From Nostoc sp. PCC 7120 = FACHB-418 (GTDB taxonomy: Bacteria; Cyanobacteriota; Cyanobacteriia; Cyanobacteriales; Nostocaceae), in contig NC_003272.1 of the NCBI RefSeq assembly GCF_000009705.1, positions 3,720,001 through 3,752,000 on the forward strand: a stretch of DNA of 32,000 nucleotides, written 5' to 3'. A program made the translations under genes and the position numbers. How positions within the stretch are numbered: the first letter of the stretch is position 1; the number at the start of each line of letters is the position of its first letter. The notes under the pieces are model-generated. The model saw only the letters and a program-made list of their open reading frames with translations. It ran no database searches and was not told the origin of the DNA. Shown here piece after piece: positions 1 to 32,000 of the stretch.

Positions 1-942
1 GTAGTGATTCCAGCTTATAATTCTATGGCTTATCTACCAACAACGCTGGAAACTGTTTTTGCTCAGACGTTCACCGATTTTGAAGTATTAATAATTAATG
101 ACGGTAGTTCTGACAATATTGTTAATTGGGTTTCTAGTCTCGCCGATGCTAGAATCCGCCTCATCACCCAAGAAAACCAAGGTTTAACAGGCGCACACAA
201 TACAGGTGTGATGCAAGCACAAGGTGAATACATAGCATTTTTGGATGCGGATGATCTTTGGGAACCAAGCAAACTAGAAAAGCAAGTATCTTGCCTAGAT
301 AAAAATCCAGAAGTTGGCTTAGTAGATACTTGGGTAATGTTAATTGATGAAACAGGGAAATCTACAGGGACTGTACTGAAAACTAATGCCGAAGGTAATG
401 TTTGGAAACAAATTATTCAATGTCCTACTGTTGTCTGTGGTAGTTCTCCTCTAGTCAGGAACGCTTGTTTTCAAGAGGTAGGTTTATTTGACCCAGAAAT
501 GGGTGGCTCATCCGATTGGGATATGTGGATTCGGATTGCGTCTCGATATAGTTTTGGCCTAATTAAAGAACCATTAACCCTTTATAGACAACATCGTAGC
601 AGTATGTCAAAAAACTGCGAAAGAGTTTTTAGAGAAAATCAATCTGTCATCGAAAAAACCTTTAAATCTGTACCACCAGAACTGCAAAACTTAAAACAAC
701 GTGCCTATGCTTTAGTTTATTTATATCTCGCTTGGAGAGCTTTAGATAATAGAAATTACGAACAAGCTATTTATTATCGTCAACAAGCTTACACCAGCGA
801 CCCTCAAGTTATTTATTCTAAATCTGGTTTGTCTCAAAAATTCGCCATACTGGTAACTCGTTTCTTTGGTGCTTCTGGCTTGGATGGAGTTAGAAATATC
901 AGTCGAGCTTTGCGAAGAAACATCTTAGCATTAATACCTTAA
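1..942 (+). CDS. Glycosyltransferase family 2 (GT-A fold), 5' end at or beyond the window edge
   Basis: ORF 4..942. It has the IPAYN, INDGSSD and DADDLW motifs of GT2 enzymes. By eye, roughly half its residues are shared with the next gene. The paralogues begin MPK(V/I)SV(V/I)IPAYN, so the true start is probably just upstream of the window, or the GTG at 4. Confidence 0.85.
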   Translation, partial: VVIPAYNSMAYLPTTLETVFAQTFTDFEVLIINDGSSDNIVNWVSSLADARIRLITQENQGLTGAHNTGVMQAQGEYIAFLDADDLWEPSKLEKQVSCLDKNPEVGLVDTWVMLIDETGKSTGTVLKTNAEGNVWKQIIQCPTVVCGSSPLVRNACFQEVGLFDPEMGGSSDWDMWIRIASRYSFGLIKEPLTLYRQHRSSMSKNCERVFRENQSVIEKTFKSVPPELQNLKQRAYALVYLYLAWRALDNRNYEQAIYYRQQAYTSDPQVIYSKSGLSQKFAILVTRFFGASGLDGVRNISRALRRNILALIP

Positions 943-981
943 AATCCTGCATAATTCCGCATTGAAATTACCTCCAAACTT

Positions 982-1938
982 ATGCCAAAAGTATCCGTCG
1001 TTATTCCCGCTTATAATGCAATGAAATACCTCCCCGCTACAGTGGAGAGTGTCTTACAACAAAGCTTTACCGATATAGAAATTTTAATTATTAATGATGG
1101 TAGTTCAGACAATATTATTGCCTGGACTGCACAAATCACTGACCCACGAGTGCAAGTGATTTCCCAACAAAATCAAGGCTTATCAGGAGCGCGCAACACG
1201 GGAATTCACCACGCATCGGGAGAATATATAGCCTTTATTGATGCTGATGATTTATGGCTACCAACTAAATTAGAAAAGCAAGTGAAATGTTTAGATAATT
1301 CTCCACAAGCTGGTTTAGTTTATACTTGGACAGCTTGGACTGATGAAACTGGTAAACCTACTGGTGTGATAGTCGCTTCTCATGTCGAAGGGTATGTTTG
1401 GGAACAAATGGTTGTCAATGACAAAATATCTAACGGTAGTTCGGCGATGGTGCGTCGTATTTGTTTTGACAAAGTAGGCTTATTTGACACAGAATTGACC
1501 AGTTCAGAAGACCGTGATATGTGGATTAGGCTGGCGGCTCATTATCACTTTGCGGTTGTCAAGGAACCCCTCACACTCTACCGCCGACATTCACAAAGTA
1601 TGAGCAAAAATCGTCCGAAGATGCTCAAAAATATCCGTCGAGTTTTTGAAAAAACTTTTGCAACAGTTCCAACAGAGCTACTATACTTGCGAAACCGGAG
1701 CTATGGGTGGATAAATTTGTATACAGCTTGGACTTGTATGGATGAAAAGAATTACCAGGAAGCAATCAAATATCGTCGCCAAGCTCTTTTACATTACCCG
1801 CAGATTTTTTTCACAGCCTATTTCTTACGCTTGAGTGTAGCTATTGTGATTATGCAGTTATTAGGCTCTCAAGGCTATGATAACCTGCGATCGCTCATTC
1901 GTAACTTGCGTAGATTGGTTTTAGGTGCTGCAACCTAA
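982..1938 (+). CDS. Glycosyltransferase family 2
   Basis: It starts MPKVSVVIPAYN and has the INDGSSD and DADDLW motifs and an acidic SSEDRDMW region. It is a tandem paralogue of the upstream gene, including the C-terminal roughly 100-aa non-catalytic extension (NYQEAIKYRRQAL). Confidence 0.9.
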   Translation: MPKVSVVIPAYNAMKYLPATVESVLQQSFTDIEILIINDGSSDNIIAWTAQITDPRVQVISQQNQGLSGARNTGIHHASGEYIAFIDADDLWLPTKLEKQVKCLDNSPQAGLVYTWTAWTDETGKPTGVIVASHVEGYVWEQMVVNDKISNGSSAMVRRICFDKVGLFDTELTSSEDRDMWIRLAAHYHFAVVKEPLTLYRRHSQSMSKNRPKMLKNIRRVFEKTFATVPTELLYLRNRSYGWINLYTAWTCMDEKNYQEAIKYRRQALLHYPQIFFTAYFLRLSVAIVIMQLLGSQGYDNLRSLIRNLRRLVLGAAT

Positions 1939-1991
1939 TCTTGCTATTTGTTTATGTATTTATTTCACCTGCTAATATCAACTGGCTGCTC

Positions 1992-3263
1992 ATGTTAATT
2001 AAAAAGATAAAGCAACTATTATCAAGTCAATTTATCCGCAATGTAGGTTGGTTGGGAACAGCAGAGTTGGTAAATCGTATTTTTCGCTTAGGAACAACAG
2101 TAACTCTAGCACGAATGTTTAGTTCCCAGGATTATGGAGCAATGGCGCTCATCTACACAATTTTTGAATTTGCTAATGTCTTCACTCTCAGAGGTGGTAT
2201 CGGTGCCAAGATTATTCAAGCCAATGAGCAGGATCTCAAAATAATATGTAATACTTCATTTTGGCTAAATCTAATTCTAGGAATCTCAGTTTTTTTATGT
2301 CAGTGTATCGCGGCATTTCCCATTGCTCAATTTTATGGCAATCAACAACTAGTCTGGCCTATTTGTACTTTAGCCATTGTATATCTGATATACCCTATCT
2401 TCATGGTTAATTCTGCTCTTATCGAACGCGATAACCATCTGAAGATTACAGCTTTATGTAATGCTATTCAAGCATTTGTGGGTAATGTAATTACAGTGGT
2501 TTTTGCTCTTTTGGGTATGGGTATTTGGGCTATAGTTTTACCTATAGTTTTATCAACTCCAGTTTGGGTTGTTGTCACTTGGATGAATAACTCTTGGCGA
2601 CCTCCGACAAAATTTTCTCTCGATAAATGGCGAGAGGTTACCAGTTTTGGAAAAAATATGCTGGCTGTAGAATTTCTGAATAAAATCAGAAATAATTTAG
2701 ATTATTTAATAGTTGGTAAATTTCTAGGTACAGAACAATTAGGAATTTACTTTTTCGCTTTCAATGCTGGTTCGGGTATTAGTATTAATGTAATTAACAC
2801 ATTTATGTCTGCTTTATTTCCTTATATATGTGCAGTCAGAGAAAATTTAACAGAATTTAAACAAAGATATTTCAATAGTTTAAAGAAGATTTTATCATTT
2901 GTCATCCCAATTATTCTAGCTCAAGCTATTTTAGCCCCTATATATGTGCCGATAGTGTTTGGTGAAAAATGGACGACGGCTGTACCAATTTTGATTTTAA
3001 TTTGTTTATCAGTTATCCCTAGAGTATTTGGATGGGCTAATTCACTTTTACTCAATGCTGTAGATAAAACACATATTAACTTAAATATTAATCTTCTATT
3101 TACTATCTTTTTCGCTGCGGCAGTATTCTTAACAGTTCAGTGGGGAGTGTTTTGGGTAGCTGTAGGTGTTTTGTTATCTCATGTATTGTTCATACCTGTG
3201 TCTGTTTTATGGAGTTATAGGTATATTTTTCACAATCGCACTCGCACTTTGAGCAAGGTTTAG
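1992..3263 (+). CDS. Wzx-type polysaccharide flippase (MOP/PST superfamily)
   Basis: The ORF-track call is 1941..3263 with a TTG start. The first in-frame ATG is at 1992 (MLIKKIKQLL). The protein is hydrophobic throughout, with about 12 helices. The N-terminal NVGWL..LVNRIF..TTVTLARMFSSQDYG pattern is typical of O-antigen/EPS flippases. Confidence 0.8.
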   Translation: MLIKKIKQLLSSQFIRNVGWLGTAELVNRIFRLGTTVTLARMFSSQDYGAMALIYTIFEFANVFTLRGGIGAKIIQANEQDLKIICNTSFWLNLILGISVFLCQCIAAFPIAQFYGNQQLVWPICTLAIVYLIYPIFMVNSALIERDNHLKITALCNAIQAFVGNVITVVFALLGMGIWAIVLPIVLSTPVWVVVTWMNNSWRPPTKFSLDKWREVTSFGKNMLAVEFLNKIRNNLDYLIVGKFLGTEQLGIYFFAFNAGSGISINVINTFMSALFPYICAVRENLTEFKQRYFNSLKKILSFVIPIILAQAILAPIYVPIVFGEKWTTAVPILILICLSVIPRVFGWANSLLLNAVDKTHINLNINLLFTIFFAAAVFLTVQWGVFWVAVGVLLSHVLFIPVSVLWSYRYIFHNRTRTLSKV

Positions 3264-3390
3264 AGAAATGCTTTAAAAGTAATTATTTGAGAGTTATGTA
3301 GCATATTAGGTTTGTGGTGAGCTACTTTTTGAACAAGCTCTTATGTGGTTTTTGATTAGTTAACTTATCTTGCGGAGATTTAAAATAAAT

Positions 3391-4365
3391 ATGCCTAAAA
3401 TATCTGTAATTATTCCCGCCTATAATGCTGAACGCACAATTTTAGAAACGATTAACTCGGTTCTCAATCAAACATTCTCAGATTTAGAAATCATTGTAAT
3501 TAATGATGGTTCTACAGACAGAACAGTAGAAGTTCTACAAAATGTTGACGACGCACGCTTGAAAGTTTACTCATATGAAAATAGTAGAGCTTCTGGCGCT
3601 CGCAATCATGGAATTTCCCATGCAGTAGGAGATTTTATCAGTTTTCTTGATGCTGATGATTTGTGGACACCTGATAAGCTTGAATTACAATTGTCTGCTT
3701 TAAATAATCATCCAGAGGCTGGTGTAGCCTATAGCTGGACTTATACAATTGATGATAAAGGAGAATTATTAAAACCTTTTGAACCTTTGTATGAAGGGAA
3801 TGTATATACTGATTTGTTATTAGCGAATTTTCTAACTAATGGCTCGAATCCTCTAATTCGTAAAGCAGCAATAGCATCGATAGGAGAGTTTGATACTACA
3901 TTAAGGTCAGGTGAAGATTGGGACTATTGGTTACGCTTGGCTTATAAATGGCCTTTTGTTGTAGTCAAACAACATCAAATTCTTTATCGTCGTTCTGTTA
4001 CATCCAAGTCATTCAAATTACAAATAATTCGGGAAGCTAGTTTGGCTATTTTAGATAAGGCGATGAAAGTGCTTCCTTTGGAATTGCAATACCTGAAGAA
4101 ACATAGTTTATCTAATATTTATAGATACAACGTAGAGTTATATCTAGACAGTATCAATAATAATTCAACCGTTGATATTAAGTATGTGATTGGCAATTTG
4201 TTGAGTTATATTCGCTCAAGACCTCAAACTCTCAAGGAGATCTATACATATAAGCTAATCATAAAAATTTTGTTAGTTATAGTACTTTCCCCGAAATTGA
4301 TGAGTCGTTTGTTGCAATTTATCAAAAAAAGTAAGCAGATGAAAAATCTCCAAGTACAGCCGTAG
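3391..4365 (+). CDS. Glycosyltransferase family 2
   Basis: The ORF-track call is 3370..4365. I prefer the ATG at 3391, which gives MPKISVIIPAYN as in the paralogues. It has the INDGSTD, DADDLW and SGEDWDYW motifs. Confidence 0.88.
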   Translation: MPKISVIIPAYNAERTILETINSVLNQTFSDLEIIVINDGSTDRTVEVLQNVDDARLKVYSYENSRASGARNHGISHAVGDFISFLDADDLWTPDKLELQLSALNNHPEAGVAYSWTYTIDDKGELLKPFEPLYEGNVYTDLLLANFLTNGSNPLIRKAAIASIGEFDTTLRSGEDWDYWLRLAYKWPFVVVKQHQILYRRSVTSKSFKLQIIREASLAILDKAMKVLPLELQYLKKHSLSNIYRYNVELYLDSINNNSTVDIKYVIGNLLSYIRSRPQTLKEIYTYKLIIKILLVIVLSPKLMSRLLQFIKKSKQMKNLQVQP

Positions 4366-4430
4366 TGAAACTGATAAACTAGCAAGTTATCAACCATCAG
4401 CAACGGTAACTTTTTAGTAGTTAGCTCAAC

Positions 4431-5480
4431 ATGAAATTTAGCGACATCATATCAAAGCTAGAGGTTACAAACCATAGCCTCACTCAAAACCCAAACAATG
4501 ACCCTGAAATTACAGGGATGGCAGCTATTGATGAAGCCACAAGTGCTAATCTCAGCTATATAGAGGGTGCAAAGTTTGCATCTTTTATCGCTCAGACAAA
4601 TGCTAGTGCTTTGATTTTGCCACAAAATGAAGCGATGCAGGCTCAAGCTCAAGCGCGGGGTATTGTTTGGATGACGACACCAGAACCGCGATTGTTGTTT
4701 GCTAAAGCGATCGCTCTATTCTACCAACCATACACCCCAACCCCAGAAATTCATCCCACAGCCGTCATTCACCCCACAGCCAAAATTGGTAATGATGTTT
4801 ACATCGGCCCCCATGTCGTGATTCAACCAGGGGTAGAAATTGGTAACGGTGTAATTATTCACCCCAATGTAGTCATTTACCCTTATGTAAAAATAGGCGA
4901 TCGCTCCATCTTACACGCTAACTGTACCATCGAAGAACGCAGCCAAATTGGTGCAGATTGCATTATTCACAGTGGCGCTGTCATCGGCGGAGAAGGCTTT
5001 GGTTTTGTTCCTACCCGGACTGGTTGGTACAAAATGGAACAATCAGGCTATGTAGTTTTAGAAGATCGCGTAGATATAGGTTGTAACACTACCATTGATC
5101 GGCCTTCAGTGGGAGAAACTAGAGTGGGATACGATACCAAAATTGATAACTTAGTTCAGATTGCTCATGGTTGCCAGATTGGTGCAGGATGTGCGATCGC
5201 TGCCCAAACTGGTATGGCTGGAGGTGTAAAATTAGGCAAACGCGTGATTTTGGCAGGACAAGTAGGAATTGCAAATCAAGCGAAAATGGGTGACGGCTCG
5301 ACTGCTTCTGCTCAAACAGGTATTCTCCACGATGTTAAACCAGGGGAAGTTGTCTCTGGTACTCCGGCAATTCCTCACAAAATTTATCTTAAAATAGGTG
5401 CTATTTACAGCCGCTTACCAGAGATGTACCAAGCTTTTAGACAATTACAACGTCAATCAGACAAGGAAAGTAAAAGGTAA
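4431..5480 (+). CDS. lpxD: UDP-3-O-acylglucosamine N-acyltransferase
   Basis: An LpxD-type N-terminal domain is followed by a long run of hexapeptide (left-handed beta-helix) repeats, IHPTAVIHPTAKIGNDVYIGPHVVIQPGVEIGNGVIIHPNVVI..., and then GGEGFGF. Confidence 0.88.
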   Translation: MKFSDIISKLEVTNHSLTQNPNNDPEITGMAAIDEATSANLSYIEGAKFASFIAQTNASALILPQNEAMQAQAQARGIVWMTTPEPRLLFAKAIALFYQPYTPTPEIHPTAVIHPTAKIGNDVYIGPHVVIQPGVEIGNGVIIHPNVVIYPYVKIGDRSILHANCTIEERSQIGADCIIHSGAVIGGEGFGFVPTRTGWYKMEQSGYVVLEDRVDIGCNTTIDRPSVGETRVGYDTKIDNLVQIAHGCQIGAGCAIAAQTGMAGGVKLGKRVILAGQVGIANQAKMGDGSTASAQTGILHDVKPGEVVSGTPAIPHKIYLKIGAIYSRLPEMYQAFRQLQRQSDKESKR

Positions 5481-5486
5481 TTAATT

Positions 5487-5535
5487 TGGTAATTGGTAGT
5501 TGGTAGTTGGTAATGGGTGATTGGTAATTGGTAAT
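5487..5535. repeat. STRR heptamer tract, (TTGGTAA/TTGGTAG) x7
   Basis: The seven units read directly are TTGGTAA TTGGTAG TTGGTAG TTGGTAA TGGGTGA TTGGTAA TTGGTAA. The tract lies between the convergent genes lpxD and maf. Confidence 0.9.
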
Positions 5536-5609
5536 TGAGAGGGAAGTGTTACCTATTAGCTATTACCTATTACCAGCACTTGACTTAATAACTGGGTATT
5601 GATTTTAAC

Positions 5610-6203
5610 CTACTTCCAAAAATCAGTGACATCGTAATTTAATTCTTCTAGCATTTGTCGAAGCAGGGGTAAACTCAAGCCAATAACATTGCTGTGACAA
5701 CCGGCGATTTTTTCTATAAATAAACTACCAAAACCTTCTAAGGCAAAAGCACCTGCACACTTGAGGGGTTCACCTGTGGCAACATAGGCTTGAATAGTGC
5801 GATCGCTAATATTAGCAAAGTAAACTTTTGTTACTTGATACTTTACTAAAGTGCGATTTTGTATTTTATCAATTAAAACATGACCTGTGTAGAGGTCGCC
5901 AACCTGACCTCGCATCAATTGCCAACGAGCGATCGCTTCATCCGCATCTATTGGCTTACCGTGAATTTTACCATCAATAGCCAACACCGAATCGCACCCC
6001 ATCACCAACCCTGATGGAAACTGTGGCGCTACCGTTTCCGCCTTACATTGAGCGAGAATTTGCACCAACTTTCCGGGTTCAGTTTCTTGGATTTGCGACT
6101 CATCAAAATCACTAGGGCTAACTATTGGTTCAATACCCACCGTTTGCAGCAAGCGGCGACGCGCCGGAGAAGCAGAAGCTAATATAAATTGCGGAGTTTT
6201 CAT
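5610..6203 (-). CDS. maf: Maf-like nucleoside triphosphate pyrophosphatase (septum formation inhibitor family)
   Basis: The N-terminus [14 protein letters not shown] and the length of 197 aa are typical of the Maf/YhdE family. Confidence 0.88.
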
Positions 6204-6297
6204 AATTCAAAATTAAGAACTCTGAGGACTTGGAAATTGGGTATTGAACAAGGTAAAGAATTCTTCCCAGTCTCCCTTTGGGTACTCTTCCCTTCGG

Positions 6298-6310
6298 GAC
6301 GCTCCGCGAA
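6298..6310 (-). repeat. Small dispersed repeat core TTCGCGGAGCGTC (reverse complement here)
   Basis: The same 13-mer is exact at 12222..12234 and has one mismatch at 17610..17622. All three sites have similar purine-rich flanks. Confidence 0.7.
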
Positions 6311-6361
6311 CGGCGAACGCAGTCGCCTGGGTCAGGTAAACCCTACCAAGAGCGCTGTCTC

Positions 6362-6393
6362 ACCAATCCCCAATCCCTAATCCCCAATCCCCA
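6362..6393. repeat. STRR heptamer tract (CCCCAAT type)
   Basis: The sequence ccaatccccaatccctaatccccaatcccca was read directly. It abuts the stop codon of the PsbP-like gene. Confidence 0.85.
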
Positions 6394-6939
6394 TCAATAC
6401 ACTACAAAAGAGTTCGCTACATCTTCCATCATCCCTTTGACTTTTCGCCAACGTTTTTCAGGAATCGAAGCGTTAAAGGTAAAAAGTTTGCCACGACTAA
6501 CAGCCACACTGGCGATGTTATGTCGTTCTTGCTGATTGGGAAGCTTTACTAAATACTCAAGGTGGTAGTATGTTCTACCTTCTGATTCGTACTCAGAGGC
6601 GTTGACTAGTTCAGCCGAGCGACCAGAATCAGGAGGTGCTAAAGCCGCTTTTCCCAATTTGTAACCTACTTCTGTTGGTGTACCCAGTTCTTGCAAACTT
6701 TTGTCATCGGGAACGGGACTAATGACAACAGATATATTCTCGGAAATTTCAATTAAATCGTGAAACACCACATCAGGGCCGTTAGCAACTTTTACCTGTA
6801 ACCAGCCATTAGGGTATGAAAACTCATAGCCATCAGCAGTGTCTACAAAGCTTTTGAATCCAGCAGCCTCGGCTACATTAGAATTACTCAAGCTAAAACT
6901 CAAGACCAATAGCAACGTCAATACAATTTTTTTCCACAT
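6394..6939 (-). CDS. PsbP-domain protein (PsbP-like/CyanoP family), with a signal peptide
   Basis: The region FVDTADGYEFSYPNGWLQVKV...VVISPV...LGTPTEVG resembles the PsbP fold family. I place the start at the ATG at 6939, giving MWKKIVLTLLLVLSFSLSNSNVAEA as a signal peptide. The 65 extra upstream codons in the ORF-track call (to 7134) are unsupported. Confidence 0.75.
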   Translation of the reverse strand: MWKKIVLTLLLVLSFSLSNSNVAEAAGFKSFVDTADGYEFSYPNGWLQVKVANGPDVVFHDLIEISENISVVISPVPDDKSLQELGTPTEVGYKLGKAALAPPDSGRSAELVNASEYESEGRTYYHLEYLVKLPNQQERHNIASVAVSRGKLFTFNASIPEKRWRKVKGMMEDVANSFVVY

Positions 6940-7150
6940 CTTTACAGATTCCTTTAGGCCGGAAGCAATATGAAGGTAGGTATGATTTCTCATTTTCATT
7001 GTCCCATCAACTGGATCGCTTCGCATGATTAAGAAGGACTGGGAACAAATCAATGCAACATACCCTATAGGTAGGAGATGATTTTGAATTTTGAATTCCC
7101 CAAAGGGTTTGACTGACCACTCACTACCAAGCACTCAACACTTTGATATT

Positions 7151-7774
7151 ATGCTCACAAGTAACGAATTGCGTTGGTTTTATCCTGGTAAGATACCAGA
7201 AGATATAAAAGTTTGGTTTCAGCGTTGCTGTTTAATTGACCAGGAGCAATTACCGGAAACACGAGAAGATATTTATCTCTACGTCCCAGAATCTAATTTT
7301 TTGGGAATCAAACTCCGACATGGTAGCTTGGAAGTGAAATGGCGGACAGCAGAACTGGGTGTAGTAGGTTTTGGGGAACTCGTTGCTGGAAACGCTGAGA
7401 AATGGGCTAAATGGTCTTGTGAAGACCCGACAGGAGAAAGCTTTCATCCTACAACAGTTTTAAGTAAATCTTCTTGGGTAAGGGTAGAGAAAACTCGTTA
7501 TTTACAGTCTTATCAAGTTCTATCTGATTTCTCAGTACAATCAGTTGCTAATGATGAATGTATTGATAGTGCTTGCAGTCTGGAGATTACCCAGTTACTG
7601 ATTCAAAATAATACATGGTGGAGTCTAGCCTTAGAAGCAAATGCTGAGGATCAAAGACTAATGGCAAATCTGCAAGCGACAGCTAAATCAGTATTTAAAA
7701 CTTATCGAGGAGCAAAATTACTAGCTACGAATTCTTATGCTTATCCCTATTGGTTGGGGTTGGTGTGTGGCTAA
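7151..7774 (+). CDS. Hypothetical protein, possibly a CYTH-like beta-barrel
   Basis: The ORF-track call is 7091..7774. The first ATG is at 7151 (MLTSNELRWFYPG). Alternating strand patterns (ELRWF, DIYLY, IKLRHG, LEVKWR, VEKTRY, LEITQL, LALEA) loosely resemble CYTH motifs, but the ExExK catalytic box is not intact. Confidence 0.55.
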   Translation: MLTSNELRWFYPGKIPEDIKVWFQRCCLIDQEQLPETREDIYLYVPESNFLGIKLRHGSLEVKWRTAELGVVGFGELVAGNAEKWAKWSCEDPTGESFHPTTVLSKSSWVRVEKTRYLQSYQVLSDFSVQSVANDECIDSACSLEITQLLIQNNTWWSLALEANAEDQRLMANLQATAKSVFKTYRGAKLLATNSYAYPYWLGLVCG

Positions 7775-7904
7775 TTGATTACTAGAAGCAAAAAAAATCA
7801 CCCTATGGGGTACTAGCCAATTCCAACAATACCGAGTAATTAACTTAGTTAACCAGCAATTATCCAGTTGTAGCATTCTGCACCCTAAAAGTTAGGAGAA
7901 ATAA

Positions 7905-8909
7905 ATGCCCTTAAAGAATTATGGTGTATTAAAAAGTCGTGCGCTAAATCGTAAATTTGGTGAAGGTTCTAGTCCCCATTACCAAATACTTGTAACGGAC
8001 AACAAACAAAAGCACCGGATTGCTATCAACGTCAAATCAAAGCAAAGCCCTTCAGAATTGCTTTATCTTGTGGATGAAAATTTCTCCCATCCCATAACGA
8101 AAGAATTATTAGAGTTAGATTTCGGCTTCTATGAGTTGCCACGCCAACCGGGGGGAATTGCTTTAGACTACATTCGCGGGAATTTGTTTGACCCCAAACA
8201 GATGAAGCCTTTGCCCTATGATGTGCCGGGGCCTAACAATGATCTTAATGAATTGCTGGAATTATACATTGCACGAGCGATCGCTTCCACAGATGCAGTC
8301 CTCTATCCTTTTGGCGAAAGATGGGGGCCCGAAATGGACATCAAAGACAAATATTTCGGGTTTCTTCCAGGGAACGGTATTCATGACATCCACATGAACC
8401 AGGGTAACGCCGCCCAATTTAAAAAAGACAACGGTGTTTGGCAAGATGGCGGACTGCTGATTCACTACCCGACCCGAAATCAATGGGTAGGTATTTTCTT
8501 GGCCTTCCAGTCTCAGACATTCCATACCGACGATATCACCGGCAATAGAATAGACGATATAGACATAATCACACCAACTGTCACAACTGGAGCAGTGCGG
8601 ATTGTGGCTGCACTTGTGAATCCTCCGGGTGAGGATGTAGGAAAAGAGACAGTTACCTTAATTAATATTTCACCCCAGAAAGTAGACTTGGATAGTTGGT
8701 CATTAGCAGATAGAAACAAGCGCAAACAAAGCCTATATGGTGTAATCAATCCAGGTGAAGTTGTCAAAGTACCTATTGATAGTAATAGTATTCAATTAGA
8801 CAACAATGGTAGTATTATCACCCTCCTGGATGAGAAAGGCATCAAGATTGATGGTGTTTCCTACACCAGAACACAGACAGAGAAGCAAGGTTGGACAATT
8901 CTGTTTTGA
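7905..8909 (+). CDS. DUF2278 (YukJ-like) protein fused to a C-terminal lamin-tail-like (LTD) domain
   Basis: An AGGAG RBS lies at 7894..7898. The N-terminus MPLKNYGVLK...HYQI and the motif GIHDIHMNQGN match my memory of DUF2278. The C-terminal VRIVAALVNPPGEDVGKETVTLINIS...DLDSWSLAD is LTD-like. I see no signal peptide. Confidence 0.7.
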   Translation: MPLKNYGVLKSRALNRKFGEGSSPHYQILVTDNKQKHRIAINVKSKQSPSELLYLVDENFSHPITKELLELDFGFYELPRQPGGIALDYIRGNLFDPKQMKPLPYDVPGPNNDLNELLELYIARAIASTDAVLYPFGERWGPEMDIKDKYFGFLPGNGIHDIHMNQGNAAQFKKDNGVWQDGGLLIHYPTRNQWVGIFLAFQSQTFHTDDITGNRIDDIDIITPTVTTGAVRIVAALVNPPGEDVGKETVTLINISPQKVDLDSWSLADRNKRKQSLYGVINPGEVVKVPIDSNSIQLDNNGSIITLLDEKGIKIDGVSYTRTQTEKQGWTILF

Positions 8910-8947
8910 GGGAGTAGAAGAATCAGGCGAAGGGAGAAGAAAACTAT

Positions 8948-8982
8948 TGACAACTAACAACTGACAACTGACTAATGACTAA
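8948..8982. repeat. STRR heptamer tract (TGACAAC/TGACTAA) x5
   Basis: The five units read directly are TGACAAC TAACAAC TGACAAC TGACTAA TGACTAA. Confidence 0.85.
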
Positions 8983-9033
8983 ATTGATAGAATTGGGTTA
9001 GTAGGAATTTGCACAATCTAGCCGACAAAAGTC

Positions 9034-9597
9034 ATGCCTTCTGAAATTGCTGTTGAGAAAAAAAAGTTAAAAAATCCACCTCTGCAACTCCACTATTTAG
9101 GCGATCGCGTGCTGCGTCAACCAGCAAAGCGGATCACGAAAGTAGATGATGAAACCCGGCAATTGATCCGTGATATGCTGCAAACTATGTACAGCAGTGA
9201 TGGCATTGGTTTGGCTGCACCCCAGGTGGGAATTAATAAACAACTCATTGTCATCGATTGCGAACCGGATAACCCAGCGAATCCGCCACTGATATTAATT
9301 AACCCTACAATTAAACAAGTAAGCCGGGAAATTTGTAGCGCGCAGGAAGGGTGTTTAAGCATTCCAGGGGTTTATATGGATGTCAAACGCCCGGAAGTGG
9401 TAGAAGTTGCCTATAAAGATGAAAATGGCCGTCCTCAGACCTTAAAAGCTACCGACCTACTCGGACGCTGCATTCAACACGAGATGGATCACCTCAACGG
9501 TGTAGTATTTGTAGACCGTGTAGATAATTCCTTGACTTTGGCACAGGAGTTATCTAAAAATGGCTTCTCGTATCAAGCAGTGAAACCAGTAGCATAG
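9034..9597 (+). CDS. def: Peptide deformylase
   Basis: It carries the three deformylase signature motifs GIGLAAPQ, EGCLSIPG and HEMDHL. Confidence 0.93.
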   Translation: MPSEIAVEKKKLKNPPLQLHYLGDRVLRQPAKRITKVDDETRQLIRDMLQTMYSSDGIGLAAPQVGINKQLIVIDCEPDNPANPPLILINPTIKQVSREICSAQEGCLSIPGVYMDVKRPEVVEVAYKDENGRPQTLKATDLLGRCIQHEMDHLNGVVFVDRVDNSLTLAQELSKNGFSYQAVKPVA

Positions 9598-9609
9598 GGT
9601 GGACTAGTA

Positions 9610-9813
9610 GTGTATTTAACTCCAAAAAGCGGTTTATTTCTCGCTGGCTCTTGCATAAGTGCGATCGCGGCTGTTGGCTCGGTGTTTGAACTCAGTTATG
9701 GACAACCAGATTTAGGCTTCCAAACCACCGCAGTTATCCTGGGTTTGAGCATTCCTCTTACAGGATTATTTTTTCTTGCCGCAGTGAGGGACGCAAAGGC
9801 TAACATTAAATAA
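9610..9813 (+). CDS. Small membrane protein (two hydrophobic helices), hypothetical
   Basis: A GTG start lies 13 nt after the def stop codon. The 67-aa product has two hydrophobic segments. A strong intrinsic terminator follows. Confidence 0.5.
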   Translation: MYLTPKSGLFLAGSCISAIAAVGSVFELSYGQPDLGFQTTAVILGLSIPLTGLFFLAAVRDAKANIK

Positions 9814-9826
9814 GCATCAGGTACAT

Positions 9827-9886
9827 AAAAAAGGTGAAAGGATGAACTAAAAGGCAAAATTCATTTCTTTCACCTTTTATTTTTCT
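9827..9886 (+). terminator. Rho-independent terminator
   Basis: The stem AAGGTGAAAG (9831..9840) pairs with CTTTCACCTT (9867..9876) and is followed by TTTTATTTTT. Confidence 0.8.
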
Positions 9887-10014
9887 TAAGGTACGGGGGT
9901 ACATGGGCAAGAATAAAGAAAAATTACACCCTTACACCCTCACACAGATCAAAATGATACCAATTTAAATTAGAGACAGGGCAGATGAGGTAAACTGAAA
10001 ATCGTTGTTTTTAG

Positions 10015-10633
10015 ATGTTTCTACTGATGGTTGGCGTGACATCAATAGAAGTAAAGGAAAGCTTGGATAATTTAGTAGAAAGGTTGCGTCAAGCGGAAAC
10101 AGCAAAGGTCAAGGAACGCTTGCAAGTGCTGTACTGGCTCAAACAGGAGAATGCACCGACGATAAGTGCCGATAGGAGAATGGCAGTGGTTATTCAAAGC
10201 CTTTTGGCTTTATGGTGCGGTTGAACCTGCAACAGGGGAATCATTTTTTTTGCAGTTTTCTCATGTTGATACCCAATGCTATCAACAGTTCTTGAATGAA
10301 TTTTCTCAAGCATATCCAGATAGTCTCAACATTCTTCAAGTTGATCAAGGCCGCTTTCATACAGGCAAGGAGCTGATTGTGCCTGAGAATGTGTTTTTGT
10401 TGTTTCAACCACCTTACTGTCCAGAACTCAATCCCATTGAGCGCTTATGGGGATATCTCAAAGCTGACCTCAAATGGGCTTCTTTCCAGACACTTGATCA
10501 ACTCTTGGCTGAGTTAACTCCAGAATTAATTATGTCCATTACCGGGTATTCTTTCATTCTTGATGCCCTATCAGTACAGTCGTCCACCAGAGAGACTAAA
10601 AATGGCAAATGCGTTTTCTTTTCACCCATATGA
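10015..10633 (+). pseudogene. IS630-family (Tc1/mariner-like) transposase remnant, internally deleted and frame-disrupted
   Basis: ORF 10015..10224 encodes an HTH-like N-terminus (RLQVLYWLKQENAPTISA). The overlapping ORF 10166..10633, in another frame, encodes the C-terminal DDE portion (FLLFQPPYCPELNPIERLWGYLK). The central roughly 150 aa expected for this family are missing. Confidence 0.8.
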
Positions 10634-10710
10634 TAAATGTGGGTGAATTTATGTTTAAAATTACGTTATTATGGTGTATTGTGCCAATTCAAAGTCAAAA
10701 TACCTGTTTT

Positions 10711-11979
10711 CTATCTGCCACGATCGCGTTCTAAATCATCAATCACTTTCTGCATATACCACTCTTCCGACATCCCCGGTTGGTAATCTTTTTGCTGCTG
10801 AATTAATCTTTGAGCAATTTCCCAATACCCGCCAACCAACCGCAGGAGTTTTTGACGCAACACATTCGACTTTTGTTGCTTATATTCAGGAACGGATGTC
10901 TGAATTTGTTTGAGGCTATCTTGGGTTAGTTGGTAATTTTCCCAGTCTTGTTGTTCACAAAAGATACTAGCTGCACGTTGATAGTCAGCAACGGCGTTTT
11001 GCATTTCTTCGAGGAAAGTGTGAGTTATGCCACGATTGTAGTGAGCTTGGGCATCATTGGGGTTAATTTGCAACGCTTTGCCATAGTCTTGAATAGCACC
11101 TAGATAATTACCCATTGCGCGATAGGTATTTCCTCTGGCAACATAACCTAAGGTGTCTTCTGGCTGCATTTGAATGGCTTGATGAAAATCAGCGATCGCA
11201 CCTTGATGATCACCTAATAGAGAACGTGCTTTACCTCGGTTACGATAGACGGCTGCATCCTGAAAGTTTAATTGTAATGCTTGGTTAAAATCAGCGATCG
11301 CTTCTCGATAGTTCCCCATTTTGCACCGCACCACTCCCCGACAGCAATAGGCTTGAGCATCTTGAGGATCGGTTTGTAATATCCAGTTTAAATCGGCTAT
11401 GGCTTCTCTGGTGTCGCCTTTTTCGGCTTTGTCTAATAGTTGGGTAAAATATTCGTTAACAGATTTTATGGGGGCAATGGTAGCTTTTATAGGCTGTATG
11501 GTAGCTTGTTTTGCTGGCTGTAACTGTTTAATTTTCTCTAGACACAGACGACAATTTTCTTGGTCTTTTTGCTGCAAGTATAATTCCGCAGCTTTTTTAA
11601 AACTAGCGATCGCATTTTGAATATATCCCTGTTTGCGCTGCACCGTCCCCCGTAAGCTATGAGCCGCAGCATAATTAATATTCAGTCGAATCGCCTGTTC
11701 TATATCTTCTAGCGCCCCCGGTAAATTTTTCAGCGCCAACCTTGCTAATGCGCGACAGTAATATGCTTCTACACTTTCAGGGTTTATCTTGATAACTTCA
11801 GTGTAATCTGACACAGCCAAAAGAATTGCCCCTGAGTCGTAATATGCTAAACCTCTTTGTAAATAAGCTTCAGCAAAATAAGGAGCAAGTTTTAAAGCAC
11901 GGCTAAACTCCTCAATGGCTCCAGCGTAGTCTTTTTGTTTAGCTTTTTCCAGTCCCTGGTTATAAAACTCGTTATTCAT
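10711..11979 (-). CDS. Tetratricopeptide (TPR) repeat protein
   Basis: It contains many 34-aa repeats of the A..Y..G.....A..D..KAL.L.P pattern in two blocks, followed by a non-TPR C-terminal tail of about 55 aa (…WYMQKVIDDLERDRGR). Confidence 0.85.
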   Translation of the reverse strand: MNNEFYNQGLEKAKQKDYAGAIEEFSRALKLAPYFAEAYLQRGLAYYDSGAILLAVSDYTEVIKINPESVEAYYCRALARLALKNLPGALEDIEQAIRLNINYAAAHSLRGTVQRKQGYIQNAIASFKKAAELYLQQKDQENCRLCLEKIKQLQPAKQATIQPIKATIAPIKSVNEYFTQLLDKAEKGDTREAIADLNWILQTDPQDAQAYCCRGVVRCKMGNYREAIADFNQALQLNFQDAAVYRNRGKARSLLGDHQGAIADFHQAIQMQPEDTLGYVARGNTYRAMGNYLGAIQDYGKALQINPNDAQAHYNRGITHTFLEEMQNAVADYQRAASIFCEQQDWENYQLTQDSLKQIQTSVPEYKQQKSNVLRQKLLRLVGGYWEIAQRLIQQQKDYQPGMSEEWYMQKVIDDLERDRGR

Positions 11980-12190
11980 AGCGTTTATCTATGTCTGGTG
12001 GGCAATACCCACCACACGTATAATTCACCAATCAAATAATAGTCCCATATATCAATCAACGAAATAAAAAAATGATATGAGCATCTTTGATTATTAGTGA
12101 GAGGGCAGTATACCCAATACCCTCTACCAATTAAGTAGAATGACTTGAAAAAATCAACCTATCTTAAGTGATGTAAAAATACTAGGCTCC

Positions 12191-12266
12191 AGTTCGTAGT
12201 AAGGACTTTAGTCCTTTTCTATTCGCGGAGCGTCTCGCAAAGAGAACTAAAGTTCTCACTACAAAC
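12191..12266. repeat. Composite small palindromic repeat (SDR/MITE-like)
   Basis: Two related hairpin units, TTCGTAGTAAGGACTTTAGTCCTT and GAGAACTAAAGTTCTCACTACAAA, sit in inverted orientation around the TTCGCGGAGCGTCTC core. Confidence 0.7.
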
Positions 12267-12296
12267 ATTTAATTATTTACACTGTTTTACTTACCT

Positions 12297-12965
12297 TTAA
12301 TCAGTCAACAAACTAGGAGAAGTTAATACAAAAACATCCCTAATACCTTGAGCTTCTGTCTGCGGTTTTATCGGTGTCGTAAAATGATAAAAATCATGGT
12401 CATTCACCAGTAGTAATTCTCCTGGGGAGAGAACTTTACTAAATACAGGCTTATCTTTTTTGGCAGTATACAAGTGCGTTTCCCCACCTTGAATATTTTC
12501 TCTATCCACGGAGAAGATACCGATAAAATCTGTACCATCTTGATGGATACCCTCAGGTGCGGGATTGCCAAAATTATCTGGAGAACAAGTAGTTCTGATT
12601 TGATGCACGCCGATTTCTGCTTCTGGATGGAGTTTGCAAGAATCGCTAAATGCTAATACCAGATTTTTAAAACTATTAAGTCCGATGAGTGCGTCATCTA
12701 ATTCTACAAATTCTCTTTTAATATCCCCCACTAATGGATTGTAATCTTTACTTTGGAACAGATAACCATGAGGTAGCTTAACCAACTGATCTTCTGCAAC
12801 TATAAATCGAGATAATCTTCGCAGACGATAGTTGCCTTTAATATAAGGATCAACTGGTAAATTATTATAAAACGGCTTAAAATCTCCCAACTCAATTGAA
12901 TTTACCTTTCTGAGGGTGAACAAAAAGGCATATTCTAATTCCGTCATTTCCCCGACTATTTGCAT
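12297..12965 (-). CDS. 2OG-Fe dioxygenase family protein (PF10014-like)
   Basis: The region PEGIHQDGTDFIGIF...HLY...HDFYHFTTP is consistent with an H-x-D...H facial triad and with the family as I recall it. An AAGGAGA RBS lies upstream. Confidence 0.7.
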   Translation of the reverse strand: MQIVGEMTELEYAFLFTLRKVNSIELGDFKPFYNNLPVDPYIKGNYRLRRLSRFIVAEDQLVKLPHGYLFQSKDYNPLVGDIKREFVELDDALIGLNSFKNLVLAFSDSCKLHPEAEIGVHQIRTTCSPDNFGNPAPEGIHQDGTDFIGIFSVDRENIQGGETHLYTAKKDKPVFSKVLSPGELLLVNDHDFYHFTTPIKPQTEAQGIRDVFVLTSPSLLTD

Positions 12966-13284
12966 AGGATTTTTCTCCTTGCAGATTGCAACCCTTCCGA
13001 TTTTTCTCTAAGGAAGGCTTATTACATCGAGTATATGCTTCTTTTTATTAAAATGTCGTCATTTTAACTACAAAACTTGACAAATTGTGATAAGGGCATG
13101 ACAAAAGTTAAACTACAAGATTTACCAAGCAGATTCATGGTAATTGGTAATGGGAGTATCACTTATTACTAATATCTCTATTCTCTTGTAGGTAAAGATT
13201 TTAAATAGTCAGTACTTGGGTGTATATTAGCTAAGTACTGAAAAAAGGCTATGGGGCTAGTATCAAGGTATGAAAATCTATCTT

Positions 13285-13315
13285 CCCAGTCCCCAGCCCC
13301 CAATCCCAAGTCCCC
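13285..13315. repeat. STRR heptamer tract (CCCAGTC/CCCAATC type)
   Basis: The sequence cccagtccccagcccccaatcccaagtcccc was read directly. It lies immediately upstream of sfsA. Confidence 0.8.
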
Positions 13316-13321
13316 TTAAAC

Positions 13322-14047
13322 ATGACTGATTGGCTCTACCGTTACCCACCCCTATATACTGGTATTCTGCTAAAGCGCTACAAGCGCTTTTTTGCTGACG
13401 TACAACTAACGTCTGGCGAAGTCGTAACAGCACATTGTCCCAATACAGGCCCCATGACTGGAGTATCGACTCTAGGGAGTGCGGTACAACTTTCTAAAAG
13501 TGCCAATCCTAAGCGTAAATTGGCTTATACTCTAGAACTGATTCAAGTACATGATAACGAGCCGACTTGGGTAGGCGTAAATACAGCTTTACCAAACCAG
13601 ATAGTCAAGTTGGCTTTGGCAAAATACTTGTTTCCAGAGTTGGGTAACTATAGCTACATCAAAAGTGAGGTAGTTTACGGGGTAGATAAAAAAAGTCGGG
13701 TAGATTTCTTTTTGACAGGAAGTGATACAGAACGACCAATTTATCTAGAGGTAAAAAATACCACTTGGACAAAAGGGACTTTAGCATTATTCCCCGACAC
13801 AGAAACCACAAGGGGACAAAAGCACTTGCGGGAATTAACGGCGTTATTGCCACAAATGCGATCGGTAATGCTGTATTTTATTAATCGTGGTGATTGTACA
13901 GAGTTTGCCCCTGGTGATAGTACAGATCCTATATATGGTAAGTTGTTACGAGAAGCGATCGCCTTAGGTTTAGAAGTTTTACCTTGTCGTTTTGATGTTA
14001 CCCCAGAAGGCATCCGTTATCTAGGTTTAGCAAAACTGGTAATTTAA
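13322..14047 (+). CDS. sfsA: Sugar fermentation stimulation protein SfsA
   Basis: The motifs LLKRYKRFFADV, HCPNTGPM, VEVK and ETTRGQKHLREL are typical of SfsA. Confidence 0.88.
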   Translation: MTDWLYRYPPLYTGILLKRYKRFFADVQLTSGEVVTAHCPNTGPMTGVSTLGSAVQLSKSANPKRKLAYTLELIQVHDNEPTWVGVNTALPNQIVKLALAKYLFPELGNYSYIKSEVVYGVDKKSRVDFFLTGSDTERPIYLEVKNTTWTKGTLALFPDTETTRGQKHLRELTALLPQMRSVMLYFINRGDCTEFAPGDSTDPIYGKLLREAIALGLEVLPCRFDVTPEGIRYLGLAKLVI

Positions 14048-14055
14048 TTTCATCA

Positions 14056-14538
14056 ATGATAATTATCATCATGGGTGTATCTGGTTCCGGTAAAACCACC
14101 ATCGGACAAATGTTGGCGGAATCTTTACACTGGGAATTTCATGATGCTGACAGTTTCCACTCACCAGACAATATTGAAAAAATGCGGCGTGGTATTCCTC
14201 TGGATGATAACGATAGAATACCCTGGTTACAAAGTTTGCAAACCGCTATTATCAATTGGCTGCAAGACAATAGAAATGTTGTCTTAGCCTGTTCTGCCCT
14301 CAAAGCTAGTTATCGGCAATTCTTAGTTTTAGATAGTGATATTAAACTCGTCTACCTGCAAGGGACATTTGAACTCATTCAAACAAGACTGCAAAAGCGT
14401 GAGAATCATTTTATGAATAGAGAATTGCTCACAAGTCAATTTGCATCACTTGAGGAACCGGATAATGTCATACTTGTAGATATTTCCCAGTCGCCTCAAG
14501 TTATTGTACAAGCTATTAGAACCATGATAAAAGTTTAG
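14056..14538 (+). CDS. gntK: Gluconokinase
   Basis: It has the P-loop GVSGSGKTT, the motifs DADSFH and GIPLDDNDRIPWL, and a size of about 160 aa, all typical of GntK/IdnK. Confidence 0.85.
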   Translation: MIIIIMGVSGSGKTTIGQMLAESLHWEFHDADSFHSPDNIEKMRRGIPLDDNDRIPWLQSLQTAIINWLQDNRNVVLACSALKASYRQFLVLDSDIKLVYLQGTFELIQTRLQKRENHFMNRELLTSQFASLEEPDNVILVDISQSPQVIVQAIRTMIKV

Positions 14539-14542
14539 TAAA

Positions 14543-14570
14543 AAGAAGAATTTATATATTTAATTCTTCT
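14543..14570. terminator. Hairpin between convergent genes, candidate terminator (better on the minus strand)
   Basis: AAGAAGAATT (14543..14552) pairs with AATTCTTCT (14562..14570). The T-run follows the stem only on the minus strand, downstream of the PLD gene. Confidence 0.5.
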
Positions 14571-14639
14571 GTTATCTACCTCATTTATTGGCAAAAATAT
14601 ATTATGTAAGAGCAAGATTAAAAAATTGAAAATCACACA

Positions 14640-16268
14640 CTAAAATTGAATACGCCCTTCCCAATTTTCTATCATCATTGGACTAATTCCAGGTACTTTA
14701 TCCAAGTCTTGTGATGAGACAAATTTTTGCTGCTGACGGGCGATGATAATTTTTTGAGCTAGCTTTTTACCTACACCGGGTAAGGTTTCTAATTCTGCTA
14801 AATCTGCTGTATTGATATTCACTACTTGAGTAGGAGTCAGTTCGCTGGAAGTGGGAGTTTGAATTTGACCACATTGCTTTTGTTCTTGTTGAATTTGTGC
14901 TTGGACTTTGGCTGGGATACCGACTTGAGCTTTAGCATACAAACGAGCAAATTCACGCTCATAATGAGCAGCAATTGTGGGATTATTAATTACTATCAAA
15001 GTCTCATCATTGCCGTAATTTGCTGCATCAGACCAGTTGTGAGAACCCGTAATTACTGTTTGGTTGTCGATGACAGAAAATTTATGGTGTAGCAGGTCTC
15101 CTTCACGTAAAATGGGTACGCCTACCGTAGTAACTGGATTAGACCAAGGTCGATTGTCAATTTCATATCGGCATTTATTACTCAGGGCAATTCCCATCAT
15201 ATCTAAAGCTTCGCTGTAATAGCGATAAGCGAATTGTTTGTCAATTAATGCTCGAATTGAGACCTGTTGTTGATGACGTTTTTCTAATGTATTGGCCAGG
15301 CGTTGTTCAGAAAAAACAAACAACGCCATATCAATAGATTTACTCGCTAAATTTAAGGTCTCACTAATTAAGCCATTGCTGCTTTGAGTCCAAGGTAAGG
15401 TGGGTGAAGTTGGAGAAAAATGTACAGTAATTGAGTTGTCACCCAAGGTGATTTTTTGGGGAGAACGAACAGGTTTCTGTAAACCAAATTTACTGTCTGG
15501 TTTACCTCCAACACCATCACCCCACATGAGGTTAAATTCTTCTGTGAATAAAGCTGCTAATTCTGGACTATCAATGTGTAATAGGTTGTTGGCATTTCCC
15601 AAACTAGAAGAATTAGAAAAATCACCGAAAACATCGCTTAAAGTGAAGTTTGCTGAAGTCACAATTACTATGCGATTATCTACAACCACAAACTTGTGGT
15701 GCATCAACTTACTACCTGCTGAACCATCAGCTTGATCATCAATCCAAGGAATTTTGGCGTTTTGTAAAATTATTAGTGCATCCCTCTGATTAAGTTCCTC
15801 AGGACTGAGTTGATTATCTTGGTTTAGGTCTACAAATTTAAAGTATTCTTGATAGCGTGCTTGTTCCCGTTCAGGTAATTTCTTGACTTCCTCTGGTGTC
15901 AAGCTACTCAAAGAACGAGTATAGGTATTTTCTAAAATTACTCTGACTTTGATGCCAGCTTTTTGTTTGTCTTTGAGGGCTTGGGCGATTCTAGGTAAAC
16001 GCAATTCTTGTACTGCTACATCTATAGTAGATTTAGCTTGAGAAATAGCGTCAACAATCTGCTGTTCTAAGTTATCTCCCAGTCGAGTTTGTTGACGGTA
16101 AGGTTCTCGATATTCTGAGGATTCGGATTGATTAAAGTAAACTTTCACAAATGAGTCTTGCGGTAGAGGTGCAGGACGATTATTGTGAGATTGGACTTTT
16201 TGACAGGCAGCGATCGCCACTATCAAAAAAAAGACCCAAAAATTCCTAAATGCTGGGAAAATCTGCAC
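14640..16268 (-). CDS. Exported lipoprotein with two HKD (phospholipase D/nuclease superfamily) motifs, an EF-hand-like loop and a C-terminal ComEA-type helix-hairpin-helix
   Basis: It has a GTG start and a signal peptide with the lipobox IAAC. The two HKD motifs are HHKFVVVDN..SANFT and HHKFSVIDN..GSHNWS. DLNQDNQLSPEE fits the 12-residue EF-hand loop. The C-terminal VNINTADLAELETLPGVGKKLAQKII is ComEA HhH-like. Confidence 0.85.
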   Translation of the reverse strand: MQIFPAFRNFWVFFLIVAIAACQKVQSHNNRPAPLPQDSFVKVYFNQSESSEYREPYRQQTRLGDNLEQQIVDAISQAKSTIDVAVQELRLPRIAQALKDKQKAGIKVRVILENTYTRSLSSLTPEEVKKLPEREQARYQEYFKFVDLNQDNQLSPEELNQRDALIILQNAKIPWIDDQADGSAGSKLMHHKFVVVDNRIVIVTSANFTLSDVFGDFSNSSSLGNANNLLHIDSPELAALFTEEFNLMWGDGVGGKPDSKFGLQKPVRSPQKITLGDNSITVHFSPTSPTLPWTQSSNGLISETLNLASKSIDMALFVFSEQRLANTLEKRHQQQVSIRALIDKQFAYRYYSEALDMMGIALSNKCRYEIDNRPWSNPVTTVGVPILREGDLLHHKFSVIDNQTVITGSHNWSDAANYGNDETLIVINNPTIAAHYEREFARLYAKAQVGIPAKVQAQIQQEQKQCGQIQTPTSSELTPTQVVNINTADLAELETLPGVGKKLAQKIIIARQQQKFVSSQDLDKVPGISPMMIENWEGRIQF

Positions 16269-16384
16269 GTTAATCTGCTACAAGTGGGATGGGAATGGAC
16301 ATATACATAATAATTCCCACATTTGTGATTAATCCATAGTCAACAGTCAGTATTTATTCCCCTCGGCCCCTGCCCTTGCCTTAT

Positions 16385-17548
16385 ATGCAAATATATTTAG
16401 ATTACAGTGCTACTACTCCCACTCGTGCAGAAGCGATCGCAGTTATGCAATCAGTCCTGACTCAACAGTGGGGGAATCCTTCTAGTTTACATGAATGGGG
16501 GCAACGGGCAACCACTATTGTAGAACAAGCAAGAGTGCAGGTAGCAGGGTTAATTAACGCTGCCAATCCCGAATCAATTATTTTTACCTCTGGCGGTACA
16601 GAAGCCAACAACCTAGCAATTATGGGTGTTGTCAGAATGCAAAATGTACCGCAACATATCATTATTTCTAGTGTGGAACATTCGGCTATTAGCGAACCTG
16701 CCAACTTACTAGAAAAATGGGGTTGGGAAGTCACCCGTCTGGGTGTGGACAATACAGGGAGAGTTAACCCCGAACATTTAAAAGCTGCATTGCGACATAA
16801 CACGGTTTTAGTTTCTGTTATTTACGGTCAAAGTGAGATTGGCACAGTCCAACCAATTGCAGAGTTAGGTAAGATAACTCAACAACATGGGGCGTTGTTC
16901 CACACAGATGCAGTGCAAGCAGTGGGACGTTTACCTATAGATGTGCAGCAACTACCTGTAGATTTACTCAGCCTTTCAAGTCACAAGCTATACGGCCCGC
17001 AGGGGGTAGGGGCGCTATATATTCGTCCTGGTGTGGAATTATTGCCTTTATTGAATGGTGGTGGACAAGAAAGGGGATTACGTTCTGGTACACAAGCAGT
17101 ACCTATCATCGCCGGTTTTGGTGTTGCCGCCGAAATCGCTGCCGAGGAATTATCTATAGAGATACCACGTTTAATTACATTACGCGATCGCTTATTTGCC
17201 CAGTTAGCAGATGTCCCCGGTTTAATCCCCACCGGCGACAGAGAAAGTCGTCTACCCCATCATGTGAGTTTCTACCTCCAACAAGCCGACGGTGAAAAAC
17301 TCAGTGGTAAAACCTTAGTGCGTCATTTAAACCTTGCCGGTATTGGCATTAGTGCGGGCGCAGCTTGTCACAGTGGTAAACTTAGTCCCAGCCCCATATT
17401 GTTGGCAATGGGTTACTCAAAAAAAGCTGCCTTGGGGGGAATTAGGTTGACATTAGGGCGTGAGACTACAGCAGCCGATGTAGATTGGACAGCGATGGTT
17501 TTAAAGCAAGTATTACAGAGATTAATACCAGATGTATCTTTAGTTTAA
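16385..17548 (+). CDS. Cysteine desulfurase (class V aminotransferase, NifS/IscS-like)
   Basis: The ORF-track call starts with TTG at 16376. The ATG at 16385 gives MQIYLDYSATTP. The PLP-lysine motif SSHKLYGPQGVGALY and the active-site region GAACHSG are present. Confidence 0.88.
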   Translation: MQIYLDYSATTPTRAEAIAVMQSVLTQQWGNPSSLHEWGQRATTIVEQARVQVAGLINAANPESIIFTSGGTEANNLAIMGVVRMQNVPQHIIISSVEHSAISEPANLLEKWGWEVTRLGVDNTGRVNPEHLKAALRHNTVLVSVIYGQSEIGTVQPIAELGKITQQHGALFHTDAVQAVGRLPIDVQQLPVDLLSLSSHKLYGPQGVGALYIRPGVELLPLLNGGGQERGLRSGTQAVPIIAGFGVAAEIAAEELSIEIPRLITLRDRLFAQLADVPGLIPTGDRESRLPHHVSFYLQQADGEKLSGKTLVRHLNLAGIGISAGAACHSGKLSPSPILLAMGYSKKAALGGIRLTLGRETTAADVDWTAMVLKQVLQRLIPDVSLV

Positions 17549-17609
17549 TTTTGGGCGTTGCTGATTGAAAATATGAATTTGCCTCACACATTCGACGAAG
17601 TTGTTCTCG

Positions 17610-17622
17610 TTCGCGCAGCGTC
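17610..17622 (+). repeat. Small dispersed repeat core (TTCGCGCAGCGTC, one mismatch to the other two copies)
   Basis: See 6298..6310 and 12222..12234. The flank CTCCGACAGGAGAAGGAGAAG resembles the flanks of the other copies. Confidence 0.6.
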
Positions 17623-17879
17623 TCCGACAGGAGAAGGAGAAGAGTAGGCACAACGTTACAAAGAAAAATAAAAGCTAATTTGATATATTTTATATTCTGA
17701 TTTAGCAATGCCTCTAATTCAAAGGAATAGATGGAGTGTAATTTCTTAATTCAGACACAATCGCATCGGGATTCCTATATCTATCTTCTGGATTTTGTAT
17801 TTATCTCATTTGGGAGAAACAATTGTAAAGCAGACTCAGTAATCTTAATACAGATGCGAGTTAATTTTTTGAGTTAATT

Positions 17880-18152
17880 ATGAACATTATTGCATGGGTA
17901 GTATTAGGTTTATTAGCTGGTGCGATCGCCAAAGCCATTTATCCAGGCACACAAGGCGGTGGTATTCTCTCCACAATGATTTTGGGTATCATCGGTGCGT
18001 TTATTGGTGGTAGTTTATATAGCCTATTCGCCACGGGAACTTTACAGTTAACAGCCACTAGTCTGAGTCTTCCTGGTCTGTTAATTGCAGTCATTGGTGC
18101 AATGGTTGCTATTTATTTGTGGGGACTACTCAGCAGAAGCAGAAGTGTATAG
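17880..18152 (+). CDS. GlsB/YeaQ/YmgE-family stress membrane protein
   Basis: The 90-aa product starts MNIIAWVVLGLLAGAIAK and has Gly-rich transmembrane segments typical of the family. Confidence 0.8.
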   Translation: MNIIAWVVLGLLAGAIAKAIYPGTQGGGILSTMILGIIGAFIGGSLYSLFATGTLQLTATSLSLPGLLIAVIGAMVAIYLWGLLSRSRSV

Positions 18153-18322
18153 CTTTAATAGGCAAAAGGCGAACTCAAGATTTACTTAAATATTAAGTTT
18201 CTGGTTTGACTGACTCGGAATAGTTAAATACTTTTGCCTTCCTAGAACAGTTTAAATAGGTGGCTAGCAACTGAATGTTTGGTTAGTCTTCTCTTTGTTG
18301 AAAATAATCACAGGGGCAATTC

Positions 18323-19015
18323 ATGTTTTTTCACAAGAAAGAACCGATTCACGTTGTAAATATCGGTGAAGCAAACCCTCGTTTTGCTCAATTGCTTTTA
18401 GAGCAATTTGGTGGAGCGACAGGAGAACTATCAGCAGCTTTACAATACTGGGTGCAATCATTCCACGTTGAAAACGCGGGAATTAAAGATATGCTGCAAG
18501 ATATTGCCATCGAAGAATTTAGCCATTTAGAGATGGTTGGCAAACTCATCGAAGCGCATACGAAAAACGTGGATCAAACAGAGGCCTATAAAAGTACTCT
18601 CTTTGCTGTAAGGGGTATGGGGCCTCATTTTCTAGATAGTCAAGGTAATGCTTGGACAGCAAGTTACCTCAATGAAGGTGGAGATGTAGTTCGGGATTTG
18701 AGAGCGAACATTGCAGCTGAAGCGGGAGCGCGTCAAACCTACGAAGAGCTAATCAAACTATCACCAGATGAAGGAACGAAGCAAACTCTAGTTCATCTCC
18801 TCACACGAGAAATTTCTCATACCCAGATGTTTATGAAAGCTTTAGATTCACTGGGTAAATTAACAGATCCATTCTTCGGTAATGTCCAACCCGACGAAAC
18901 AGTGGCGCTCTACTATAACCTATCATCCAATGGGAACGGTCATGATGAACGTGGCCCTTGGAACTCTGAGCCAGCATTCAAATATGTTGCTAACCCACTA
19001 GAAAAACATTCCTAA
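18323..19015 (+). CDS. Manganese catalase
   Basis: LLLEQFGGATGELSAALQYW and the EEFSHLEMV ferritin-like di-metal motifs are present, and the length is 230 aa. The N-terminus MFFHKKE resembles the KatB-type Mn-catalase of Anabaena as I remember it. Confidence 0.9.
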   Translation: MFFHKKEPIHVVNIGEANPRFAQLLLEQFGGATGELSAALQYWVQSFHVENAGIKDMLQDIAIEEFSHLEMVGKLIEAHTKNVDQTEAYKSTLFAVRGMGPHFLDSQGNAWTASYLNEGGDVVRDLRANIAAEAGARQTYEELIKLSPDEGTKQTLVHLLTREISHTQMFMKALDSLGKLTDPFFGNVQPDETVALYYNLSSNGNGHDERGPWNSEPAFKYVANPLEKHS

Positions 19016-19239
19016 TTAAATATGTCGTGGTTAAAGTTTAGTTAGGTTTGGGGTGCAAAAAAGTCTAGTAATGGAGTTACCCGACGGATGTATTTCCAAG
19101 TTGGGTAACTAATTTATTAAATATGCTAAAACCTCCTTTAATCCTGCTTTATCTTAACGATAATTATTTCTGTTGACCTACTTATATTTGATAAGAATTT
19201 ATTTGAAAAATCACAATTTAAACTTTAGGAGATGAATTT

Positions 19240-19968
19240 GTGATTGTGAATGCAACACCAACCGGATGGGAAGTGATTTATCATCGTTCCCACGCTTTGT
19301 TAGCAGCGCAAATAGCAGGACAATGGCAACGAAAAAACGCTCCAGCTAGAATATACGAAACCTTAGCCGCAATTTCTCATCATGATGATTTAGAGAAAGA
19401 ATGGGAGGAAAATAATTTGACTCAAGCAGGCGCGCCAATGGATTTCATGATGAACAAAGAAGCTTCTGTGGAAAAACTGGCGAGTCTCATTAAAAATGCT
19501 CGTTACCGGGGACGATGGGTAACTTTATTAATTTCTATGCACATTAGCCGCTTGACGGAACCAAAACGGGGACAGTCGGCTGAATTAGATGCTTTTTTAG
19601 ATGAACAAATAGAGAATCAACGGCGTTGGCGTGAAGAACTGGGGATAGAAAAAGATGAAGTAGATGCAGCTTATGCTTTCATGCAGTGGTGCGATCGCCT
19701 GTCTCTCATCTTATGCCAAAAAGAACTACCTGCGGATGAACGGTTTTTAGAAATTAGTAAAGGCCCCGACGGTCAACGCTATGACATCATGCAACGTAGC
19801 GATAATTTAGTCACAGTCAAACCTTGGCCTTTTGAAGACGATAAGTTTACGGTTAATGTCGAAGCTTGCGACTTACAACAGGCCAAATTTGCGAGTAACA
19901 GCAAACTAACTCAAGCACTACAAACCGCCCCAATCAAGGTGCTAGAGTGGACTTTCGTTAAAAAGTAA
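19240..19968 (+). CDS. DUF3891-family protein (HD-like motif SHHDD)
   Basis: A GTG start follows an AGGAG RBS. The N-terminus WEVIYHRSHALLAAQIAGQW and the motif AISHHDD match my recollection of DUF3891. Confidence 0.7.
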   Translation: MIVNATPTGWEVIYHRSHALLAAQIAGQWQRKNAPARIYETLAAISHHDDLEKEWEENNLTQAGAPMDFMMNKEASVEKLASLIKNARYRGRWVTLLISMHISRLTEPKRGQSAELDAFLDEQIENQRRWREELGIEKDEVDAAYAFMQWCDRLSLILCQKELPADERFLEISKGPDGQRYDIMQRSDNLVTVKPWPFEDDKFTVNVEACDLQQAKFASNSKLTQALQTAPIKVLEWTFVKK

Positions 19969-19982
19969 CAATTTGCCAATAA

Positions 19983-20054
19983 TTAAAAAGCATCTGGGAG
20001 TGTTGCCGTGTTTCCACCCCAGATGCTTTTTAGTTTCAACTTGCTCCTCACACA
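19983..20054 (-). ncRNA. yfr2: Yfr2-family sRNA, copy 1
   Basis: The minus strand reads GUGUGAGGAGCAAGUUGAAACUAAAAAGCAUCUGGGGUGGAAACACGGCAACACUCCCAGAUGCUUUUUAA. It has the 5' GUGAGGAG box, a GGAAACA loop and a terminator U-tract. An extended -10 (TGATATCCT) lies at 20060..20068. The ends are approximate. Confidence 0.75.
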
Positions 20055-20059
20055 ACTAG

Positions 20060-20068
20060 AGGATATCA
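20060..20068 (-). promoter_or_regulatory. Extended -10 element (TGaTATCCT) for Yfr2 copy 1
   Basis: A TGnTAnnnT element ends 6-8 nt upstream of the GUGUGAGGAG 5' box. The same arrangement is found at all four copies. Confidence 0.6.
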
Positions 20069-20142
20069 CTTGTTATTTTATTTAGCAAGTATATTGTATG
20101 ACACTTTGCCAACTGCACAGAAAACTCTCAGTGTAGCCTCAA

Positions 20143-20215
20143 TTAAAAAGCGCCTGGGAGTGTTGCCGTGTTTCCACCCCAGACGCTTTTTATTTTTAAC
20201 TTGCTCCTCACACAC
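20143..20215 (-). ncRNA. yfr2: Yfr2-family sRNA, copy 2
   Basis: The minus strand reads GUGUGUGAGGAGCAAGUUAAAAAUAAAAAGCGUCUGGGGUGGAAACACGGCAACACUCCCAGGCGCUUUUUAA. It is identical to copy 3 over about 80 nt. An extended -10 (TGTTATTGT) lies at 20222..20230. Confidence 0.75.
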
Positions 20216-20221
20216 AAATAA

Positions 20222-20230
20222 ACAATAACA
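20222..20230 (-). promoter_or_regulatory. Extended -10 element (TGtTATTGT) for Yfr2 copy 2
   Basis: It has the same TGnTAnnnT form and position as at the other copies. Confidence 0.55.
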
Positions 20231-20346
20231 CTGGCAATCATAAATAGTAAATCTATCCTGTGACAGTTTGCTATCTGCACAAAACAGGAGTATTTCGGCG
20301 GAATTTTAACATTCCTGTCCACTGGGACAACTGACACGCACAGCGC

Positions 20347-20421
20347 AATAAAAAAGCGCCTGGGAGTGTTGCCGTGTTTCCACCCCAGACGCTTTTTATT
20401 TTTAACTTGCTCCTCACACAC
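20347..20421 (-). ncRNA. yfr2: Yfr2-family sRNA, copy 3
   Basis: Its sequence is the same as copy 2. An extended -10 (TGATACTTT) lies at 20428..20436. Confidence 0.75.
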
Positions 20422-20427
20422 AAATAA

Positions 20428-20436
20428 AAAGTATCA
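20428..20436 (-). promoter_or_regulatory. Extended -10 element (TGaTACTTT) for Yfr2 copy 3
   Basis: It has the same TGnTAnnnT form and position as at the other copies. Confidence 0.55.
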
Positions 20437-20833
20437 CTTATTTTTTGAGAAGACAAGTATAATGCGTGACTCTTTATGAATTCTTTAAAGAAAATATCGG
20501 GATCGGTAATAACTGAGTAAAAATTCTTAACATAAATAGGCTACCTGTTGCCTGGTTAAGCTGATATTAACGCAACAGTATGTGAATCTAACAAAGCTAT
20601 AATTTTAAAGGCAACATTAACTAGACTGCCAAAAAAAGCTACCGAAGAGATGAAGTTGTATTTATGAACTTTGTAAAACACCAAGTTATAAAAGTTACCT
20701 ATTTTCCCCGTCCCTACTTCAAAATTGAAATTTCCGACTAATCAATCTGTAATATATATCCCAAGATTGTTGCCGCTTGCAAAAAAACACTTGATTTTTC
20801 ATAAAACCGTTACTGCCAAGGATTAATTGCAGT

Positions 20834-23800
20834 ATGTCAAATATCCAGCGCTCTCATTTGCAGCGTTACTGTATCTCTATTGTGTCGGTATTATTGGCGC
20901 TGTTGCTAGGCTTAACGCTGGGAAGATATTTAAAAGTAGAGATTTCACCACTGTTTTTTGCATCTGTAGTCTTTAGTAGTTGGTACGGCGGATTAGCACC
21001 AGGTTTAGTTGCTACAGTCTTGGCTATTTTAGTTAAGAATTACTTTTTTATTACACCATTCAACTCAATAGCAGTTAGCCAAGGTAATGATTTACTCAAT
21101 TTAATCGTGTTTGCTTCTGTAGCAGTATTAATTAGTTCATTAAATTTGCAAGTCCTTACGGCAAGGGAAGTGTCTGAGGCAAAATTGGGTAAGTTGAAGG
21201 TGAATTATCGCCAATTGTTAGAGACAGCCTATGAAGGTATTTGGATATTTGACAGTGAAGGAAAGACAGAATATGTCAGCCCTCAGCTAGCCCAAATACT
21301 TGGTTACAGTGTAGAACGAATAGGCGAATTCTCAATTTTTAATTTTCTAGAACCCCAGGCGCGTTTGGAAATTGAGCAATGGCTAGAGCAACAGCAAAAG
21401 TACAATCACCAAACTAAACAGCAGTTTGATTTACGTTTACAACGCCGCGATGGAGCCTCACTTTGGGTAATTGTTTCTCTCAGTTCCATACTGGATAAGC
21501 ATAGAAGATTTTCTGGTGCAGTTGCCATGCTAACTGATATTACAGAGCATAAGCACGAACAAGCAGAACCTGACCTCGAACGTCAACGCCTGCGCGCCAT
21601 CCTTGATATTCTACCAATGGGAGTAGTGATTTCTGACGCTAAAGGACAGCTTTTAGAAATTAATCCTGGCGTGAAAGCGATTTGGGGAGAAGATGCGCCA
21701 TTGCTCGATAATACTAGCCAATATCATCAATATAAAGGATGGTGGCCGGATACAGGTCAACCCCTGACAGCCGCAGAATGGACACTAGCTCGTACCCTAG
21801 CTACAGGTGAAGCGATAATTGGAGAAGAGATTGATATTGCAACATTTGATGGCAAGCGAAAAACCATCCTCAATTCTGCCGTCCCCATTTATGATGCCAC
21901 TGGAGCGATAGTTAATGCTGTAACTGTTAATGTAGATATTACTGAGCGTAAACGGGTAGAAGCCGCCTTAAGGCAGAGTGAAGCACTAGCCAAAGCACGG
22001 GCAGAAGAACTCGAAACGATCATGGAGACTGTGCCGGCTGCTGTCTGGATTGCCCATGATCCTCTTTGCCATTCCATGAGTGTCAATCGTGCTGCTTATG
22101 ACATGATGCGAGTACCACCAGGTTCTGTGATGACCGCAACCCCAGCTAGTGGAGGATATCCTTTTCCTTTTAAAATCCAAAAAAATGGTCAAGATATTCC
22201 TCTGAATGAGTTGGCAATGCAGCAAGCCGGACTGACTGGACAAGAAGTGGAAGCGGAAGTTGAATTTTTCTTCAGCCCGGAGGATGTACGACACATTTAC
22301 GGTAAGGCTATCCCCTTGTGCGATCCAGATGGTAATGTCCGAGGCGTGATTGGGGCGTTTTTGGATGTCACTGAACGCCAACAGTTGATGTCTTTGTTAC
22401 AACAAAAACAAGAATGGCTAGATTTAGCACAGAAGTCAGGAAAAATAGGCAGTTTTGACTGGAAATTAACTAGTAATATCAATGTTTGGTCACAAGAGTT
22501 AGAAGAAATTTATGGTTTGCAGCCTGGCGAGTTTGGCGGTACTTTTGCAGACTGGGCAAAACACGTTCATCCCGATGATTTAGCTAGGGTAGAAGTGGAA
22601 TTGCGGGAATTGTTGAACACAGGCTCAAAGGAATTTTTTAGTGATTTTCGCATCATTCGTCAGGATGGAAGTATTTGTTGGCTACAGTCGAGAGCCAGAG
22701 TTTTCTATGATGATCATGGTCAACCATTACGCATGGTAGGGGTAAATGTCGATGTGACTGAGCGCAAACAAGCAGAAGCAGCGCTACAGCAAAGTGAGGC
22801 TAGACTAAAACGATTATTGCAATCGAGTATTATTGGTATTATTGAGGCAGATCCAGAACGCATTAATTTTGCTAACGATGCCTTCTTGAAAATTGTCGGC
22901 TATACACATGAGGACTTGCTCACAGGAAAGTTGCGTTGGCAAGACATGACTCCACCAGAATACAGCGAACTGGATCAAGCCAAGGTGGAGGAAGTAATAA
23001 ACTCTGGGTTCTGCATTCCCTTTGAGAAAGAATATATCCGTAAAGACGGTTCTCGTGTTCCTATTTTATTAGGTGCTGCCCGATTGAGTTCCAGCCCGCT
23101 AACATGGGTTTGTTTTATTCTAGATTTAACCGAACGCAAACAAGCACAAGCAGCATTACAACAAAGTGAGTTGATGTTCCGCACATTAGCGGACACCATG
23201 CCGCAAATGTTTTGGATTACCCAGCCTAATGGCTACCACGAGTATTTCAATCAACGTTGGTATGATTATACAGGAACAACATTAGAACAAACCCAAGGCG
23301 CAGGGTGGCAAAATATTCTTCATCCTGATGATGTGCAACGCACTATAGAACAGTGGCAAGATAGCCTCGATACTGGCAAAGACTATGATATTGAGTATCG
23401 TTTGCGTCGTGCTGCTGATGGGGAATATCGTTGGCATTTAGGTAGAGCCTTTCCATTAAGAGATGAAAATGGTCGAATCTTGAAATGGTTTGGTTCCTGC
23501 ACAGATATTCACGACCAAAAGCTAGCAATTGAGGAACGCGCCCAGGCTTGGGAACAGGAACGTGCCGCCAGGATAGAGTTAGAACGAGCCAACCGGATGA
23601 AAGATGATTTCTTAGCAATAGTCTCTCACGAGTTGCGATCGCCTCTCAATCCCATTCTCGGTTGGGCAAAACTCCTCAAGAGTCGCAAACTGGATGCACT
23701 CAAGACTAATCAAGCCCTAGAAGTTATCGAACGCAATGCCAAATTACAAGCCCGGTTAATCGACGATTTACTAGATGTTTCCCGGATTTTACGCGGTAAG

Positions 23801-24706
23801 CTGAGTTTGAATGTCTGCACTGTTGACTTAGTAACCACCATCGAAGCCGCATTAGAAACAGTGCGTCTCACGGCTGAAAGTAAATCAATTCACATCCAAA
23901 CTGAGTTAACATCTCATGTGTGCAGAGTTGAAGGCGACCCCAACCGTTTACAGCAAGTGGTGTGGAATCTACTGACAAATGCCGTAAAATTCACACCGGA
24001 AGGCGGTCAAATAGAAGTCAGTCTAGAAAGAGTTGGTTCTTTAGCCCACATTCAAGTCAGGGATACAGGAAAAGGTATTAGTCTCGACTTTCTCCCCTAT
24101 GTGTTTGAACGCTTCCGCCAAGCCGACGAGGTAACAACCAGAAAATTCGGCGGACTAGGGTTAGGGTTAGCCATAGTCCGCCATCTTGTAGAACTCCACG
24201 GTGGTGCTGTCCAGGTAACAAGCCCAGGCGAAGGATTAGGGACAACATTTACAGTCAAACTACCCCTGATTGCTGTTTCTCAAATATATGAAGAGCATTT
24301 TGTGGCTGACACTACCCCAAATCTGCAAGGCTTGCGTATGGTAGTTGTAGATGATGATGCTGATACTTTAGAATTGCTCAGTTTTATTTTGGAACAGTAT
24401 GGAGTGGAAGTTAAGGCGGTAAATTCAGCAAATGAAGCATTGGAGGCGATCGCTCACACCAAACCAGATTTATTATTAAGTGATATTGGAATGCCAGAAG
24501 TTGACGGCTATATGCTGATTAAGCAAATCAGAAGTATGGAAGTAGCATCCGGCACAAAACTACCAGCGATCGCCCTCACCGCATTTGCTGGCGAAACCAA
24601 CTTTCAAAAGATTATGTCTGCTGGTTTCCAAAGGCATTTAACCAAACCCGTAGAGCCATCAGAATTGGCAACCGCCATAGCCAACCTAATTCAAAGTAAT
24701 TCGTAA
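20834..24706 (+). CDS. Hybrid sensor histidine kinase: DUF4118-like membrane module, six PAS/PAC units, HisKA, HATPase_c and receiver
   Basis: The N-terminus is hydrophobic and KdpD-like. Six PAS units each end in a ...D(I/V)TERK.AEAALQQSE-type linker. The H-box SHELRSPLN and the G-boxes DTGKGI and GGLGLGLAIV are present. The receiver has VVDDD...DIGMPEVDG...TKP. Confidence 0.92.
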   Translation: MSNIQRSHLQRYCISIVSVLLALLLGLTLGRYLKVEISPLFFASVVFSSWYGGLAPGLVATVLAILVKNYFFITPFNSIAVSQGNDLLNLIVFASVAVLISSLNLQVLTAREVSEAKLGKLKVNYRQLLETAYEGIWIFDSEGKTEYVSPQLAQILGYSVERIGEFSIFNFLEPQARLEIEQWLEQQQKYNHQTKQQFDLRLQRRDGASLWVIVSLSSILDKHRRFSGAVAMLTDITEHKHEQAEPDLERQRLRAILDILPMGVVISDAKGQLLEINPGVKAIWGEDAPLLDNTSQYHQYKGWWPDTGQPLTAAEWTLARTLATGEAIIGEEIDIATFDGKRKTILNSAVPIYDATGAIVNAVTVNVDITERKRVEAALRQSEALAKARAEELETIMETVPAAVWIAHDPLCHSMSVNRAAYDMMRVPPGSVMTATPASGGYPFPFKIQKNGQDIPLNELAMQQAGLTGQEVEAEVEFFFSPEDVRHIYGKAIPLCDPDGNVRGVIGAFLDVTERQQLMSLLQQKQEWLDLAQKSGKIGSFDWKLTSNINVWSQELEEIYGLQPGEFGGTFADWAKHVHPDDLARVEVELRELLNTGSKEFFSDFRIIRQDGSICWLQSRARVFYDDHGQPLRMVGVNVDVTERKQAEAALQQSEARLKRLLQSSIIGIIEADPERINFANDAFLKIVGYTHEDLLTGKLRWQDMTPPEYSELDQAKVEEVINSGFCIPFEKEYIRKDGSRVPILLGAARLSSSPLTWVCFILDLTERKQAQAALQQSELMFRTLADTMPQMFWITQPNGYHEYFNQRWYDYTGTTLEQTQGAGWQNILHPDDVQRTIEQWQDSLDTGKDYDIEYRLRRAADGEYRWHLGRAFPLRDENGRILKWFGSCTDIHDQKLAIEERAQAWEQERAARIELERANRMKDDFLAIVSHELRSPLNPILGWAKLLKSRKLDALKTNQALEVIERNAKLQARLIDDLLDVSRILRGKLSLNVCTVDLVTTIEAALETVRLTAESKSIHIQTELTSHVCRVEGDPNRLQQVVWNLLTNAVKFTPEGGQIEVSLERVGSLAHIQVRDTGKGISLDFLPYVFERFRQADEVTTRKFGGLGLGLAIVRHLVELHGGAVQVTSPGEGLGTTFTVKLPLIAVSQIYEEHFVADTTPNLQGLRMVVVDDDADTLELLSFILEQYGVEVKAVNSANEALEAIAHTKPDLLLSDIGMPEVDGYMLIKQIRSMEVASGTKLPAIALTAFAGETNFQKIMSAGFQRHLTKPVEPSELATAIANLIQSNS

Positions 24707-24748
24707 TTTCGCCAAGATAAAACCCGGACAATAAAAGGCTTTCAAGTC

Positions 24749-24778
24749 TGTCAACAGACAACAGACAACTGTCAACAG
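24749..24778. repeat. STRR heptamer tract (TGTCAAC/AGACAAC) x4
   Basis: The four units read directly are TGTCAAC AGACAAC AGACAAC TGTCAAC. Confidence 0.8.
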
Positions 24779-24783
24779 CCATA

Positions 24784-24855
24784 AATTAAAAAGCGCTCAG
24801 AAGTGTTACCGTGTTTCCACTCTAAGCGCTCTTAATTTCAACTTGCTCCTCACAC
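24784..24855 (-). ncRNA. yfr2: Yfr2-family sRNA, copy 4 (divergent stem, conserved loop and 5' box)
   Basis: The minus strand reads GUGUGAGGAGCAAGUUGAAAUUAAGAGCGCUUAGAGUGGAAACACGGUAACACUUCUGAGCGCUUUUUAAUU. An extended -10 (TGTTATCTT) lies at 24862..24870. Confidence 0.72.
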
Positions 24856-24861
24856 TATTAG

Positions 24862-24870
24862 AAGATAACA
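24862..24870 (-). promoter_or_regulatory. Extended -10 element (TGtTATCTT) for Yfr2 copy 4
   Basis: It has the same TGnTAnnnT form and position as at copies 1-3. Confidence 0.55.
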
Positions 24871-25059
24871 CCGCCTTGAAATCAAAACTAATGTTATCAG
24901 TGACACTTTCCTAACTGCACCATTGTGAGAAGTGAGCAAGTGCTAAATTTTCACCTTTTTAACGCTGAGTAACGCTAAGGTTAGCGCCAAGGCACGCAGA
25001 GGTTTTCTGATGAGCATTCGCTAGTTATCAAATAATCAAGCGCTCCTCTACACCCATCT

Positions 25060-26580
25060 TTAGTGTAAAAAGTGACGCACCCCAGTCAACACCATCAGCA
25101 AACCGAGTTCATTAGCAGCTTTGACAGAATCTTGATCCCGCAGGCTTCCCCCTGGTTGGACAATGGCGCTAATACCGGCGGCGGCGGCGGTTCTCACTGT
25201 ATCATCGAAGGGGAAAAATCCATCGCTGGCGAGGATTGCACCTTTAGCTTTGTCTCCAGCTTGTTCTAAGGCAATTTTCGTTGAACCAATGCGGTTCATT
25301 TGTCCTGCACCTACACCTAGAGTAGTGCGATCGCTTGTCACAACAATAGCATTAGATTTAACGTGTTTGCAGACTTTCCAAGCAAACAGCAATTCTGCTA
25401 ATTCATCGGGTGTAGGTTGGCGTTCTGTCACGACTTGCCATTGACTTGTGTCAGCAGCAATATCATCCGCAGCCTGCACCAGGAAACCCCCGGCGATTTG
25501 TTTGACTAAAGTTTTAGGGCCGGTACTCAAATCAGCCAAAGTCAACACCCGCACATTAGATTTCTTGGAGAGGATTTTTTGCGCTTCTGCATCACAATCA
25601 GGCGCAATCACACATTCTAAAAACGTCTTGGTTAACTCGCTGGCTGTCGCTGCATCAATAGGACGGTTCAGGGCGACAATCCCCCCAAATGCCGAAGTAG
25701 CATCAGCATTAAAAGCCTTTTGGTAAGCCTCCACAATGGTATCTGCCAACGCCGTACCGCAGGGATTAGTATGTTTAATAATCGTTGCGGCTGGTGTATC
25801 AGTGAACTCTGCAATAATGCGTCGGGCGGCTTCTAAGTCAACCAAGTTATTGTAACTCAGTTCCTTACCTTGCAGTTTCTCGGCTGCTGTCCACCCTGTT
25901 GGCGTAGTCCCCGTTTGATACCAAGCTGCTGGCTGATGGGGGTTCTCACCGTAACGCAGAGATTGTAATTCAGTACCGCTTAGGGTGTGCTGTTGTGTAC
26001 CTGAGAGGTAAGAGGCTATAGCGCTATCATAACTTGCTGTATGTAAAAACCCTTTCAAAGCCGCCTTTTGCCGAAATTCTAAGGAAGCCACTCCGTTATT
26101 TTGCCGTAATTCTTGCAAATACTCGTCATACTGCGCCGGATCACATAATACCGTCAGATGAGCAAAATTCTTCGATGATGCCCGCAACATCGCCGGGCCG
26201 CCAATGTCAATTTGTTCCACAGCTTCCGCCAACGTCACCCCTGGTTTAGCAATAGTAGACTCAAAGGGATAAAGATTCACCACCACCAAATCAATCGGGC
26301 GAATTTGGTTATTTTCCAAATCTGTCAAATCACTAGCTACATCCCGCCTAGCCAAAATCCCCCCATGAATCCGGGGATGTAGAGTTTTCACCCGTCCACC
26401 CAAAATCTCTGGCGAACCCGTGTAATCTGCAACCTTCGTCACAGGTAAACCAGCATCCTTGAGGGCTTGGGCTGTCCCCCCACTGCTGATTAAATCAAAC
26501 TCAAATTCCTCCACCAAGCGACGAGCTAAGTCAATTAAACCAGTCTTGTTAGATACACTCAGCAGTGCTAGACGCGCCAT
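25060..26580 (-). CDS. purH: Bifunctional AICAR transformylase / IMP cyclohydrolase
   Basis: The N-terminus ALLSVSNKTGL, the motifs GGRVKTLHP and YGENPHQ, and the C-terminus GVRHFLH are PurH hallmarks. Confidence 0.95.
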   Translation of the reverse strand: MARLALLSVSNKTGLIDLARRLVEEFEFDLISSGGTAQALKDAGLPVTKVADYTGSPEILGGRVKTLHPRIHGGILARRDVASDLTDLENNQIRPIDLVVVNLYPFESTIAKPGVTLAEAVEQIDIGGPAMLRASSKNFAHLTVLCDPAQYDEYLQELRQNNGVASLEFRQKAALKGFLHTASYDSAIASYLSGTQQHTLSGTELQSLRYGENPHQPAAWYQTGTTPTGWTAAEKLQGKELSYNNLVDLEAARRIIAEFTDTPAATIIKHTNPCGTALADTIVEAYQKAFNADATSAFGGIVALNRPIDAATASELTKTFLECVIAPDCDAEAQKILSKKSNVRVLTLADLSTGPKTLVKQIAGGFLVQAADDIAADTSQWQVVTERQPTPDELAELLFAWKVCKHVKSNAIVVTSDRTTLGVGAGQMNRIGSTKIALEQAGDKAKGAILASDGFFPFDDTVRTAAAAGISAIVQPGGSLRDQDSVKAANELGLLMVLTGVRHFLH

Positions 26581-27035
26581 GTCTCAATTCCTCAGATGCC
26601 AAAGACCCCAATTTTCACACAACCCTTGCTTCACTTCAAGGGCATCAGGAATAACATAATCAGCCATCATATTTTAGTGAGAATCATTAGAGATGACAAT
26701 TAATAACTTGCCATCATCAAGACGTAAACCAGCGATATGAATCAATTCAAAATTCAAAATAAGCTCAACAACCCCAGACCCAACTACGAGTAGATAAGGT
26801 CTGAGATTCACCCACCTTGAGATGAGCAAAAATGACTCTACCGGGAAGAGTTTTTTCTGTGTCACTGATTAAATCAGTTTGAGGAATCCTGATTCGGAAG
26901 GAAATACTGGGTTCAAGGACTAAATAAGTTAACCTTTGAAATTCATTCCCCTGCCCCTTACGCCTCTCCCTCCTGCTATATATTGAGAATGCAGAGAATC
27001 AACTCTACAACCCTACACTCAATATCAAGACCGCG

Positions 27036-28004
27036 ATGACCTATTTAGAAACAGCCGCACAATTTTATAGCGAAGTTGCCCAAACGCCGCAAGTGGGGCT
27101 GTGTTGTGTTCAAAGTACACCTCTACAACTACCAGGGCTGAAAATTCCTTTACCCATGCAGGAGATGAACTATGGTTGTGGAACCACTGTTCATCCTACG
27201 GAACTTGGCAAGCAACCTACCGTCTTGTATGTTGGTGTGGGTGGTGGGTTAGAAGCATTGCAATTTGCTTATTTTTCTCGTCGCCCTGGTGCTGTGATTG
27301 CAGTTGAACCAGTTGCCGCGATGCGAGAAGCAGCAGCACGCAACCTAGAAATGGCTTTAACAGACAACCCTTGGTTTGACAGCAGTTTTGTAGAGATTCG
27401 TGAAGGAGATGCCTTTAATTTACCTGTGGCTGATGGGTCAGTTGATATCGTCGCTCAAAATTGTTTGTTTAATATTTTCGAGCCTGAAGATTTGACCCGT
27501 GCGTTAAAGGAAGCGTATCGGGTGTTAAAGCCTGGTGGACGGTTGCAAATGAGTGACCCTATTGCCACCAGTCCCGTCCCTGCACATTTGCAACAAGATG
27601 AACGGTTGCGCGCTATGTGTTTGTCTGGCGCACTTACCTACGAAGAATACACCCAGCGTATCATTGATGCAGGCTTTGGTCAGATTGAAATTCGGGCGCG
27701 TCGTCCTTATCGCTTACTAGATTCCCAAACTTATAACTTAGAAACGCATTTACTTTTAGAAAGTCTCGATTCCGTCTCATTCAAAGTGCCTATGCCAGAA
27801 GATGGCGCTTGCATTTTTACTGGTAGAACTGCAATTTATGCCGGTTGTGACGCATTTTTTGATGACAAAGCCGGACATATCCTACAACGTGGCATTCCGG
27901 CAACCGTATGCGATAAAACTGCTGCTAAACTAGCAACTGTAAAGCCAAAAGAAGTAATAATTACTGATTCTACTTGGCATTATAACGGTGGTGGTTGCTG
28001 TTAA
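27036..28004 (+). CDS. arsM: ArsM-like SAM-dependent arsenite methyltransferase (arsenosugar-cluster type)
   Basis: The SAM motif I is VLYVGVGGG. Cysteines sit in ArsM-like contexts (LCCV, NYGCGT, AQNCLFN, AMCLSGA). There is a C-terminal GGGCC tail. The gene is adjacent to an ArsS-type radical SAM gene. Confidence 0.7.
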   Translation: MTYLETAAQFYSEVAQTPQVGLCCVQSTPLQLPGLKIPLPMQEMNYGCGTTVHPTELGKQPTVLYVGVGGGLEALQFAYFSRRPGAVIAVEPVAAMREAAARNLEMALTDNPWFDSSFVEIREGDAFNLPVADGSVDIVAQNCLFNIFEPEDLTRALKEAYRVLKPGGRLQMSDPIATSPVPAHLQQDERLRAMCLSGALTYEEYTQRIIDAGFGQIEIRARRPYRLLDSQTYNLETHLLLESLDSVSFKVPMPEDGACIFTGRTAIYAGCDAFFDDKAGHILQRGIPATVCDKTAAKLATVKPKEVIITDSTWHYNGGGCC

Positions 28005-28019
28005 TTTATACTCCTGAAA

Positions 28020-28979
28020 ATGTTGTTAATTAGTCTATTTATTGCTACCCTGTTCCTGGCTTATGCTAATGGAGCTAATGACAATTTTAAGGGTGTAGCT
28101 ACGCTGTTTGGTAGTCGGACAACAAGCTACCAATCAGCAATTTTGTGGGCAACTTTTACGACTTTTGCAGGTTCTTTGACTGCTACTTATTTAGGTAGGA
28201 CAATAGTTAAAGAGTTTACTGGTAAGGGTATTCTCCCAGATGCGATCGCCAATGCACCAGAGTTTCATTTAGCCGTGGCGATCGCATCTGGCTTGACGGT
28301 AGTACTGGCTACCACGACAGGATTTCCCATTTCCACATCCCACAGTTTAATCGGTGCAATGTTTGGTGCTGGGCTAGTAGCTTTTGGACTCCAGGTAAAT
28401 TTTGCCATTTTAGGAATCTATTTCATTTTTCCCTTATTATTAAGTCCTATTATTGCTATTGCCTTAAGTGCAGGAATTTACAGTTTAATTAATTACTTAA
28501 ATATTAAGCTGAATTGGCAGTTAAATCAAAAAATAATTGATACTATTCATTATATCAGTGCTGGTACATTTAGCTTCGCTAGAGGATTTAATGATACTAC
28601 TAAAATTGTCTCCCTAGTCCTAATTATCGATTATTTCTCACTTTCTGGAGCAATGATTACTATCGCAATGGCTATGGGTCTCGGTGGTTTACTCAACTCT
28701 CAAAAAATTGCTGAAACCATGAGTAACAAAATTACCTCCATGAATCGTATCCAGGGGGTATCTGCTAATATCATTACTAGTATTCTAGTGATTCTTGCTA
28801 GTAATTTTGGGTTGCCTATATCTACAACTCATGTCGCAGTATCTTCTATTTTTGGTGTAGGATTAATTGGTAGTAAAGCCAATAAATATATTTTTTATCA
28901 AATTTTATTAGTCTGGTTCATCAACTTGCCTATTGCCACAATTATTGGCGGAATCACTTATAGATTATTACAAGGTTAG
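28020..28979 (+). CDS. PiT/PHO4-family inorganic anion (phosphate-type) permease
   Basis: Two PHO4-type half-repeat signatures are present (YANGANDNFKGVATLFG and FARGFNDTTKIVSL). The protein is hydrophobic throughout and 319 aa long. Confidence 0.8.
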   Translation: MLLISLFIATLFLAYANGANDNFKGVATLFGSRTTSYQSAILWATFTTFAGSLTATYLGRTIVKEFTGKGILPDAIANAPEFHLAVAIASGLTVVLATTTGFPISTSHSLIGAMFGAGLVAFGLQVNFAILGIYFIFPLLLSPIIAIALSAGIYSLINYLNIKLNWQLNQKIIDTIHYISAGTFSFARGFNDTTKIVSLVLIIDYFSLSGAMITIAMAMGLGGLLNSQKIAETMSNKITSMNRIQGVSANIITSILVILASNFGLPISTTHVAVSSIFGVGLIGSKANKYIFYQILLVWFINLPIATIIGGITYRLLQG

Positions 28980-29021
28980 CAACACTCCCATATCTTAACT
29001 TATATTCAGGAATAGTCATCA

Positions 29022-30029
29022 ATGACAACTACACCAAGCCCTACCATAAATACAAAAATAACTCCTTTTAACTCTAAGTTAAATTCTCCTTTAATCAAAC
29101 AAGAAATCAATGTTTTACAAATTAATTTAGGTAAACGCTGTAATCTTGCTTGTACACACTGTCATGTTGAAGCTAGCCCAAAACGCACAGAAGAGTTAAC
29201 AGCAGAAATCTGCCAACAGTTAATCGAGGTAATTCACCGATTCCCGCAAATTCAAATTGTCGATTTAACTGGCGGCGCACCAGAAATGAACTATGGATTT
29301 AAGCCATTAGTAGCAGCCGCACGCCAAAATAATAAACAGGTAATTGTCCGTTCCAATTTAACTATTTATTTTGTGGAGGGGTTTAACGATTTACCTGAAT
29401 ATTTTGCTGCCAACAAAATCAGAATTGTAGCATCCATGCCTTGCTACCTAGCAGATAATGTCGATAAAATGCGTGGTACAGGTGTATTTGATGATTCCAT
29501 TAAAGCTTTACAATGGCTAAATCAAGTTGGCTATGGCAGAGACCCCAGTTTAATTTTAGATTTGGTTTATAATCCCCAACTACCTACAAGTGAAAAATTT
29601 GCCCTAACCCCTGAGCAAAGTAAATTGGAGCAAGACTATAAAACCTTCTTACAAGAACATTTCCATATTAAATTTAACAACCTGTTCACGATTACTAACC
29701 TACCAGTTGGCAGAACCAAACTCTATTTAGAACGGAAAAAACTAGAAACCAGTTATTTGCAGTTTTTAGAATTGCATTTCAACCCGCATACAGTAGGAAA
29801 TTTAATGTGTCGCAATCAATTATCTATAGACTATTTAGGTAATATATATGATTGTGATTTTAATCAGATGATGAATTTACCAGCGAAAACTCTGAATGGC
29901 GAAACTCTGACTGTTGCTAAATTAATCGAGGCTAGTAGTTTGGATCTGATTAATGAAATTCAAACTGCAAACTATTGCTATGGTTGTACTGCTGGTTGTG
30001 GTTCTAGTTGCAGTGGTGCTTTGGTATGA
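29022..30029 (+). CDS. arsS: Radical SAM / Cys-rich-domain protein, ArsS type (arsenosugar biosynthesis)
   Basis: The CxxxCxxC motif is CNLACTHC. The C-terminal Cys-rich tail CYGCTAGCGSSCSG matches my memory of the radical-SAM/Cys-rich (seleno)protein family found beside ArsM-like methyltransferases. This is the all-Cys form, with no in-frame TGA. Confidence 0.75.
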   Translation: MTTTPSPTINTKITPFNSKLNSPLIKQEINVLQINLGKRCNLACTHCHVEASPKRTEELTAEICQQLIEVIHRFPQIQIVDLTGGAPEMNYGFKPLVAAARQNNKQVIVRSNLTIYFVEGFNDLPEYFAANKIRIVASMPCYLADNVDKMRGTGVFDDSIKALQWLNQVGYGRDPSLILDLVYNPQLPTSEKFALTPEQSKLEQDYKTFLQEHFHIKFNNLFTITNLPVGRTKLYLERKKLETSYLQFLELHFNPHTVGNLMCRNQLSIDYLGNIYDCDFNQMMNLPAKTLNGETLTVAKLIEASSLDLINEIQTANYCYGCTAGCGSSCSGALV

Positions 30030-30126
30030 CAGGGAACACTCAGTTGCAAATAATTGTTCTATGTCAGCAAAGGTTAATTTTATTACAAACAGTGTTATTT
30101 TGCATTGAGAATAGCTGAGATGCGTT

Positions 30127-30132
30127 TATGAT
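30127..30132 (+). promoter_or_regulatory. -10 box TATGAT (with TTGAGA at 30105..30110, 16-nt spacer) for Yfr1-like copy A
   Basis: The hexamer lies 21 nt upstream of the CUCCUCACAC motif, the same distance as at copy B. Confidence 0.6.
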
Positions 30133-30138
30133 GTATTT

Positions 30139-30208
30139 AGTTTAAATCTCCTCACACCACATTAAAAAAACCGTAGATTACTCAATGTTTCTACGGTTTT
30201 TATTTTTT
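30139..30208 (+). ncRNA. yfr1: Yfr1-like sRNA, copy A
   Basis: The plus strand has ...UUUAAAU-CUCCUCACACCAC-AUU followed by the terminator AAAAAACCGUAGA(12-nt loop)UCUACGGUUUUUAUUUUUU. The motif is at 30148..30157. The 5' end is inferred from the -10 box. The canonical Yfr1 5' stem-loop is at best a weak AUUUA/UAAAU hairpin. Confidence 0.65.
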
Positions 30209-30345
30209 GATTAGAGATAAAAATATTACTCTTTAGCAAATATTTAATCCAAAGTACAACCTATCTAAGCGCCAATTATTAATTTTTTCCCAAAAAATCC
30301 TGTTACCAAAATTGTTACAAGTGTATCACTGCCGGGCAGTTGCCC

Positions 30346-30351
30346 TATGAT
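30346..30351 (+). promoter_or_regulatory. -10 box TATGAT for Yfr1-like copy B
   Basis: The hexamer lies 21 nt upstream of the CUCCUCACAC motif. The palindrome ACTGCCgGGCAGT at 30328..30340 sits in the -35 region. Confidence 0.55.
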
Positions 30352-30357
30352 GATCTA

Positions 30358-30418
30358 TTAGTTAAGCTCCTCACACCACACAAAAAGCCGCGAAACAACT
30401 AGTTTCGTGGTTTTTTTA
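30358..30418 (+). ncRNA. yfr1: Yfr1-like sRNA, copy B
   Basis: The plus strand has ...GUUAAG-CUCCUCACACCAC-ACAAAAAG followed by the terminator CCGCGAAAC(aacua)GUUUCGUGGUUUUUUU. The motif is at 30367..30376. The terminator sequence is unrelated to that of copy A, but the single-stranded box is identical. Confidence 0.65.
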
Positions 30419-30605
30419 TGTTGTATAGTCAGGGGCATAAGTTTTAGATGAGCGCTGAGTAAATATTCTTCCCCTGCTCCCTACCTTCTCTCTCAAGCAA
30501 ATGCAAACAACCGTTAAACTTCATTGCGAAGTAAGAAGCGAAGTGAAACAACGTGATAAGTTTTGATGATGTGACGCAATCGCACCAGAGGATAAGGAGA
30601 ATACG

Positions 30606-30818
30606 GTGGCAATCGAATCAAACTTATTAAACGGCACAGTTCTACCAAAAGAAGAAATTAGCGAATATGTTGCCAACCTCCAGCTACACATGACTTTGCA
30701 AGCACGTAATCTAGTTCCACCCTTAAGGCAGACTCAGACTATAGAAGACAGTAGACAACAATTGCTGCATCAAACCCAAGCTAATTTTGAGAAGCAGGCT
30801 TCTCGGCAAAGATTATAA
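30606..30818 (+). CDS. Small hydrophilic hypothetical protein (70 aa)
   Basis: A GTG start is preceded by an AAGGAG RBS with a 6-nt spacer. A structured terminator follows. I recognise no family. Confidence 0.5.
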   Translation: MAIESNLLNGTVLPKEEISEYVANLQLHMTLQARNLVPPLRQTQTIEDSRQQLLHQTQANFEKQASRQRL

Positions 30819-30856
30819 TATAAAAAGACATAAAAGAACAGAAAAACAAATAAAAT

Positions 30857-30920
30857 AAAAGCAGATATTGTTGGTTCCACACCAAAAGTGTTACCCTCAA
30901 GTCTGCTTTTTCTATTTTTT
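30857..30920 (+). terminator. Rho-independent terminator with an internal sub-hairpin
   Basis: AAAAGCAGA (30857..30865) pairs with TCTGCTTTT (30902..30910) and is followed by TCTATTTTTT. There is an internal TTGGT/ACCAA stem. Confidence 0.7.
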
Positions 30921-31025
30921 GTAGTCTATATAGTTACGAAAATCACCCTTTGGGAGCAATAGCAAAGAGCGGAAAGCCGTTAAAATTATTGCAGCAGTTC
31001 CCCTGATCCAATCCGTTAAGGCTAA

Positions 31026-32000
31026 ATGGCAGCTCACATCAACATGACTTCATTACTTCCCCGAAATCTTAGCGTTGTCATCCGGCCAGTCTATTATCGG
31101 GACTTGGACGGAATTGAGCGAATATCGCAAGAATCATTCGCAGCTCATACCCCCCAAGGCGCTAGTTCTATTGCTAATCGGATGCAATGGTTACGTCGCT
31201 GGTATGGGTTACTCAAGTTTTTAAGTTGGTTCCCTAACCCGCTACAATACCGCTTTTGCGCCTATGTAGCCGAACAGGGGCGGATGCTCTTAGGAATGAT
31301 TCAAGTTTCGCCGTTTAACCGCACACGCAGCACCTGGCGAGTTGATCGGGTAATTTTGGATCGGGCTGTCGATAAGCAGGGAATTGGCTCACAGCTACTA
31401 CGCCACTGTTTTGAAGGAATTTTAGAAGCTCGTACTTGGCTGTTAGAAGTTAATGTGAATGATACAGATGCGCTAGCGCTTTATCGGCAAAATGGATTTC
31501 AGCGTCTGGCAGAAATGACTTATTGGGAAATTGATCCCGAATTATTAAGTGAATTAGCGCAAGCCGAGCCAGATTTGCCGAATCTTTTGCCAGTTAGCAA
31601 TGCGGATGCTCAACTGTTGTATCAATTAGATACAGCATCAATGCCGCCGTTGGTACGTCAAGTATTCGATCGCAATACCCGCGATTTTAAAACCAGTTTG
31701 TTCGGCGCTTTAAGAGATGCAGTCAAACAATGGGTGACAAAAATTGAAGTTGTAAGTGGCTATGTGTTTGAACCACAACGCAAAGCAGCAATAGGTTATT
31801 TCCAGTTACAGCTAGACCGCAAAGGGGAAACTCCCCACGTTGCCACCTTGACAGTCCACCCTGCTTATACTTGGCTATACCCAGAATTATTATCTCAACT
31901 GGCGCGAATTGCCCAAGATTTTCCTCAACAAGGCTTACAACTAGCCTCATCTGATTACCAACCAGAGCGAGAAGAATATTTAGAACGTATTGGAGCCAAG
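31026..32000 (+). CDS. GNAT-family N-acetyltransferase (3' end beyond the window), not in the ORF track
   Basis: I translated it by hand. The ATG at 31026 follows an in-frame TAA, and the frame stays open for 325 codons to the window end (MAAHINMTSLLPRNLSVVIRPVYYRDLDGIERI...). The acetyl-CoA motif is VDKQGIGSQLLRH, followed by ALYRQNGF. A second GNAT-like half follows. The track ORF 31723..31950(-) is antisense noise. Confidence 0.75.
   Translation, partial: MAAHINMTSLLPRNLSVVIRPVYYRDLDGIERISQESFAAHTPQGASSIANRMQWLRRWYGLLKFLSWFPNPLQYRFCAYVAEQGRMLLGMIQVSPFNRTRSTWRVDRVILDRAVDKQGIGSQLLRHCFEGILEARTWLLEVNVNDTDALALYRQNGFQRLAEMTYWEIDPELLSELAQAEPDLPNLLPVSNADAQLLYQLDTASMPPLVRQVFDRNTRDFKTSLFGALRDAVKQWVTKIEVVSGYVFEPQRKAAIGYFQLQLDRKGETPHVATLTVHPAYTWLYPELLSQLARIAQDFPQQGLQLASSDYQPEREEYLERIGAK

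What the first reader, a model, noticed from the sequence alone, without database searches (positions are those of the whole stretch)
19983..20436. Tandem array of three Yfr2-family sRNA genes hidden under two spurious ORFs
Three units of about 72-75 nt lie at 19983-20054, 20143-20215 and 20347-20421, spaced 160 and 206 bp apart. On the minus strand each reads 5'-GUGUGAGGAGCAAGUU, an A/U linker, a stem enclosing GGUGGAAACACGGCAACAC, and a U-tract. Copies 2 and 3 are identical over about 80 nt. Copy 1 differs in the stem by paired changes that preserve base-pairing (plus-strand arms GCGCC/GACGC become GCATC/GATGC). The two stem mismatches on the plus strand (C-A and A-C) become G-U wobbles on the minus strand, so the minus strand is the one under structural selection. 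Each unit also has its own TGnTAnnnT extended -10, ending 6-10 nt before the 5' box. A 5' GUGAGGAG box plus a GGAAACA loop is what I recall as the signature of the cyanobacterial Yfr2 family. The copy 1 hairpin also forms a perfect stem with a T-run on the plus strand, so it can also terminate the upstream DUF3891 gene.
Basis: partly seen in the sequence, partly recalled or inferred. Interest (0 to 1): 0.7.

Follow-up and report, generated by a model that had tools for sequence, protein, structure and literature searches.

The report
Known Yfr2 small-RNA gene cluster

Summary
The window is the Nostoc/Anabaena sp. PCC 7120 chromosome, most likely chr 3,720,001-3,752,000. The three units match Rfam Cyano-1 (RF01701, the Rfam model for the Yfr2 family) on the minus strand at 57-59 bits against a gathering score of 41. 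Together these are the "four Yfr2 RNAs" already published for this strain. The published Yfr2 in-vitro-transcription primers match copy 1 exactly, and a published dRNA-seq TSS (chr 3740053) falls on the first G of copy 1's GUGUGAGGAG box. Across 49 distinct units from syntenic Nostocaceae loci, the 17-bp stem is 98% paired, with 7 covarying pairs and 72 G-U against 5 A-C cells. This confirms the minus strand. The overlapping ORFs are not conserved. The known mechanism is that the 5' box pairs with the Yfr1 motif and sequesters Yfr1. Three things may be new. Published NtcA ChIP-seq peaks, which were assigned to neighbouring genes, sit on GT-N10-AC sites at class-II spacing in the promoters of copies 1, 3 and 4. 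A half-site resembling the picocyanobacterial CGRE1 element lies at about -57. A tandem pair of Yfr1-motif sRNAs lies 10 kb away. Overall the finding is already known and of low interest.

The parts
19985..20053 (-). Yfr2 copy 1 RNA. 5' box GUGUGAGGAGCAAGUU at 20038-20053, 12-nt loop GAAACACGGCAA, perfect 17-bp stem with a bulged U, then U5.
   Evidence: Rfam Cyano-1 at 59.1 bits. Published TSS 3740053r and end 3739990 map here. Published Yfr2 primers match exactly. Fold dG -27.0 kcal/mol.
20145..20215 (-). Yfr2 copy 2 RNA. The 5' end is inferred to lie 7 nt after the -10 hexamer, so the RNA would start GUGUGUGAGGAG.
   Evidence: Cyano-1 at 57.9 bits. Identical to copy 3 over 78 nt. The TSS is not documented in the sources I could read.
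20350..20421 (-). Yfr2 copy 3 RNA (5' end inferred).
   Evidence: Cyano-1 at 57.4 bits. Fold dG -26.0 kcal/mol on the minus strand against -20.4 on the plus strand.
24788..24855 (-). Yfr2 copy 4 RNA. It was not in the finding. It lies between the convergent genes alr3092 (+) and purH/all3093 (-).
   Evidence: Cyano-1 at 49.4 bits. Box pattern matches with 0 mismatches. Fold dG -21.5 on the minus strand against -13.1 on the plus strand.
20060..20120 (-). Promoter of copy 1: extended -10 TGATATCCT at 20060-20068; -35-like TTGCTA at 20083-20088; NtcA-like GTCATACAATATAC at 20089-20102 (centre about -42.5); AAAGTGTCA at 20099-20107; CGRE1-like half CTGTGCAGTTGG at 20109-20120 (GTTG ends at -57).
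   Evidence: coordinates; conservation; GT-N10-AC; NtcA ChIP region #1258, which maps to window 19973-20165.
20222..20282 (-). Promoter of copy 2: extended -10 TGTTATTGT at 20222-20230; AAACTGTCA at 20261-20269; CGRE1-like half with one mismatch, TTGTGCAGATAG, at 20271-20282. It has no GT-N10-AC site.
   Evidence: No ChIP region of its own.
20428..20475 (-). Promoter of copy 3: extended -10 TGATACTTT at 20428-20436; -35-like TTGTCT at 20451-20456; NtcA-like GTCACGCATTATAC at 20457-20470; AAAGAGTCA at 20467-20475. It has no CGRE1-like half.
   Evidence: ChIP region #1259 maps to window 20393-20542 with midpoint 20469.
24862..24922 (-). Promoter of copy 4: extended -10 TGTTATCTT at 24862-24870; NtcA-like GTGTCACTGATAAC at 24893-24906; AAAGTGTCA at 24901-24909; CGRE1-like half TGGTGCAGTTAG at 24911-24922.
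   Evidence: ChIP region #1261 maps to window 24781-25028, midpoint 24905, NLQ 135.
19985..20040 (+). The copy 1 hairpin read on the plus strand, followed by TTTTTAGTTT. It begins 17 nt after the alr3091 (DUF3891) stop codon, which ends at 19968, and is a possible bidirectional terminator.
   Evidence: Plus-strand dG -26.5 kcal/mol. The first unit lies 2-67 nt after the DUF3891 gene in 14 genomes, but there is no extra selection against G-U pairs.
30139..30205 (+). Probable pairing partner: a Yfr1-motif ('Yfr10-like') sRNA, the published TSS 3750139f. CUCCUCACAC at 30148-30157, -10 TATGAT at 30127-30132, terminator stem ending at 30196.
   Evidence: Predicted 10-bp duplex with the Yfr2 5' box, ddG about -19 to -20.5 kcal/mol.
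30358..30418 (+). Second, tandem Yfr1-motif unit: -10 TATGAT at 30346-30351, GCUCCUCACACCACA at 30366-30380, terminator followed by U7. I did not see it in the published table rows I read.
   Evidence: Predicted 11-bp duplex with the Yfr2 box, ddG -22.4 kcal/mol.

Best explanation
The window holds the complete Yfr2 sRNA gene set of Nostoc/Anabaena sp. PCC 7120. Three tandem genes lie between alr3091 (DUF3891) and alr3092 (a hybrid histidine kinase), and a fourth lies just beyond alr3092. All four are on the minus strand. Each is its own transcription unit, with an extended -10 promoter, an RNA of about 69-72 nt, and a Rho-independent terminator that also forms the conserved stem-loop.

Mechanism: the unstructured, nearly invariant 5' end GUGUGAGGAG(C) base-pairs with the CUCCUCACAC motif of Yfr1 and of Yfr1-motif sRNAs, two of which lie 10 kb away in this window. 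Yfr2 therefore acts as a sponge that relieves Yfr1's repression of its cell-wall and porin mRNA targets. Multiple gene copies supply the dose.

What is inferred: transcription of copies 2-4; that the A/U linker is the RNase E site that removes the 5' motif; and copy-specific nitrogen control, with NtcA acting at GT-N10-AC sites centred near -42 in copies 1, 3 and 4, plus a CGRE1-like half-site at about -57 in copies 1, 4 and, degenerate, 2.
For: Identity: Rfam Cyano-1 hits 49-59 bits against a gathering score of 41, all on the minus strand. The flanking proteins are exact matches to BAB74789-92 of PCC 7120. Published Yfr2 primers match copy 1 exactly. The published Yfr2 TSS and end map to the box G and the stem end.

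Structure and strand: 98.3% of cells paired, 7 of 17 pairs with compensatory change, 0 of 500 shuffles reaching the observed score, and slid controls at 43-62% paired. 72 G-U against 5 A-C cells. The minus strand is 5.6-8.4 kcal/mol more stable for copies 2-4.

Family anatomy as defined by Voss 2009 is present: 12-nt loop, bulge at -4, unpaired 5' end.

Mechanism: Nostoc Yfr2 binds Yfr1 in EMSA, and 'four repeats' are reported in this genome. Yfr2 cancels Yfr1 repression, and RNase E cleaves Yfr2 unless it is bound. Yfr2 is in the PatR targetome and is described as trapping Yfr1. In the window, a perfect 10-11-bp duplex is predicted with ddG -19 to -22 kcal/mol, against about -10 for shuffled 5' ends.

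Promoters: TG-extended -10 in 50 of 53 units.

NtcA: ChIP regions #1258, #1259 and #1261 map onto the promoters of copies 1, 3 and 4. Each region contains exactly one GT-N10-AC, and copy 2 has neither a site nor a peak. The motif is present in 35 of 52 promoters against 0-2 in shifted controls. A -10 box at class-II spacing exists only in the Yfr2 direction. The chance of 3 of 4 promoters overlapping ChIP regions is about 0.002. Copy 1 reads rise from 291 to 965 eight hours after nitrogen step-down.
Against: Only copy 1 has a documented TSS in the material I could read. Copies 2-4 are absent from Table S3 of PMC4734099, and the primary TSS paper was not available. The sponge function in Nostoc rests on an in-vitro EMSA and on analogy with Prochlorococcus; the authors themselves mark it with a question mark. 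The role of the invariant loop is unknown, and Yfr2 also pulls down hundreds of mRNAs in Prochlorococcus, so sponging may not be its only activity. On the NtcA reading: the third position of the sites is C or G rather than the consensus A; copies 1 and 3 keep a -35-like box; the ChIP NLQ values are modest (39-135); the ChIP authors listed no site and assigned the peaks to alr3092/all3093; and copy 1 reads fall in the hetR mutant (2240 to 938).
Confidence: 0.88

Rival explanations
1. Yfr2 is mainly a direct trans-acting regulator of mRNAs. It would work through its 5' motif and/or the conserved loop GGAAACA, with Yfr1 binding being only one of many interactions.
For: In Prochlorococcus, 404 enriched peaks on 302 mRNAs were pulled down with Yfr2. 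The authors propose that the RNase E-cleaved form acts through the stem-loop motif. The loop is invariant in 49 units, which the sponge model does not explain. A CTCCTCACAC site also occurs inside the alr3090 coding sequence at 18797-18806.
Against: No Nostoc mRNA target is documented. Yfr1 and Yfr10 out-compete an mRNA target for Yfr2 even at low amounts. This reading is not exclusive of the sponge model.
Confidence: 0.2
2. Yfr2 is a protein-titrating RNA, in the manner of CsrB/RsmZ. The GGA-containing box and loop would sequester an RNA-binding protein such as PatR.
For: Voss 2009 noted GGA/ANGGA-like motifs. Yfr2 is in the PatR targetome. Multiple gene copies and high abundance fit a titration role.
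Against: No CsrA/RsmA homologue exists in cyanobacteria. PatR binds many RNAs. Each RNA carries only one or two GGA motifs.
Confidence: 0.1
3. The units are merely repeated (bidirectional) intrinsic terminators for the flanking protein genes and do not make an RNA product of their own.
For: Each unit ends in a strong hairpin with an A-run and a T-run on either side. Copy 1 lies 17 nt after the alr3091 stop codon and folds equally well on both strands.
Against: A terminator does not need an invariant 16-nt 5' box or an invariant loop. G-U against A-C asymmetry is 72:5. Each unit has its own conserved extended -10 promoter. There is a mapped TSS with hundreds to thousands of dRNA-seq reads. Copies 2 and 3 have no convergent gene to terminate.
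Confidence: 0.02
4. The region encodes small proteins: the 92-aa, 61-aa and 45-aa minus-strand ORFs or the 52-aa plus-strand ORF.
For: The ORFs exist mechanically. The 52-aa plus-strand ORF is present once in a protein archive, as UPI0002E63DA0.
Against: The other three ORFs are not in a collection of 15 billion proteins, and the fourth is a singleton. The 61-aa frame has 3 stops in the closest relative, and the 92-aa frame has 1-5 stops in L019 and L012. Beyond the closest genomes, only the roughly 25-aa stretches lying over the RNA units align. No CDS is annotated between BAB74790 and BAB74791, whose accession numbers are consecutive.
Confidence: 0.01

Closest known systems
Yfr2 family / Rfam Cyano-1 (RF01701): Yfr2-5 of Prochlorococcus MED4, Yfr2a-c of Synechocystis 6803, and the four Yfr2 RNAs of Nostoc sp. 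PCC 7120
   Same: This is the same thing. The sequence of copy 1 is the published Nostoc Yfr2. All four units have the family's 5' box, 12-nt loop, bulge and terminator, and they are multi-copy as in other cyanobacteria, where 1-9 copies are reported.
   Different: Nothing differs at the RNA level. Nostocales units have a single GGAAACA in the loop (GGAAACACGGCAACAC), whereas marine picocyanobacteria have GGAAACAAGGAAACAC. Unlike Synechocystis Yfr2b and Yfr2c, none is fused to a downstream mRNA, because the downstream genes are convergent.
Yfr1/Yfr10 - Yfr2 sponge circuit (Lambrecht 2019; Brenes-Alvarez 2020)
   Same: The 10-11-nt perfect complementarity between the Yfr2 5' end and the CUCCUCACAC motif is present in this window, including with the published Yfr1-motif sRNA TSS 3750139f.
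   Different: In-vivo antagonism has been shown only in an E. coli reporter with Prochlorococcus RNAs. For Nostoc there is only an EMSA. The second, tandem Yfr1-motif unit at about 30358-30418 is not mentioned in the sources I read.
CGRE1 / GntR regulator PMM1637 (PlmA) control of yfr2 in marine picocyanobacteria (Lambrecht 2018)
   Same: The conserved element GTGCAGTT(G/A) lies upstream of yfr2 with its proximal edge at -56/-57. This is the same position and nearly the same sequence as the proximal half (GTGACAGTTG) of the marine palindrome.
   Different: Only a half-site is recognisable; the full 21-22-nt palindrome is absent. One base is missing relative to the marine half. [quoted passage not shown] There are no binding data for Nostoc PlmA.
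Canonical NtcA-activated class II promoters (GTA-N8-TAC at -41.5, TAN3T -10)
   Same: GT-N10-AC lies 22-25 nt upstream of a TAN3T box, centred at about -42.5. There is in-vivo NtcA ChIP signal and nitrogen step-down induction.
   Different: The third position is C or G rather than A. A -35-like hexamer is retained in copies 1 and 3. The ChIP scores are modest. Copy 2 lacks the site.
NsiR1 tandem sRNA array of Nostocales (RF02399)
   Same: Both are head-to-tail arrays of short sRNA genes, each with its own promoter and terminator, in heterocystous cyanobacteria, and both are nitrogen-responsive.
   Different: It is an unrelated sequence family with HetR-dependent, heterocyst-specific promoters. 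NsiR1 was seen here only in a related locus, L052.

Membership tests
Yfr2 / Cyano-1 (RF01701) | Covariance-model score at or above the Rfam gathering threshold, on the proposed strand | tested here: met
   59.1, 57.9, 57.4 and 49.4 bits against a gathering score of 41, all on the minus strand, with full-length model matches 1-69. No other family comes near its threshold.
Yfr2 / Cyano-1 (RF01701) | 12-nt central loop carrying the conserved GGAAACA element, on a long stem with a single-nucleotide bulge at position -4 from the loop (Voss 2009) | tested here: met
   Loop GAAACACGGCAA is 12 nt, and a bulged U follows 3 bp after the loop on the 3' side, in all four MFE folds. The loop columns are invariant in 49 units.
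Yfr2 / Cyano-1 (RF01701) | Highly conserved, unpaired 5' end of 8-13 nt | tested here: met
   GUGUGAGGAG is invariant across 49 units. The 5' 20 nt are essentially unpaired in the MFE structures.
Yfr2 / Cyano-1 (RF01701) | Stem supported by covariation on the transcribed strand | tested here: met
   98.3% of cells paired; 7 pairs with changes on both sides; 42 such cells against 11.8 in shuffles (0 of 500 shuffles reach it); slid controls 43-62% paired. 72 G-U against 5 A-C cells.
Yfr2 / Cyano-1 (RF01701) | Expressed as a discrete small RNA from its own promoter | tested here: inconclusive
   For copy 1, the published dRNA-seq TSS and end map exactly, with 291-2240 reads. For copies 2-4 the only evidence is a conserved extended -10 promoter; no transcript data could be read.
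Yfr2 / Cyano-1 (RF01701) | Sequence identity with the RNA named Yfr2 in this organism's literature | tested here: met
Yfr1-sequestering sponge RNA | Accessible sequence complementary to the conserved Yfr1/Yfr10 motif | tested here: met
   CTCCTCACAC is the exact complement of the box. A 10-11-bp duplex is predicted with the in-window Yfr1-motif sRNAs while both terminator hairpins stay intact. That the motif contains UCCU is confirmed.
Yfr1-sequestering sponge RNA | Relief of Yfr1-mediated repression in vivo in Nostoc | not testable with these tools
   Only an EMSA for Nostoc and an E. coli reporter assay with Prochlorococcus RNAs are published.
NtcA-activated class II promoter | GTA-N8-TAC (at minimum GT-N10-AC) centred near -41.5, about 22 nt upstream of a TAN3T -10 box | tested here: inconclusive
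   Copies 1 and 3 have GTC-N8-TAC 23 nt upstream of the -10. Copy 4 has GTG-N8-AAC 25 nt upstream. Copy 2 has none. The consensus A at position 3 is missing. The motif is present in 35 of 52 promoters across genomes against 0-2 in control windows. A -10 box exists only in the Yfr2 direction.
NtcA-activated class II promoter | NtcA occupancy in vivo | tested here: met
   Published ChIP-seq regions #1258, #1259 and #1261 (NLQ 59.8, 39.3, 135) cover the sites of copies 1, 3 and 4. The midpoints are about 6 nt from the site centre for copies 3 and 4. The mapping depends on the +3,720,000 offset, which two sRNA entries corroborate.
NtcA-activated class II promoter | ntcA-dependent induction on nitrogen step-down | not testable with these tools
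   Only wild-type and hetR read counts are available: 291 to 965 in the wild type and 2240 to 938 in the hetR mutant.
CGRE1 (PlmA/PMM1637 operator) | 21-22-nt palindrome flanked by GTTG/GTTA and its inverted repeat | tested here: not met
   Only the promoter-proximal half, (T)GTGCAGTT(G/A), is recognisable. The left half is absent or degenerate, with TCACAAT present only in copy-4-type promoters.
CGRE1 (PlmA/PMM1637 operator) | Proximal edge 55-57 nt upstream of the yfr2 TSS | tested here: met
   GTTG/GTTA ends at -57 relative to the mapped or inferred TSS in copies 1 and 4. In marine promoters it ends at -55/-56 relative to GTGAGGAG.
CGRE1 (PlmA/PMM1637 operator) | Bound by the GntR-family regulator | not testable with these tools
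   No Nostoc PlmA binding data were found.
Intrinsic terminator of alr3091 (plus strand) | Stable GC-containing hairpin followed by a T-run just after the stop codon, with conservation of plus-strand pairing | tested here: inconclusive
   The hairpin and T-run are present (dG -26.5 kcal/mol). The arrangement is conserved in 14 genomes, but plus-strand pairing is not preferentially preserved (mean -19.8 kcal/mol, p = 0.24 against other units).

The most novel reading that the evidence does not exclude
The yfr2 promoters of Nostocales are composite and differ from copy to copy. One element is an NtcA class-II-type site, occupied in vivo in the published ChIP-seq but attributed there to neighbouring protein genes. 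It would drive copies 1, 3 and 4. The other element is a half-site homologous to the picocyanobacterial CGRE1 operator, at the same -57 position in copies 1, 4 and (degenerate) 2. If so, GntR/PlmA-type control of yfr2 is ancestral to cyanobacteria rather than a picocyanobacterial speciality. The nitrogen signal would then reach the Yfr1 regulon by a direct chain from NtcA to Yfr2 to Yfr1. A second, apparently undescribed tandem Yfr1-motif sRNA lies 10 kb away and has an 11-nt perfect match to Yfr2.
Probability: 0.35. Interest if true: 0.4.

Novelty: already known. Interest (0 to 1): 0.18.

Why it matters
The RNA genes themselves do not change anything. Yfr2, its four copies in PCC 7120, its nitrogen induction and its binding to Yfr1 are all published, and the absence of these genes from a CDS-only annotation is the usual fate of sRNA genes.

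The finding does show that reading sequence alone can correctly recover an sRNA family, its strand and its promoters.

The by-products are modestly useful to specialists. First, three NtcA ChIP-seq peaks in a widely used dataset are better explained by yfr2 promoters than by alr3092/all3093. Second, the four copies carry different combinations of upstream elements, which predicts copy-specific regulation, as is known for yfr2-5 in Prochlorococcus. Third, the possible CGRE1-like half-site makes the open question posed in 2018, whether PlmA homologues regulate yfr2 outside picocyanobacteria, directly testable in a genetically tractable organism.

Tried and rejected
(1) RpaB/HLR1 as the identity of the upstream block. 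The best matches were 11-12 of 16 positions, no better than shuffles, so this was rejected.

(2) Other Rfam families over the array. Everything apart from Cyano-1 is far below its gathering score. No family matches the Yfr1-motif units.

(3) Protein-coding reading of the overlapping ORFs. Rejected.

(4) Selection for a bidirectional terminator in the unit next to the DUF3891 gene. No signal.

(5) Concerted evolution of copies 2 and 3. Within-genome differences are 1, 4 and 4, against 2-6 between orthologues, so the evidence is weak and suggestive only for PCC 7120.

(6) Presence of the array in Nostoc punctiforme-type genomes. It is absent from eight loci scanned with Rfam, and some carry PsrR1 in that spacer instead.

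(7) Primary TSS paper (Mitschke 2011). It is not held. The supplement of the CGRE1 paper is also not held, so I reconstructed the CGRE1 sequence from 108 marine metagenomic yfr2 promoters rather than reading it from the authors' figure.

(8) The exact Yfr1 motif from Voss 2007. Instead, the motif is pinned by the in-window RNA that Lambrecht 2019 names as carrying it.

(9) Plus-direction promoters for the NtcA sites. None exists at class-II spacing.
Full report
**What is there.** Reading the region on the minus strand and running the repeat finder confirm three direct copies at 19980-20072, 20140-20232 and 20346-20438, spaced 160 and 206 bp. Each reads GUGUGAGGAGCAAGUU, then an A/U linker, a long hairpin enclosing GGUGGAAACACGGCAACAC, and a U-run. 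Copies 2 and 3 are identical over 78 nt, 20145-20222 against 20351-20428. A full-window Rfam scan gives Cyano-1 (RF01701) hits on the minus strand at 19982-20057, 20142-20217 and 20348-20423, scoring 59.1, 57.9 and 57.4 bits against a gathering score of 41. A permissive scan of the array finds nothing else near threshold. Rfam has no separately named Yfr2 model that matches. Cyano-1 is the family's Rfam representation, and PMC8400943 states that equivalence.

**Where the window comes from.** Four flanking proteins are exact matches to BAB74789-BAB74792 (alr3090 Mn-catalase, alr3091 DUF3891, alr3092 hybrid histidine kinase, all3093 PurH) on a 6,413,771-bp contig, which is the Nostoc/Anabaena sp. 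PCC 7120 chromosome. Table S3 of Brenes-Alvarez 2016 lists "Yfr2" with TSS 3740053 (reverse) and end 3739990, and a second sRNA at 3750139-3750196 (forward). With an offset of 3,720,000 the first entry lands on the first G of copy 1's box (20053) and the last stem base (19990). The second lands 7 nt after a TATGAT box (30139) and on the last base of a terminator stem (30196). Two independent entries therefore fix the window as chr 3,720,001-3,752,000.

**This is the published Yfr2.** Brenes-Alvarez 2020 (PMC6974561) reports "four repeats" of Yfr2 in this genome, its up-regulation under nitrogen deprivation, and an EMSA showing that Nostoc Yfr2 binds Yfr1. Their primers for the Yfr2 in-vitro transcript match copy 1 with zero mismatches at both ends. 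The three tandem units plus the copy at 24.8 kb are thus the complete, already known Yfr2 complement of the strain. The anatomy that defines the family in Voss 2009 is a 12-nt loop on a long stem, a one-nucleotide bulge at -4 from the loop, an unpaired 5' end, and two extremely conserved stretches. All four MFE folds show it.

**Structure and strand.** I fetched 80 syntenic loci using the DUF3891 protein. Arrays of one to four minus-strand units directly follow that gene in Anabaena/Trichormus, Aliinostoc, Fortiea, Cyanocohniella, Goleter and related genomes. They are absent from Nostoc punctiforme-type genomes. Forty-nine distinct units align with 90% mean column identity, and the 5' box and loop are invariant. 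The 17-bp stem is 98.3% paired. Seven pairs change on both sides, and no shuffle reaches the observed covariation. Slid controls drop to 43-62% paired. There are 72 G-U cells against 5 A-C cells. The minus strand folds 5.6-8.4 kcal/mol better than the plus strand for copies 2-4, and only copy 1 is symmetric at -27.0 against -26.5. The detail is that copies 2 and 3 each have one plus-strand C-A mismatch rather than two kinds of mismatch.

**The ORFs.** The mechanical ORFs over the array are 92, 61 and 45 aa on the minus strand and 52 aa on the plus strand. They are not genes. Three are absent from a collection of 15 billion proteins and the fourth is a singleton. Their frames acquire stops in relatives, and beyond the closest genomes only the parts lying over the RNA units align.

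**The terminator side claim.** On the plus strand the copy 1 hairpin is perfect and is followed by TTTTTAGTTT, starting 17 nt after the alr3091 stop codon, so it can physically act as a bidirectional terminator. The first unit sits 2-67 nt from the DUF3891 gene in 14 genomes. However, those units do not avoid G-U pairs more than other units do (p = 0.24). There is thus no sign of selection for the plus-strand structure.

**How it works.** The mechanism is taken from the literature and checked against the sequence. In Prochlorococcus, Yfr2 pulls down Yfr1 and Yfr10, abolishes Yfr1 repression of a reporter, and is cleaved by RNase E unless it is bound to Yfr1 or Yfr10. The cleaved form lacks the 5' motif. 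In Nostoc, Yfr1 represses cell-wall and envelope mRNAs, and Yfr2 is proposed to trap it. [quoted passage not shown] In the window, the exact complement of the box, CTCCTCACAC, occurs seven times against 0.05 expected: four are the Yfr2 genes themselves and three lie elsewhere. One of those three is the sRNA at 30139-30205 (+), which Lambrecht 2019 names (TSS 3750139f) as carrying the Yfr1 motif. Another belongs to a second, tandem unit at about 30358-30418 (+) with its own TATGAT box and terminator. Co-folding predicts perfect 10-11-bp duplexes between the unpaired Yfr2 5' end and these motifs. ddG is -19 to -22 kcal/mol against about -10 for shuffled 5' ends, and both terminator hairpins stay intact. 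The function of the invariant loop remains unexplained.

**Promoters.** Anchoring 53 distinct upstream regions on the -10 hexamer shows a TG-extended -10 in 50 of them. It also shows a -35-like acTTGC 17 nt upstream and a conserved block, TtgtncAntT...AAAGTGTCAC, at about -67 to -45. HLR1/RpaB does not explain the block. Two readings have some support.

*NtcA.* A GT-N10-AC motif lies 22-25 nt upstream of the -10 in 35 of 52 promoters, against 0-2 in shifted control windows. In the window the sites are 20089-20102 (copy 1), 20457-20470 (copy 3) and 24893-24906 (copy 4); copy 2 has none. Picossi 2014's NtcA ChIP-seq table lists regions #1258 (3739973-3740165), #1259 (3740393-3740542) and #1261 (3744781-3745028), with NLQ 59.8, 39.3 and 135. 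These were assigned to alr3092 or all3093 with no site given. Each region contains exactly one GT-N10-AC, and that site is the one in the yfr2 promoter. For copies 3 and 4 the site centre lies about 6 nt from the region midpoint. A TAN3T box at class-II spacing exists only in the yfr2 direction. ChIP regions cover about 8% of the genome, so three of four promoters overlapping by chance has P of about 0.002. Against this reading: position 3 of the sites is not A, copies 1 and 3 keep a -35-like box, the peak scores are modest, and reads fall in the hetR mutant. I found no paper linking NtcA directly to yfr2 promoters.

*CGRE1.* Lambrecht 2018 described a 21-22-nt palindrome flanked by GTTG/GTTA, 55-57 nt upstream of yfr2. 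It is bound by the GntR regulator PMM1637 (PlmA) and was said to be restricted to marine picocyanobacteria. Its sequence was not readable, so I fetched 120 marine-type yfr2 loci from metagenomes. Sixty of 108 distinct promoters carry (C/T)AAC-TGTCAC-AT-GTGACA-GTT(G/A), with the proximal edge at -55/-56. The Nostocales distal sub-block GTGCAGTT(G/A) resembles the proximal half, lacking one base. It ends at -57 to -59 relative to the mapped TSS, in 18 of 53 promoters by a strict pattern against 0.14 expected. In the window it is present in copies 1 and 4, present with one mismatch in copy 2, and absent from copy 3. Only a half-site is visible, and the Nostocales promoters are related by descent. 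I estimate the cross-clade match at roughly p of about 0.02 after allowing for choices of window, offset and gap. That estimate is my own inference, not a tool result.

**Verdict.** The finding is real and correctly interpreted, and it is already known in this very strain. The only additions are the missed fourth copy, the re-attribution of three NtcA ChIP peaks to yfr2 promoters, a possible CGRE1-like half-site, and a second tandem Yfr1-motif unit. These are incremental and partly speculative.

Noticed in passing
window 30358-30418 (+), with 30139-30205 (+): This is a tandem pair of short sRNA-like units carrying the Yfr1 motif (CUCCUCACACCACA). Each has a TATGAT -10 box and a terminator, and they are spaced 219 bp apart. 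The first is the published TSS 3750139f, with reads 19 to 133 on nitrogen step-down. The second was not in the table rows or papers I read and may be undescribed. Its motif gives an 11-bp perfect match to the Yfr2 5' end.
   Followed up: partly
window 29922-30131: NtcA ChIP region #1263 (chr 3749922-3750131) was assigned by its authors to the 3' end of a gene. It ends just upstream of the Yfr1-motif sRNA TSS at 30139, which is induced 7-fold after nitrogen step-down in both the wild type and the hetR mutant (19 to 133 and 15 to 83 reads). By eye I saw only a weak GT-N10-AT at class-II spacing.
   Followed up: no
window 18797-18806 (+): An exact CTCCTCACAC, the complement of the Yfr2 5' box, lies inside the alr3090 (Mn-catalase) coding sequence, two genes upstream of the array. 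It could be a Yfr2 pairing site on that mRNA or a chance occurrence.
   Followed up: no
L004:7974-8054, L013:7974-8053, L028:8060-8140 (+): In Nostoc punctiforme-type and Komarekiella genomes the spacer after the DUF3891 gene holds a PsrR1 sRNA gene (RF02701, 52-60 bits) instead of Yfr2 units. The same intergenic slot therefore hosts different sRNA genes in different Nostocales lineages.
   Followed up: no
L052:849-2163 (+): A five-copy tandem NsiR1 array (RF02399, 60-75 bits) lies about 5 kb upstream of the DUF3891 gene in Desmonostoc geniculatum.
   Followed up: no
L005/L008:7830-8265, L019:2966-3370, L055:7812-8510 compared with window 20053-24855: In several genomes the unit with the copy-4-type promoter (ATGGTGCAGTT...GTGTCACT) sits directly next to the other units. 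In PCC 7120, L001, L002, L012, L026, L044 and L063 it is 1.5-5.3 kb away; in PCC 7120 that interval is the histidine-kinase gene alr3092. The array therefore seems to have been split by gain of that gene, or joined by its loss.
   Followed up: no
window 20145-20222 and 20351-20428: Copies 2 and 3 are identical across the whole transcribed region although their promoters are unrelated upstream of the -10. In L002 both copies share a loop variant (GGCCACAC) that copy 1 lacks. This hints at gene conversion between neighbouring copies, but the mismatch counts make it only weakly supported.
   Followed up: partly
window 20099-20107, 20261-20269, 20467-20475, 24901-24909 (-): The most conserved promoter positions are AAA followed by (G/C)(T/A)GTCA at about -54 to -46. 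This is shared even with marine yfr2 promoters, which have AAAC at the same offset after GTTG. It overlaps the left edge of the NtcA-like site but extends beyond it, and neither the NtcA nor the CGRE1 reading fully explains it.
   Followed up: partly

Follow-up and report, generated by a model that had tools for sequence, protein, structure and literature searches.

Four published Yfr2 genes and a tandem pair of Yfr10-like RNAs within 10.5 kb of the Nostoc sp. PCC 7120 chromosome

Introduction

Do small RNA genes with perfectly complementary seeds that lie within 10.5 kb of each other form a functional regulatory unit, or are they neighbours by chance? This question is raised by a locus in Nostoc sp. 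PCC 7120 for which the original prediction, made from a 32,000-nt stretch of contig NC_003272.1 (positions 3,720,001 to 3,752,000; hereafter the window), proposed a clustered sRNA/anti-sRNA system of four Yfr2 genes and two Yfr1-like genes. Complementarity of Yfr1 and Yfr2 was noted already in PMC2518516. In Prochlorococcus MED4, a pull-down with Yfr2 recovered Yfr1 and Yfr10, Yfr2 lifted the repression that Yfr1 exerts on a target 5'UTR (E. coli reporter), and Yfr1 or Yfr10 blocked RNase E cleavage of Yfr2 (PMC6778093). The Prochlorococcus interaction mentioned in the original prediction is published, with reporter and RNase E assays (PMC6778093). In Nostoc PCC 7120, Yfr1 represses several cell-wall mRNAs, Yfr1-Yfr2 binding was demonstrated by EMSA, and a trap model has been drawn with 'the four repeats' of Yfr2 (PMC6974561).

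Results

Six sRNA genes and a seventh motif match

The window contains seven exact matches to GTGTGAGGAG, every one on the minus strand, where 0.02 are expected from shuffles. Those at 20044, 20204, 20410 and 24846 are the starts of four minus-strand Rfam Yfr2 genes, while at 30148-30157 and 30367-30376 the plus strand reads CTCCTCACAC and the matches belong to RNA genes of ~60 nt that carry CUCCUCACAC. Motif search and Rfam matches bear out the number of genes (four versus two), their perfect complementarity over 10 nt and the extent of the cluster (19983-30418). All six are real sRNA genes, yet the exact motif also occurs at a seventh site:

18797-18806, plus strand: seventh CTCCTCACAC, within a Mn-catalase ORF, where it is coding (HLLTRE)

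Because we found no DNA-level conservation of this match in the orthologous Mn-catalase genes of three related loci (L010, L020, L023), it looks, as far as the sequence tells, like a chance coding match outside the sRNA system. The six genes are part of the Yfr1-motif/Yfr2 set of the genome and not the whole set: the canonical Yfr1 of PCC 7120 (TSS 56433f) sits elsewhere in the genome, as does the additional Yfr1-motif sRNA 2515196r, also outside the window (PMC4734099 Table S3; PMC6778093).

The minus-strand genes are the published Yfr2 set

The four minus-strand genes are the complete published Yfr2 (Cyano-1) set of PCC 7120.

19985-20053, minus strand: Yfr2 copy 1 (Rfam Cyano-1 59.1 bits, match 19982-20057)
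20098-20119, minus strand: Yfr2 promoter upstream box of copy 1, TGTGCAGTTGGCAAAGTGTCAT (about -66 to -45; alignment A2)
20145-20213, minus strand: Yfr2 copy 2 (Rfam Cyano-1 57.9 bits, match 20142-20217; alignment A2)
20350-20419, minus strand: Yfr2 copy 3 (Rfam Cyano-1 57.4 bits, match 20348-20423)
24788-24855, minus strand: Yfr2 copy 4, directly downstream of purH (Rfam Cyano-1 49.4 bits, match 24787-24859)

All exceed the gathering score of Rfam RF01701 (41 bits; model length 69 positions), reaching 49-59 bits over model positions 1-69 of 69, and we found no difference between them and the Cyano-1 motif. They share a single-stranded GUGUGAGGAG box at the 5' terminus and, after it, a terminator hairpin whose GGAAACA..AACAC loop is conserved; in the folded RNA of copy 1, the box at the start has an unpaired probability of 0.76 and the loop of the terminator hairpin at the end is GGAAACACGGCAACAC. 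Copy 1 corresponds to the published TSS 3740053r, which an offset of 3,720,000 places at 20053 (PMC4734099 Table S3), and is matched exactly by primers 905/906, used for in-vitro transcription in the published EMSA (PMC6974561). With this single offset, the published ends in Table S3 fall on the last stem bases of copy 1 (19990) and of the plus-strand copy A described below (30196). Copies 2-4 have no separate entries in Table S3 (PMC4734099).

Boxes resembling TGTGCAGTTGGCAAAGTGTCAT also precede copies 2 and 4 (alignment A2), and that of copy 3 is degenerate (AAAGAGTCAC). Over 68 distinct Yfr2 copies the consensus of the upstream box is TGTGCAGTT-N3-AAAGTGTCAC. It is like the CGRE1/PlmA-type site of picocyanobacterial yfr2 (PMC6191309) in position and may be related to it in sequence.

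The plus-strand genes are Yfr1-motif RNAs distinct from Yfr1

The two plus-strand genes are arranged in tandem downstream of arsS.

27036-30029, plus strand: arsM, PHO4/Pit-like transporter and arsS (arsenosugar biosynthesis), the upstream anchor block of the Yfr1-seed pair
30081-30098, plus strand: degenerate promoter box TATTAC-N6-TGTTAT of copy A (-10 box TATGAT at 30127-30132)
30139-30201, plus strand: Yfr1-seed sRNA copy A (TSS 3750139f; 9-nt leader, CUCCUCACACCACA, A-run, terminator)
30301-30318, plus strand: promoter direct repeat TGTTAC-N6-TGTTAC of copy B, 27 nt upstream of the -10 box TATGAT at 30346-30351
30358-30417, plus strand: Yfr1-seed sRNA copy B, the downstream or 'type 2' tandem member (terminator 30382-30416)

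Both copies have the TATGAT -10 box 15 nt upstream of CTCCTCACAC; CACA, an A-rich stretch and a hairpin with a U-run come after the motif. The region upstream of copy A contains a promoter-like match, TTGAGA-16-TATGAT. Their seeds are accessible, with unpaired probabilities of 0.96-0.99. The TSS of copy A falls at 30139 with the offset of 3,720,000 (Table S3 entry 3750139-3750196, forward, 57 nt), and this TSS has been named a 'Yfr10 homolog' (PMC6778093). The published sRNA list (PMC4734099 Table S3) has no entry for copy B; by analogy with copy A, its TSS would lie at about 30357-30360. Expression of both families, on which the original prediction depended, is documented for one member each by the reads of Mitschke et al. 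(PMC4734099 Table S3), with 291/965/2240/938 for the Yfr2 TSS 3740053r and 19/133/15/83 for copy A, the latter corresponding to an induction of about 5-7-fold by nitrogen step-down.

Yfr1 is defined by the ultraconserved undecanucleotide ACUCCUCACAC, by a 5' hairpin of 6-10 bp and a terminator around an unpaired region of 16-20 nt, and by guaB-yfr1-trxA synteny in Anabaena PCC 7120, with one copy per genome (Voss et al. 2007); Brenes-Alvarez et al. (2016) lengthened the motif to CACUCCUCACACC. Copies A and B depart from Yfr1 in all three features. Copy A reads AUCUCCUCACACC and copy B AGCUCCUCACACC, so that they share only the 11-nt CUCCUCACACC with the Yfr1 motif; the leading A of ACUCCUCACAC is missing. 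The terminator is their sole stem-loop and the 5' leader of ~9 nt is unpaired, whereas our reconstruction of the canonical Nostoc Yfr1, based on published oligos, does form a 5' hairpin. Finally, they sit downstream of arsS instead of between guaB and trxA. A search of the window for the 5' sequence of canonical Yfr1 likewise found none, and we rejected the identification of A and B as Yfr1. The label 'Yfr1-like' therefore suits their seed but not the genes, and since the plus-strand genes lack three defining features of Yfr1, the 4:2 ratio is not the dosage of a Yfr2/Yfr1 pair. With an unpaired Yfr1 box and a structure and synteny different from those of Yfr1, copies A and B are paralog-like 'Yfr1-motif' (Yfr10-like) RNAs, members of a family that according to its authors shows little conservation beyond the motif (PMC6778093).

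Conservation of the tandem pair

No Rfam family matched the Yfr1-seed pair even at E <= 10. The pattern TATGAT-N14-16-CTCCTCACACCACA was matched in 27 metagenome loci, and we collected 34 distinct copies of Yfr1-seed sRNAs, which form tandem pairs in at least 12 loci with position-specific types; orthologues of copy B (type 2) are present in many loci. The terminator is 96.7% paired with compensatory changes in 5/8 pairs, values reached by 0/500 shuffles. Among the 33 promoters of alignment A4 the GTTAC..GTTAC columns are almost invariant, and the TGTTAC-N6-TGTTAC repeat, at about -58 to -41, is presumably bound by an activator. Model R1, which was built from sequences including copies A and B, scores these two source sequences at 67 and 74 bits, respectively. 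In the window, ArsM and ArsS have NCBIfam scores of 578 and 419 bits, respectively. According to tblastn synteny, arsM-arsS lies upstream of the Yfr1-seed pair in 17/27 metagenome loci.

Predicted pairing with Yfr2

Cofolding with Yfr2 yielded gains of -18.7 to -22.4 kcal/mol (copy A -20.5, copy B -22.4), compared to means of -10 to -16 kcal/mol for seed-shuffled controls, which keep the C-rich composition and in some cases reach similar energies, down to -22.6. The reconstructed canonical Yfr1 gave -18.6 kcal/mol.

Discussion

The best explanation of the locus, and a probable one in our judgement, is that the published Yfr2 set neighbours a Yfr10-like tandem pair, with Yfr2 pairing as proposed and a linkage that is not functional. 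According to the literature on Yfr1, its C-rich seed, which resembles an anti-Shine-Dalgarno sequence, represses translation of mRNAs by pairing with purine-rich stretches of their 5'UTRs or start regions. The 5'-terminal GUGUGAGGAG of Yfr2 pairs with and sequesters this seed, thereby relieving repression, as shown for Yfr1 in Nostoc (by EMSA) and for Yfr1 and Yfr10 in Prochlorococcus. The original idea that CUCCUCACAC RNAs occlude ribosome-binding regions and are titrated by GUGUGAGGAG RNAs is correct at its core but already known as a published model. Copies A and B, with CUCCUCACACCACA, a short unstructured 5' end and promoters of their own, would on the duplex models also be bound by Yfr2, and would therefore constitute a separately regulated input to the Yfr1/Yfr2 network.

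The locus shares with the Yfr1-Yfr2 trap of Nostoc PCC 7120 the same four Yfr2 genes (copy 1 being the EMSA RNA), the same seed pairing of CUCCUCACAC with GUGUGAGGAG and the same sponge model (Brenes-Alvarez et al. 2020, PMC6974561). The partner in that system, however, is canonical Yfr1 (56433f, guaB/trxA) outside the window, whereas the partners in the window are two shorter Yfr1-seed RNAs without a 5' hairpin. Yfr10, Yfr12 and Yfr18 of MED4 are likewise extra Yfr1-motif sRNAs structurally unlike Yfr1 (Steglich et al. 2008, PMC2518516; Lambrecht et al. 2019, PMC6778093). They are bound by Yfr2, as is predicted for A and B in Nostoc, and linked to Yfr2-family genes. In MED4 the duplex requires one bulge and one mismatch, in contrast to 10-11 perfect base pairs in the Nostoc window. 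The MED4 pairs are directly adjacent and one is co-transcribed, unlike the more distant Nostoc families, and other Nostocales have not conserved the linkage seen here. Titration of the seed of one regulatory RNA by another is also known from the enterobacterial sponges or anti-sRNAs SroC/GcvB and AgvB/GcvB, which are unrelated in sequence and mostly Hfq-dependent. Different from these, both partners in the Nostoc window are multi-copy stand-alone genes.

The linkage of the two families was assessed from their neighbourhoods, in which two further genes matter:

20834-24706, plus strand: PAS-rich hybrid histidine kinase gene (Pfam), splitting the Yfr2 array into one copy and three (copies 1-3)
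25060-26580, minus strand: purH (AICAR transformylase/IMP cyclohydrolase; Pfam), the conserved anchor upstream of the Yfr2 array

In a synteny scan, purH had Yfr2 downstream of it, at no more than about 1 kb, in about 30 heterocystous and 0 non-heterocystous loci. L010, L020 and L023 lack the kinase gene between purH and DUF3891, and an ancestral tandem Yfr2 array downstream of purH has probably been split by it in this lineage.

One could argue that the six genes form a functional sRNA/anti-sRNA module whose proximity is selected through co-regulation, co-inheritance or local co-transcriptional pairing. In MED4, Yfr10, Yfr12 and Yfr18 directly adjoin Yfr2, Yfr4 and Yfr5, including a Yfr10-Yfr2 precursor (PMC2518516), contig L113, whose gene context is unrelated, has a Yfr1-seed sRNA at a distance of 9 kb from two Yfr2 genes, and the strain-level relatives L001-L006 keep the layout of the window. 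However, 0/80 purH-centred loci from other species contain a Yfr1-seed sRNA within 10 kb, although the Yfr2 array is present in about 30, and a scan of 1.44 Mb of such loci with model R1 gave no Yfr1-seed sRNA. Yfr2 is in turn absent from 26/27 loci holding Yfr1-seed sRNAs, the promoter boxes of the two families differ, and in the window the families occupy opposite strands, separated by 5-10 kb and by five unrelated genes. A selected module is thus highly improbable. The original prediction had itself taken absence of the clustering in all related genomes as a sign of chance linkage, and by this standard the proximity comes close to chance linkage, a lineage-specific accident and no conserved module. 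The purH-Yfr2 array and the arsM-arsS-sRNA pair are two independently conserved synteny blocks, which abut probably by chance in this lineage; apart from it, the two adjoin in one unrelated contig. Yfr1-motif genes are nevertheless linked to Yfr2 genes more than once, with three adjacent pairs in MED4 and the independent case in L113; there may therefore be some selective advantage of proximity.

Copies A and B could alternatively act mainly in trans as repressors of their own mRNAs, with titration by Yfr2 being marginal, or could bind Yfr2 as decoys and thereby protect Yfr1. They have the same seed as Yfr1, with its several cell-wall mRNA targets in Nostoc (PMC6974561), and nitrogen step-down raises copy A (19 to 133 reads) alongside Yfr2 (291 to 965), which is odd for a sponge and its victim. 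We nevertheless regard this alternative as rather unlikely, as the predicted duplexes of A and B with Yfr2 are at least as stable as that of the validated Yfr1-Yfr2 pair, and in Prochlorococcus Yfr2 captured Yfr10, which in turn shielded it from RNase E (PMC6778093). That one of the two copies is a decaying, functionless duplicate is suggested for copy B by its lack of an entry among the TSS-supported sRNAs (PMC4734099 Table S3) and for copy A by its degenerate promoter box and diverged leader (AGUUUAAAU for AGUUAAGU). Such decay is improbable given that both positional types are maintained in at least 12 tandem loci, in which the seed does not vary, the terminator covaries and the -10 box is conserved, and that copy B has a perfect box and copy A a documented TSS.

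The preferred reading, a published Yfr2 set beside a Yfr10-like pair, leaves as modestly new the conserved tandem Yfr1-seed pair and its TGTTAC-N6-TGTTAC promoter box. We tentatively propose, at slightly less than even chances, that copies A and B represent a distinct family of tandem 5'-seed sRNAs, so far not recognised as one, that is widespread in heterocystous cyanobacteria, anchored downstream of arsM-arsS and driven in each case by a promoter with the TGTTAC-N6-TGTTAC repeat. If this is true, the Yfr1/Yfr2 network would receive the 'Yfr1 seed' from a second source under separate control.

Complementary sRNA genes in the window

The 32-kb window contains seven matches to GTGTGAGGAG, all on the minus strand, where 0.02 are expected from dinucleotide-preserving shuffles. 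Four of them (20044, 20204, 20410 and 24846) form the 5' ends of full-length matches to Rfam family RF01701 (Cyano-1, the Yfr2 family), with scores of 49-59 bits where the gathering score is 41. At two others (30148 and 30367) the plus strand reads CTCCTCACAC; each has a TATGAT -10 box 15 nt upstream and is followed by CACA, an A-rich stretch, a strong hairpin (-15.6 and -18.6 kcal/mol, z-scores -6.0 and -4.7, respectively) and a U-run. Motif search and Rfam thereby bore out the gene count of the original prediction (four Yfr2 versus two complementary genes), its exact 10-nt complementarity and its coordinates. We refer to the Yfr2 genes as copies 1-4 and to the two plus-strand genes as copies A and B.

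Features of the locus (window positions)
18797-18806, plus strand: seventh motif site, CTCCTCACAC, inside the Mn-catalase ORF (HLLTRE), with the Yfr2 array two genes away
20098-20119, minus strand: upstream box of Yfr2 copy 1, TGTGCAGTT-N3-AAAGTGTCAC (consensus of 68 copies)
20834-24706, plus strand: PAS-rich hybrid histidine kinase gene (1290 aa, 3.9 kb), between Yfr2 copy 4 at 24788-24855 and copies 1-3 at 19985-20419
27036-30029, plus strand: arsM, PHO4/Pit-like transporter and arsS (arsM/arsS, arsenosugar biosynthesis), upstream of copies A and B
30081-30098, plus strand: degenerate TGTTAC-N6-TGTTAC repeat of copy A
30301-30318, plus strand: perfect TGTTAC-N6-TGTTAC repeat of copy B

The seventh motif is complementary in principle to the Yfr2 5' end, and was considered and rejected as a Yfr2 target. 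It is probably a chance match, as it lies in coding sequence and its DNA is not conserved in orthologous genes. A 92-aa ORF (20143-20421, minus strand) covers Yfr2 copies 2 and 3 and is annotated as a gene in two strain-level relatives of the window (L002, L005); this annotation almost certainly mistakes sRNA genes for a protein-coding one.

Transcripts and predicted pairing

Published coordinates for PCC 7120 (Brenes-Alvarez et al. 2016, PMC4734099, Table S3) give 3740053-3739990 on the reverse strand for Yfr2 and 3750139-3750196 on the forward strand for an sRNA without a name. Subtraction of 3,720,000 places the Yfr2 start at 20053, the first G of GUGUGAGGAG in copy 1, and the start of the unnamed sRNA at 30139, an A seven nt after the TATGAT of copy A, while the published ends of both map to the last base of the terminator stem (19990 and 30196). 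Copy A is transcribed, and its reads increase upon nitrogen step-down from 19 to 133 in the wild type and from 15 to 83 in hetR (PMC4734099, Table S3). Copy B is absent from the sRNA list of the same table. For copy A, a literature search by its start coordinate returned unrelated papers only. The Yfr2 EMSA primers of Brenes-Alvarez et al. 2020 (PMC6974561, Table S4) match copy 1 exactly, and the proteins of the window are 100% identical to those of assembly GCA_014696765.1. Taken together, the three concordant matches indicate that the window corresponds to about 3.720-3.752 Mb of a PCC 7120-type chromosome.

Folding predicts that every seed is accessible: the unpaired probability is 0.96-1.00 in the C-rich boxes and 0.76 in the box of Yfr2 copy 1 (Yfr2-1). 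In cofolding with Yfr2-1, copy B was predicted to form 11 contiguous pairs at a gain of -22.4 kcal/mol, and copy A, in which the leader AGUUU contributes further pairs with AAACU of Yfr2-1, gained -20.5 kcal/mol. The corresponding gain was -18.6 kcal/mol for a reconstruction of Yfr1, which experiments have shown to interact with Yfr2, and averaged -10 to -16 kcal/mol for seed-shuffled controls. Compared with these controls, the predicted gains make it plausible that copies A and B could bind Yfr2.

Pairing of this kind has been described before. A motif common to Yfr1, Yfr10, Yfr12 and Yfr18 offers a pairing site for the 5' ends of Yfr2-5 (Steglich et al. 2008, PMC2518516). In pull-down experiments Yfr2 recovers Yfr1 and Yfr10; it also lifts the repression of a porin 5'UTR by Yfr1 in an E. 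coli reporter and, when bound, is shielded from RNase E (Lambrecht et al. 2019, PMC6778093). Binding of Nostoc Yfr1 to Yfr2 was demonstrated by EMSA (Brenes-Alvarez et al. 2020, PMC6974561), and both sRNAs belong to the PatR targetome (Olmedo-Verd/Brenes-Alvarez-type CLIP, PMC11797042). The literature, as these four studies show, already contains the sponge circuit, the four Yfr2 copies and the anti-SD-like logic. A Yfr1 seed mutant with CUCCUCUGACC, Yfr1_UG, has also been published, and mraY (all4316) and murC (alr5065) are among the known targets of Yfr1. The mechanism put forward in the original prediction is thus correct, although not new for PCC 7120 (PMC6974561): it independently rediscovered a real regulatory principle, in which one sRNA sponges the anti-SD-like seed of another, and opens no new question since that principle is known from the same organism.

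Copies A and B and the Yfr1-seed family

Yfr1 was defined by the undecanucleotide ACUCCUCACAC, a 16-20-nt unpaired region between two stem-loops and, in Anabaena 7120, guaB-yfr1-trxA synteny (Voss et al. 2007); the invariant motif was later lengthened to CACUCCUCACACC, with Yfr1 assigned to TSS 56433f (PMC4734099). The seed region is AUCUCCUCACACC in copy A and AGCUCCUCACACC in copy B, the 9-nt 5' leaders of both are unpaired and fold without a 5' hairpin, and the genes are located downstream of arsS instead of between guaB and trxA. The canonical Yfr1 5' end was not found in the window with up to three mismatches. Canonical Nostoc Yfr1 as rebuilt from the published oligos 422, 470, 471 and 904, with an assumed 3-nt oligo overlap, showed the fold expected of Yfr1, in which a 5' hairpin and a terminator flank the unpaired seed. 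Because they lack the full motif, the 5' hairpin and the synteny, copies A and B are not Yfr1, the label "Yfr1-like" is in need of correction, and the two genes fit a looser "Yfr1-motif/Yfr10-like" class. Copy A is already a published example: besides Yfr1, TSS 2515196r and TSS 3750139f, the latter being copy A, were listed as sRNAs of Nostoc sp. PCC 7120 with the Yfr1 motif (PMC6778093). Rfam assigned no family to these RNAs, neither in window positions 17-32 kb at E <= 10, where only chance-level matches appeared (STnc40, leader peptides), nor in the loci with a Yfr1-seed pair at the gathering threshold.

A metagenome scan with the pattern TATGAT-N14-16-CTCCTCACACCACA recovered 27 loci, in 17 of which arsM-(pit)-arsS orthologues directly precede the sRNA(s). 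The resulting family is well defined, with 34 distinct sequences. Invariance of the seed CUCCUCACAC is no evidence, as it was set by the search pattern; the leader AGUUAAG is conserved and lies outside the pattern. Of the terminator cells, 96.7% are paired, with compensatory changes in five of eight pairs, values reached by 0 of 500 shuffles. At least 12 loci harbor tandem pairs, in which two sequence types are tied to position. In the upstream type AGUUAAGU precedes the seed and the hairpin has a long loop (CCGUGGA..UCCACGG), and in the downstream type UAGUUAAG precedes the seed and the hairpin is GCCGUGAAAC..GUUUCACGG. This position-specific divergence argues for an old duplication of which both copies have been maintained.

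A direct repeat, TGTTAC-N6-TGTTAC, with a 12-bp period is nearly invariant about 28 nt upstream of TATGAT in an alignment of 33 family promoters. Compared by eye, none of three known cyanobacterial sites fits the 12-bp period: NtcA sites have the spacing GTA-N8-TAC, and the period is 10 bp in the RpaB HLR1 repeat and 11 bp in the Pho box.

Other CTCCTCACAC elements with different 3' extensions occur at L092 5313 (plus), L102 189 (minus) and L109 2498 (minus). The L092 element reads ...CACACAAUUAAG plus terminator, and a typical family member follows it after 300 bp. These elements suggest, from their sequences, that further, diverged Yfr1-seed sRNA types exist.

Synteny of Yfr2 genes with purH

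Among 80 loci from other cyanobacterial species covering purH plus or minus 10 kb, about 30 heterocystous loci show purH followed within about 1 kb by one to three Yfr2 genes of its own strand, and none of about 45 non-heterocystous loci has Yfr2 downstream of purH. The arrangement (L007-L035, L037, L053, L065, L077 and L113, about 90-700 bp downstream; 24788-24855 in the window) spans Nostoc, Anabaena, Dolichospermum, Aphanizomenon, Mojavia, Spirirestis, Fischerella, Calothrix, Rivularia, Rhizonema and Iphinoe, and Rfam confirms the Yfr2 genes in L010, L023 and L113. Reviews place yfr2 genes at unconserved loci; the Nostocales purH-Yfr2 synteny may previously have gone unnoted.

The gene order purH, Yfr2 array, DUF3891 and Mn-catalase recurs without the kinase gene in Nostoc sp. 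CMAA1605 (L010), Anabaena CCY 9613 (L020) and Mojavia pulchra (L023). Based on these kinase-free loci, the kinase gene looks like an insertion specific to the PCC 7120 lineage that split the array into one and three copies.

The Yfr2 upstream box is located about 45-66 nt upstream of the TSS, is also present at copies 2 and 4 and is degenerate at copy 3. It differs from the TGTTAC-N6-TGTTAC box of the Yfr1-seed genes, and resembles the CGRE1/PlmA-type element of picocyanobacterial yfr2 genes in position.

Conservation of the clustering

The proposed clustering of both families is not conserved in other species. The 80 purH loci contained no Yfr1-seed sRNA, neither by exact motif nor by a covariance model of the family (E <= 1, 1.44 Mb), and 26 of the 27 Yfr1-seed loci were devoid of Yfr2. 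The exception, L113, has two Yfr2 genes downstream of purH (2392-2644, minus strand) and a single Yfr1-seed sRNA 9 kb away (11678-11740, plus strand). A gene context common to L113 and the window was rejected as the genes are unrelated (P-type ATPase, chlM, DUF423 and an AurF-like gene in L113), and L113 counts as a second case of loose linkage, independent of the first. These comparisons indicate that two independently conserved blocks were brought side by side in the window. By the original prediction's own reasoning, that clustering absent from related genomes is chance linkage, the linkage looks like chance. We assign a small probability to the alternative that proximity of the two families is favoured, which is consistent with the L113 linkage and with Prochlorococcus MED4, where Yfr10, Yfr12 and Yfr18 directly adjoin Yfr2, Yfr4 and Yfr5 (PMC2518516).

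Linkage of Yfr2 with Yfr1-seed sRNAs, striking in MED4, is thus no general rule. What remains of interest is the conserved tandem Yfr1-seed pair and its promoter box, both of which may be new, and the purH-Yfr2 synteny. For the cyanobacterial sRNA field it is of use that the region downstream of purH is the fixed home of the Yfr2 array in Nostocales, and that both the tandem partner and the promoter box of 3750139f are conserved, the box being suggestive of a regulator.

Follow-up and report, generated by a model that had tools for sequence, protein, structure and literature searches.

The analysed window is a 32,000-nucleotide stretch of the Nostoc sp. PCC 7120 chromosome (3,720,001-3,752,000; window-to-chromosome offset 3,720,000). 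The offset reproduces two published entries exactly, a Yfr2 RNA (3740053->3739990) and an sRNA (3750139->3750196). Downstream of the arsenosugar operon arsM-permease-arsS, two units of the same build follow each other on the plus strand (Table 1). In each, a TATGAT box starts exactly 21 nt 5′ of an identical 13-mer, CTCCTCACACCAC (30148-30160 in copy 1 and 30367-30379 in copy 2), and a terminator comes next, just as a preliminary description of this DNA had reported; identity between the two boxes extends to 14 nt (…CACA). Each RNA has a three-part layout: a leader of 7-9 nt (AGUU(U)AA…), an unpaired seed of 13-15 nt at the 5′ end (CUCCUCACACCACAy) and a Rho-independent terminator. We consider it probable that these are two independent tandem genes for short trans-acting sRNAs of ~57-65 nt, and we hold the rest of the explanation set out here with the same confidence.

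Table 1 Features of the two sRNA genes and of the Yfr2 genes in the window.
Feature	Position in window	Strand	Remarks
Degenerate upstream repeat of copy 1, ATTAC-N7-GTTAT	30082..30098	+	At -66 from the box, as in orthologues
Copy 1 promoter	30105..30132	+	-35 TTGAGA 30105-30110, 16-nt spacer, -10 TATGAT 30127-30132; promoter scan 10/12
Copy 1 sRNA (type A), published TSS 3750139f	30139..30208	+	5′ end A30139; stem end 30196; U-tract to ~30201-30208
Seed box of copy 1, CUCCUCACACCAC	30148..30160	+	Mean P(unpaired) 0.99; column conservation 0.98
Copy 1 intrinsic terminator hairpin	30166..30201	+	Core CCGTAGA (30171-30177)/TCTACGG (30190-30196), then T-run; A:U extension; MFE fold
GTTAC-N7-GTTAC upstream of copy 2, candidate transcription-factor site	30302..30318	+	~-58 to -42 from predicted start
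Copy 2 -10 box TATGAT	30346..30351	+	Kept in type-B orthologues as TATGAT or TATCAT
Copy 2 sRNA (type B)	30360..30418	+	Predicted start A30360 of AGUUAAG, from homology to copy 1
Seed box of copy 2, CUCCUCACACCACAC	30367..30381	+	P(unpaired) 0.98; conservation 0.97-0.99
Copy 2 intrinsic terminator	30382..30416	+	15-pair stem including A:U extension, 5-nt loop, U-tract; core arms CCGCGAAAC (30388-30396)/GTTTCGTGG (30402-30410), then T-run; terminator scan
Yfr2-1 (Rfam Cyano-1)	19985..20053	-	59.1 bits; published TSS 3740053r (Table S3, PMC4734099)
Yfr2-2 (Cyano-1)	20145..20213	-	Rfam 57.9 bits
Yfr2-3 (Cyano-1)	20351..20419	-	Rfam 57.4 bits
Yfr2-4 (Cyano-1)	24790..24855	-	Rfam 49.4 bits

Copy 1 is listed in Table S3 of PMC4734099 as 3750139-3750196 on the forward strand, 57 nt to the end of its stem, with a primary 5′ end from dRNA-seq. 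This is the short plus-strand transcript that the preliminary description had anticipated from either locus, and it starts at exactly the predicted place, 7 nt 3′ of the conserved -10 box. Reads at this end number 19 in the wild type at 0 h and 133 after 8 h of nitrogen deprivation, and 15 and 83 at the same times in hetR (Table S3, PMC4734099); in these published data, nitrogen step-down thus raises copy 1 about 7-fold. Copy 1 is already known, since Lambrecht et al. 2019 named TSS 3750139f among the “Yfr10 homologs”, that is, sRNAs other than Yfr1 that carry the Yfr1 motif (PMC6778093). Copy 2 has no entry between 3750139 and 3754398 in the same table of PCC 7120 sRNAs with a TSS plus a terminator, which spans two nitrogen regimes in wild type and hetR (Table S3, PMC4734099). 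Its absence from that list means either that reads at a single 5′ end numbered fewer than 8 or that its terminator was not called. We found no published report of an RNA from about 30360-30418, and copy 2 appears to be an unreported sister copy, an old paralogue of the catalogued copy 1.

The assignment of two separate genes to the plus strand is borne out by the mapped 5′ end of copy 1 and by scores against a covariance model of the family of 67.0 bits for copy 1 and 71.4 bits for copy 2 (26.4 for the latter on the minus strand). The minus-strand reading, a terminator followed by GUGGUGUGAGGAG, was discarded, as its 21-26 bits fall short of the 67-71 bits of the plus strand, where the mapped TSS also lies. 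The motif CTCCTCACAC occurs at seven exact sites in the window, all on the plus strand, and at one further site with a single mismatch. With one mismatch allowed, ~0.9 matches are expected by chance, and eight sites were reached in 0 of 100 shuffles. Four of the seven exact sites are complements of Yfr2/Cyano-1 5′ ends. Another of the seven, at 18797, was dismissed as an sRNA, for it is inside a Mn-catalase reading frame (…LVHLLTREISH…) and has neither promoter nor terminator.

We then took a census of the family with the covariance model (R1: -10 box, AGUUAAG leader, box and terminator in conserved register, plus strand) on the loci of 80 Nostocales species together with the window. There were 67 plus-strand matches of 36-82 bits, 65 in the species loci and the two window copies, which are thus both members of this arsS-linked family; matches on the minus strand did not exceed 32 bits. 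All but one of the 65 species-locus copies lie within ~900 nt downstream of arsS, and the remaining one ~1.4 kb downstream. The box is present at the syntenic position in 49 of the 80 other species, as had been expected of a genuine sRNA locus. Both types occur in 16 species, always in the order A then B, and one type in 33 species; type B accounts for 36 copies and type A for 29. The other 31 loci have neither gene at the arsS position, so the genes are dispensable there or have been relocated. Selection on a single-stranded box, which had been proposed, is upheld: column conservation is 0.98-0.99 for the box versus 0.3-0.5 for the spacers, and P(unpaired) is 0.98-0.99. All box variants in relatives are C->U changes that keep pairing as G·U. 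Both copies are real, old paralogues, and the pair is widely kept in Nostocales.

The two terminators have been described as unrelated in sequence, and as a sign of selection for merely having a terminator. Neither claim survives comparison across species. Both terminators open with CCG, and types A and B align in one register with a common consensus, AAAGCCGTGrA…yCACGGyTTTT. The gap between box and core stem is 10 nt in copy 1 and 8 nt in copy 2, or 5 nt and 2 nt when the A:U extensions are counted (stems from 30166 and 30382). Pairing reaches 90% in the type-A stem, where 2 pairs show compensatory changes, and 97.2% in the type-B stem, where 5 of 10 pairs do. When the type-B stem was compared with shuffles, 0 of 500 reached it on four of five measures; on the fifth, the count of pairs in which both sides had changed, 2 of 500 did. 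Over three alignments (A1, A2 and A3), compensatory changes were found at 2, 5 and 6 pairs, with pairing of 90-97% versus 36-50% in slid controls, and RNAalifold independently predicted a single 3′ hairpin that is the same terminator. The differing terminators are diverged homologues, products of the divergence of old tandem paralogues, and are no sign of an independent origin or of selection for “any terminator”.

Both paralogues keep separate promoters with a common element, GTnAC-N7-GTnAC, which sits at about -57 to -41 and is found almost only at these promoters. The preliminary description had missed this element, along with the four Yfr2 partner genes of the window. The copy 2 site is the sole match in the window (0.09 expected by chance), 44 of the 51 matches in 1.47 Mb of loci precede one of these sRNAs, and conservation of the element is 0.91-0.93. 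Upstream of copy 1, ATTAC-N7-GTTAT is the counterpart of the GTnAC-N7-GTnAC that precedes type-A genes in other species. The -10 box of copy 1 is kept across type-A orthologues, and the promoter scan recognised no -35 box for copy 2. In PCC 7120, copy 1 thus combines a degenerate element with a good -35 box, whereas copy 2 has a perfect element without one, which suggests activator dependence and expression under conditions so far unsampled. As for known regulators, neither promoter holds a convincing NtcA site (GTA-N8-TAC), the nearest being a GTG-N8-CAT centred near -41 of copy 1. The half-sites resemble those of HLR1 (RpaB) and CGRE1 (PlmA/GntR), but both were set aside on spacing: the period is 12 bp versus 10 bp in HLR1, and CGRE1 consists of GTTA-N13/14-TAAC with a central GTGTACAC-like core. 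We tentatively raise the possibility that GTnAC-N7-GTnAC is the operator of a dedicated factor that switches on one or both of these Yfr1-seed “booster” copies under a specific stress, copy 2 being strictly factor-dependent and silent in all published PCC 7120 conditions. If so, Nostocales would possess a three-layer RNA circuit of constitutive Yfr1, inducible Yfr1-seed paralogues and a Yfr2 sponge, in which the effective concentration of the anti-Shine-Dalgarno seed is set by how three gene sets under different regulation are balanced.

The same promoter has another possible reading, that copy 1 is the sole working gene in PCC 7120 and that copy 2 is a duplicate which is silent or decaying there. 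The published list of TSS-based sRNAs does not include copy 2, which would have been eligible as an intergenic TSS; copy 2 also has no -35 box, and the gap between its -10 box and AGUUAAG is 1 nt longer than in other type-B genes. However, copy 2 retains an intact box, 5′ arm, -10 box, upstream repeat and terminator, and it outscores copy 1 against the family model. Furthermore, type B is the more widespread type and has the strongest terminator covariation, and a perfect activator-type site without a -35 box is what a condition-specific promoter looks like. We therefore think a silent copy 2 unlikely and prefer two functional genes. That copy 2 might serve the downstream 70-aa ORF (30606) as its leader or attenuator was also rejected, as this ORF is conserved in only 1 of the 80 loci.

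The position of the pair led us to weigh a role in cis, with both elements belonging to the arsM-arsS operon, the copy 1 hairpin as its terminator and the box as a 3′UTR element. There is no terminator from the arsS stop (30029) to 30166, so that read-through from arsS should stop at the copy 1 terminator and carry the box, and linkage to arsS is strong (49 of the 80 species, and 22 of 32 loci from metagenomes). Against this stand the primary 5′ end 7 nt after a conserved -10 box, the conserved promoter element that each unit has of its own, and the box complements in the window, which are found at Yfr2 5′ ends only and, as exact matches, in no mRNA. The promoter-plus-sRNA unit also occurs away from arsS: in 10 of the 32 metagenomic loci, the DNA covered contains no arsS, and the eight examined have unrelated neighbours. 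The unit thus seems to be autonomous from arsS, and a purely cis-acting role is very unlikely. A role in cis and one as independent sRNAs are compatible, and the copy 1 hairpin may well act in both. Co-regulation or a shared terminator could account for the tight linkage to the arsenosugar operon.

As independent sRNA genes, the copies invite comparison with Yfr1, of which they had been suggested as a possible shortened or variant subtype. That they are non-canonical proved correct: the ultraconserved Yfr1 11-mer ACUCCUCACAC is matched at 10 of 11 bases, its first base being U in copy 1 and G in copy 2 rather than A, and there is no 5′ stem-loop. A subtype by orthology they are not. The Rfam Yfr1 model (RF01116), whose use had been recommended, gave no match at the gathering score, at E<=10 on 29950-30550 (601 nt) or over the full window at E<=1, nor at the gathering score on seven orthologous loci. 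Weak matches to STnc40, STnc240, SpF39, trpB, Leu leader and DdR11 were discounted, as they reflect only the terminator or A/U-rich sequence. The Yfr1 13-mer CACUCCUCACACC of an 89-genome alignment is matched at 11 of 13 bases. Yfr1 has two hairpins flanking an unpaired stretch of 16-20 nt, the 5′ stem-loop being of 6-10 bp; both copies have the 3′ GC-rich hairpin with a U-tail, which is their single hairpin by MFE and RNAalifold. A 5′ stem-loop is impossible because only 9 nt (copy 1, mapped) or 7 nt (copy 2, by homology) precede the box. Yfr1 also has one orthologue per genome in the order guaB - yfr1 - trxA, and the canonical gene of PCC 7120 sits there, between guaB and trxA (TSS 56433f), while both copies are downstream of arsS. 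A case for true Yfr1 genes, as duplicated and shortened orthologues, can be built on the 14-15 nt (CUCCUCACACCACAC) shared with the Yfr1 of PCC 7120 (all 15 nt in copy 2; Yfr1 sequence from Table S6, PMC6974561) and on the terminator directly 3′ of the motif. It is contradicted on four defining features and already refuted, with no similarity to Yfr1 outside the box, and we give it virtually no credence. Neither copy is a Yfr1 orthologue; both belong to the loosely defined “Yfr10-like” class of separate Yfr1-motif transcripts, copy 1 by its published 5′ end and copy 2 by anatomy and conservation only.

Four Yfr2 copies lie 5-10 kb from the sRNA pair. The 5′ end of Yfr2-1, GUGUGAGGAG, is the exact complement of the box, and published Yfr2 primers match this gene exactly (PMC6974561). 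The box is predicted to pair perfectly, over 10-11 bp, with nt 1-10/11 of all four copies, and cofolding an sRNA with Yfr2 gains 19-22 kcal/mol over the two monomers on their own. Yfr2 energies from RNAduplex did not separate real pairs from shuffled controls, as the method ignores intramolecular structure and the terminators pair mutually. The proposed pairing therefore rests on the visible perfect complementarity and on the cofolds, the shuffled control being uninformative. Nostoc Yfr2 binds the same motif in Yfr1, as seen by EMSA (PMC6974561). On nine 5′UTR constructs of Yfr1 targets (Table S5, PMC6974561), the sites predicted for the arms of both copies coincide with those of Yfr1, at similar energies; these predictions reflect the seed in common with Yfr1. 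We infer from this that the anti-Shine-Dalgarno-like seed would pair with GUGUGAGGAG-type sites around ribosome-binding sites, so that the two RNAs would overlap the Yfr1 targetome, and that the 5′ ends of the four nearby Yfr2 RNAs may sequester both sRNAs.

The complementarity can also be read the other way, with the main role of the pair being titration of Yfr2, or competition against Yfr1 for binding to Yfr2 and to an RNA-binding protein (PatR, for example), and regulation of mRNAs secondary. The best box complement in the window is a Yfr2 5′ end, perfect over 10-11 bp; in Prochlorococcus, the binding of Yfr2 to Yfr1 and Yfr10 is tighter than that to an mRNA target (PMC6778093); and copy 1 and Yfr2 both go up on nitrogen step-down (Table S3, PMC4734099). 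Nonetheless, Prochlorococcus Yfr10 has an mRNA targetome of its own (PMC6778093), and binding of Yfr1 target constructs is predicted to be as good for the arms of both copies as for Yfr1. Titration as the main role is therefore possible but doubtful, and we favour mRNA regulation under sequestration by Yfr2. Both directions of control fit the present evidence.

Yfr1 controls cell-wall remodelling and heterocyst function in Nostoc. How a near-constitutive and very abundant RNA can regulate is a puzzle, to which the current answer is sequestration by Yfr2. With two more genes that carry the same 15-nt seed behind different promoters, and at least one such paralogue induced by nitrogen step-down, the cellular pool of “Yfr1 seed” is not constant, and phenotypes of Yfr1 knock-down or over-expression may be buffered by the paralogues. 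Our analysis provides a covariance model and census of the family, evidence for an old pair widely kept in Nostocales, and a promoter element specific enough to serve as bait in finding the regulator.

Among known systems, Yfr1 (RF01116; Voss et al. 2007, PMC2190773; Brenes-Alvarez et al. 2020, PMC6974561) resembles the copies in its unpaired seed with 14-15 identical nt, the terminator directly 3′ of it and a similar size, as well as in predicted sites on Yfr1 target 5′UTR constructs and complementarity to Yfr2. It differs in having two hairpins, whereas both copies have the seed at the 5′ end and no 5′ stem-loop. Yfr1 is near-constitutive and universal, whereas copy 1 is induced ~7-fold on nitrogen step-down and the copies are patchy (49 of 80 Nostocales loci). 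The Yfr10-like RNAs (Steglich 2008; PMC6778093), which include Syr5 of Synechocystis and TSS 2515196r and 3750139f of PCC 7120, are extra Yfr1-motif sRNAs in which little else is conserved relative to Yfr1. Within this class, the arsS-linked family is well conserved in Nostocales and can be caught by one covariance model, and the second tandem paralogue and the common promoter element are absent from earlier descriptions. In Prochlorococcus Yfr10, the motif is in a loop atop a stem, whereas in both copies it is on a free unpaired 5′ arm. Prochlorococcus Yfr10 RNAs bind Yfr2 and have part of the Yfr1 targetome in common (PMC6778093), and in high-light Prochlorococcus their genes lie near yfr2, as the PCC 7120 copies likewise do (5-10 kb). 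The general Prochlorococcus picture of Yfr1, Yfr10 and Yfr2 is unchanged by our findings. Yfr2/Cyano-1 (RF01701) belongs to the same regulatory module, with four copies in the window whose 5′ ends are exactly complementary to the box, yet it is the opposite partner (sponge), is encoded on the other strand and differs in structure, with a hairpin that has a GGAAACA loop. Other pairs of tandem sRNA paralogues with one seed are OmrA/OmrB of enterobacteria and PrrF1/PrrF2 of Pseudomonas. Like the Nostoc pair, to which they have no sequence relationship, these are adjacent genes with an identical seed near the 5′ end, a diverged remainder, promoters of their own and a common regulator site, for which GTnAC-N7-GTnAC is the candidate in Nostoc.

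The two sRNA genes put forward in the preliminary description form a real pair, and their anatomy was rightly described there. In both copies, sequence inspection places a TATGAT -10 box exactly 21 nt 5' of an identical box, CTCCTCACACCAC, counted from start to start; the 14th base is also shared. A hairpin and then a T-run follow in each, as found by folding and a terminator scan. The box is predicted to be almost entirely unpaired (probability 0.99 in copy 1, 0.98 in copy 2), giving a free arm followed by a single terminator hairpin, and RNAalifold returned the same architecture for 43 homologues. The 10-mer CTCCTCACAC has seven exact sites in the window, none of them on the minus strand, and one further site with a single mismatch. 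With one mismatch allowed, about 0.9 sites are expected in the window, and eight were reached in 0 of 100 shuffles. The seven comprise copies 1 and 2, the complements of four Cyano-1 (Yfr2) 5' ends, and one site in the Mn-catalase reading frame (…LVHLLTREISH…), which lacks both promoter and terminator and is probably a chance product of the coding sequence.

Features of the sRNA pair and its surroundings (window coordinates)
Feature	Position	Strand	Detail
CTCCTCACAC in Mn-catalase CDS	18797-18806	+	
ORF next to Yfr2 tandem	19240-19968	+	
Yfr2/Cyano-1, three in tandem	19982-20423	-	Rfam
GTC-N8-TAC	20089-20102	-	GTCATACAATATAC
Yfr2/Cyano-1, fourth	24787-24859	-	Rfam
arsM, PHO4-family permease, arsS	27036-30029		arsenosugar-biosynthesis cluster
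Type-A upstream block	30061-30075		(T)ATGTCAtCAAAGG
Copy 1 degenerate repeat	30082-30098		ATTAC-N7-GTTAT
Copy 1 -10 box	30127-30132		TATGAT
Copy 1 box	30148-30160		CTCCTCACACCAC
Copy 1 terminator, core	30171-30196	+	CCGTAGA/TCTACGG
Copy 1 terminator with A:U extension	30166-30201	+	
Copy 2 strict repeat	30302-30318		GTnAC-N7-GTnAC
Copy 2 -10 box	30346-30351		TATGAT
Copy 2 box	30367-30379		CTCCTCACACCAC
Copy 2 terminator, core	30388-30410	+	CCGCGAAAC/GTTTCGTGG
Copy 2 terminator with A:U extension	30382-30416	+	

Copy 1 is already in the published record. Table S3 of Brenes-Alvarez et al. 2016 (PMC4734099) lists for PCC 7120 a Yfr2 at 3740053->3739990 (reverse) and an unnamed predicted sRNA of 57 nt at 3750139->3750196 (forward). 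After subtraction of 3,720,000, the Yfr2 ends become 20053, the G opening GUGUGAGGAG, and 19990, where the Yfr2 terminator stem ends, and those of the sRNA become 30139, an A 7 nt past the first TATGAT, and 30196, the last base of the copy 1 stem. Since these coordinates land on its start and stem end, copy 1 is TSS 3750139f, and the window covers 3,720,001-3,752,000 of the PCC 7120 chromosome. Over 12,979 nt it is identical to a contig coding for the same ArsS. In the same study this TSS had 19 dRNA-seq reads in the wild type on ammonium and 133 after 8 h without nitrogen, and 15 and 83 reads in the hetR mutant at 0 h and 8 h. Reads thus rise in both strains, so that copy 1 is induced by nitrogen step-down and HetR is not needed. 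Lambrecht et al. 2019 (PMC6778093) name TSS 2515196r and TSS 3750139f of Nostoc as Yfr10 homologs (Fig. S7 legend); copy 1 is therefore both catalogued and recognized as a Yfr10-like sRNA, that is, one with the Yfr1 motif. Copy 2 is missing from Table S3, where the entry following 3750139 is 3754398; to enter that table, a 5' end needed 8 or more reads, an intergenic location and a TransTermHP terminator. Our literature search found no published mention of copy 2, which appears to be new. Apparently new as well are an old, ordered tandem pair kept in many Nostocales and a promoter element common to both genes.

We assessed conservation by fetching loci from 80 Nostocales species with the upstream gene, arsS, as anchor. 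Its product is the arsenosugar radical-SAM enzyme (TIGR04167, 419 bits), and upstream of it lie arsM (578 bits) and the PHO4-family permease. The box recurs at the syntenic position in relatives; in 36/80 loci the exact 10-mer closely follows arsS, on the same strand. A covariance model built from 43 sequences gave 67 plus-strand matches of 36-82 bits, namely the two window copies (plus versus minus strand: copy 2, 71.4 versus 26 bits; copy 1, 67.0 versus 21) and 65 in the species loci, 64 of them within ~900 nt downstream of arsS and the remaining one ~1.4 kb downstream. The genes fall into two types. Type A, to which copy 1 belongs, adjoins arsS and reads …TTTATGATG…tAGTTAAGT-box; type B, that of copy 2, lies farther away and reads CTGTTACCAAAATTGTTACGAG…TTTATGATGATATTTAGTTAAG-box. 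Both types occur in 16 of the 80 species, always in the order A then B, one type in 33 and none in 31, so that 49 loci carry one or both genes. Because two-copy genomes are spread over nine genera (Nostoc, Anabaena, Cylindrospermum, Desmonostoc, Komarekiella, Aulosira, Mojavia, Dendronalium and Chlorogloeopsis), the duplication is old and was followed by repeated losses. Across 15 two-copy loci, conservation is 0.98-0.99 in the box, 0.81-0.97 at the end of the arsS CDS and 0.3-0.5 in the spacers. Box variants in relatives (CUCCUUACACC, UUCCUCACACC, CUCCUCAUACC) are all C->U transitions, each of which would still pair with G. The leader AGUUAAG is conserved nearly as well as the box (0.93-0.97 in the type A, type B and combined alignments). 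It adds no more than one base pair to the complementarity with Yfr2, and may be needed for transcription initiation, stability or protein binding.

Contrary to what had been supposed, the two terminators are not unrelated. Types A and B align in one register over their full length, terminator included (AAAGCCGTGrA…yCACGGyTTTT), and the difference between the two terminators is thus divergence between paralogues. In the combined alignment 90% of cells are paired, with compensatory changes at 6 pairs (32 cells), and 0/500 shuffles reach its pairing, changed cells or covariation. The type B stem is 97% paired with compensatory changes at 5/10 pairs (0/500 shuffles reach four of five measures), and the type A stem is 90% paired with such changes at 2 pairs (8-10/500 shuffles reach pairing, changed cells or covariation). 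Slid controls gave 36-50% pairing.

Both types also share a repeat, GTnAC-N7-GTnAC, 64-66 nt 5' of the box (roughly -57 to -41 relative to the TSS), mostly as TGTTAC-N6-TGTTAC and in some genomes as GTTAC-N7-GTAAC. The strict form occurs once in the window, at copy 2 (chance expectation 0.09). Of 51 matches in the fetched loci (1.47 Mb), 44 precede these sRNAs; the other seven are five of the same palindromic sites on the opposite strand, one promoter remnant and one unrelated match. The promoter scan gave TTGAGA-16-TATGAT (10/12 matches) for copy 1 and no -35 for copy 2. Copy 2 has a perfect site and lacks a -35, while copy 1 has a good -35 and a degenerate site; this difference would account for the detection of copy 1 alone by dRNA-seq, which covered two nitrogen regimes. 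The GTnAC half-site resembles that of HLR1, the RpaB site, but the repeat has a period of 12 bp and HLR1 one of 10 bp. In position the repeat is like CGRE1, the site for PlmA/GntR in yfr2 promoters of Prochlorococcus (start at -55 to -57, flanks GTTA…TAAC), but the two differ in spacing and core.

Other promoter variation was seen. The conserved block ~10 nt 5' of the type-A repeat (also in loci such as L014, L068 and L076; conservation 0.71-0.79) does not occur in type B, where an A-tract takes its place. Locus L045 (11118-11170) retains a complete type-B promoter (GTTACCAAAATTGTTAC … TTTATCAT) with unrelated sequence past the -10 box and no sRNA; it looks as if the gene was deleted or replaced and the promoter left behind, in a locus sequence ending ~190 nt further on. 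A type-A subgroup from metagenomes (L089:2679, L100:3166, L113:2135, L117:617) carries TGTAAAGAAATTTGCGGTA instead of the repeat, -10 boxes TATAAT, TATGAT, TAAGAT or TATCAT, and a shorter terminator, which suggests promoter rewiring in one lineage.

We found no terminator between the arsS stop and the copy 1 hairpin, so read-through ars transcripts should carry the Yfr1-type box in their 3'UTR. The hairpin probably also ends the ars operon, a double use that may explain the lasting linkage to arsS. A metagenome scan with leader and box returned 32 loci, 22 adjoining arsS and 10 with no arsS in the retrieved sequence; eight of these ten show the same promoter and sRNA unit amid unrelated genes, and the other two are too short. 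Of the 80 species loci, only 1 has a homologue of the 70-aa ORF that follows copy 2. In an Aulosira sp. MAG (L082), a single CRISPR-DR15 repeat match directly follows arsS (11181-11217), where other species have the sRNA gene, and 16 tRNA genes lie within 1.4 kb (19540-20980).

In each of the four Yfr2 genes of the window, nt 1-10 (nt 1-11 in the case of sRNA copy 2) are exactly complementary to the box. Cofolding with Yfr2 placed it in a duplex 19-22 kcal/mol better than the monomers, with both terminators still folded; a shuffled duplexfold control did not tell real from shuffled pairing and was left out of account. Nostoc Yfr2 binds Yfr1 via the motif in gel shifts (PMC6974561), and Prochlorococcus Yfr2 binds Yfr1 and Yfr10 and blocks the action of both (PMC6778093). 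On the nine 5'UTR constructs that served to test PCC 7120 targets of Yfr1 (PMC6974561 Table S5), the unpaired arms of both copies have the same predicted sites as Yfr1, with similar energies (Yfr1, copy 1 and copy 2: -29.7, -28.8 and -30.4 kcal/mol on all2158; -22.7, -24.3 and -22.9 on alr4550). The Yfr2 complementarity, the published binding and these predicted sites lead us to propose that both copies are base-pairing sRNAs. Through them the cell would gain an extra, regulated source of the Yfr1 seed; their targets would be ribosome-binding regions with GUGUGAGGAG-like sequences, and Yfr2 would act on them as a sponge.

The four Cyano-1 matches agree with the "four repeats" of Yfr2 reported for PCC 7120 (PMC6974561, mBio 2020), and the published in vitro transcription primers match the window copy exactly. 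Three genes, with starts 160 and 206 nt apart, lie immediately 3' of the Mn-catalase gene, in partial overlap with the end of a plus-strand ORF; the fourth is 4.4 kb off, and Yfr2-2 equals Yfr2-3 over 69 nt. The GTC-N8-TAC motif, centred ~42-43 nt before the published Yfr2-1 TSS, has the geometry of an NtcA-activated promoter and fits the reported Yfr2 induction by nitrogen deprivation. The presence of this cluster near the sRNA pair is specific to the PCC 7120 lineage; in other genera, none of seven orthologous loci has a Cyano-1 match within 10 kb.

Are copies 1 and 2 then variants of Yfr1, as was first suggested? Yfr1 consists of two stem-loops parted by an unpaired 16-20 nt containing ACUCCUCACAC, and in Anabaena and Nostoc its gene sits between guaB and trxA (Voss et al. 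2007, PMC2190773). The canonical Yfr1 of PCC 7120, AGCGGAGACGCAUGUUUCCGUU-CACUCCUCACACCACACU-CCGCCCGGACUACUGUUCGGGCGG (PMC6974561), starts at 56433. Searches with the Rfam Yfr1 model returned nothing for the whole window at E<=1, for the 601 nt round the loci at E<=10, or at the gathering score; seven orthologous loci likewise gave no match at the latter threshold. Yfr1 has two hairpins, whereas copies 1 and 2 have the 3' terminator hairpin alone; no 5' hairpin is possible because leaders of only 9 nt (copy 1) and a predicted 7 nt (copy 2) precede the box. All that Yfr1 and these RNAs have in common is CUCCUCACACCACAC, over 14 nt in copy 1 and 15 nt in copy 2. The absent Rfam match, the absent 5' hairpin, this confined similarity and the location of Yfr1 elsewhere rule out that the copies are Yfr1. 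Rather than a new kind of system, they extend a known regulatory module.
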